A stretch of 64,000 bases of DNA from Octopus vulgaris (taxonomy: Eukaryota), in the NCBI GenBank assembly GCA_951406725.2, contig OX597815.1, positions 61,628,001-61,692,000 of the forward strand, written 5' to 3'. Below, in pieces: positions 1 to 64,000 of the stretch; position 1 is the stretch's first letter; each line of letters opens with the position of its first letter. The notes under the pieces were generated by a model, which was not told the DNA's origin, made no database searches, and was given only the letters and a program-made list of their open reading frames with translations. Position numbers and translations under genes: made by a program.

Positions 1-773
1 TGTCCCCCTCTCTCTCTTTTCTCTCTACTCATCCTCTTTTTCTCTTCTCTTTCCTCTGATTCTTTGGTCTAGTCTTCCACTACCCTCCTATTTCTTTGTC
101 TCGCTCTGCACTCACAGGTCATTCTTCGACACCCATCCCTTCTCCTCTCTGATTCCTTCTTTCTCTCTCTCTCTCTCTCTTTGTTGCGTTTGTCCCTCCT
201 CTCTCTCTCTACTCTCTCTCTCTCTTCCTTTGCTTCTCTTTCTTTTCTTTTCCCTCTTCTCTGTCACGTGACTGTTGGCCGAAATCTGCCTTTCAGCTCC
301 TGACCCTCGTCGTGTTAACATCGCTGTTTTCGTCCGCCGCTATAAAGGCTTTTTCCAATGCGCCAGAGAAAAAATTTGTTTGCTTGTTATCAGTCGTAAG
401 ACACTGTTGTTTTCACCGTTAATGCTTCTGTATTTCATGTTTCTGTATTCCATTATTGTTTTTTGTTTTTTTATATCTGTCCCTTTTGCTGTCCTGGTGT
501 TCGTATGCATTCGATCCTTCTTCCAGGAAATCTACGCTTCCAGCTTAGTTTTTCTAATGCTCGTTGCTTAGTTTTTCTTGGAGGGCTGGCCGTGATCTAG
601 TAATCTCAAGATTAATCAGCCGAAATTACTACGATGATCCGGTTCTTGACTGAAGACTGAGGGTTTCGAATGTCCTGTCCGTGTTTATTGTATCGTCTTC
701 TAAGAGTTATACGTTCTTGTCCATGTTGTATTTTTCTACATACCTTAATATATATATACACATGTGTGTGTAT

Positions 774-811
<38 letters not shown>

Positions 812-819
812 GCGTGTGT

Positions 820-976
820 TGCCAGTCCATAACAGGGTTACTCATTTACAACTGAGCAGAATGGAGCAATGTGAAATGAAATGTTTTGCTCAAGAACACA
901 CTGAGCATCCGGTCTGGGATTTGAAACCACGAACTCACGATCGTGAGTGCAGCACGCTTAACCACTAGGCTACGTA
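820..976 (-). mobile_element. tRNA-derived SINE 5' fragment
   Basis: TAGCCTAGTGGTTAAG...GGTTTCAAATCC; TTGAGCAAAACATTTCATTTC body. Confidence 0.65.
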
Positions 977-1025
977 CGTTCACACACACACACACGTGTG
1001 TATATACGCACTCATACACACACAC

Positions 1026-1126
1026 ATGTCTCTGATAAAGGACAATTTCCGAAACGTTAAAAGACCTCTTGACATGAGAACGGTAAACTTTCTTCTTCCC
1101 GTTTTATCCCTTTTATGTTTATTGCG

Positions 1127-1130
<4 letters not shown>
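1026..1130 (+). mobile_element. PLE-type terminus with degenerate hammerhead
   Basis: GTCT-CTGATAA-AGGACAATTTCC-GAAA-CGTT..AGAC, then T-rich tail into (TA)n. Confidence 0.5.
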
Positions 1131-1193
<63 letters not shown>

Positions 1194-1198
1194 ATGTG

Positions 1199-1237
<39 letters not shown>

Positions 1238-2364
1238 GCACGTGAGTATGTGTGTGTGTGTCCGCGTGTGTATGTCCGTTTGTGTGCTCAAGCGCGTATG
1301 TATTTGCACCTGTCTAAATGTCGGTGTTTTTCATGTGTCCCTCGATGTTTCGAATGCACGCCCACAGACGATTGAATAAACCCAAGAAGAGAATATTTAC
1401 GCATGTTGGGGCTTGTATGTGTTTGTGTTTATGTCTGTGTATGCGTGTGTGTGTGTGTGTGTGCGTTTGTGTGTGTGTAGGCTTAAGGGGAACAGTTTGT
1501 TACCATGTGTGCCGATTCATCTGTGAATGTGTGTCTACGTGTATATGGATTATGTGCATGTATATGTGAGTGTAAATACGTGATGGCTGCGGTTTTCCAA
1601 CATGCGAGCTCTGTGCGTATGGTTACATATATCTTTAAGTTTCTATTTGTGTATGTGCGTGTGTGTATCTGTGTGTGTATGTGTGTGTGCATGTGTGCGA
1701 TGTATTTTTGTCCGCGGAGGCGGAAGGATTCATAAAAAGATTCATACACACACACACATGTATATATGTATAGGTATATAATTATATGTAATATGTAAGG
1801 ATTTACATTATATGTGCATGTGTCAATGTGCGTGTGTGTGTGTGTGTGTATGTTTGTGCGTGTGTTTGTGTGTGTGTGTGTGTACGTGTGTGTGTGTGTG
1901 TGTGTATGTATGTGTGTATGTGTGTGTTTGCCTGATCATTAGTGTGTAAATGGTGATTGAGGGAGGGCTGGATGAGTAAGTATGGCGGAGAGACAGCAAC
2001 GATAAAAAAAATAACTAAAAAGTAAATAAACAAATGAAGAAATAAATAAACAAATAAAAACAGCAAAGTACAAAAACACAGACATGTTGGGAGTGGCAGA
2101 TAGAAGAGTGATAGAAAGAGGAGCAAAGAGGACGTCATGGTCGTCGTCATCAACATCGCCGCCAGTGTCGTCATTATCGTTTATTATCATCAGCATCATT
2201 ATCGTTATCATCATCGTCACCATAATCAGTGTCGTTATTATTATCAGGCAGAAGAAAAATATGAAAATAAGAAACAATAAGATAAAAATATAATGAAATA
2301 AAAATATAATAAAGCTTCTGTTGTTTCGTCTACTTTTTTCTGTTCATGGCGTCAAATAACACGT

Positions 2365-2444
<80 letters not shown>

Positions 2445-2490
2445 CATAAATGTGTGTGTGTGCGTGTACGCACGTGTGCGTTGTGCTTCT

Positions 2491-2687
2491 GCTAACACCA
2501 GCCGTTTTTTTCTCTATCTCCGTTGCCCGCTCCGGGATCTTTCTTTCCTCTCTCTTCCTTCTTTATGTTTCCGACGAAGAGCTCCGCTCGAAACGTCATA
2601 CCTCCCTGCTTCCATTTCCTGAGCGCCTATTAATAATAATACTGTAATTGTTCCCTTGTTGTTGTTTTTTTGTTTCCCGTTTGGATT

Positions 2688-2693
<6 letters not shown>
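2491..2693 (+). mobile_element. Non-autonomous PLE-type element, 3' end (family H1)
   Basis: Near-identical reverse complement of 8631-8832; contains GACGAAGAGCTCCGCTCGAAACGTC; ends at (TA)n. Confidence 0.7.
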
Positions 2694-2737
<44 letters not shown>

Positions 2738-3396
2738 TTATAGCTATATATACACACGAGTTTTACACACACCCATATATACGTATATAAATATGAATAT
2801 ATATAAATAAATAAATATATATATATATATATATGAATATAAATATATGCGTATATATGTATGTGTGTATATACAAATTTCATTCTTTTAATGGTTTCAA
2901 TCGTTCTACTGCGGCCATGCTTCAGCACGCCCCTCAAGAGTATTTAGTTGACCATATTAACGTTTACTTATTTTTAGTCTGACAAGTACGTTCATACAGT
3001 GGATGCATACATACATACATACATACATACATACATACATACATACATACATACATACATACATTATAGAGTAATTATATTTCATAAACAGGAAGTTTAA
3101 AAAAAAATTTTTTTCGCTATTATTTATTCGCTATTACACATGTTTTATTTGCTAATATAAATTTTTCAGGCAACTATCAAATATTATTTGACTTGCAATC
3201 TGAAAAATTTCCAATAGGAAATTTGTTACATGCTTATCCAACGTGTAAAACTATGTAATTCCCATTTTCAAATGAAACACGCGTAATGGTGAATAGATAA
3301 TACCTAATATAACTCCTGATTTTGAAATATTTTCGTATAAATTTAAAAGTATAAAGGCAGACAAAGAAATAGATAGATGGATAGATAGATAGATAA

Positions 3397-3492
<96 letters not shown>

Positions 3493-3559
3493 AATCAGCC
3501 TCAGTGGTTTCTTTCGAAATATGTCTTAGACCAAACGACAGCCAGAAGATATGTAACCT

Positions 3560-4526
3560 TAGATGATTAACTAATCTAAATGTATTGAAGAAAACATCTT
3601 CCACACTAAAATGTAGGCTGTATAGAGATGACGGGCTAGCAATATATCAATTCAGTAATGGATATTCTTCAGATACCGCAAGGAAAGATGTCATCAACAA
3701 TACTTTGGGTCGAAAATAACAATTCAAAAATAAGAATTGCAGCTAGTTTAATCATTAATATATTTTTTGTTACTCCCAATTCAATTACAAATCCAAGTCT
3801 AGCGAAAACCTTATATATGTCAAACCAGACTCCTGTCACTCTCGCATAGTTTTCAAAAATGTAGTAACTAACATTAGTAGAAGGTTATCTCATTTGTTAT
3901 CTAATAATAGTATCTTTGTTAATTTGGGCCTCTGCCATAACAAAGCCATAGAAACCAGCAAATTAAGTGAAAATATTAATCACCTACTATCCTGAATCAA
4001 GAAGAGATGCAGAAATATCAACTGGTTTACCTCTCTTTTCTCATCAAAAGACACATCCGCCATTGCGAAAGGCATTCTAGCCTTTCTTGGTAAAATGTTT
4101 ACCCGACAATCCTTAAGACAGGAAAGTTTTCAATACTAATAACCATACAATTCATGAAGAACCATACAATTCATAGAACACTAAAACCAGCCGAGGCGAA
4201 CTGTATATGTAAGCAATAAAATTTAAGTATACTCAACTATCCATATAATGCCGAGGCTATCGTATATGAAGCAGAAGTCACATCCACCAAAACAAAGCTT
4301 AATATAGTACACGAAAAATTTTAACAGCATTACCTTAATCAAACTTGTCCCTTTAAAACTATTGAAAAAAAGAAATGCAATGAAATTCTCACTACAGCGG
4401 GCAATTAAAAGTAAATGCGACTCACTATAATATCATTGAAGACGCGAAATTGCGTTTGACTCTCTGGCTGATAACTGATGAGGATTTGGTGACCTGCTGT
4501 GCCTGTTTTCCATTTGTTTGTGCATT

Positions 4527-4530
<4 letters not shown>
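3560..4530 (+). mobile_element. Highly degraded Penelope-like element (second family)
   Basis: LYRDDGLAI at ~3618; YVKPDSCHSRIVFKNVVTNISRRLS; WFTSLFS...IAKGIL; IVYEAEVTS; CTGATGAG remnant at ~4485 before (TA)n. Confidence 0.7.
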
Positions 4531-4565
<35 letters not shown>

Positions 4566-4904
4566 ACTCACTATAATCATGATTGGGTGCACATTGGGAG
4601 GTTGAGACTAATACAGCAACAGGAACCGATGATGTAATCTATGTACCATTAAAAAGAATTTCATCATTGAAAATCTTCGAAATTCTACTAGCCTTTCTGA
4701 ACGATTTGGTGAATGCAAACATTTTGATAAACATTTATCGAAATTCATTATATCGCTATCAGACCACCAACCTCCTTATACAGTCAAGCAATTTACCCAC
4801 TTCCTTCTATCATCAAATCTTCCACACACTTAGACTTGTTGTTTAATGCATTTGCGGAATATGAGTATTCACATGAATAAATACTTCAATACTTTATCTT
4901 TTAT

Positions 4905-5205
4905 CTTTTGTCTTTTACTTGCTTCAGCCATTAGACTGCGGCCATGCTGGGACAATACCTTGAAGAATTTGTTTTTAGTCGAATGAATCGACCCCAGGAC
5001 TTATTTTTTTTAAGCCTGGTACTTATCGGTTTGTTTTGCTGAACCGCTAATTTAGTTGTCAAGCTGTGGTGATGAGCAGGGTGGCTTCTTTTCAGTTTCT
5101 GTGTACCAAATCCACTCACAAGGCTTTCGTCGGTCCGCGGCTATAGTAGAAGACACTTGCCCAAGGTGACACACTGTGGGACTGAACCCAGAACCATGTG
5201 GTTGG
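4905..5205 (-). mobile_element. SINE family 1, deleted copy (further remnants at 2880-2960 and 5365-5560)
   Basis: GACTGCGGCCATGCTGG tail and CCAAATCCACTCACAAGGC head motifs. Confidence 0.8.
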
Positions 5206-5584
5206 GAAAGGACGCACATAAATACTCTAACACTAGACAGCAACGTACTTACTAAACTTCCGGGAAGTCTTTTCTCAGATTTTCTTATTTAACCCTTCAT
5301 TTCCCGGTCCCCTATTTTATTCATATAATCTTTTAGTATTTATTATTTAAATCTTTTACCTTTTATCTGTTACTTGTTTTTAGCCATTAGACGACGGCCA
5401 TACGGGATCACATCCTAGAAGACGTTTAGTCAAACAGACCAAGTCCCGTGCGTATTTTTTCTGAGTTTGCTACGTATTCTGCCAGTCTCTGTTCCTTGAA
5501 TCGCTTAATTGCGGGTCCATAAAAAAACCCAACACGGGTTGTCAGGGGATGAGGGGGCCGAACATAAACACAAGGACATGCAAG

Positions 5585-5633
<49 letters not shown>

Positions 5634-5954
5634 TTCAAATTTGCAGAAAACAAAAGACGAAGATAAGTGTAGGAACTACAAGAAGGTGTATTAGTTTAAC
5701 GCTCGCGAAAAGGGAAAAGTCTTTTACGTTTCTAGCCTACACTCTTCGACAGAAAGGATTAAGAGGACAACAAAAGGGAGAGAGAAAAGATGTGTGGAGA
5801 TTAAAAGTATATACATACATAAATACATACATACACTCATATATATATATATGTGTATGTGAGTGTGTAGATGTATGAGAGGGAGAAGAAACATACTTTT
5901 TCATCCACATTCAAACACGCATTTTAGTCTGTCGCTGGGTTAATAGCGGCAAAT

Positions 5955-6035
<81 letters not shown>

Positions 6036-6473
6036 ATGTCTGTTTGTGTGTGTGTAATGACAAAGAGAGGGAGAAAGAGCAGTTAAATCCAAACTGTAAC
6101 GTGTTGAATGGCCGTTGTTTTTTTTTAAATAAAACTAAAATAATAACAAACGGTCTTTTCTCCTTGGTACGAAAATAATGCAAGGCGGGCGGAATAAATA
6201 AAGTCTATTTTATTAGTTACTGTGCTCAATACAAAACTAGTTTCACGATTAATGTACAAACTAGATAAATCAATTTTAAAAAATTAATTTAATTTAGAAA
6301 TACATTTTCCGATCTTCAGTTGTATATACCATATTTTAGGAAAAAATATAAATAACTACGAAATATATTTACGTTCATTTATCCACATCAATTCGTAACC
6401 CAAGGTATTCAGCATATTGAAAAAAGTAAGAGGGAGAAGAAACGTCTTTATATTATATTATATTATATTATAT

Positions 6474-6566
<93 letters not shown>

Positions 6567-6669
6567 TGTATGTATGTATATTATACATATATATATATGT
6601 ATGTATTTATGTATGTATGTATGTATGTATGTATGTATGTATGTATGTATGTATGTATGTATGTATGTA

Positions 6670-7436
6670 TAGACAAAAACTAAACGGACGGGAAATTAAA
6701 CAACGACACAATACACGGAATATTCGCAGTTGAGTTTTCCTCTTCAGTCAAAGGCGCAAAATATAGCAGTTTCACGCAAGTAACCCTATCTCCACTCTTA
6801 TTCTATATTTTCTCCACTCTTTCTCTCTCTGTCTCCCTTTCTTTTTCGCTCTCTCTCTCTCTCCCATTTCCCCCTCTCTTTCTACTTCTGCTCATTCATT
6901 CTCTCTCTCTCTGTCGCCCCTCTTTCTCTCTCTCAACACTTCCTCTCTCATACCATGCGATCGGTACCCGGTAAAAGCAGTGTCGTTCTTTTTCGCCTTG
7001 CCTTTGACCAGACTGGTCATGCTGGCCCCGGGTCCGCAACGTCTGTTCTGTCCCCTAGGGCTTACTCTATTTCCTCTTTGCGCAACCCCATTCAGTTCGT
7101 TCGACAGCTGCAAAGATCTTTCTGTTGTATTTGTGGTATATGTGTAATTATTATTTTTTTCTTCGTCTGTATATAGCCATAAAGCTTCGTGCTGTTATAT
7201 ATGCATAATTCGTTGTCTTTTGTATTTATGATATAATGTCTTGTTTGTTTCTGTCATAACTAGCTTTATCCCAGTAGCTTAATAAAAGCACTGGCGCCTG
7301 CAAAATCGAGTAGTATCAAAGGTAATTGGTGTGAAACTGCTATGATATTTTGCGCCTTTGACTGAAGAGGGAAACTCAACTGCGAATATTCCGTGTATTG
7401 TGTCGTCTAATTTCTCGCCCAATTAGTTTTCTTCTA
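6670..7436. mobile_element. ~770-bp element with ~105-bp inverted termini
   Basis: 6670-6775 is the near reverse complement of 7331-7436 (core ACGACACAATACACGGAATATTCGCAGTTGAGTTT.CCTCTTCAGTCAAAGGCGCAAAATAT). Confidence 0.75.
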
Positions 7437-7533
7437 ACATTTCTCTTCAACCCTTGATACATCCATATAGCGCAATGCACATCACTTTTTTTTACTTTAT
7501 GTATGTATATATATGTATGCATGTATATGTATG

Positions 7534-7571
<38 letters not shown>

Positions 7572-7599
7572 GAGAAAGAAGCAACAAGAATGGATTGGT

Positions 7600-7690
7600 T
7601 TTTAGTACAATTGTTTCATACAAAGACAGGCTTTATTACAAGTTACAAAAATTGCAGCAGATAAAAGTGTCCCGTACTCATCAGCTAAAA
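7600..7690 (-). ncRNA. Type I hammerhead ribozyme motif with intact core in a ~215-bp PLE-type terminal fragment (7571-7785)
   Basis: TTTTAG-CTGATGA-GTACGGGACA...TGTCTTTGTAT-GAAA-CAATTG-TA^CTAAAA: 6-bp stem I, extended stem II, palindromic stem III (ACAATTGT). Confidence 0.8.
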
Positions 7691-7780
7691 TACATTTGAG
7701 TTCCCTAGACATCTTAGTGGGTGAGGTTATACTCATGAAATATTGGAGATAGTTCCATTAGAGGCAGATATAGGTTGTAA

Positions 7781-8200
<420 letters not shown>

Positions 8201-8407
8201 TATATATATAGTGAGAATTTACAGAAAAACAAAAGACAGAGGCAGGTGTGTAAACAACAAACAAATGTACTAGTTTAACGCTCGGGAAGTGAGAAAGTCG
8301 TTTACATTTCGAGCCTACGCTCTTCGACAGAAAGGAACACAGAAATAAACAGGGAGAGAAAATAAAAAAGGTTTAGTGGCAAGCAATCTATTATGGCGAA
8401 TATATAT

Positions 8408-8556
8408 TGGCTGTGTGGTAAGAAGCTTGCTTACCAGCCACATGGTTCCGCGTTCAGGCCCACTCCGGGGTACTCTGGGCAAAGTGTCTTCTACTATAGC
8501 CTGGGTCGACCAAAGCCTTGTGAGTGGATTTGGTAGACAGAAACTGAAATAAGCCC

Positions 8557-8636
<80 letters not shown>

Positions 8637-9349
8637 AATCCAAACGGGAAACAAAAAAACAACAACAATGGAACAATTACAGTATTATTATTAATAGGCG
8701 CTCAGGAAATGGAAGCAGGGAGGTATGACGTTTCGAGCGGAGCTCTTCGTCGGAAACATAAAGAAGGAAGAGAGAGGAAAGAAAGATCCCGGAGCGGGCA
8801 ACGGAGATAGAGAAAAAAACGACTGGTGTTAGGAGTTACACATGGTGAAAGGCGGATGTTTACGATAACAAGAGCAAAGTGGGTTTTTAAAGGCAAAAGA
8901 GTGGAGACAAGGTTGGTAACGCAACAGATGTGTGTGTATGTGTGAGTGTGTGCGTGTGCGTGTGTGTATGTGTGTGTGTGAGGCGAGATAAAAAAACAAA
9001 AAATATATGTATGTGTTAGTGTGTGCGTCTGTGTGTAGGCGTGTGAGGTAGGGCGAGACGGTGGTCAGCATAGCAGCAGCATAGCAGACAAAGGTCAGTG
9101 GTAAGAAAAGGGAGGAAGGAGGAAGGGAGGGAGGGGAAGGGGTGGGGGCGTATGTAGCGTGCCAGCGTGTGTTGAGTAGTAGTGTGTGTGTGTGTCCAGT
9201 GTCGTGGTAGTATTAGTGGCGAGTAGATTGAATGTGTGTAAGAGTAATGTATATGTTTAAGCAATGTGTGTATATGTGTGCGCGGGTGTGTAACGAAAAA
9301 AAGGGGGGGGGGTAAGGAAAAGGACTCCAGCGGAGGGGAAGATGGAAGA

Positions 9350-9386
<37 letters not shown>

Positions 9387-9620
9387 GTGTGTGTGAGTGT
9401 GTGTCTGTGTTTATGTGTGTGTGAGTTTGTCTCCCACACCATCGCTTGACAACCGATGGTGGTGTGTTTACGTCCCCGTTACTTAGCAGTTCGGCAAAAG
9501 AACCGATAGAATAAGTACCAGGTTTACAAAGAATAGGTTTTGGGGTCGATTTGCTCGACTAAAGGCGGTGCACCAGCATGGCCGCAGTTAAATCACTGAA
9601 GCAAGTAAAAGAATGAAGAA
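8408..9620 (+). mobile_element. SINE family 1, split by an H1 insertion
   Basis: Head at 8408-8557, tail at 9386-9620. Confidence 0.75.
8631..9352 (-). mobile_element. Longer copy of family H1, inserted in the internal microsatellite of a SINE
   Basis: Shares ~200 nt with 2491-2693; flanked by (TA)n; SINE head at 8408-8557 and tail at 9386-9620 lie on either side. Confidence 0.65.
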
Positions 9621-9671
9621 TATATATATATATATATATATATAATGTATGTATGTATGTATGTATTATAT

Positions 9672-10195
9672 ATATTGCCAACGAGATACAAGTTTGTTTT
9701 TTTCCAGTAACATAAAAATCTGCAATTCTGGAGTTGATGAACACTTTGAACGCACTTTCTGCATCGGTTTGATTTTTAAATTCTTTTTCTCGCAGGAAAC
9801 CTTCATGGTACTTGAAAAAGAGGTAGTTGATAGGAGAAAGGTCTGGGGAATAAGCTGGGTGGAGAAGAACTTCGTAGCCAAGTTCCCTCAATTTAGTGAA
9901 GTGTGTCGTTGATCATCGTCATGTTGACCATTCAGGGACGGAGGAGTAGCAGTTTTTCATTCATTTTGGCAATTTCATGGTATTGTAAGAAGTTATAGTG
10001 GATGAGTCCAGCAGTACACAACCAAACAATCACCACAACCATCTGTTTGAAGAGCTTGTGTTTATGTAAGTTTTTCCGTGCTTCATTTTGGTCAAACCGC
10101 TGCGAAAAACGCTTTTTTTTTTATTATGGTACAGAATCCTCTTTTGAAGTTGAATAACAATATTGCTCGAATATCGCGCTTTGACAGTTCCATGC
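9672..10195 (-). mobile_element. Internally deleted mariner transposase pseudogene
   Basis: N-terminus MELSKRDIRAILLFNFKRG at 10193; VVIVW..AGLIHYNFL; C-terminus LGYEVLLHPAYSPDLSP...FF and KLVSRWQ. YSPDL is the mariner signature. Confidence 0.88.
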
Positions 10196-10338
10196 TTATT
10201 ACATTATTTACATTATTTACATTTGACAGATATTTGTCCTCAACTTGTTTGTTGTTAACACCTCCATCAGGTGTCTTGGAGAAATTTCGAACCTGGGTTC
10301 TCATTCCTAAGGTATTTTTCGATGTTGTTGTTGTTGTT
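10196..10338 (-). mobile_element. PLE terminal-repeat remnant with deleted hammerhead core
   Basis: Minus strand: (AAC)n...GACACCTGATGGAGG...AATGTAAATAATGTAAAT tandem end; adjacent to PLE RT pieces. Confidence 0.55.
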
Positions 10339-10560
10339 AATCTTAGGGAGACCGTACATGTGTGGTAGTGTACTCTAGTGTTGAGTCAGTTGTCTATACG
10401 TCATTGGTGTAAAGTGATCCTTGTTTTTGATCAAGATCTGTGACAACTTTCTCTCTGTTTTCAGAGTTGGATCTTTCTTTACTTTACTCTAGCTACCATT
10501 ACTTATAAGACTTGCTAATTTTTCCGAGATTCACAAGGGTGGTATTCCATTAAGACTTAT
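10339..10560 (-). mobile_element. Inverted N-terminal segment of a PLE RT
   Basis: Minus strand reads KVKKDPTLKTERKLSQIL...PHMYGLPKI, the DPT and YGLPKI motifs that precede PLE RT cores. Confidence 0.8.
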
Positions 10561-10579
10561 AGTTAGCTGTAGAGGTTCA

Positions 10580-11860
10580 GCATGTCATCCACTGAGCCGC
10601 TTCCTTGTGGATATAAGCAGTCCATTAGCAGGAAAGTCAGCATCGTTCGTGAAGAATTCCACCCACTTCACAAAATTGATCAAGGATACCTCAATTGAAT
10701 CCAACCAGACGGTGAGTCTAGATGTGATAAGTCTGTTCACCCAAGTCCCAACTGGTGAAGCACTATCGGTGATTCAAGAGGAACTAGTGACAGACACCCA
10801 TCTAAACGAACGCACTAGTATACCAATAAGAAATTTGGTGGAAATGTCAACCTTCTGTATAGAAACCACCTATTTCAGTATGGACACTGATATATATCGA
10901 CAAGAAGAGGGTTTAGCTATGGGTTCGCCATTATCAACGATAATAGCTAATATATTTACACTTTATAATATATATACACTTTTAGAATTTGGCATTAGGA
11001 TCAACACAGTAAAACCAACCCTATGGCTGCGATATGTTGGTGACACCTTTATACTCTGGCCCCACCAGGAAGATGTCCAAGTGCCGTTAGATCATGTGAA
11101 CTCAATAAAGCCATCCACACAGTTCACAATAGAAAAGGAAGAAGACAATCAGCTAGCATTCCTGGACGTATTAATAACACGCACCAAGTATGGGTTCAGG
11201 ACATCCGTATACCGCAAGCCGACCTTCACTGGACGATACTTTAACTTCAATTCCCACCATCCATACAGTGTAAAGAGAGGGATTGCTCAGTGCCTAAAAC
11301 ATCGAGCAAAGAATATAAGTAGCGATCGTGATACCCGCCACGAAGCAACAACTACCCCCAAAACATACTATCCACTTCAATTATGAAGACGAGAGAGGAT
11401 GAGGCCAAAAAACTGTCCACAGTCTGTCCACCCTATGTGAAAGGCCTCGCCGAAAAGATAAAAAAGATAGAAAAGATATGCGGCCCATATGAATTCAGGA
11501 CAGCATTCAAGAGTAATACGACACTTCGCAAATATCTCCTTCGAAAACCAATAATACAAGAGAATATAACCAATAACTGTGTGTACTCCATCCCATGCAG
11601 CTGTGATAAGTCATATAAAGGCGAAACATGCCGCCCCCTCAAGATAAGGGTAGACGAACATCGCAAAGCTGTGGCGCGAGGACATTGATAAATCGGGTAT
11701 AGCTGATCACGTATGGAAAAATGGAGACCACCTCCTCCTGTGGGATGAAGTTAAAATAATAGACAGAGAACACCACTGGAAAATACGAAAACTAAAAGAA
11801 GCATCACATATGCTAGGACACAACAACCTCCAAAGCAGACCAAGTGCAGATATGAACAGC
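10580..11860 (+). mobile_element. Penelope-like element pseudogene: RT plus GIY-YIG endonuclease
   Basis: RT motifs SLDVISLFT, GLAMGSPLS, LRYVGDTF (YVDD degraded), FLDV, YRKPT. Endonuclease VYSIPCSCDKSYKGET..RVDEH, then IADHVW...RKLKEA. Frameshifts and stops present. Confidence 0.92.
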
Positions 11861-12039
11861 ATATTTTTAATGTTTAAAAACTTTTCAAAACTCTGCAAAA
11901 ATCCGGTACAAATTCTTCATGGTTCAAAACGTTGCTTATTTTTTACATATATATATATATATATATATATGTAGGTCCCGGGTTGATTCGGGGTTAACCA
12001 CAGTAAGTAAGGTACTCAATACATAGCAGAGTAAAATTA

Positions 12040-12159
12040 ATTTATTATATAGAAGGAGTTCTACAGGACTAGTACTGTTTCATTCAAGAGAAATCTTCAG
12101 GAAGCATTTCTCTTGAATGAAACAGTACTAGTCCTGTAGAAGCTCCTTCTATATAATAA

Positions 12160-12161
<2 letters not shown>
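12040..12161. repeat. ~55-bp-arm palindrome with 11-nt spacer
   Basis: ATTTATTATATAGAAGGAG.TTCTACAGGACTAGTACTGTTTCATTCAAGAGAAAT and its reverse complement, with one indel. Confidence 0.9.
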
Positions 12162-12194
<33 letters not shown>

Positions 12195-12756
12195 ATTATA
12201 TAGTTTATAAAAGTGCCCATTTTATTATTTTTTTTTTTCCTTTTGATCTTCTCAGTTTTCGCTTTCTTTTATTTCTTTACAGAGAAAGAAATTATATTTA
12301 TATAAATTGTATTCATATCTATTAATTAGAAATCGTAACCCTTACGGCATTCATAATCCACAATGCAAGCAATTATCGCGCAATTTTTAAGATCTGAAAA
12401 TTACTTGTCAAATACATTATCTCACGACGACGTAACTAATTACCGAAATGAACACAATACTCAGAGAAGCACTGCATATATTTAATAGCAGTTTCTAACA
12501 CTTTAATCGTGGCACCCAGTTTCTTACTGTTGCTCTTAGTCAAACCTGATAAAGAAAACCTATGACAAAAAAATACGTTCCACATGACAAGCATCTTGGG
12601 GATTTGTAGGAATAAACTAATATAATTTTTCTCTTTCATATTGGTTCTGCATTTCTCATAAAACGCAAGCAAAGTCTGATGATCTGAACACAAGAGGGCA
12701 GCTGTGAACGCGCCTCGTTATTCGTATTATTACCATCATCATCATCATCATCATCA

Positions 12757-12814
<58 letters not shown>

Positions 12815-12829
12815 TTATTATTATTATCA

Positions 12830-13425
12830 TTATGAGTGAGAGAGCAGTGCATGCCATCAAAGTGACACTGGGGTTAAATATACAAAGTCCAGTACACCCA
12901 TCATGACTACCTGTCTGATAAGGGTACACCAGGCGCATGCATCACAACCATAATGTGAGCGACATTGTGATCTCATATCAAGATAAACAGCGCATGACCT
13001 TGCAGGTGGGGCCCAGTTAGAATTTTCTTCTGGTCGAGTAACCCATCCCGCTCAAAAGGTCCTTGAATAAGGATTGTTTAAGGATGTTGAACAAAGCACC
13101 CATATTTCCAAAGGTGAATTATCCAAACCTCAAAGAATTCCTTTCAACACACGGCTATGATGCTACCCCACTACTTTTACTCGTGATCAGAGATGCACAT
13201 ATCGTCAACCACCAAGGGACATGGTCAACTGGTTAAGGTCAAATAACTGACAAGCAAATCTGTGATATTGAGCAGAATATTTGCTGTAGCCCGTAACTCT
13301 CAGGGAGATTCAGCGTGACACAGGGTGTAACAAGGATAGCCCTTTGAAATACAGGTACTATTCATTTTTTTGAACTCACTACCTTACGATCGTGAAACGA
13401 ATACCTTAACCACTATGCCACGTAC
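12830..13425 (-). mobile_element. tRNA-derived SINE, family 4, ending in an (AAT)n/(GAT)n tail
   Basis: Head GTGGCATAGTGGTTAAGGTATTCG...GAGTTCAA; trinucleotide tail at 12725-12830. Confidence 0.65.
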
Positions 13426-13518
13426 CTTCACTATTATTATTATTATTATAGATGGGAAAAACACACACACACACGCACAAACGCACATACACACACACAC
13501 ATACACACGCACGCACGT

Positions 13519-13572
<54 letters not shown>

Positions 13573-13767
13573 ACACACATACAGTGAAAATCTACTACCC
13601 AGGGTTTCGTGGTTTGAATATTAAATCTATTTCGCCATTTTTTAAGCTTGTAATATCAATAAAATGTTTTAGTAAATGCGTTTGATGTAAGCGAGATTTA
13701 AAGGAGCACGCATGGACTGAAAAAGACAGAGCGTGATCAAGGGGAGATTATTCAGTGAACAGTAAAT

Positions 13768-13852
<85 letters not shown>

Positions 13853-14324
13853 AAAACAGTTATAGTGATCAAGATATGTGAGCACACGCGCGCGCGCACA
13901 CACACACACACACATACACATACACTCACTCATGCATAATGCATTAAAATAAAGTAAAATTGTTACGGATGGTCATACGTTTTGCTATAAAAGATCTGTT
14001 CAAACTAATGACATATCAATCAGTTGTTAAGATTCATCGTGAGAACTACTGGGAGTGGGGAGTATCTATTTGAAGAATGATGGTAAAAGAATTTCGTACT
14101 CTGTTCAGTTTACGATAAAACTTCTTTCTTTTCTTTTTTTTTCCCTTTCTAATGATGAATTCAATTAGTAGAATCAGCAATATTTGTACGAATTCCTTTA
14201 GAGTGAGATATATGGCCACTTTTAACGAATTATTGAAGTTTAATAAGATAGTTTATATTATTCCTGACATCTAACACCGCTTTGACTTTTTATCTGACAA
14301 GTCTTGCTCATAAGTACATATCCA

Positions 14325-14325
<1 letters not shown>

Positions 14326-14408
<83 letters not shown>

Positions 14409-14425
14409 CATCTATCCATCTATCC

Positions 14426-14468
<43 letters not shown>

Positions 14469-14477
14469 CATCTATCC

Positions 14478-14544
<67 letters not shown>

Positions 14545-14545
14545 C

Positions 14546-14615
<70 letters not shown>
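14326..14615. repeat. (ATCT)n microsatellite
   Basis: Read directly; similar GATA arrays at 3370-3490, 13770-13850 and 21840-21925. Confidence 0.95.
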
Positions 14616-15096
14616 TATTCTATCAACTTATCTACCTACACACATCATTTTCACTCTGTCTACCTAACATTATAATTGAATTGCTCTCATTTCCAGTACT
14701 CAGAGTTGCTCGTTTCTAATCTTCCCCCGGTAGACCTAGACTGTTTTTCTTTTGAAATATTGCTTTAAGGGCAACGCAATTTCATGACTCCGATTGCATA
14801 GTTTTTATGACCTCGGGAAGCAGAAATGAAATCAAAAGCGTGAGACAGAAGCAGCCGTTTGTATACGTGTCGTTCACAAAAGATTTTGAAGGAAGAACAT
14901 AATGATTCAGCGCTTCCTTCAAACTCTCATTTCATGTTTCAGAAAATATTCACACCGTGGATATTTTACCGGGTTCGGATTACCTACGGATTATCGGAAA
15001 CGAGCTGCACAGAGTACTGGATACCGGAGACTTCCAGTTATTATATATTAAAGAATACTCTACGTTTGTATTGAGTGCTGCAATTTATTGCTTCTA

Positions 15097-15135
<39 letters not shown>

Positions 15136-15137
15136 AA

Positions 15138-15176
<39 letters not shown>

Positions 15177-15177
<1 letters not shown>

Positions 15178-16185
15178 CGGGAAGCTTTATGAAAATAAAC
15201 AAAAGACGAAGGCAGGTGGAAAACAAACGAACAATTGTATTAGTATGGCGCTCAGGAAATATAAATAAAACAAGTCTTTAACGTTTCGAGCCTACGCTCT
15301 TCAACAGAAAGATACACAGAGAGAGAAAAACACAGAAAGAAGGAGAGAAAAAAAATGCGTGCAGTAGCTAACGAATCAACATGGCGATCTGATTTCGGCC
15401 AGAGGTCAAAGATCAAACATGAGACGCGAGAGCGAAATAAGGGGAGATAATAGGGTTGATAAAAGGGTTGAGGGACCAGCTAAAAGTGTGTGGGAGGGGT
15501 CTGGATGTGTGTATGTATAGGGTTGGTGTATGTATTAGTATGTATAAGGGTGTGTGTGTGTGTGTGTGTGTGTGTATGAGAGAGTATTAGTGCGTAAGAT
15601 TGGTCTGGACGTGCGTATGTATGGGGTTGGTGTATGTATTAGTATGTATTAGTATGTATTAGTACGTATTGGTATGTATAGGTGTGTGTGTGTGTGTGTG
15701 AGAGAGTATAAGTGCGTATGCGGGGTCTGGACGTGTGTATGTATAGGGTTGGTGTAAGTATTAGTATGTACTAGTATGTATTAGTACGTATTAGTAGGTA
15801 TTAGTTGGTGTGTGTATTAGTATGGCACATCATATGTGATGTGATGTGTAAAGTCATGTGGTGTAGTGAGGAGAAGAGGGGAGGGGGAGAAGAGGGGAGG
15901 GAGAGAAGAGGGGGAGAGAAGGGGAGGGGAAGAAGAGGGGGAGGAGAAGGGGAGAGGATAGGATGGGGGAGAAGGAAGGGGATGAGGGGGATGAAGGAGG
16001 AAAGAGGGAGAGGGGGAGAGAGAAGGGGAGAGAGGGAGTGAGGGAGCAGAGGGAAGGGGAAGAGGGAGGGAGAAAGAGGGAAGAAGGGAAGGGGAGTAGG
16101 GGTGAAAGGATGAAGGACTGAAGAAGTAGGGGTCGGGGGAGAAAGGATAGGTGAGGAGGGGGGTGAGGTTAGATGAGGATATATA
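15177..16185 (-). mobile_element. Non-autonomous PLE-type element, family H2 (shorter copies at 5631-5800 and 8211-8400)
   Basis: Shared CTTTCTGT(T/C)GAAGAG(C/T)GTAGGCT(C/A)GAAA motif and T-rich end; includes three ~105-120-bp tandem units (15499-15820) and a purine tract (15865-16180). Confidence 0.6.
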
Positions 16186-16223
16186 TATATACAACACGCG
16201 CACACACATACACAGACAATATA

Positions 16224-16265
<42 letters not shown>

Positions 16266-16534
16266 TAAATAAAACATATGCATATATACATACATATATG
16301 TACGTACCTACCTCTACATGTATATACACACGCATATATGAGTACAGGACACCAAAAAAAAAAAACGTCGAACACGATGAGAAACGAAAACATAGACACA
16401 AACCCAAGGAACTGGACATTTTTCTTAAACAAAAAAAAATACAGTACAGGACAAATAACACAAGGAAAAACCCCTTCTTCAGTCGCCATGGTTTCATCTA
16501 CTCTACGTTTCGAAGGTGAAGGCGAGACGTATCT

Positions 16535-16565
<31 letters not shown>

Positions 16566-16583
16566 GCATACATACATACATAT

Positions 16584-16619
<36 letters not shown>

Positions 16620-16642
16620 GGGTGTACATATATATGTGTGTG

Positions 16643-16683
<41 letters not shown>

Positions 16684-16725
16684 AATATATATATGTATAT
16701 ACATGTGTTTGTGTGTATGTATATG

Positions 16726-16762
<37 letters not shown>

Positions 16763-16765
<3 letters not shown>

Positions 16766-17165
16766 CGCAGGAGTGGCTGTGTGGTAAGTAGCTTGTTTAC
16801 CAACCACATGGTTCCGGGTTCAGTCCCACTGCGTGGCACCTTGGGCAAGTGTCTTCTACTATGGCCTCGGGCCGACCAAAGCCTTGTGAGTGGATTTGGT
16901 AGACGGAAACTGAAAAGAAGCCCGTCGTATATATGTATATATATGCGTGTGTGTGTCTGTGTTTGTACCCCTAGCATTGTTTGACAACCGATGCTGGTTT
17001 GTTTATGTCCCCGTTACTTAGCGGTTCGGCAAAAGAGACCGATAGAATAAGTACTGGGCTTGCAAAAGAATAAGTCCCGGGTTCGAGTTGCTCGATTAAA
17101 GGCGGTGCTCCAGCATGGCCGCAGTCAAATGACTGAAACAAGTAAAAGAGTAAAGAGTAAAAGAG
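16763..17165 (+). mobile_element. tRNA-derived SINE, family 1, full length
   Basis: A box TGGCTGTGTGG, B box GGTTCAGTCC, internal TA/TG microsatellite, tail CCAGCATGGCCGCAGTCAAATGACTGAAAC(AAGTAAAAG)n. Confidence 0.9.
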
Positions 17166-17179
17166 TATATATATATATC

Positions 17180-17682
17180 AGCTACTGGGAAAGACTGAAG
17201 GTATTAAACCTCTTCTCCTTAGAGCGGAGGCGGGAGAGATATGCGGTGATATACATCTGGAAAATCCTGGAGGGTCTTGTCCCAAATTTTGGCATTCAAA
17301 GTTACCCCAACCGCAGAACGGGGCGCCGCTGCGTGGTGCCAAGGATTCCAACATCACCATCAAAATACAGGTCCAGATACTGCAACAGCTTGGGTTTCAG
17401 AGGACCACAGCTCTTTAACATCCTCCCTAAATGCCTGAGAGACTTACATGGTGTGGATGTGGGTTTCTTTAAAACTAAACTGGATCTCTTCTTGTCGGGA
17501 GTCCCAGATGAACCTACCTCACGACAGGAGACACAGATGCGGGCAGCAGCATCGAACCCCCTTGTTGATCAAGTGCCACGTATCAGAGGTGGATTCACAA
17601 ATTAGTGTAGCTCATTCAGCGGTGGTGCCCCAGCATGGCCGCGGCCTTCGGGCTAAAACATTTTTAAGGATTTAAGGATTTA
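17180..17682 (+). mobile_element. 5'-truncated CR1/L2-group LINE: ORF2 C-terminus and 3' UTR
   Basis: YWERLKVLNLFSLERRRER...PQLFNILP...FFKTKLD; stop at 17605; (TTTAAGGA)n tail. Confidence 0.85.
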
Positions 17683-18134
17683 TATGTATGCATAGGCATA
17701 TACTTATAGACAGAAATTTACATACACAAACACTAACACACGCACAATTTAATACACATGCATGCAAGAATTTGAAAACATATTTACATATATATTACGA
17801 ATTAAAATATGGATATATTTTGCATATGCTATGTACTGAGTGTGTGTGTGTGTTTTATGTATATATATAATCAGTATTTACTCATATATGTACACATATA
17901 CATATACATACATATATATACACATATGTATATTGATATATATATACATGTATATGTGTGTGTTTGTATATATATGTATCTCTCTCTCCCTCCCTCCTCT
18001 CTCTCCCCCCTCTCTCTACACACACATGCATAAATGCAATATAGTAATCTATAAAATATGAGTTTTAATATCTTAAAATAGATACGTAAATTTATATATA
18101 TATACATATATATATATATATACATATATGTATA

Positions 18135-18190
<56 letters not shown>

Positions 18191-18312
18191 TGTCTATGTA
18201 TATATGTATATATGTATATATGTATATATACACATACACATATGTTAGTGTGTTTGTGTGTGCGTGTGTGCGTATATATATATACATATATATATATATA
18301 TGCATATGTATA

Positions 18313-18385
<73 letters not shown>

Positions 18386-18398
18386 GCATATGTATATA

Positions 18399-18438
<40 letters not shown>

Positions 18439-18641
18439 TCATGGATTATTTAAAATAATTGTGCAAGAAAATTGAGCAGGAAGGTGTATGGATACAGGAA
18501 GGAGAATCAAATGAGTGTATGCTAATTCCTGGCGTCAGGATAGGTGTCGGGTATGTAGTGGATAGAGATGTGGTAGTAGGTACATACTCATGTATATAAG
18601 AGTGTGTGTATGTGATGGTGACGTCCTGTACCCATATATGC

Positions 18642-18810
<169 letters not shown>

Positions 18811-19168
18811 AGTACATATGTATGGAAGAAAGAAAAGAGGTACGTAAATACGGAGGTAGGTATATATATGTGAATACACGTGCGATGAACATTTCACAAA
18901 CACACACACACACACACACGTACACACACACACACGTACACACACACACACTCATATACACATACATATATACATGCATACACCCAAGTATGCATTTATC
19001 TGTTTACACACAACAAAAAATAACATACAAACAGACACAAACAAAATACATACATGCACGCGCGCGCCAGTGTGTATGTGTGTGTGTACACTCACATATA
19101 GGGATGGAAGAACAAGGAAGGAGTTAAATTGATTACATGTTAAACTTAGAAGGGAATGGAAGGAGAGA

Positions 19169-19219
<51 letters not shown>

Positions 19220-19277
19220 ATATAATATAATATAATATATATGTATATATGTGTATGTGAGTATCTATATATGGAGA

Positions 19278-19357
<80 letters not shown>

Positions 19358-19559
19358 CTTCTCCACCACTGCCTTCAAGCCTCATTGTCTAACTCTCCCT
19401 CTCTCGCTCTCTCTCTATTTCTCTTCCTGTCATCCTTCCCTTTTTTTCCTCCCTCTTTCTATGTGTACACCTCAATATGCATTGCCTCCCTGTTTCATGT
19501 TTTTTCTTTAATCTAAAATAATTTTTGCACTCCTACACTTTATCATATGTACATATATA

Positions 19560-19613
<54 letters not shown>

Positions 19614-19744
19614 CATATATACATATATATAAGTACGTATGTATATGTGTGTAGGTATATATATTTATGGTACATTACATATGATACATATATAATATAT
19701 ATGTTATGTATATATTATAGATATGCTAATATGTATTATATATT

Positions 19745-19935
19745 TCTTTATTACCCACAAGGGGCTAAACACAGAGGGGACAAACAAGGACAGACAAACG
19801 GATCGACCCCAATGCGTAACTGGTACTTAATTTATCGACCCCGAAAGGATGAAATTTGAACTCGGAACGTAACGATAGACGAACTACGGCTATGCATTTC
19901 GCCCGACGTGCTAACGTTTCTGCCAGCTCGCCGCT
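19745..19935 (-). mobile_element. tRNA-derived SINE, family 3 (also 37880-37960 -, 53800-53990 +, 56060-56175 -)
   Basis: Head GGCGAGCTGGCAGAAACGTTAGCACG...GAGTTCAAAT; body TCCTTTCGGGGTCGATAAA. Confidence 0.75.
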
Positions 19936-20194
19936 TTTAAACGTTATATATTATATGTTATGTGTATTATATATATTACATATATTTGATGTATGTGTAA
20001 TATAGTATAAATATAATTTTTATTGCATGTTATAAATATATATGATATATAATATATATATGTAATATATAGTATATATATTGTATATTAAACAAATATT
20101 ATATATATAATATATATATATACATATATATACAAATATATACGTATTTATATACATATATAAAATATATACATATATATATAAGATATATATA

Positions 20195-21036
<842 letters not shown>

Positions 21037-21082
21037 AACTTAGATAAACTTAGATATGTTTCGACCAGGCCATGTATCTCTC

Positions 21083-21461
21083 TCTATATAAACGGCAGTT
21101 TGTCTGTGCGTGTTTCTGTGTGTCTGTTTGCTTGTACCCTCACCCTGACCACGGCTTTCAACCGATTCTGATGAAACTTGACACACACATAGCCCAATGT
21201 CATAATTCAAAACTAACGCAGCGAAAATTTTGAAAAGTTCCCCCAGTTCTGAAAAAGAACGATAAATTCGACATGGGGTCGAGAATCAGGAATACGAACC
21301 ACAAACTGTCTAGGGGACGCAACTCCACCTTTTTTAAATCTCAAAAAAAAATTTACCATCATTTTTTTCCATTTTTTTGCTATTTTTTGGCTATAACTCT
21401 CTAAAAATGCTATATAGTTATTTCCCTTACAAACCTGAGCAACGCCGGGCGATACTGCTAG
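21083..21461 (+). mobile_element. Non-autonomous Helitron
   Basis: 5' TCTATATA; 3' hairpin GAGCAACGCCGG followed by CTAG|T; second copy at 47080. Confidence 0.8.
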
Positions 21462-21519
21462 TCTTATATATATATATGTATATATTTTATATATATATGT
21501 ATATAAATACGTATATATT

Positions 21520-21736
21520 TCAGTATGTGGCCTCGTGAGTACCACCGGCGATTTTTTTTTCCCTCTGTCTTCCCTTCTCGGGATCTTTCTTTCTCCTATG
21601 TTTCCGACGAAGAGCTCCGCTCGAAACGTTAAACCCTCCTTCTTCCCTTCTTTCCTGATCGTCCAATAATACTTTATTTGTTCCACGTCCTCGCGTTGCT
21701 GTGTGTTTTTTTTTTTGTGTTTTCTTGTTTGGATTA

Positions 21737-21741
<5 letters not shown>
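21520..21741 (+). mobile_element. H1-related element 3' end (partial minus copy at 45277-45367)
   Basis: TTTCCGACGAAGAGCTCCGCTCGAAACGTT...GTTTGGATTAACTT(TA)n. Confidence 0.65.
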
Positions 21742-21795
<54 letters not shown>

Positions 21796-21846
21796 ATGCT
21801 TATGCGTATGTATATACTATTTATACAGGAACAGTCAGACAGACAG

Positions 21847-21923
<77 letters not shown>

Positions 21924-22959
21924 CATAGAAAACAGAGAGCGCTCCTTGTGGCGGGATGTGTGACTGCTTGTATGAATGTGCGCATTTTCCTGTGTGGTGG
22001 TTTGTACGCGTTATTGCCTATGTGTTAATGTGTGTCTGTATGTGTTCATGCGTGTGGTGTTTGATATGTTAGTGTGTATATATGTGTGTTTGAAATAAAT
22101 TAAAATTTGATACAGAGAATAAATTTTAAAAACTGGAGTGATGAAGGTGGGTGAGGTAGGTGTGTGGAGGTGTGAGTAATAAATTAACGGGGCAGGGGAG
22201 AAAGAGAGAAAGAAGAACGAGAGGGAACATGATATAATGAGAGAGAGAGAGAAAATGAGAGGTGATAAAGATCTGAAGCGACTCAAAAGAGGAAACGAGA
22301 GTGTAGCTTGAGAGAGAGAGAGAGTGAGATAGAGGAGAAAGACAGTAACAGAGACGGAGAGAGACCGAAGGATGTGTTCGTGTGTCCGGTATGCTTGTGT
22401 GAGAGTGAGTGCAGGCTGTGTATGCATATATGTGTATGTGCGTGTTTTGTGTGCATGTGTGTGTGTGTGTGTGAATCGTGAATAGAGGAAGCCAGGAGTG
22501 AAGGAGGAGAAGAAAAACAGAACGAGAGCGTGAGAGAGGGGAACCCGGTCGGGGAGTGGAGTATTAGATGGGGCTGGTGGGGAGAATTGTAGTAAAGTTG
22601 ATGGCGGTGGTGGTGACAGGAAGGTGAAGTGGTACGAGCGACGGAGCGGTGGAGGAGATGATTCGTTCAAGTGAAGGAGGGGATGGTGGTGAAGGGGAAA
22701 TGTCTCGCTACGGGTGAAAGTGTGATGCGGGGAGGAGAAGTAATACGTGTGACGGGAATGGTGGGGAAGGAAAGTTTTTGGGTTTTTTTTTTTTTCTTTT
22801 GTTTTGTATTAGGTTTTGGTTTTGTGATTATATTTTGCCATTTTTTTCTTCTCCGCCGCTCGGTCTCATCTCTCGTTTGTCTGTCTCCTCCTCCTCCGCC
22901 TCCATCCCTCACTGCCTCCTGCCGTGCGTGTCAGATCAGATAGACGAGAACAGCGTCTA

Positions 22960-27573
<4,614 letters not shown>

Positions 27574-28224
27574 GCAGAAGGGCGGTAAGTAGGAGAGAAG
27601 GGGAGGTTGGAAGGTGAGAGAAGGTGATAGGGAGAAAGGCGGGCAGGGGTAGGGGAGAAACGGTGATGGAGTGAGCGGTATGGAAGGGGAGTTATGGGGG
27701 CGTTATATGTGTGTGTGGTGAGCATGACGATGTGAGGGGTTTAACTATTGACGGAGACGACTAATGCGTCGGTGGTGGTGGCGGTTGTGGAGGTAACGGC
27801 GGAGAGTGGCGGCGGTGTGTGATGTGTTACTGGTGGCAGTGGTGTTGATGGAGAAGAAACGAACTGATGGAGGAAAAAAAATAAATAAATAAATAAATAA
27901 ATAAATAGATAAATAAATAAAATAAAAATATAAATATATAAACGAGAAAGAAAATAAAAAAAATATAATAATGATGGAAAGAAGGAAAAAAAGAAGTATA
28001 AGGGAAAGGAAGTGATGTATATGGCGGCGGTGGCGATGGTGCCGAAGGGAGAGAATTCTAGTGGGGATGGCGGCGGTGATGTTTCTCTGCAATGTGTATG
28101 AATACGACTATGTGTACCTATGTATGTATATCCGTCTGTACGTGTCCATATAGGCGTGTGTGCGTGTCTGTGTATCTTTTCGTATATGACTGTGTATAGG
28201 CGACTGTGAATATATATATACATA

Positions 28225-28299
<75 letters not shown>

Positions 28300-29619
28300 G
28301 TGTGCGTATATGTGTTAGTGTCTGCATATGTGTGTCCCTGAATGTGTGTGTGTGAATGTATGTTTACCGAAATATGGTTGTAGACGTAATAGGTGTGATG
28401 GTAGTAGCAGCGGTGGTGTTTGTTGTGCTAAGACGATGGTGGAGACGTGATGAAGGTAGTAGTGGTAGTGGCGACGGTGGTGGTTATAATGCATGATGAT
28501 GGTAGTGGTGGCACGGAGCAGTGTTGTTTTTTATATAATTTTTTTAATGTTATTACTATGGTAGAGATGGTGGCTCTGTTTGCTGTGGAGATGGGGATGT
28601 TGAGGAAGTGTTATTGGTGGTGATGGTGGTGGTGGTGGCGACGGTGATTGCGATAAGCTGTTACTAATGCTAGTGGTGGCGACGCAGAGAGAGAGCCAGA
28701 ACGATATTTACCAAGATGGTGGGTGATAAAGACACGGGTAGCGGTGGTGGGGTGTCAGTAAGGGTGGCCATGTTTATGATACGATGCTTATGTTGAAGGT
28801 GGCGGTGGGAGAGGAAATAATGATAGCGATGCGATGACGGCGACGACGACGAGGATGGCTGCGGTGTTTACGATGTTTATTGGTAAGAGCGAGTTTTGTG
28901 GGAGCGGCAGGGAAGAGTTGGGGTTACGGGTTACGGCAGTGGCAGAATGGCGGAGTTGGCGGCGATGGCAGCGACGGCAGCAATGGCGGAGGTAGGGGTG
29001 GATGAGGCTGGGGGTGGTGACGGTGGCAGCAAGGGGGGTAAAAGGCAGTAAGTGGTGGTGGCGATGATGATGATGATAATGTTGATGGTGATGGCGACGG
29101 TGAACACCACCACCACCACCACCACCACCACCATCATCATCATTACAAATCAGTAGTGAGAACGATAATTCGGTGGTTAAAATGGAGGCGATGACACTTT
29201 GCTACGACAGTGGAGAAAGTGGGTGGTGGCGGCTGTTGTTGTTTATCTGATAACGGCGGCGGCGGCGGCGGCGACGGTGGTGGTGGTGACAGCGGTAAAC
29301 TTTAAGATGGACAGATTGACAGACAGGTAAATGAAAGGCATATAAAAAGGGAGGTGGGGAGAGGGAGAAAACTAAATGAATAGAAAGAAGAGACAAGGAA
29401 AGGGGGGGAAACTGACGGAGAGAGACAGTAAGAAAGAAAGAAAGAGAGTAAGAAAGAACCTGTAGAGGGAAAGAAGGAAAAGAGATGTTTGGACGAAAGA
29501 AAGAGAGAAAGTTTTAATGGCGGTGGTGGTGATGGTGGTGATGGTGGGGTAAATCGAATGAACAGCAAAATAAGGTAGAGAAAACGCGAGTGAATCTGTA
29601 TGTATGAATGTGTGTATGA

Positions 29620-29659
<40 letters not shown>

Positions 29660-29943
29660 TTTAGTGTGAGGAATGAATGACTGAATTAGTGAGAGAGAGA
29701 GAGAGAGAGAAAAGTTGGAAACAGAAGAGAGATGTATAGAGAGAAAAGAAGGGCGATAGAGTGATGGATAGAAGGAGAGAGCGCGCGAAAGTGAAAAGAG
29801 GCAAAAGAAGAGAGAGAGAGTTAAAGGAATAAAGAGAGAGAGAAAGTTAGATTGTGGAGTTTCTCTATCAGATGATGTCGACACAACGTCAGTGGTCGGT
29901 TGGTGTGTAGGGTTTTTTCCAGTGAAATATTGTGGTTGGGAGA

Positions 29944-29953
29944 GATATAAGGG
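29944..29953 (+). promoter_or_regulatory. Possible TATA-like element
   Basis: TATAAGG just before the G-rich to C-rich strand switch, ~400 nt upstream of the ATG. Confidence 0.25.
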
Positions 29954-30344
29954 GGGAGGGAGAAGAGGAGGAAGATTGCTTCCCCCCACCGTCAGACTTC
30001 TTCAACCCTTGCCCGACACACAAACAGGCGCACCACACATACAACTAGCATCATCATTATCAACATCATCTTTGTCGTTGTCATTATCGTCATCAGCAGC
30101 AGTAGCAACACCACCAGCTTCCTTATATACACAATCATCATCATCACCATCAGCTGCAGCGCTTTCGTTGCCGTCTCATCGCTACCCTCGTCATCGTCGC
30201 CGTTGTTGCAGCCGCCACCGGCGCCGCCGCCACCACCACCACCACCACCGCCACCGCCACCGCCGCTGCCGCCGCCGTCGTCGTCGTCATATCGTCGCTG
30301 TTATCGTCATCGTCATCGTCGTCGTTATTCATTCGTTTGCAACA

Positions 30345-33300
30345 ATGGGAAGAAAGCTTCACAACAACAGCGCGTGTAAACGGCACAACAGCAACATCGC
30401 CGCTGCCGCCGCCGCCGCCGCCGCCCCAGCCACCATCACCACTACCACCACCACCACCACCACTACCACAGCCGCCACTAGCATCACGACAACATCAAAC
30501 AACAATAAGAACACTACGGCGAACAACAACAATAACTCAATGACGGATATTATGATCAACAACAACAACCACACTGTAACTACAACAACAGCAACTACTG
30601 CTACTGACACTTCTACTACCACCACTACTACTACAAGAAGCCGCAAGAACAACAACAAAAACAACAACAGTTGTAATACTGTTACTCCTACTACTACTAC
30701 TGCTACGAATATAACTACGAGAACGCGGAGTAGCCGCAACAACAACAACAACAACAACTGCAACAGCAATAATAGTGAGTACAATATCAACAATAACAAA
30801 CACAAAAACAAGAAAATAAAAAAAAATACGCACAACATTAAAAAGAAGAGGAAAACAAACAACAACAATACCAACGGCACCAGCAACAGGTTGTTGAACA
30901 AACAGTATTTAACACCGTCACCCCCACCCACCCCACCAACTCCGACACCGGTCGGTGGTGAGAGTGGGGTGGTCTGCGGTGATGGTGGGGAGGATGACCA
31001 ACGGCAAACTTCACCATCTTCATCATCACCACAACCAGCATCATCGTCAACAACAAACGCATCAATATTATCGCCACAGCCATCAACACCAGCACCAACA
31101 CAGCCGTCACCGCCTCCATCATCATCCCTATCAACTGTCAGCCTATCCGAATATGGCCACCACCATTGCTTTACTGTCACTACCGTTGTCTCACCTTTGA
31201 CCTCCAGTCGTCACTCTCCAGGCGGTCTGTTCTCCACCCCACTCGCTACCGATGTCACCCCTGTCCATGTCACCCCTGTCCATGTCGCCACCATTGTTGA
31301 TCCACACACCGCCACCACCACCGCCGCTGATTCCTGTATATCTTCTTTATTAACTACTACTAATACTACTTCTACAACTACTACTGCTGCCGCTACCACT
31401 ACTGCTCCTGCAACTTCAGCATCAACAGGAGAAGAAGAGGCTTTCATACCTGCCGCATCTCCTGCAGTCACAGCGTCAACATCGTCAACAGCAACAACAG
31501 CAACAATAACAAGAAGTACAAGAAAAACTAGGAAAACACCAGCAACAACTGTATTGTCATCTGTGTCATCATCATCATCATCATCATCATCTACGGCAGT
31601 ACAACACACCGCCACCACCAACAGAGCCACCACAAGGGATTGGAGTGCAGCAGTAGCAGCCAGGACAGCGGTCATTGCCACCGTCGACACCACCACTACC
31701 ACCACCACTATCGACACCACTGCCACAGTCGTCGTCGCTCCGTCTGTGTCCACCACTGAAGAAGGCGACAGCGGTCGCACTAAAGTTTCTGTTGTCCACC
31801 CTACCACCACTACCACCGCCACCGACGCCCTCCCTCCTGTTACCACCACTGCTACTACTAATATTACTACTAATACTACTGATAGTGCTAATAGTAATAT
31901 CTCTCATACCAGAACGTCTGTCGTCGCTATTGGCGACGGTGACAACCTCGCCTCTACCTCAACCCCAACGCCCAGCCCCTCTACCCGACACACTGATAAC
32001 ACTTTAACGTCGTCTACCCACGAAAACAAACAATATTACACCACCACCACTAACAACAACAATATTGACAATACAAACACCAGCGCCACCAGCAACAGTA
32101 GCATCATCATCACAAACAACAGCTACTACAACATCACTGTTGACAACACCAGTAACAGTTCTGTCGCCGCCACCACCACCGCCACCACCACCGCCACCAC
32201 CACCGCCACCACCGCCACCACCGCCACTAACAGCAACAACCACAACAACAGTTACCAAAACTCTTGTGACAAAATACAGAAACAACAACAACAACAAGTA
32301 AGAGCAACAACATATAAAAGTGTGAATCCCCACCATCACCACCAGCAATACCTGCATCACCGTAATTACCCGCACCCGTATCTTCGCTACCCGAACAACC
32401 CTTATCAAAAACAACAACAACAACAGCAATTACACCATCACTATCTTCAGCAGCAGCAGCAGCAACAACAACAACAACAACAACAGCAAGAATCGCTGCA
32501 GCTCGTTGGCAGAGGGTTAAAGATCACAGCTAGTTTCGAAAGCTCGTCCACGCTCACCACCACCGGCACCACCTCAACTACTTTCAGTAACAACAACAAC
32601 ATCGGTAATATTAACAACCGCTCTAGCCATCACCATCACCATCATTACCCTCAACAGATTCAGTTTCAACCTCACATCAACAACAAAAACAATAACAGTG
32701 GTGACAGTGGCGTCACCACTAACATCGCTACCACTGCAACAACCAACACCAACAACAATAATACCATCGCCACCAATACTGTCATCACCACCCCAACCCC
32801 CGACACCCCGTACCACTTCCATCATCATCACAACAACAGCAACAATCGTTTACTCCTGCAAACTCCCCAGTATCACCACAAGCACCACCATCGGCAGCAA
32901 CACGACCTTCATCACCACCACGTTCACCATCATCAGCACCACACCACCACCACCGCTACTCCCGCCTCCGCTGCCACCACTACCACTACCAAGAATAACA
33001 ACAACAACGTCAGCAACGTCAGCAGCAGCTTACTGTCATCTGGATTGGAGGTTACCCGCAGTTGTTCACCCGACAAATGCACAAACCACGCTAGGCGACC
33101 GCCGTCACCGTCAACAGTTGGGGTGGGGAACAATTATTTGAAGGGACCGGTCACTACCACCACTGCTGCCGCGGCGGCTATTGTCAGCAAAACAATAGCC
33201 CCGGCTGCCACCACCATCACCACCACAACCACCACCAATACGACTTATAATAAGAACTGCAACAACCATTACTACTGCCGCGACAACAATAACATTAACA

Positions 33301-36300
33301 AGGTTAGCACCGCCGTCGCTACTACAACCACAACCACCACCACCAACAACAACAGCAATAATAATAATAACAACAGCAACAACAACAACAGCATCACCAC
33401 TAATTCCGTCAAGTGTGTCAACCACAGGAATAACAACTACCGCAACAACAACAACACCAACAAGAACAGAAACAGCGGCAACAACTTCTATTTATGCAAC
33501 AATAACAACAACAGCAACTTGTATTATCACTACAACAAGGCTACTACTTGTACTGCTATTACCGCCACATCCACCACCACTAACAACAACAACATCAACA
33601 GGAAGTACTGCATCCGAAACTACGTCGGCGACTGTCGCCGGCCGGTGGACGCCATTACGAAGAATAGGTCGGCTGGTCCGGTTGCGTCTCCGGCCTTCGT
33701 TGGTCCACAAAGGGTTCACCCTTACACGAGACGAGGTTCCTTTGCCCTCGGTACCACCATCACCAGTGAAGCGTCCTCTACAGGCAGAAGCCGTCGAAGT
33801 TGTTATTATCGTGGAATACAACAAACCCTGCCAACCCAACAACAACAACAACAACAGGATCCTCTCCCCCCGTACCTTCGCCACCATCGTCAACGGACCT
33901 GTGACATTACAGATACAACAATTTCTACTACTACTACTATTACCACTCCTACGACTTTTTATACTTATAACGACAACAACAGCAGCAATAACAACAATGA
34001 TCACACGACATTTTTATCATGTTCAGCGCTAAGTGCAGTAACAACAATAACAACATCAGAAGAAGCAATAGCAACAACAATAACAGCAGCGACAACATCG
34101 GCAGCACCGGCAGCAGCAGTAACAACAACAACAACATCTACAACAACGACGACAACGGGAAATCGGTCAACGTCTCAGCTAACAAGTTCGTCACATCACT
34201 CAACGCCACCGTTGACATCGCCGCCATCACCACCGCCGCCACTGTCGTCAGCGTTTAACTCTGGTGATGACAGAATTCCAGCATCATCATCGTCGTGGTC
34301 ACCAGCAACAATAACAACAGCAACAGAGACTGACGACAACGGCGAGGAAACTACCTTTAAAACGGGTAACACCACCACCACCAAGAACAACAACTATAAC
34401 ATTAACGCTGACACCACCGCCAATAACAAAAACAACAGCATCACAATTAACGCCACCACCATCGACAGCACCTCTCCCACCATCTCTGACGATAACGCCG
34501 TCATTACCACCACCAACCTCACCACCGATACTAATACCACCACCACCAACAACAGCGGAAACAATACGATCAACTACGGAATCTTCGGTCATACCAGCAC
34601 CAGTAGCAGTGATAAGCTTACCACTAATACCAGCACCAGTAACATCACGACTATCAACGGAGCGACATTGACTGTAGCAGAGGAGGTGACGTCGCAGAAG
34701 GTGAAGGTAAAGGCGTACAAGTCGACAACGAAGGCTAAGTTGAAGGTGAGGAAGGCGACTACGACGACAACGGTGAATGGTCGGTCGGAGGGGGGCGTGG
34801 CAGCGGTAGCGGAGTGTAGCAGCAGCAGCAGCAGCAGCCGCGCCGTCTACCTGGCTGCTGTCGCCTCTCACCCGCTGTCGGCAATTACTAACTCCAACGC
34901 CACTACCATTACCACAACCAACACCACCTTTGACACTGACGACGGCGAGACTTGCTCAGTCGCCCGCATCGCAATTAGCAACCGTAACAACAACAACGTT
35001 AGTCCTGACGTGAAAGAAGTTACACCACCGCCGTCATCACCTTCAACATCGCCGTCGCTGGTGACAGCAGCACCAACAACAACTACACCAAATAGGAAAG
35101 ACAGTGACGACCACACTATATCGGAGGAGAAATCTCCGGTGTCGGCCATGGCGGTTTCAATCCCGGTGGTCGTCGCTGAGTCGACTGGGGCAGACATGAC
35201 CACCACCACCACCACTTCTACCATCATCACATCAACTGGAACAACAGCGACGCCTTCGTCACCATCACCACCGCCGCCACCACCAGAAACGCCCCCACCC
35301 CCACCCCCACCACCACAGACACCACCGCCACTGCCACCACAATCGCCACCACCACCACCACCACCACCTCCACAGTCACCACCGCCAACACCACCACCAC
35401 CACCACAGCACTTACCCTCATCCCCAGCAACTCTTCCGACACCCCGACCATCTATATCCCCACCGCTTCTACCACCACCACCACCACCACCAACCTCGGC
35501 TTCGCTACCGTCATTGCCATTGACAAAAACAGCAAAAAAAACACAAACGGTGACGAGGCCGGAGGAGAAGGAGAAGGAAGCGGTGACACCAGCAGCAACA
35601 GCAGCAGCAGTAGCAGCAGCAGTAGTAGCAGCTGTGACGGGTGAAAGACCGGTGCTTTCCCCAGCCACCACCACCACCCATACCGCGACTCCGCCAACGA
35701 CTGAATCAAAAACAACAACAACAGCGACCGGATCAACAACAACAACAATAACGCCCGTAACGACAACTACGACGATGACAGCAGTAGCAGCAGCGGCGGC
35801 GGCGGTGGCGACGGCAGCGGCTTCAGTATCAGCAGCAGCCTCGTACTCGACGTGGACCAGCACCACCACCTCCACCACTACGACGGCCGCCACCAGCAGC
35901 AGCAGCAATAACAACATCAGCAGCAGCAGCAGCAACAACAGCAGCAGCAGTAGGCCAACCCAGCAGACCGGCAGTGTTGGCAACATGGATAGACGTAGCT
36001 CAGCCGCGGTTGTAGTGCCACTCATATTAAAACCACCACCACCGCCATCACTAGCAGCTTTAGCCACACTATCATCATCATCATCATCGTCGTCGTCGTC
36101 GTCGTTATCGTCACAACAGAAGACAATATCGTTATCGTCATCGACAACGACGACAACCACAACAACAACATCATCATCATCTTCATCATCTAATAGCAGC
36201 AATCCAAACACCAAGCGCAATTCTTCCACGCGGACTTCTTCGTCCGGTTACACAAGCGTGACGTGTTCACTGGAAGGATCCGAAGAATATCTTAAACCTA

Positions 36301-36587
36301 TTTATCAGGATGGACAGGTGATTTTAGAGGTTGAATGTGGCCAAAATAAGGCCCTTATGTACCTGTCGAAATTATGTCAGGGAAGTAAAGGGCCCTGCAT
36401 TTATTTCCAAGGTTCTTGGTTAACCCCAAATGAATTTCAGTACGTTAGCGGACGCGAATCAGCCAAAGATTGGAAACGCTCTATAAGGCACCACGGCAAA
36501 AGCATGAAACTTTTGCTCTCCAAAGGGATTTTAACTGTACATTCGGCCGTCTGTGACTGCGACGGTTGTCGCATAAGTTCACCTGTG
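30345..36587 (+). CDS. SAMD11: SAMD11-like SAND-domain transcriptional regulator, coding exon 1: giant poly-T/N/Q/H/S/P N-terminus plus SAND domain (~36282-36540)
   Basis: First in-frame ATG at 30345 in good context (ACAATGG); frame is stop-free to the donor GTG|GTAAGT (phase 0). The C-terminal EVECGQNKALMYLSKLCQGSKGPCIYFQGSWLTPNEFQYVSGRESAKDWKRSIRHHGKSMKLLLSKGILTVHSAVCDCDGCRISSPV matches my recollection of vertebrate SAMD11 (EVECGANRALLYVRKLCQGSKGP...KDWKRSIRHKG...SKGILQVHPPICDCPGCRISSPV). KDWK at 36465-36476. The start position is less certain than the domain. Confidence 0.88.
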
Positions 36588-38735
36588 GTAAGTAAACGCA
36601 CTTTATTTGGGGTTTCAGCTGGTTTGTGTGCGTGCTTTATATATATTATATATTATAGCTAATTTTAATTTTAAAAAATCATTTTCATTTTGATATCGGT
36701 GTTATGAAATATGCACGCATGTATGTATGTATGTATGTATGTATGTATGTATGTATGTATGTATGTATGTATGTATGTATGTATGTATGTATGTATATAC
36801 ACATACGCATAGATATGTAATACAACATATCTGTAAAACCAAAAAACGAAAAAAATTATTGATGTAGTTTTAATTTTTGTTTTTAAGTTTTCATTTTGCG
36901 GCGTTTAACTTTAGTAAAAGAAAAAATATTTAGTTGATTTCTTTTTTAAAAAAAGAATTGTTTTATTTTCTGTAACAATTATCGATACTCTCTTCATATA
37001 TGATTTACAACCGAGCCCTACTCGTAGTTAGTTGTTTAAGGGAAGCGGGCGATTTAATTAAGCAATAATATACACATCCCTTTCTCTCCACAAAAATATG
37101 ATCTCTTATGCTAGTTTTGAAAAATATCGTAATCATCATCATCATCATTGTGATTTAGTATAAGTGAACAATTATACTGATAAACAGTAAAACTAGTCAG
37201 GTTTTATGCTACCCCAATCTCGCACGAAAATCGTCGTTAAGGTCTTCACTTAGGTTGGCCAAGTTTCTCTTACTTCGGAAATGCATAAACATCACAGAAA
37301 TCCTATTGTTCCTTTCACACACACGCGTATGTGTATATATATATGTGTATAATATATTTTGCATCATATATACATACACACACATTATCGAATCGTAACT
37401 TTTCGATAAAATAAGTAGCAGGCTGAAGTGAGATCGATATATGATCGATTAGGAATTTTGAAGGTACAGCCCCAGCATTGCCACACTGACAAATGACCAC
37501 AATTAGTAAAAAACCTAAGTGGCCCTTCATAAATAAAGCTGTTGGTGACCCGCGGCAGTAAATTGTGGTAGCCCTTGAATGAAGGACAGTGAATGGTGTC
37601 AGTAGCTATGAGAAAAGCATGAACATCACAACATTTTATTTAGCTTACCCTTTAAATCTAGAAATTGTTTGTGTACGGCCCTTTATTTGGTCGGGGATGC
37701 AGTAAGAAGGAGCTACTATTGCCGGGGCGGACTAGTACCACACGTACTTTTGATTTTCGGGTGAGCTGATATTGCACACTCCACCCGGCTAATGTTCTTC
37801 GGAACAGCATGAACATCTCAAAACCTCATTCAATGTTTGCAGCAGTAACGTTGAAAAAAACCTGAAATTCTGAAAGGAGGGGTTAGTCGGTTACATCAAC
37901 TCCAGTCCTCAACTCGTACTTATTTCATCGACCCCGAAAGGATGAGGGGTATATTCGACCTATGACCCAGGGTGTTCCAACAGCGGCCATCCCGCCTATG
38001 AAAGGGACTTCATTGGTCAAAATGCTTCCTCTTGAATAAAACGGTAGAACGTTATTTGTGGTATATTTGGCTAACATGTCAAGCGATCATCACCATCGTT
38101 TGTAGTTGATGTTGTTTGACGTTGGTCAACTGGATTTTATTATGAAAGCTGTGTCAAACAGTAACCACCACTCCAATTTCCGATATCCAAAACAAAATTC
38201 TTCAATGTGTCGATCCCTTCTTAAGATAAGTCTGAGCTAGATTTAGCTGCTATTTCTACCATCTTCGTCAACAATATAGAGACGTAATATTTTTGCTCGA
38301 CTTAACTTCAAGCTCGATATAAACTTTTCTGAAACTTTTCTTCTACTACCTTGTTTTTAATTTGATTTTGTCATTACTAATTACTAAGAAAATTAATTAA
38401 TTTCTTTATTACAAAGATGTTGGGGGTCTGAGGTTCATCTTCCTTCATTTTTTTCAAAAATATTATTTACCACTTCAAAAAAAAAAAATTCTTTCTCTAT
38501 CTACGAAAACTTTGCTCACTTTTATAAAACTTATTAATCAAGAACGTTTGCTAACTTTCTCTAGTTCATGTTTATTTATGGGTGTGCGTATGTATACGTG
38601 TGTGTATGTAAGTGTATATATGAATTGAATGCGTATATGCCTATGTGTATATATGTTTCAGGTCGTTATCTCTGCTATGACGTTTATATATACACTTACC
38701 AGTCAAATGTACGTACGCTTGTGTGTGTGTATGTG

Positions 38736-38834
<99 letters not shown>

Positions 38835-38849
38835 GTGTGTATATATATA

Positions 38850-38902
<53 letters not shown>

Positions 38903-39062
38903 GTGTGTATATATATATATATGTGTATATATATATATATGTGTGTATATATATATATATATGTGTGTGTGTATATATATATATGTGTGTGTATATATAT
39001 ATATATATATATGCATGTATATATATATATGTATGTATGTATGTATATGTATGTATATATAC

Positions 39063-39167
<105 letters not shown>

Positions 39168-39332
39168 GTATATATATATATACACGTATATATATATATA
39201 CGTATATATATATATGTGTGTGTGTGTGTATGTGCATACGTACGTTGCTGTAGATTGTTGGTATTATGCCAATGTAAGAAATTTTTCTTGTTTTTATTAC
39301 TCCTACGTCACCAAATTTATGTTTACATCGTC

Positions 39333-39393
<61 letters not shown>

Positions 39394-40007
39394 CATACAT
39401 ACATATAGAGAGATAGATATGTATGATGTATTCATATATATATATATGTGTGTGTGTGTAAGTGTATGTATATATTTATTATATATATATATAGCTATGT
39501 GTGAGTGTATGTGTGTATATATTTATAGTTATGTATGTGTATATATGTATATATATATACATATATGATTTTAAGCACACATAACTGCATATTTATTTAT
39601 AGTGTGTGCGTGTTTGTGTTTGAGTACCAAATTCTGTTGTGTACGTGTGTCTGTACCGGACTCTGTCATTGTGTATTTGTTTGTGTACGTAGCGTACGTG
39701 AGTATATGTGTGTGTGTGTAATTGCTTGTGTGTGCGTTCGCTGCGGCAGGCAGCAGCAGCGGCTCCTCCGCAAAAAAGCTGTGGGTGGCTAAGGTGTTGG
39801 GTTGGTAGGGGAAGGATGGGCGGATCACGCCGCCGCCGCCGACAGTGGTGGCAGCGGAGGTGGCGGCTGTGTGTGTGGGGGGATAGTGGGTGGTGATGGA
39901 GACAAGGGGGCGGTCGGCGGAAGCCAGACTAAGAGAGGGAAAGAGGGAGTAGATAATGCAAAGTAACAGACAGCTTTATGTATTTCTGTGTGTGTATATA
40001 TATTATA

Positions 40008-40041
<34 letters not shown>

Positions 40042-40162
40042 CATATATATACATAATATATATATGTATACACATTTTTAATCTGTTGTAAAATTACATA
40101 AGTGGCACAAGGGCTGCGAGTTTCGTGCTGTGGCATACATTATGAAAACTATGTGTGTGCGC

Positions 40163-40214
<52 letters not shown>

Positions 40215-41207
40215 ATGTATATACATATATATGCATATACATAAACGCAACACAAATACATGGATTGTGTATTCAACTTTCTCCAATATATTTTCATAAA
40301 GTCATTTGAAAAAACTTTTGTTTATATTTGATAATATTTTAGCCATTGTTTTCCCTTGGCCAACTCTGAGCAAGACGACCCAAACCAACGACTTGAAGCC
40401 GTGGCCTGTTTTATAATTTCAATTATTAAAAGGTGTCGTGTGCCCCCGTTTCGGTCTTATGGGATGCTTTTAAAATGAAGATTTTGTTGTTGTGTCTAGC
40501 ATTGAGAACAACCAAATAGGAGCTTCGTACTTTGGCGGAAAGTGGTGGTGATGGTCATGGGGAGATCAACAGGTGCGAAAGCAGTGGAAAAACTCGGGTG
40601 GCTACCGGGTATATATTGCTTTCTTTAAAATGAAGTTAGTTTACGTATTTAGAGACACGACAATCAAAAGTCGCGTGTTCGGTTCTTCGAGGGTGGCATC
40701 ATTAATATAATATGTTCGAGTCGAAGTACGGATAGATTTGGAAGATAGTCGGGTGGATCAGATCTCACCCGTAACAGCAACAATTCAAATGGTCGTCCTT
40801 CATCATGTTTGACAGTACTCGTAGGCATCAGTATTAAGGGTACGTACAACTCTGTGAAATACTCGACCACTTGCAGTTGGAAGTCGATAAGCAAATATTT
40901 TATATTAACTGGAACATTCGTTGTCGCTACCGACGGAGGACCATAACAACCCGTTGCTATTATTACATACACCCGTGTGTGTGTGTGTGTGTGCGCGCGC
41001 TGCCGTAAGCTATGGGTATTCTCCTTACTGTTACACTTATATTTCATTATGTAGTCATGCTGGAGCACCACCATATACGCAGACACACAAACATACTAAA
41101 CATGCCCCCAACGTATATATACATACATACACACACACACACATATATATATATCTATATATATATATATATATACATACGTGTATATGTGTGTGTACAA
41201 TGTGTGC

Positions 41208-41282
<75 letters not shown>

Positions 41283-41551
41283 TGTATACAGACATTAGTA
41301 CAGACAACTGTGTGTGTGTGTGTGTGATGTACACTTATTGATTGGCGCCAAACAATAAAAATCGATTAGGTTTGATAAGAGAGGCGCCGATCGCTGTGCT
41401 TAAGGCTCACCGATAATGGAATGGTTTTCTGCCGTTTCACATTTACACTTATCAATATACAACACATATATACACACATGATGTGTTTATGCTTGTGTGT
41501 GTGTGTGCGTGCGTGTATATATATATGTGTGTGTGCATATATATATACGTA

Positions 41552-41613
<62 letters not shown>

Positions 41614-41880
41614 CATATGTACATACACAAACGCATACAGTTCGATAAACAGCTGGCATATTCTTACCTATAAATTACTTAAGCCCCTACCTCCACCGTT
41701 ACCACCCTTCACAAATATATATATATAAATGCGTATATATATATTCGTGTGTGTGTGTGATCTATTTATTTGTTCGTCTCTACTGTTCTGTGAGAGTATG
41801 TATCTGTTTATTAATGTGGATGTCTGCGTGAGTGTGTATTTGTGCCCGTCTCTGTTACGTATATGTATGTGTATGTATAA

Positions 41881-41959
<79 letters not shown>

Positions 41960-42786
41960 CATACATACCCTGAGCCCTGTGTGGGAACAACAGGATTTGG
42001 TGTTTTTTTTTAAACCTAGGTCAATCCTAAACTGCTCGAACTTAATGATCCAAGCATAGTTAAGACATGACCATCTCGCCTCTAAAGCGTCTGTGCCCAG
42101 CCTGTTCTAGTCCCTCTCTCCTTCCATTGCCTAAAAGGACCACTGGTTTAGTCTCCTTTCTGGATCAATTCATTAAAAAGAAAAAAATTAACTCAGGTGT
42201 GGGCGTGAAATCCGGAGGTGGGATTTCAGAAAGCATTACGGAGTGTGTGTGCGCGCGCAATAAAATGATACCAGTAATATACGCTGTTAACCCACCCCTC
42301 TCTTCTCTCCAATTTATAACGTTTCATATTGCCGGTCAAATGTTATATATTCTAATGTGCCATCCGATGGCACTACACCCAACTAAATGTAGACCATGGG
42401 TAATTTTTACTGTCAATCGGAGAGAAGGGTAACAAGTTTTTCAATCAATTTCTGAAGATCGATATAATTGATCCATCATACCCGTGAGGGTTTGTCTATC
42501 TCGACGAGAAAATATTTTTATTATTGGTAGTAGAAGTTATTACTCGGATCACTATCTTTTCGCGGAACAGCATGACTCTCACAACGTCTCATTTCTCCGT
42601 GTCTATCATATTGTTCCTCCACCATCATATTTTTGTTTAAGACGAACCGATTTTAAGCTTTCTGCTCCTCCGTGTCTGTGTGTTCGTCCTGCTAGTGAAA
42701 CTTTTATCCGCTTCGTCGCGTGCTTCTCGTTCACACACATACACACACACAAATGTATATGTGTGTGTGTGTGTGTGTCCAGCTAC

Positions 42787-42825
<39 letters not shown>

Positions 42826-45039
42826 GTACATATACACACACACAGATATATATATATATATATATATAGTATACAACTGTGAGATACAATAAACCTATTA
42901 AAAACTAGGGAACACACACATATATACATACATCTACATATCTATTCCGTTCGTCCACATACAGATACACAACCATACTCGCATTCACGCGCGCACTGAC
43001 TGGAACAGGAGTCACTGAAGCGCAAACAACACCTTCGTCGTAGTCTGCCCATCTCCTCCTTCTTTCCCGCCATCGTCGCCCTATTATCGTCTCTTTTATC
43101 GTCGTCAATAAACTCTCTTCCCCTCTTCCTCCCTCACTCTTTATAAAAATACCCCGTCCCCGTCTCTCTGCTGCCGCCGAGTTCTCTCACCTCTCACCTC
43201 GCCTCCTACCACCTTCAGATCTCTGTCTAACCCCCCTATCTTCCTTGTTTCTCTCTCACTGCCGCTTCGTTTACCCACCGACGCCACCACTAACAGCAGC
43301 AGCGGCAGCACGGCGTCCGTCGCTATCTCCAACACCACCACATTAAGAATAATAGCGGCCGCTGTCCCACACACCTTACATCCATCACGTCTCACCATCA
43401 CGTCTACACTGATACGCCGCCACCACCATCAACAACCACCACCTAGTTCTCTCGTAGATTATCTCCTCCCACTACCTCTCTCTTTCATCTTTCTATCCCA
43501 CATCTACTACCACCTCTCCAACAGCCGCTGCTTTTTTTGTTTTGTTCTCTTTTATGCGTTTTGTTACAATTTTTGTTTTATGCTTTTTTCTCATTTTTTC
43601 AAATATTTTTTTATTTCGTATTTTATTTACTTTTGCTCTTTTCGTGTTTTTATTTTTTGTTTTTCCCGGATTTTTTCCGTTTCTTTTTATTTATTACTTT
43701 GTACTTTGTACTTTGTGAGTTTCTTTTATGGCGTATATATATATGAATGTGTGTATATATATATATATATATATATGAATGTGTATGGGGTACAGGACGT
43801 CATGTATATTGTATGTATATCTGTAATACGTATTTATATGTATGCATGTATATACATACACTCACACACACATGTATATATACTCATAATATATATATAT
43901 ATATATACAAGAAAATCTGCTTCTTATATATTGTGTGTGTGTGGTAAATTCAATCACACACATCAGTATGCAGTATGTGATGTACGAAACTCTGGGCTGT
44001 TGAGTTACTTATGTAACTTTACTGCCGAATAATGTATATACTCTTAGCTTGTATTGAGTTCTTTTTATTCAACCAAGCCCGTAATATATATATATTATAT
44101 ACATACATAATATATACAGATATATACGTATGTGGTATATATATGATCATACAGAGAAATTTTACAATTGACATTGAGTTGAATACACACACACACACAC
44201 GCACACACCCACATTTATATGACGTGTGTGTGTCTGTGTATGTCGCCGGCGAGGCTGTTTGAGGTTGTTGCAGGCTTACCCCGCTTCCCTCTTCCCTCCA
44301 CATATACACTACAAACACCTCCTCCTTCTTTCACTGTGTAATCTTTCGCTCTTACTCCCGTCACTCCCCCTTCCACTCACCTCGTTACAACCGCTTTACC
44401 ACACACATACACACACAAAGAGATATACAAAAACACGAATACACACGTACGCATCCCGTTTCTCTCTCTCGCTCTTTCTCTCTCTGTCTCTTATACCCTC
44501 TCCTCGCCATCTCCCACTCCTTCACTACTTACTGCTGTCTCTCCTCTCTCCTTCACGAGATCGGGTTTTTCCACTTGGCTTCGTTCGTCTCATTCATTAC
44601 GCGCCGGGGCTTGGCTCTTTCTCTCCCTCTCCTCTCATTCTCTATCTTTTCATCTCTTTATCTTATATCTTCCTCCTCTCTAAATATCTCTTACGCTCTC
44701 TACTCTCTCTTTTATTTCATATTTGTGTTTTTTAACGTATTTATTTTTTCTTCCTCTGAAAAGAGTGCGTCGTAGCTCTGAGGCGATCTTAGGCAGCACG
44801 CAAACATATATATACAGACACATAGTCAGAGCGAAACACACATATATGTATGTGCATATATATACATACATGGTATGTATATATTGGCGTCTCCGCTACC
44901 AATCATCATCGTCATCATTTAACGACTTACGTTTTTAGTGCGTGATTTGTTTCTTTGTAACGCCTTAAGATCATTAAAACATACACAATACATATACATA
45001 CATACATTTATACACATATATACATACATTCTTTTCTTT

Positions 45040-45364
45040 TTTTATTCTTTTTATTTGTTTCAGTCATTTGACTACTGCCAAGCTGGAGCACCGCCTTTAG
45101 TCAAACAAATCGACCCCAGACTTGTAATCCTAGTACTTATTCTTTCAGTCTGTTTTGCTGAACCGTTAAGTTACGGGGACGTAGACATGTTACCATCGGT
45201 TGTTAAGCGATGATTGGGGGGTGGGGGACAAACATACATACATATTTACATACATACATATATATATATATATATAAAGTTAATCCAAACAAGAAAACAA
45301 AAACAAAAAAACAGCAACGCAAGGACGTGGAACAAATAAAGTATTATTGGACTCAGGAAAGAAG

Positions 45365-45404
<40 letters not shown>

Positions 45405-45747
45405 AAATTTTTGCGTAATGTGAGATAAAAAAATCCAAAGGTGTGTAAGATATTAGAACATTTATAGATATGTCTTACAGCTGTTTCTATATCCCTTCAT
45501 CGGAGACGATGTGAGAGACAATGCGCTGTCAGGAATTGAACTCCGTGAGCCGAATACCATCACCACTTAGCTATGTGCCGTGGTTAAGTCATAGTTTAGA
45601 TGTCATACAAAATAGAGAGTGAGGTGGAGGAAAGAAAATAGACGCAAGATATGTAGGGATATTGAAGAAGTTGTAGATTCATTTTTTTAGGCAGAATGGT
45701 ATATATGTAGGATTCCAATACCTCATGAGTAAAGTCCAACATATGTG

Positions 45748-45790
<43 letters not shown>

Positions 45791-46080
45791 CTTTACTACC
45801 CACAAGGGGCTAAACACAGAGGGGACAAACAAGGACAGACAAACGGATTAAGTCGATTATATCGACCCCAGTGCGTAACTGGTACTTAGTTTATCGACCC
45901 CGAAAGGATTAAAGGCAAAGTCGACCTCGGCGGTGACGGGTTTCTTTCAGTTTCCGTCTACCAAATGCACTCACAGGGCTTTGGTCGGCCTTGTGCAAAG
46001 TGTCACGCAGTGGGACTGAACCCAGGACTATGTGGTTGGTATGCAAGCTACTTACCACACAGCCAGCCACTCCTGCGCCT
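45040..46080 (-). mobile_element. Cluster of minus-strand SINE fragments (45045-45240, 45510-45580, 45788-45935, 45936-46080)
   Basis: Family 1 tail and head, plus family 3 body (matches 19745-19935). Confidence 0.75.
45472..45507 (-). ncRNA. Degenerate minimal hammerhead motif
   Basis: GTCT-CCGATGA-AGGGATATA-GAAA-CAGCTG-TA^AGAC; palindromic stem III, U4C change in the core. Confidence 0.6.
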
Positions 46081-47014
46081 ATATCTATCTATATATATAT
46101 ATAAAAAATACATACATAATACAATATATATATAATTACCCTATTTATGAATCGGATGTTTTACAAGCATTCGGAGAGAAAGAGAGAGAGCCTTCACCAT
46201 CTCTTATTTTTTCAGTTGTTAAACTGCATGACTTTGAGTTCAATCCCAGTGCACGGCACTTGGGATAAAAGTCAACTAAAGTGTCTTTATAAATTGGAAA
46301 CTGTTTAAGCCCGATGATGATGGATTCTCCCGTTCTTCAGTTGGTGGACCTGGTGTATGTGGATCATAAGAACCATTCGACCATCGTTCATGACCTGGTC
46401 CCCCACTCCTGTCAGCAACCCTTCGTTGCCCCCTCCCCAGTATACCTGGTGATCTATTTTGTTTGTAATGAAGGAGACAGACAGAATAGCATCCCAAGTG
46501 TGTTGTGGACAGTGGTCAATTAATCTCTGGACACAGCCTTGACCCACTTCTAGTCTATAGAATGATCACGGAATGAAACCGAAAGGAGGGGACGTATTTA
46601 GCTGTTAGAAATAGAAGTGAAATTACTACAAATCACTGGCATGGCCTAAATGTAAGGACGGGATGGTCACGGCTGGAATCTTTGTTGATATATGTCTGTT
46701 GAATCAGGATAGACCTGGGTTTGAAGTAATAACGATCGCCAGGATGTGTGTCGTGGGGGTCAATGCCTTTTCCCCTCCCCCAACTGTTCTAAAAACGATG
46801 AACCCAAAGACCCCCCCTACCTACGCTGTACAGAGATGACGTGCCCCACAATCAACTGACATTAAATTCGAAACTCTTCCGGCGCTCCACCCATGACTGA
46901 ACTTCCCCATTGCTCCACCTCTCCATATACAGAATCCCATATGATACAGGTTGGACACGGTTGGCTTAGGAATCACTGTGTGTAGTTGAAAATATGTTTC
47001 TGCATTTGCGTGTC

Positions 47015-47615
<601 letters not shown>

Positions 47616-47657
47616 TATATATGTATATATATATATGTATGTATATATATATGTGTA

Positions 47658-47722
<65 letters not shown>

Positions 47723-47912
47723 TATACATATGTATATATATATGTATATATATATATATGTATATATATAAATAATATATATGTATATATATATATAAAT
47801 AATATATATATATGTATATATATATATAAATAATATATATATATATGTATATATATAAAATATATATATATATATATGTGTATATATATATATATAAATA
47901 ATATATATATAT

Positions 47913-47972
<60 letters not shown>

Positions 47973-48014
47973 TATACATATATATATATATACACATATA
48001 CATACATACATACA

Positions 48015-48562
48015 TGGTGGCTGCCCCCTCGTTATCGAGTATGGCCATTGCACGAAGCTTAATCAATGTTGTTATCGTGCAATGCCTGTGCAAGAAGATT
48101 TTTTTAAGTGAGGAAAGGCTGTGCACTGAGTCAATCCCACTCACTAAGCAACATCAGCCATAATCCGAAAAGAAGAACAAGTCAACATCATCGGTAACCA
48201 CTGAGCCGCAGGTTTTATGTCGGAGTTATCCCAGTTACCTGAGTTACCTTCTCCTAGATGGATGCCCTAACAAAGGCTAGGAATCCTTCACTCCCAATGG
48301 TTTAACCACGCGATCGGGTATTCAGTCCGATTATTTCTGTCCCCGCGCATGATACAGCCTGAAGACATTTATTGGATGGCCGTTGACTCTCAAGAGTTCC
48401 TCCGCCATTTGACGGGTTTTGTTTTTCATTCCGCAGAGTGTCCAATAAACACCCTCCTCACCAAGCAAGCTTGGTGGGGTTGCCGGTTTAGTCGCCGACG
48501 ACCCGACCATGCAACAGATTGTACTGTGTTACATGTTACCAGTAGCACTCAAAAGTGAGCTG
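48015..48562 (-). mobile_element. Probable RTE-derived non-autonomous element
   Basis: GGGCATCCATCTAGGAGAAGGTAACTC resembles a recalled RTE 5'-UTR motif; discrete block flanked by (ACAT)n. Confidence 0.45.
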
Positions 48563-48598
48563 ACATAAACATACATACATACATACATAGATATATCT

Positions 48599-48636
<38 letters not shown>

Positions 48637-48637
48637 T

Positions 48638-49035
48638 AGGCTCTGCTCACCGACCACATGATTTCAGGTTCCGTTTCACTGCCTGGCTCCATGGGCAAGT
48701 GTCTTCTACTATAGCCTCACGCCGATCAAGACCTTGTCAGTGGATTTGGTAGACGAAAACTAAAAGAAGCCCACCGTATATGTGTGTGTGTGTGTATATG
48801 TATTTATGTGTGTCTGTCTTTGACTGTCCTTGTCTCTTCACCGTCGCTTGACAATCGATGCTGGTGTGTTTACGTCCCTGTAACTTAGCGGTTCAGAAAA
48901 GATCGATTGAATACTTACTAGGCATACAAAGAGTATGCCCTGGGGTCGATTTCATCGGCTAAAAAGAAAAACCTTTATGGCAGTGCTCCACCATGGCCGC
49001 AGTCAAATGACTAAAACAAGTAAAAGAATAAAAGA
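48638..49035 (+). mobile_element. SINE family 1 copy
   Basis: Head and tail motifs, diverged. Confidence 0.85.
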
Positions 49036-49416
49036 ATTTGTATGATGGCAGTTGTGATGTTATGTCAGAGTGCTGGACAGGAGATGCAGAGACAAGGCGA
49101 TGTATTCTGAGTGGTTTGTCTGGCCCAGGATAGGGTGTGGCGGCGAAGATGGGTGTTTGTTTATTTCTTTTCTCCTCTATTTATTTGACGGAAGGTTTCA
49201 AAGTTCAAACCGCTTCTCATCCATCTTGTCTTGTGTGAACGTCCTCCGCCCGAATGGATCACAATCACCCATCCCCTTCAACGTTTCTTCCCTCTCTCAT
49301 CCATTGACACTCCTCATATTACACACCTACATACGCACATTGCCACCGATTTCAGGAATTTCTTGCTTCTCTCTCGCTGCTCCTCTTGTTTTGTTTATAC
49401 TCTCATGCATATACAC

Positions 49417-49479
<63 letters not shown>

Positions 49480-49885
49480 GTATGTATGTGTGTGTGTATC
49501 TAACGTAATCGTTATATCTGAAATATTATTTAAAACTACACCCCTCATCAAACTGAATGTTCTGATATGGGTTCGAAACCGGATATAAGATGATTAAATC
49601 GATTGATAAATACGGAGATGACGAGTACGTGAGTATTATGTGTGTGTGTGTGTGTGTATACGAATATATATGTATGTAAGTATGTATGTATATATGTACG
49701 TGTATATATGTATATGTGTATATGTATATGTGTGTATATATATAAATATGTCATATATATAAATATAGGCAAACGCATACCTAATCCCCCTCCTCGTTTC
49801 GTGTCCTTTCTGTCACCCCTTCCCCTCTTTCTCTCAACCTCTTTTCTGATTATTCAGATGATCCATCTCTTCACCACCGCTGCCA

Positions 49886-49920
<35 letters not shown>

Positions 49921-50491
49921 GCCTCTACTTCCCGTCCTTCATCCCGCCCCCACCTCCCGCCCTTATTGATCCCAGCTGGTTCTTCTATCTCTAATTAGTT
50001 CAATATACCATGAAGCAATTAAAAGCACCACCATCCACTCCCTCCCTTCATCTCTCCTCTCTCTTTCGTGTTTATATGTCTGTGTGTTCGGACCGACGTG
50101 TGTTTATGTGCGCGCGCGCGCGCGTGTGTGTGTTTCTGTGTATGTTTGTATGTGTGCGTTTCTGCATGTGCCTGTGTTAATGTATACGTATGTGTATGCG
50201 TACTTGTCAGTATCAGCTGTATATGCATGCTTACATGTTACTATGTGTGTGTGTGTGTGTGTGTGTGTGTCGGTTATATGCGTTTAGAGTATCCGTTCAC
50301 CCCATCCTATTCACGTTTTATATACATTATTTCACACCACCGTTACAGGATATATATATATATATATATATATATCTTTATATACACATATATATATATA
50401 TACATATATACATAGATATATATATATATATATCTTTATATACATATATATATATCTTTATATACACATATATATATATATCTTTATATAC

Positions 50492-50555
<64 letters not shown>

Positions 50556-51715
50556 TATCATGCACTTGCATATATCCATCGCGTTTTGCGTTAGCCTAAC
50601 ATACCCACACACGTATGTATTAGTGTATGTTGTATACATGTGTGTGTGTGTTATATGTAATATATCTATCTATATATGTAGGATAACATAACAAGCATTG
50701 GATGTAAGTTAAAAGATAAATGTTTAGATTAAGAGATAAATATATCAGAAAATGGCGGATGTAACAGATACGGATGGTTGTAGAGATAACGGGTTCGATA
50801 TCTGGGTGTTGACCTTTACACAAACACACACACACACACACAAATATGTATGTATATATATATGTGTGTGTACGTGTATAATATATATATTTATTAGAAC
50901 CGGGTAGACAGGTATACCCGTTCGTTGTAATTTCTAAAAGATGGTCTCTTTATGAGTTGTGGTCAGCAAGAATAAATTGAATAAAATAAAAAAAGGAATA
51001 AAAATTGTCATGAATTTTGTGGGGTGATGTGTGTGTTTTGGGGGTGGGCAACGTGGGGGTATCTCGACCGAAATCATTTAGGTTTTTACCTGTTTTATTG
51101 AACGCCGACCGCCATATTTACTCGTTAAAAGAAAGATCAAAAAGGAAGTTAATAGCAATAAAACGGTCAGTGGAACAATAAAGAAATGAAATAAAATAAG
51201 TGAAAAGATGAAGAAAGAGATGCTGTTTCGCGTGGGATTTGAACTTAGGGTAGGAGGGCTGTGAAAAGTAAAGTTTGTACAAAGGGTGGAGTGTTTGTTG
51301 GGTTGATAAAATACAGTCATGAACGTGTAGAAACGGGAAGGGTGGAGAGAGAACAAAACAACATGAGATTTTGAGGGCAGTGAGCAGTAAATTTGTTAGA
51401 AATTGTTACCAAACCTCTCTCAAATTAATCTATACTGATATAAATGAAGGAAGGGCGAAGAATATAAATTATAACTAGAATATCTGCCCCGTCTTGCCTG
51501 ACTTGGTGCAAAACAACAAAATGTATTTTTATCCCTGGGTTATTATTGGTGGTGACAGTGGTGTTGGTGATAAAGTAGGATAGATTTGAGGTAGAAACGT
51601 CAGCATGTCTTGCATTTGTGTCTTCTTATGTGTGTTTGATGCATTTCATGCTTTGAGAACTTAAACTAAATTAATTTTCTCGCGTTCAAATTTCTCGCCA
51701 CTTCCTTCATGCGTA

Positions 51716-51756
51716 CTCGCCTGAAGATCGCAGTAACATGAAACTCAAGTCGCAAG
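51716..51756 (+). ncRNA. Minimal hammerhead motif, sense strand of intron 1
   Basis: CTCGC-CTGAAGA-TCGCAGTAACAT-GAAA-CTCAAG-TC^GCAAG. Both departures from perfect pairing/palindrome are CpG->CpA type. Confidence 0.6.
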
Positions 51757-52095
51757 GAATAATTATGAATCGAATATCATCTTACTTCTCTCTCTTCCAC
51801 TATGTATGTGTGTGTGTGTGCTCGCGCGCACGTACGGACCTCGAGTAAAATGAAATTGCGACCGTGGTTTTTAAAATGCAGTGCTAAACTCCATTACACC
51901 TTACCGGGAAAGGCCAACAGTACTGCCTCTACAGATACACACATACACACATATGCAGATATATACACATTCACATAATGTATATACGTTCGTATCTGTG
52001 AATATGTGTGTCTGTATTTGCCTATACACACTAATCTGTATTGCAAGGTCGCTAGTTTATTTTCTGTGTGCATGTGTGTGGTCCTTAAACTAGTT

Positions 52096-52149
<54 letters not shown>

Positions 52150-52682
52150 CGCGTGCGTTGCGTCCGTGGTGTTTGTTTATATTTTTCGTTTGAAACCTGT
52201 ATATATGTGTGTGTGTCAATAGCTTGTATGTATATGAACACCAACATCAGCATATATGTCTGTACGTACGTACGTACATACATACATACATACATACATA
52301 CATACATGTAGCTAAGTCTACATCAATGGAAACACGAGTTACATACCAGATACATACATCTATGAACATTTTTCGACAATTCTGTTGGCCATCTTCAGAA
52401 ATATGATTTTGATTTCCTGTTTTCTCTCTCATAATATGCGCAGTGCTCCAGCATGGATTTTAAACTTAATGGTACAAAAGTATGGTAAATAGATAAATAA
52501 AACTATACCTATGACCTTGAACAGATATATTTATAGATACATATGAACAAAAATATGTTCATAGGTATATATACATGATGCATATGTATACATACATATA
52601 TATATATATTACTATATAAATACAGTAATATATACATATATATATGTATGTGTATATATATGTACGTATGTATGTATATATG

Positions 52683-52717
<35 letters not shown>

Positions 52718-54760
52718 ATACATAGATATTGTAATATACACATATATCTAAATGTATATTAGATATATGTCTATGTGCGTGTATATATATATATACAATA
52801 ATACATAGATACAATGTGTATATATATAATATTATAAATATATGTATATATATACAATAAATATATATTATATATATATATTCTATAAATATATATATAT
52901 GATATATAATATATATATATGTATTATAAATATATATAATATATATTATAAATAAATATACACATACATATATATATGTGTGTGCGTGTGTATTGACAAT
53001 AATATGACAACAATAAAACTCAGAGTTTCGGATACCGGGACTGAGGTTTATATATATATATATATATATATAAACCTCATATATATATATATAAACCTCA
53101 TTTATATATACATACATACATACATACATACATACATACATACATACATACATACATACATACATACATACATACATACATACATACATACATACATGCA
53201 TACATATTTATATATATATTATATTACACAGTACTTTCGAAACAACGAGCGCCCGTAGGAGAAATTGAAAGAGAGGGGAATGTAGAAAAGAAAGAAAGAA
53301 AACAGAAATTATACAGGGCGGGAAAGGGGAGGACGATGAAGAGACTGAGAAGTTGAAAGAAGCTTGTGATCGAGAGAAATAAAGAAATAGAGAACAACTG
53401 TAGTAGTTATCGTGTTGACGACAAACAATTAATATAAAGGAGGGATGGTGTGAGATATAAAAACTGCGGTGTTCGACTTTTGTAGTAACAATTCCCTTTA
53501 AGAGAAAAACTGTGCTTGCGTCGACTGACGGAGAAGACAGCAGAGATGTGTGATGCGGGTGTGCAGTAAACGCGGTAGTTTTGTGTGTGTGTGTGTGTTA
53601 TTTTTGTATATTTTTGTGTGCATTCGTGTATTATTTAGGTGTGTGTATGTATGCATGTATGTACGTACGTAGTGTAGGTGTGTATGGTTGAGTGCTTGTA
53701 TTCATTTTATTGTTTTTCGGTTGTTCCATATCCGTGACTCAAGAGCCGAGAGTTTCGTGCATTTAACAAAGTAGCACACACGCGCGCTAACGCACGCGCA
53801 CGTCAGCGCGCCGGGCAAAATGCTTTGCATTATTCGGTCCGTCTTTACGTTCTCAGTTAAAATTCCGCCGAAGTCGACTTTCATCGTTTCGAGGTCGATA
53901 AAATAAATACCAGAGGAATACTGGGGTTCGATCTAATCGACCAAAACCTCTGCCCCTAATATTGCTGGTCTCAAGCCCTAAATTTGAAACCAATATAATG
54001 TATTGCGCATTTCGGTTTCAATTAAATAAAATAAAATAAACAATATACATGTACTTAGACGTGATCAACAAAATTTATAACAACAACAACAACAACAACA
54101 ATAATGATAATAATAATAATAATAATAATAACAACGTAATGTAAATAAATTGTCAAATGTTTTGGTGCGTGTCTTCTGACCCAGCCTGTATATTACACTT
54201 TTATCTGGAGACTTCTCTCTATCTTGGTCAGAACTAATCCTGCCTCCATTTTCCTGTGGCTGTCCTAACTTACTTGTCCAGTCTTGTTAAATCGCTTGAT
54301 ATTCTCAGTTGGGAATTTTTAACCTCTTACAGGTACACCTTCATCATTATCGATGGCTATAAGCTTGTTTTTCGCATTTTACTCTATCTTAAAGAGTAGG
54401 CGCGGGCTTGGCTCCGTGATGCGAAGTTCCGGGTCCAATCCCACTGCGCAAGTGATTTATGCCTATCGCACAGTATCCCAACTTTTTCTGTTTCGAAACA
54501 CCCTTGCCAAGCCTTTCAGAAACCCACAGCACCACCATTAGAAAATATAATATGGCAGTTGGTTTTTGGTTCAACATCAAATATAACAAAAGTTTGTCCC
54601 TGGAATTGATAATAAAAAATATTCTTTATTTCACCAGTGTTGATATAAAAAAAACCTAAAATAGATATCAATAATATTTATTGATAGAAGTATCAAAATG
54701 TATTTTTGACTCTAAATGATGAATCATGATACCTCATATGTATGTATATTTCTTGGCACA

Positions 54761-55058
54761 CCTCGGTTGTACTATAGCCCAGGGCCGGCCAAAGCCTTAT
54801 GAGTGGATTTGGTAGACAGAAACTGAGAGAATCGTGTCCTATATGTGTGTGTTTGTCAGTTTTTGACCACCTCCATCACTTGCTGGTGGGTTTACACCCA
54901 TGTCACTTAGCAGTTCGCCAAGAGAATCCGATACAATAAATACCGGGATTTAAAAAAAAGACATAAGTATTGAAGTCAATTCATTCGACTACAAATCGTT
55001 TAAGGTGGGTACCCCAGCATGGCCGCAGTCTAATAACTGAAACAAGTAAACAATAAAA
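54761..55058 (+). mobile_element. SINE family 1 copy (separate head piece at 54398-54455)
   Basis: GAGTGGATTTGGTAGAC...CCCAGCATGGCCGCAGTC. Confidence 0.8.
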
Positions 55059-55645
55059 GTTGGTATTTTGAATCCAGTTCTTCAAGAGATGGATGTGGGT
55101 TTTATTGGACGTTGTCATGGTTACTTTCCTGTAAACCTATTACCATTTCCCCATTCCTGTTGGATCCAGTATAAAATATGTGGCAGAGTTTCACGTTGTA
55201 TGTTATCTACAGTAAAGTTTATTGTCACCTGATGGCCAATGTTTCCTGTCTTGCATCTTACTAGATTGGTTGAAAAAAGAGGATTGGCGAGAAGGAGACA
55301 AAAAGAAACAAAGGGAGAGAGAGAGTTCTGTTGGAATTATTCGTTTTCTGTTAGAAAATGGTTTAGTGTTTTCCTTTATTGTTTAAATCTATATTCCATT
55401 TAATGGTGGTGGTCATGTTTGGTCTCTATTTGTACAGTCGTAATTCTCATAGTCTAACAGCGTGGAGTATTGTGAAAGCTGATGCCTCTGTGGCAAATAA
55501 AAGACATTAGTATTGATGATGATGATGATGCTGATGTTTTAGGTGAACTTGACGAGATGAACACACACACCGCACACATGTACATACACACATACATGCA
55601 ACTATGCAGGAGCAATTCATTGGAAACTGTGTGTGAAAGACAGAA

Positions 55646-55684
<39 letters not shown>

Positions 55685-57335
55685 AGTATCGGAAAAGCCA
55701 GCATGCAGTTGTAGAGGCGGATGGACGAAGAGGCTGGCAGGAAACCGGAAGGGCAAGATTGTGGGATCGAACGGACGGATGGATGGAAAAGGAAGGAAGG
55801 AAGGCGAGACAAGCAGTCTAGCAGACTCACAGACAGACTGTGTGTGTAAAGTTCAGGGAAATAGCAGAGAGAGAAAGAGAGAGGCCGGCTGGCGGTGGTT
55901 AAAGAGCTAAATATATTTAGACATGGAAACAGAGAGAGCTAGCTACTGCTGTGGCGTTAATTTGCGAGGCTCAGTAGACATAGTTCCTACAACCTACTGT
56001 AAGGCAGATAATAAGTTAGGTGGCAGTAACTCTTCCAAGTTATTCTTTACAAAAATATATAATTCTTTCTAATCTAGACCCCAAAGAGATGGAAGGCGAA
56101 CTCTGATCCGGTGGAATCTGAATGTAAAGTCTCTCAGCATTTTGTTCGACACGCCAAAGCTTCTGCCAGCTCATTGTTTGGGCGTACAATTTAGAATTTC
56201 ATATTTTATTGGGCAAATATCATTCATTCTTCGTTTGCGTATTCATGAATATTTTACATTTCAGTAAAGAGTTCATACACCTACTCGTTGCTGACGTCTT
56301 TAATGAGTTTGGTGTTTCGCAAGCTACATGCGCTGCTCATCAGTGCCAGCGGAATTAACAGTGTTCTTGTGAAGAATTTCCTTCCACTTAAATCGGGGAA
56401 TATGGGGTTGGAGAAAGGAGATAGCTACAGAGAGGGAGAGAGATGGGTGAGAGAGAGAGAGAGGAACAAAGACAGAGAGGCTGAGAAAAAGACCAAAGTT
56501 AGCAACAATGTTCGTGCAAATAGCAACAAGTATTCAAAGATCGCATCTTGGTGGATATGTACATAGAAACAAAAATTCATAGCATAATTTCATCTGTCTG
56601 TCTCTCTGTCTATCTCGTTGTCTTTATGTGTGTGTGTGTCCCAGATTTATTGTAATCTAGTCTCTGTTCTGTTCTATAAAAGAAAAGTAAACAAGAGTTC
56701 CATTCTTTTGCGATCAGAGTTCAAATCCCACCCAGGTCAGCGCTGTCTTTTATCGATTAATTAAACCAATAATCAAATATTACGGATCGATATAATCAAT
56801 AATCATACTATCTCATAACATTTCTCTCTCTCACTCCTCTCTCACCCTCTCTCTCTCTCTCTTTCACTCACTCTCACTGTCTAGCAACGGTAGTGGGGGC
56901 TGCTGTGATTGTGACGTTGTGATGTTCATGTCATCACTGCCAACATTGCTACTACAATTTATTATATTTAAATTTCATTTTGATAATGGTCACCATCACT
57001 ATCATCATCATCAAAATAGTTTTATGTTTATATATGTGCATATGTATGTATACAGACAGATAGATTGATAGATAGATAGTTAGACAGGCAGATAGTCAGA
57101 CAGATACCTAGAGCTATGCCGCGTATATTAAAGGGGTGTCAGTACTACAAAAGTCGATTTGTTTGTCGTTGAGAGTAGCAGCCAGTGGCTGCTTTCACTG
57201 CTGTAACAGCTGCTGCTGATGTCGGTACTGGCTTACGGCGTTTGCTGCGGCTATCGCTTGTGTTGTTGATGTTGCTGCTGCTGCTCAGCGATGGTTCCGT
57301 TAGCTTCTCTCTTATCTCTTTACCCTTTCGTATGT

Positions 57336-57440
<105 letters not shown>

Positions 57441-57462
57441 AATAGATATACATACACACACG

Positions 57463-57511
<49 letters not shown>

Positions 57512-57609
57512 AACGGAATACGATGTTTCATATGTCTGTTTCTTGATTTTCAAGATTTTTCATTTCTTTTTTACAAAATGCAAACTTGCTGAAGTTAAAC
57601 CAGCTAACT

Positions 57610-58043
57610 TCATACATACATAAATACACACACACACATATTAATGCATACATACATGCATATATACACAGACACACACACACACATATTAATGCATACA
57701 TACATGCATATATACAGACACACACATACACACACACACACACACACATAGATGCATACATACATGCATACATATACACATACACATACATACATACATA
57801 CATTCATACATACATACATACATACATACATACATACATACATACATACATAAATACATACATGCATACATATACACATACACATACACATACATACATA
57901 CATACATACATACATACATACATACATACATACATACATACATACATACATACATACATACATACATACATACATACATACATAAATACATACATGCATA
58001 CATATACACATACACATACACATACATACATACATACATACAT

Positions 58044-58076
<33 letters not shown>

Positions 58077-58181
58077 TAGACATACATACAAACATGTATG
58101 CATACATACATACATACATTCATACTTACAAACATACGTACATACAAACATACATACAAACATACGTACATACATTCATAC

Positions 58182-58212
<31 letters not shown>

Positions 58213-58480
58213 CTTACAAACATACATACATACATACATACATACATTCATACTTACAAACATACGTACATACATACATTCATACAAACATACGTACATA
58301 CATTCATACTTACATACATACATACATACATACATACTTACAAACATACATACATACATACATACATTCATACTTACAAACATACGTACATACATACATT
58401 CATACATACAAACATACGTACATACATACATACATACATACATACATACATACATACATACATACATACATACATTACAT
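57610..58480. repeat. (ACAT)n array with higher-order units
   Basis: Recurring CATTCATACTTACAAACATACGTA and ATTAATGCATACATACATGC variants. Confidence 0.9.
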
Positions 58481-58699
58481 ATGTACAGAAAGATGTGCGC
58501 TCTTCGTACATACATCTATCTTATACATACAAAACATTTATCTATGTATATACACATATTACATACATAGGTGTGTGTTAATGTTCGGATACACTCTAAC
58601 GAAGCTAACACGTTTGTTTATTTTCACATTCCATTATAAACGTGCGTGTATATCGATATTCAATGTCGATTTACATAGGTTAGCTTGTATGCATGCATG

Positions 58700-58749
<50 letters not shown>

Positions 58750-58855
58750 TGTGTGTATAAAATGTATATGCGTAAAATAAATGCGCGTATTCTTTCTAAC
58801 CCGTAAGTCCAGTTTCTAACATCAGATATAGTAATATTTTTAGTTTTAGACACAC

Positions 58856-58891
<36 letters not shown>

Positions 58892-59229
58892 ATATCTGTG
58901 TAAACAGTCACACGTGTAATATTTACATAAAACTCATCGTGATGTTGATTGTGTGTGCGTGTGTTGGTGTTAATGTGCTTGTACCGTTACCGCCAATCAA
59001 TACCTTCGCACCGTATTGCTGCTGTCTTAAGTAGGGGTGGAGGCGGGGCAATGCGCTGTGTTTGTTTTACTTTCTCCTATTAATCCCTGGTCTAAGAGCA
59101 TCATGGTCGTAGTCGTTGTCCTCCTCCTCCACATCATCATCATCATCATTGATTCATCGAAATCTCAAACTGAAAGAAGAAAAACGTATTTGTCATACTA
59201 TGTGACGCGTGCGCGCGGATCTGTGATAA

Positions 59230-60360
59230 AAAGAACCTTGCATCCAAAGTTTATTGTTATTGACACTGGAAAAAAATGTACCTTTTAGCGTTTCGGACTT
59301 AGGACCTTCATCAGATAGAGGCAAAAATGAAAAGACGAAATATACAAATAACACGGACATTAATTATTATGGAAACCACGTAGTCAGAAACGGTGTGAAT
59401 AGTTGATTTGGTTCGTTGGAAACCTGAGACCATCACACTTGTGTGTGTGTGTGTGTGTGTATAGTGGTGGGTTTCTATGATGTAACTTTAGTTGGATTTT
59501 TCTTGTCTTTGGAATTGTTAGAATTTTGACCAAATTCCATCCTTCCTTCGCCTCCCAAAATGTTTGAAGGTGTGTGTTCGGGATATTAAGTTTTTATATT
59601 TCCCAATTGATTCTTTAAGTTTTTCATGGAAGATGAAAGTCAAAATGATGGTTTATGAGGAAGATGTATATTTTCCGATTCGTGTCTTGTTTTGATGGTT
59701 GATTTTCATGAAGGCGTTTGCTTGAAATTCCCGACAAGCAGGAGAATAGTTTTCTAGGTGAGTGGAGCAGAAAGGGATGTCTTGGGTTGAGTCGGAACTG
59801 GTGAGCTCTCTGCTGATGTGGACTGTTCTGGATATAAATTGAGTCGTCACGATACGATATTATCTCTTCTGTTATCTGAAAAACAGGAAGTAGTGAATGA
59901 TTTGTGGTTAAGAGTATGTCACCTGTTAGGATAACTTAAGTCGGTGGGGCTATATTTATGTTTAGTTTATTGATATTTTCTTTGTTTTCATTTTGAAACT
60001 CAGTCTTTCTAGTGTAATGTCGTCACCTGTTTATCAGATCATTTGGAAATCTCTACACAATATTTTTATGTATAAGTCCGTCTCCGTTGGGAAAGGATCT
60101 GTCTAGTATGGTTTAAGAGTTTTTCGGAGTCTTCGGTGTCCTGTTTTGAAAGTAAAACCGATTCTTGAATTATTATTATATTAAAATATAGTTTTGGTTA
60201 TTTGGTTGTGGTTGTTGTTGTTAGTTGTGGAGTTGTGGAAGTGGGTAGAGGTGAGGGGTCGGGTGGAAAATAAAAAAGAAAAATAATCTACGAGATTCTT
60301 TTGACTGCAGTGGATTTAGTGAGACAAAGGCAATAAACGTTAATCCGATAATCTGGTTTA
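59230..60360 (-). mobile_element. Degraded PLE 3' portion (GIY-YIG C-terminus) ending in a hammerhead-like terminus
   Basis: RTVH...IPFCSTHLEN...F..AFMKI resembles the PLE endonuclease C-terminus; terminal CTGATGAAGGTCCTAAGTCCGAAACGCTA at ~59314-59286. Confidence 0.55.
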
Positions 60361-60635
60361 ACACCAGAGATTAGGAGTAAACCTTATGGCCAACATGTGT
60401 GTACGCATCCATGAGTATGTGTATGTGTGCGTGAGTGCGTATGCGTGTATATATGTGTATGTGTGTGCGTATGTGCGCGCATGCATAAATGTACGTATGT
60501 ATTTGATATGAGCATACGTATATATATGTTTTATCTACATATGCGTGTGTGTGTTGCATATAATATATGATATACACACACACACACATATATATAATAT
60601 ATAGACATACATATATACATATATATGTATGTATG

Positions 60636-60894
<259 letters not shown>

Positions 60895-61569
60895 TATATT
60901 ATGAGAGAGAATGAGAGGAGGCTAAAGGGAAAAGACTAAATTGCAGTAGATGATGCTGGAAGATGGTTCGGGTGGAGTGTATGGTAAATGATAGTTAAAA
61001 CGGTAAGGGATGAGAAGGGTGAATGAAATGAAGAGGAGAGAAAGGGAATGGTGGACGGAAAACAGAGGGAAAGGTAGGACGAGGCACCTGGGGTGAAACT
61101 GTAAGGCTGGTAATGTTAGGATTTAGAGAGAATCTTTTCTTGGGTTAATTGACGTCACAGGGGAAGCTGACCGATCGAAGTAATGCGATCGATCCTCCAA
61201 TATGAATAAATTCTAGTAGTGGTTGTAGGAAGTTAGAGAGAAATCGCTATCGATGGATTTCTTACAGTTGTATCGATATATCTATCTGTGTGTGTGCGTG
61301 TGCGTGCGGCACAAGCTGAAGCGCTTCCAAGGAGAACAGAATATTTAATACGTGTTATAAAGTTTCATCCTATATAATATCGTCAGCTGAAAATCTTTGA
61401 CCTTTACTCTGAGTTTCACGTTTTCGATCTTCCGACGACAGATTGAAAATATGAAATACGAAACTTGTGAATGCCGTAGGAATTTTTTCTCTCTCTTTCT
61501 TTAACTTCTTCCCTCTTTCTGTCACTCCCCCTCCCGTATATTGTATAAACACTGAAGTGAGGAATTTAC

Positions 61570-61680
61570 ACTGAAAACACATGTCTACCAAATCCACTGA
61601 CAAGGCTTTGGTCGGCCTGGGGTTACTGTAAAGAGCACTTGCCCGAACTGGCATGCAGTGAGACTCACTCCATAACCACA
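61570..61680 (-). mobile_element. SINE family 1 head fragment, 60 nt upstream of exon 2
   Basis: GTCTACCAAATCCACTGACAAGGCTTTGGTCGGCC. Confidence 0.75.
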
Positions 61681-61739
61681 CTTGTACCTCTTATCGTTAC
61701 CATTTCCATTCCATAATTGTGGGTTTTCTTCGATTTCAG

Positions 61740-61930
61740 AACCGATGTAGATTAGCAGAAAAACGCCGTGAATCGCCTCTCAGAGAAGACAGATGTTTTA
61801 CAGCCAATATGGTGGAATGGAAGACAGGTGAAAACCTGTGCACTAACAAATCGTCATCACTTTGTCCCAAGAATTGCGACGATTCCACTTACTCTCATGA
61901 AAATGAAAGAAAAGCACCAAAACGTTGCAG
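61740..61930 (+). CDS. SAMD11: SAMD11-like coding exon 2 (191 nt, NRCRLAEKRR...)
   Basis: Acceptor TTTTCTTCGATTTCAG, phase 0. NRCRLAEKR continues SSPV as SAMD11 SSPV-NRGRLADKR does. Donor CAG|GTGAGT, phase 2. Confidence 0.9.
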
Positions 61931-62254
61931 GTGAGTAAAGTTTATCCTCCTTCTTTTCTTTCTTTCTTTTATTCATTTTTTCTCTCATTCTTACGTTTTC
62001 CCCTTTCTTCACCTGTAGGCTTTCATTTATTCAATCGTCATTTCCTGTCTGTTTATCTGTCTGTCCACCTGTATAACTTTTGTCTCTGAGTCAGTCTAGA
62101 TGTCTATCTATATAGCTACCTATCTTTATATCTATCAGTCTATATCTATCTATCTATGTGTCTCTGCCAGTATATATATACCTATCCATCTCTTTGCCAC
62201 TTTGTGTACGTTCATTTATAACTAAAAAGTTTTCTAACTATTCCTGTTTTTTAG

Positions 62255-62424
62255 TCCATTACGAGAATCTCGTTTGAGCAATATTATCGATCTGTTGAGA
62301 ACAACACGAGAAAAAGAAACGGTTCCAATGAACGAACTCGAAGATAGTTTACACAAACAGAAGAAAGGTGTTGCCATCTTGGAGTTTGGTACACCATTGA
62401 TCAATGGATGTTGTATGGGAGTTG
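62255..62424 (+). CDS. SAMD11: SAMD11-like coding exon 3 (170 nt, SPLRESRLSNIIDLLR...GCCMGV)
   Basis: Branch-like CTAAC, then TTCCTGTTTTTTAG acceptor. Phase 2 entry puts it in the open frame of ORF 62274. Donor G|GTAAGT, phase 1. This exon is needed to keep exons 2 and 4 in frame. Confidence 0.82.
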
Positions 62425-62830
62425 GTAAGTTTCTTCTTTTCCTCTCTCTTTCCTACTCCCCTCCCCACTCTCAGTTCCATATGATTTGCAAAACTATATG
62501 ATGGAGTGGGGGAGGGAGTACACAGCGAAAGTTTGTGTTTGTTGAATTTGTGCATGTATATGTTAATGGTGAAATGTCAAATGGTGCCTGGAGTAAAAAT
62601 GTCTTGTGGATACCTACCTTTGTGCCCATGGTAACATCACTGTCTCTGTTACAAGATCGATAAATTAAAGTAATCATCAAAATTCTTGTTTAGTATTGAA
62701 ACAAGTTATAGGATTACATAACAACATATGCAAATAATGATTTTTATGCATTATTGATATTATTGATTTTGCTCTTATTATTATTATTATTATTGTAATT
62801 TATTTATCTATTGTCTTGTTTTCTTTGCAG

Positions 62831-64000
62831 AAAATGCCAAAAGTTTGTCATTGAATATTCTCAATAACAATAACAGCAGCAGCAGCATCGACAGCAGTCT
62901 TTCTGATAGTTTAATGAATGATGAGAACATGACGATGGCACGTTCGAATCAAGCAGACATTCGCAATTATTTGCCCGAAGATATCAGTGGTAAAAGAGCC
63001 AGATTAGAACTGGACGCCATAGAGAAGGATGCCATGAAAGAAGACTTGGCTCCGAACGAAGTGACCGACGGTCCAAGAGGTGGTCATCATCACCATCATC
63101 ATCATAACCATCACAGTCATCACAATCACCACCACCACCATCAACAGCAACAACAACAACAACAACAGCACCACAGTGATTTCATAAATGGAACTGGTGT
63201 CACAAAACCGCCGAAATGTGACTCTGAACGCTGTAACAGCGACGAAGATGGTGTCGTGGGAGTTACCAATGAAGATGGTGGTAGCGATAGCAACAACAAT
63301 CACAAAAAGTCTAACAACAACAATAACAACAACAGCAACAACAACAACAACAACGACAATAGCAACAACAGCAACAATACTAATAGTGGAAGTGGAGCTG
63401 GTGGTGATGGTGACGGTGATGCTGGCGATGATGACAATGATCAGGATGCGGATAAAAACATTAACAACAATAACAGTAGCAACAACAACAGCAACAACAA
63501 TAACAACAACAATAACAATAATAACAACAACAATAACAATAACAATGGTGATAACAGTAATAGTAATGATAACAATGATGATGCTGATAAGGAAGAGGTG
63601 GATGATGAAGATGAAGATGTTGAAGTAGATGTCACATCAAACGATGACGACATAAAACCTTCTACACATCCACCTCCTCACCCTCTTGTTAATCCTCTTG
63701 TCCATCCTCATCCTCTTGCCGTGTCGGCCATGATGCAAAATGGCGTACATTGTGAAGAAGCAGCTTGGCGAGCAGCCGAGATGGCGCGGAACAATATGTC
63801 GCCAGAAATTAAGAAAGAAAGACACCTCCCCTCCGACATGATGGAAGCAACTAACATGGAGGAGCAACATCGAATCAAGTCTGAATATGGTGTCATGGAC
63901 TCATCAATTGATTCTGAGGAAAAACTTGATATGAGAAGAATGGAAGAATTTGGTGAAGGGAACCGATGTCGAATGAGAGAAGAATGTGAGGCGTGTGATG
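62831..64000 (+). CDS. SAMD11: SAMD11-like coding exon 4, 3'-partial (poly-H/Q, poly-N and acidic tracts, SUMO-type motifs)
   Basis: Acceptor TTGTTTTCTTTGCAG, phase 1 (G|AA). The frame ENAKSLSLNILNN... stays open to the window end; the ORF track missed it because it has no stop. Confidence 0.85.

Follow-up and report, generated by a model that had tools for sequence, protein, structure and literature searches.

Gene structure at the locus

The longest open reading frame of the window (the whole 64-kb stretch of DNA analyzed here) extends from 29772 to 36662 on the forward strand and comprises 2,296 codons from stop to stop; the runner-up among the 48 ORFs of at least 150 amino acids listed for the window has 459 codons. 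All features described below are on the forward strand. The putative 5' UTR of a long transcript (29636-30344) is triplet-rich, with 4, 9, and 9 stops in the three frames and several ATGs, all lying before 30345. Contig X1 rec1 aligns to 29719-30206 and would start at ~29636 if colinear; contig depth is 0 at 29102-29402, a partly masked region. The first in-frame ATG (30345-30347, context gcaacaATGg) opens a protein that begins with MGRK. An MG[KR] start is present in 8 of 245 relatives, including three of the four best SAND matches, which weakly favors this ATG as the start codon; the region around it (30207-30774) has no direct contig alignment.

From this ATG a low-complexity extension of 1,880 codons (30345-35984) runs through stretches of T, S, N, A, P, Q, and H, has few tryptic sites, and gave no Pfam match at an E-value of 0.01 or better. 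Contigs of probable RNA origin directly cover 3,798 of its 5,640 bases. Methionine is absent from residue 71 to 1601 (1,531 codons), and a basic cluster, KKKRK (30798-30854), matches a pattern that we take to be a candidate nuclear localization signal. An internal in-frame ATG (35985-35987) has a strong context (ggcaacATGg), equal to that of the ATG at 30345.

The stop-free frame closes with a SAND domain (PF01342, 36315-36533; Pfam E-value 7.5e-25) at the splice donor at 36587. In this domain KDWK occupies 36465-36476, with an H-x3-C-x-C-x2-C motif after it, and the domain matches the SAND domains of GMEB1, SP100, and SP140 in the PDB (E-values 1e-11 to 1e-9). A 25-kb phase 0 intron (intron 1, 36588-61739, GTAAGT...AG) separates it from predicted exon 2 (61740-61930), which starts with NRCRLAEKR versus NRGRLAEKR in vertebrate SAMD11 (P0062). 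Predicted exon 3 (62255-62424) contains a mollusc-conserved SPLRES/SRLSNII motif and has BLAST matches to P0008, P0013, and P0052, and the low-complexity predicted exon 4 (2,350 nt in all; first part at 62831-64000) continues past the window. Predicted exons 5 and 6 (L007:3070-4408 and L007:5370 onward), which contain a SAM domain, lie ~2 to 4.6 kb past the window. The first exon and the five downstream exons, with predicted junctions, form an in-frame model of a predicted 3,497-amino-acid SAND+SAM protein, whose mass is roughly estimated at 370 kDa.

The SAM domain is split by an intron. A SAM HMM built from homologues places it at residues 3407-3488 of the model (E-value 2e-27); the last exon by itself gives SAM_1 at an E-value of 0.004, below the cut-off, and PDB matches to Sfmbt, Scm, and Ph. 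In the genome sequence, N-L-S-S replaces the near-invariant K-(L/V)-G-P at the end-helix positions, where 67 complete relatives have Gly in 66 cases, Lys in 64, and Ser in none. The changed positions coincide with the end-helix contacts of Sfmbt (K1186, G1188, L1191, and K1192) given in PMC4863741.

Orthology and length

The earlier note had called this gene a SAMD11 orthologue, and a SAMD11-type identity is borne out by the SAND domain with KDWK, the downstream Ph/Scm-type SAM domain, and a reciprocal best match. A fish samd11 query finds the locus (E-value 2e-44, 66%; next match 44%), and the forward search from the octopus protein leads to SAMD11. Identity in SAND is ~70% to vertebrate and 80% to 84% to gastropod proteins. 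Pro-orthologue of SAMD11, perhaps of SAMD7 too, is the most fitting term for the gene; judged by sequence, it is the only SAMD11-type (SAND plus SAM) gene of the octopus genome. A SAND-only tree, poorly resolved and with long-branch artefacts and unsettled bootstrap values, was left out of the orthology call. The octopus protein shares with vertebrate SAMD11 and molluscan SAND+SAM proteins an N-terminal SAND, NRxRLAEKR after it, and a C-terminal Ph/Scm-type SAM, but differs from them in its length before SAND, its total length, and its altered SAM end-helix motif.

The giant N-terminus is confirmed in the predicted protein, in which 1,979 residues precede the SAND core; in 206 relatives this region has a median length of 118 residues and never exceeds 415, and in other molluscs it has ~60 to 140. 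Total length is likewise extreme (3,497 amino acids versus a median of 958 and a maximum of 1,309 in 88 relatives), and the predicted SAND-SAM spacer has 1,330 residues versus a median of 582. The figure of ~200 residues up to the end of SAND that the earlier note gives for vertebrates roughly holds, with most complete SAND alignments ending at residues 170 to 300. Short N or T runs precede SAND in 5 of the 10 best-scoring relatives chosen, including two named gastropod proteins (P0016 and P0025). The database matches listed for the length windows searched include neither a cephalopod orthologue nor a long octopus protein, and the best identity among them is ~86%.

A stop-free frame in decayed triplet repeats

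That a single frame is kept open through the exon is well supported. Between 30345 and 36587, the three forward frames contain 0, 61, and 116 stop triplets, so that all 177 lie outside the ORF frame, and the remaining five frames are each closed within 456 codons. Codon-position base composition predicts 34.5 stops in the extension (30345-35984), where none is observed; TAY codons occur 40 times and TAR codons never, and the depletion is even across thirds of the extension. When stops no more than 60 nt apart are merged into single events, the open frame still has a P of ~1e-9, which supports the proposal that selection has kept the frame. A weak frame test with an independent codon model, by contrast, prefers the ORF frame in only 12 of 21 bins.

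The description of the exon as consisting of trinucleotide repeats holds for its periodicity (period-3 self-identity 0.51 versus ~0.24 at other periods) but not for perfect triplet arrays, which occupy 383 of 6,243 bp and reach at most 26 bp. The exon is a decayed triplet landscape, in whose frame homopolymer runs of at least 5 make up 12% of the residues. Triplet character extends beyond the ORF, with a period-3 self-identity of 0.44 to 0.46 at 28.5-30.3 kb. Since this upstream DNA is equally triplet-like and of the same composition but, unlike the extension, has stops in every frame, coding is marked by stop depletion and not by repeat type. Di- and tetranucleotide arrays were said to be absent from the frame and rich in the flanks, and counts of perfect arrays of at least 15 bp agree (0 and 0 inside versus 169 and 56 outside). 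Periods divisible by 3 account for 69 of 70 Tandem Repeats Finder (TRF) rows inside and 22 of 65 in the flanks (counted by hand). Triplet-period repeats and within-species length polymorphism, by which slippage-expanded coding repeats are recognized, are both found, and growth by in-frame slippage is supported by the TRF periods together with the frame-preserving indels described below.

Contigs of probable RNA runs

Contigs, rather than reads, were compared from four runs belonging to four studies and two organism labels (A and B); none of the runs is recorded as RNA. The tool guesses that they are, and the alignment behavior at the donor is the ground for reading them so. The contigs of all four runs follow the exon, cease aligning at 36587, and continue for 619 to 877 nt; they end where predicted exon 4 is repetitive, which fits contig breaks. 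These colinear, apparently spliced transcripts reach back to ~29.64 kb. A single contig of 2,874 nt covers ~32460-35333, and no listed contig bridges ~32200-32460 or 35947-36076. The 15 listed joints (186 others fall outside the listing) lack GT..AG ends and are taken for repeat artefacts. Depth of 0 at 30306-30606 most likely reflects repeat masking rather than a transcript gap, and a 2- to 6-fold upward depth step from the last extension contigs to the SAND contig in all four runs would fit a shorter isoform but was not counted, since different parts of one gene cannot be ranked by the depth of their contigs.

Indels were expected to be multiples of 3, and among these within-species contigs the net length change is 3n in all 28 listed contig pieces and all seven gaps between pieces, although this test is weak because triplet DNA gives 3n indels even without selection. 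Twelve of the 28 pieces have a non-zero length change, including a 12-nt non-triplet duplication. In contig X8, 2-nt gaps at 31272 and 31277 occur with a net change of -3 and are taken to be a single in-frame event, misaligned and with a putative third part. Substitutions comprise 23 changing and 5 silent ones and reveal no constraint on the amino acids; silent changes are fewest in the ORF frame (5, whereas the other two have 10 and 8) in a comparison that reaches ~0.6% divergence (labels A and B). The pN/pS ratio is 1.42 (1.4 to 1.8; 22 sites), with a 95% confidence interval of 0.50 to 4.94 that spans 1, and lends no support to a function of the extension.

Interpretation

The 6.2-kb first exon likely adds ~1,900 amino acids to the predicted protein. 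It is probable that this stop-free exon is translated into a mostly disordered extension of about that size, grown by slippage and tolerated rather than selected for its sequence. An N-terminus that was ancestrally short, between the start codon and SAND, as in other molluscs, would have swollen through successive rounds of slippage and short tandem duplications. Any frameshift or stop would cost the protein SAND and SAM and so would be purged, whereas the identity of the residues could drift, and the same genome-wide mutational pressure may also have enlarged other transcription factors and the spacer between SAND and SAM. Despite the large, flexible burden at its N-terminus, the protein would continue to read DNA through SAND and to end in a SAM. 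Capture of 5' UTR DNA in one step was rejected as the main origin, since the 1,531-codon Met-free block argues against it.

An unlikely alternative makes the long protein a minor product, with most protein starting at the ATG at 35985 of a shorter transcript. Its context is as good as that of the upstream ATG, it would leave 99 residues before the SAND core, near the family median, and it lies in the unbridged interval 35947-36076; alternative SAMD11 first exons are also described for human retina (PMC11450717). However, all SAND contigs start at one repeat (36076), so that no new 5' end is needed to account for the break, and the strong stop purge in the extension implies that the long form matters somewhere.

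We regard it as quite unlikely that the extension has an adaptive role as a condensate or polymer scaffold that boosts chromatin binding and compensates for a weakened SAM end-helix. The extension has up to 37 N/Q per 80-residue window, and several windows reach at least 30, a level that we take to be prion-like; it also contains the basic cluster, and the N-L-S-S change falls at the positions of end-helix contacts. In SAMD1 (PMC11969672), a winged helix and a SAM accompany a lineage-specific intrinsically disordered region (IDR); the part of it analyzed, ~100 residues and Pro/Ala-rich, is experimentally required. This IDR acts through its integrity and not its sequence, so that neutral residues are compatible with function. 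A DNA-binding domain, a recently evolved low-complexity region, and a SAM (polymerizing in SAMD1) are common to both proteins, but the DNA-binding folds differ, and the octopus region is far larger and known from sequence alone. Against a scaffold stand the composition of the extension (60 aromatics in 1,975 residues, or 3%; S+T 35%; only 57% of windows unfolded with FoldIndex below 0) and the similar inflation of many unrelated regulators. Distinctly unlikely, too, is a scenario in which the SAM surface decayed and the slippage-built region of 1,900 residues took over Polycomb-type condensate assembly, with length alleles tuning repression, amid a Dictyostelium-like inflation of regulators. 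A reading in which the stretch is never translated, being a triplet-rich leader, or else arose in assembly, its frame open through chance or composition, would agree with the equally triplet-rich upstream flank, the lack of synonymous excess in the ORF frame, and the lack of a long octopus protein among the database matches listed, but is highly improbable given 177 stop triplets with none in the ORF frame, five other frames closed within 456 codons, and a sequence reproduced by independent runs.

If the extension is indeed a tolerated product of slippage, a chromatin regulator conserved among animals can swell by slippage ~17-fold before SAND and 3.6-fold overall, with selection visible on the frame alone. 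Vertebrate SAMD11 and its paralogue SAMD7 are photoreceptor PRC1 components. Mouse Samd11 binds Phc2 and Samd7 (PMC7892874). The octopus gene offers a natural setting in which to ask if very large low-complexity regions tune condensates or are mere passengers.

Similar swelling in other octopus regulators

Such an extension finds no support as something special to SAMD11. Long stop-free exons are also present in other octopus transcription factors, which we take from their motifs to be FoxG, FoxD, FoxL2, homeobox, and Sox types; 1,092, 640, and 478 residues precede the domain in the FoxG-, FoxD-, and FoxL2-type frames of the same genome. At least 8% of residues lie in homopolymer runs in 9 of the 11 long transcription-factor frames fetched (8% to 22%), whereas 70 full-length relatives of octopus SAMD11 have a median of 1.3% and do not exceed 4.4%. 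These are 11 of the 12 frames of at least 600 amino acids among 149 Forkhead, homeodomain, and HMG matches, and having been picked as the longest, they show that the trend exists rather than its frequency. The case hints at a broader trait of octopus transcription factors, of which the literature listings searched, those on SAMD11 included, gave no description.

In Dictyostelium discoideum, coding triplet repeats likewise yield homopolymers whose length varies within the species, a pattern that mutation and drift could produce (PMC3460934). The octopus case differs in affecting an animal chromatin regulator, and in its decayed, mixed T/N/S/P/H/Q runs within one 1,900-residue block. Giant repeat exons are broken up in short-read assemblies and are prone to mis-annotation. 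As predicted, octopus SAMD11 is the most extreme repeat-driven swelling among the octopus regulators examined, its 2,296-codon frame exceeding all those from the 149 matches, the next having 2,196 (a four-homeodomain exon) and 1,439 codons.

Open reading frame and repeat composition

The extension, a predicted 1,880-codon low-complexity N-terminal region (30345-35984, +) ahead of the SAND domain in exon 1, is real and unusual in scale, and is accounted for by a known process. The plus strand holds 2,296 codons without a stop at 29772-36662; the second-longest ORF in the window (48 ORFs of at least 150 aa) has 459 codons. Between the first in-frame ATG (30345) and 36587, the three plus-strand frames contain 0, 61, and 116 stops, bearing out the earlier note's single stop-free frame from 29772, and across the three frames stops are evenly spread over the thirds of the extension. 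From base composition by codon position, 34.5 stops would be expected over the extension's 1,880 codons; 0 are seen. With clustered stops merged when at most 60 nt apart, P is ~1e-9, and ~1e-4.5 at 120 nt. The upstream 1.8 kb is a good matched control, since its triplet richness nearly equals that of the ORF, yet it has stops in every frame.

Long di- and tetranucleotide arrays had been described as absent from the frame and abundant in its flanks, and perfect arrays indeed number 0 and 0 within versus 169 and 56 outside. The description of the frame as consisting of trinucleotide repeats holds for periodicity (TRF periods divisible by 3 in 69/70 rows inside versus 22/65 in the flanks, by hand count), but perfect triplet arrays make up just 383 bp of the 6,243-bp frame. 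Homopolymer runs of at least five hold 12% of residues; the stretch is a decayed repeat, not a pure one. G-rich triplet tracts upstream (28500-29560) mirror the C-rich ORF, and GC skew changes sign at ~30 kb, close to the inferred transcription start.

Gene identity

Exon 1 carries a SAND domain at its 3' end (Pfam E 7.5e-25; PDB SAND domains matched too) and stops at a GTAAGT donor; 32 kb further along the plus strand is an exon resembling SAM. Splice sites predict plus-strand exons 2 (61740-61930, opening NRCRLAEKR versus vertebrate NRGRLAEKR) and 3 (62255-62424) and, in window numbering continued into the adjoining DNA (L007), 4 (62831-65180), 5 (66070-67408), and 6 (68370 onward). Joined in frame to exon 1, these give a predicted protein of 3,497 aa, with SAM matched at E 2e-27 by an HMM built from homologues. 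A fish samd11 query ranks the locus first in the octopus genome (2.8 Gb, 227 contigs; 66%, E 2e-44; runner-up 44%), and a forward search with the octopus protein returns SAMD11 and molluscan relatives. The proposed SAMD11 orthologue is thus upheld in its SAND, SAM, and best match in both directions; pro-orthologue, possibly of SAMD7 as well, is the safe term.

Other SAND genes of this genome comprise one that is 44% identical, presumably DEAF1-like, and three near-identical matches of ~28% on two contigs, which suggest recent duplication; the loci are L002 (G000:C2:26860713), L003, L004, and one more match, the fifth, on C3. Haliotis (P0013, P0052) apparently has two SAND+SAM paralogues; a single one was found in the octopus genome. 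A reverse-transcriptase fragment at 10493-11386 (Pfam RVT_1, E 1.5e-4, below cut-off) is likely a LINE-type retroelement remnant. Intron 1 contains an island (43020-43520) in which a TATA-like TATAAAA lies near 43142 and triplet runs are C-rich; it resembles the 5' end of the gene and is possibly an internal promoter of a SAND-less isoform. In human retina, SAND-less SAMD11 isoforms are described (PMC11450717).

Size relative to homologues

The octopus protein has 1,979 predicted residues ahead of the SAND core, in line with the ~2,000 claimed, versus a median of 118 and a maximum of 415 in 206 relatives (of 252 fetched proteins, those with at least 60% identity across at least 80 residues). 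Its total length compares with a median of 958 and a maximum of 1,309 aa in 88 relatives with both domains, and its SAND-SAM spacer is 1,330 residues versus a median of 582 in relatives. Among the matches listed, database searches retrieved no cephalopod orthologue.

Transcription

The stretch is present in 20 of 24 listed runs, none on record as RNA, and contigs from four runs of four studies were aligned. These follow exon 1, with 4,269 of 6,243 bases aligned directly (repeats masked). In all four runs alignment ends exactly at 36587 and contigs continue 619-877 nt further, finishing, under the exon model, within exon 4 repeat tracts, which are expected contig break points. Because contigs follow the exon, quit at 36587, and run on, and depth is 0 in the intron bin 36928-37228, a long, spliced transcript is likely. 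One contig has an inferred span of 32460-35333 and two others of 33364-35947; the most 5' contig begins at an inferred ~29636, and coverage of 30207-30774 is taken from contig extent alone. No listed contig record bridges ~32200-32460 or 35947-36076. A single 6.9-kb exon, seen piecewise rather than end to end, is probable, and a shorter transcript using the internal in-frame ATG at 35985 is possible.

Variation and constraint

Indels in multiples of 3 had been proposed as a check across cephalopods and molluscs. In the contigs aligned here, all 28 listed pieces and 7/7 between-piece gaps keep the frame, although in triplet DNA this is a weak test. Net length change is non-zero in 12 of the 28 pieces, and indels include a 12-nt non-triplet duplication. 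The 28 substitutions comprise 23 amino-acid-changing and 5 silent (pN/pS 1.42, CI 0.50-4.94, after dropping the 6 substitutions that adjoin indels). In contigs under a second organism label, the extension differs at 23 of 3,601 bases, and 36117-36587 at 0 of 471 (3.0 expected, P 0.049). By these counts, the frame is protected and the SAND end conserved, and extension residues are without visible constraint.

Origin and possible function

Most likely, a short N-terminus was enlarged by slippage and short duplications within the first coding exon; frame loss would delete SAND and SAM and be purged, and residues would drift while the frame stays. This growth mode resembles the coding repeats known in Dictyostelium, as excerpted in PMC3460934.

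The extension is possibly functional rather than a passenger, by analogy with SAMD1, whose recently evolved IDR is required for polymerisation irrespective of exact sequence (PMC11969672, in part), but it is low in aromatic residues and scores as unfolded in just 57% of windows. The octopus SAM, at L007:5370-5546 and ~4.4 kb downstream of the window, reads N-L-S-S in place of a near-invariant K-L-G-P end-helix motif (Gly is present in 66 of the 67 complete relatives). These positions match end-helix contacts described for Sfmbt in the portion of PMC4863741 consulted, and the change may weaken SAM polymerisation or Ph binding. Mouse Samd11 is linked to PRC1 in an extract of PMC7892874.

UTR capture is less favoured than internal growth, the most likely route: a block of 1,531 codons is Met-free, gastropod relatives carry short runs of N or T in the corresponding position, and, as weak support, the octopus protein shares its MG[KR] start with three of the four best matches (8/245 overall).

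Other regulators in the genome

Forkhead, homeodomain, and HMG searches gave 149 matches and 12 distinct frames of at least 600 aa, of which 11 were fetched. In this sample, biased to long frames, homopolymer runs make up 8-22% of residues in 9/11; for 70 full-length SAMD11 relatives the median share is 1.3% and the highest 4.4%. Since long frames of other regulators are equally homopolymer-rich, the SAMD11-type exon is the extreme of a genome trend, not a one-off. One gene at L011 (G000:C6:111052500-111062400), which from its motifs we take to be FoxG-type (the other subfamily labels being assigned likewise), has a single 1,439-codon frame (stops 0/29/208), in which 1,092 residues of low complexity (runs of N, D, G, H, and Q) precede the forkhead domain. 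Fox, homeobox, and Sox-type exons at L013, L014, L016, L018, L020, and L021 have 10-22% of residues in homopolymer runs.
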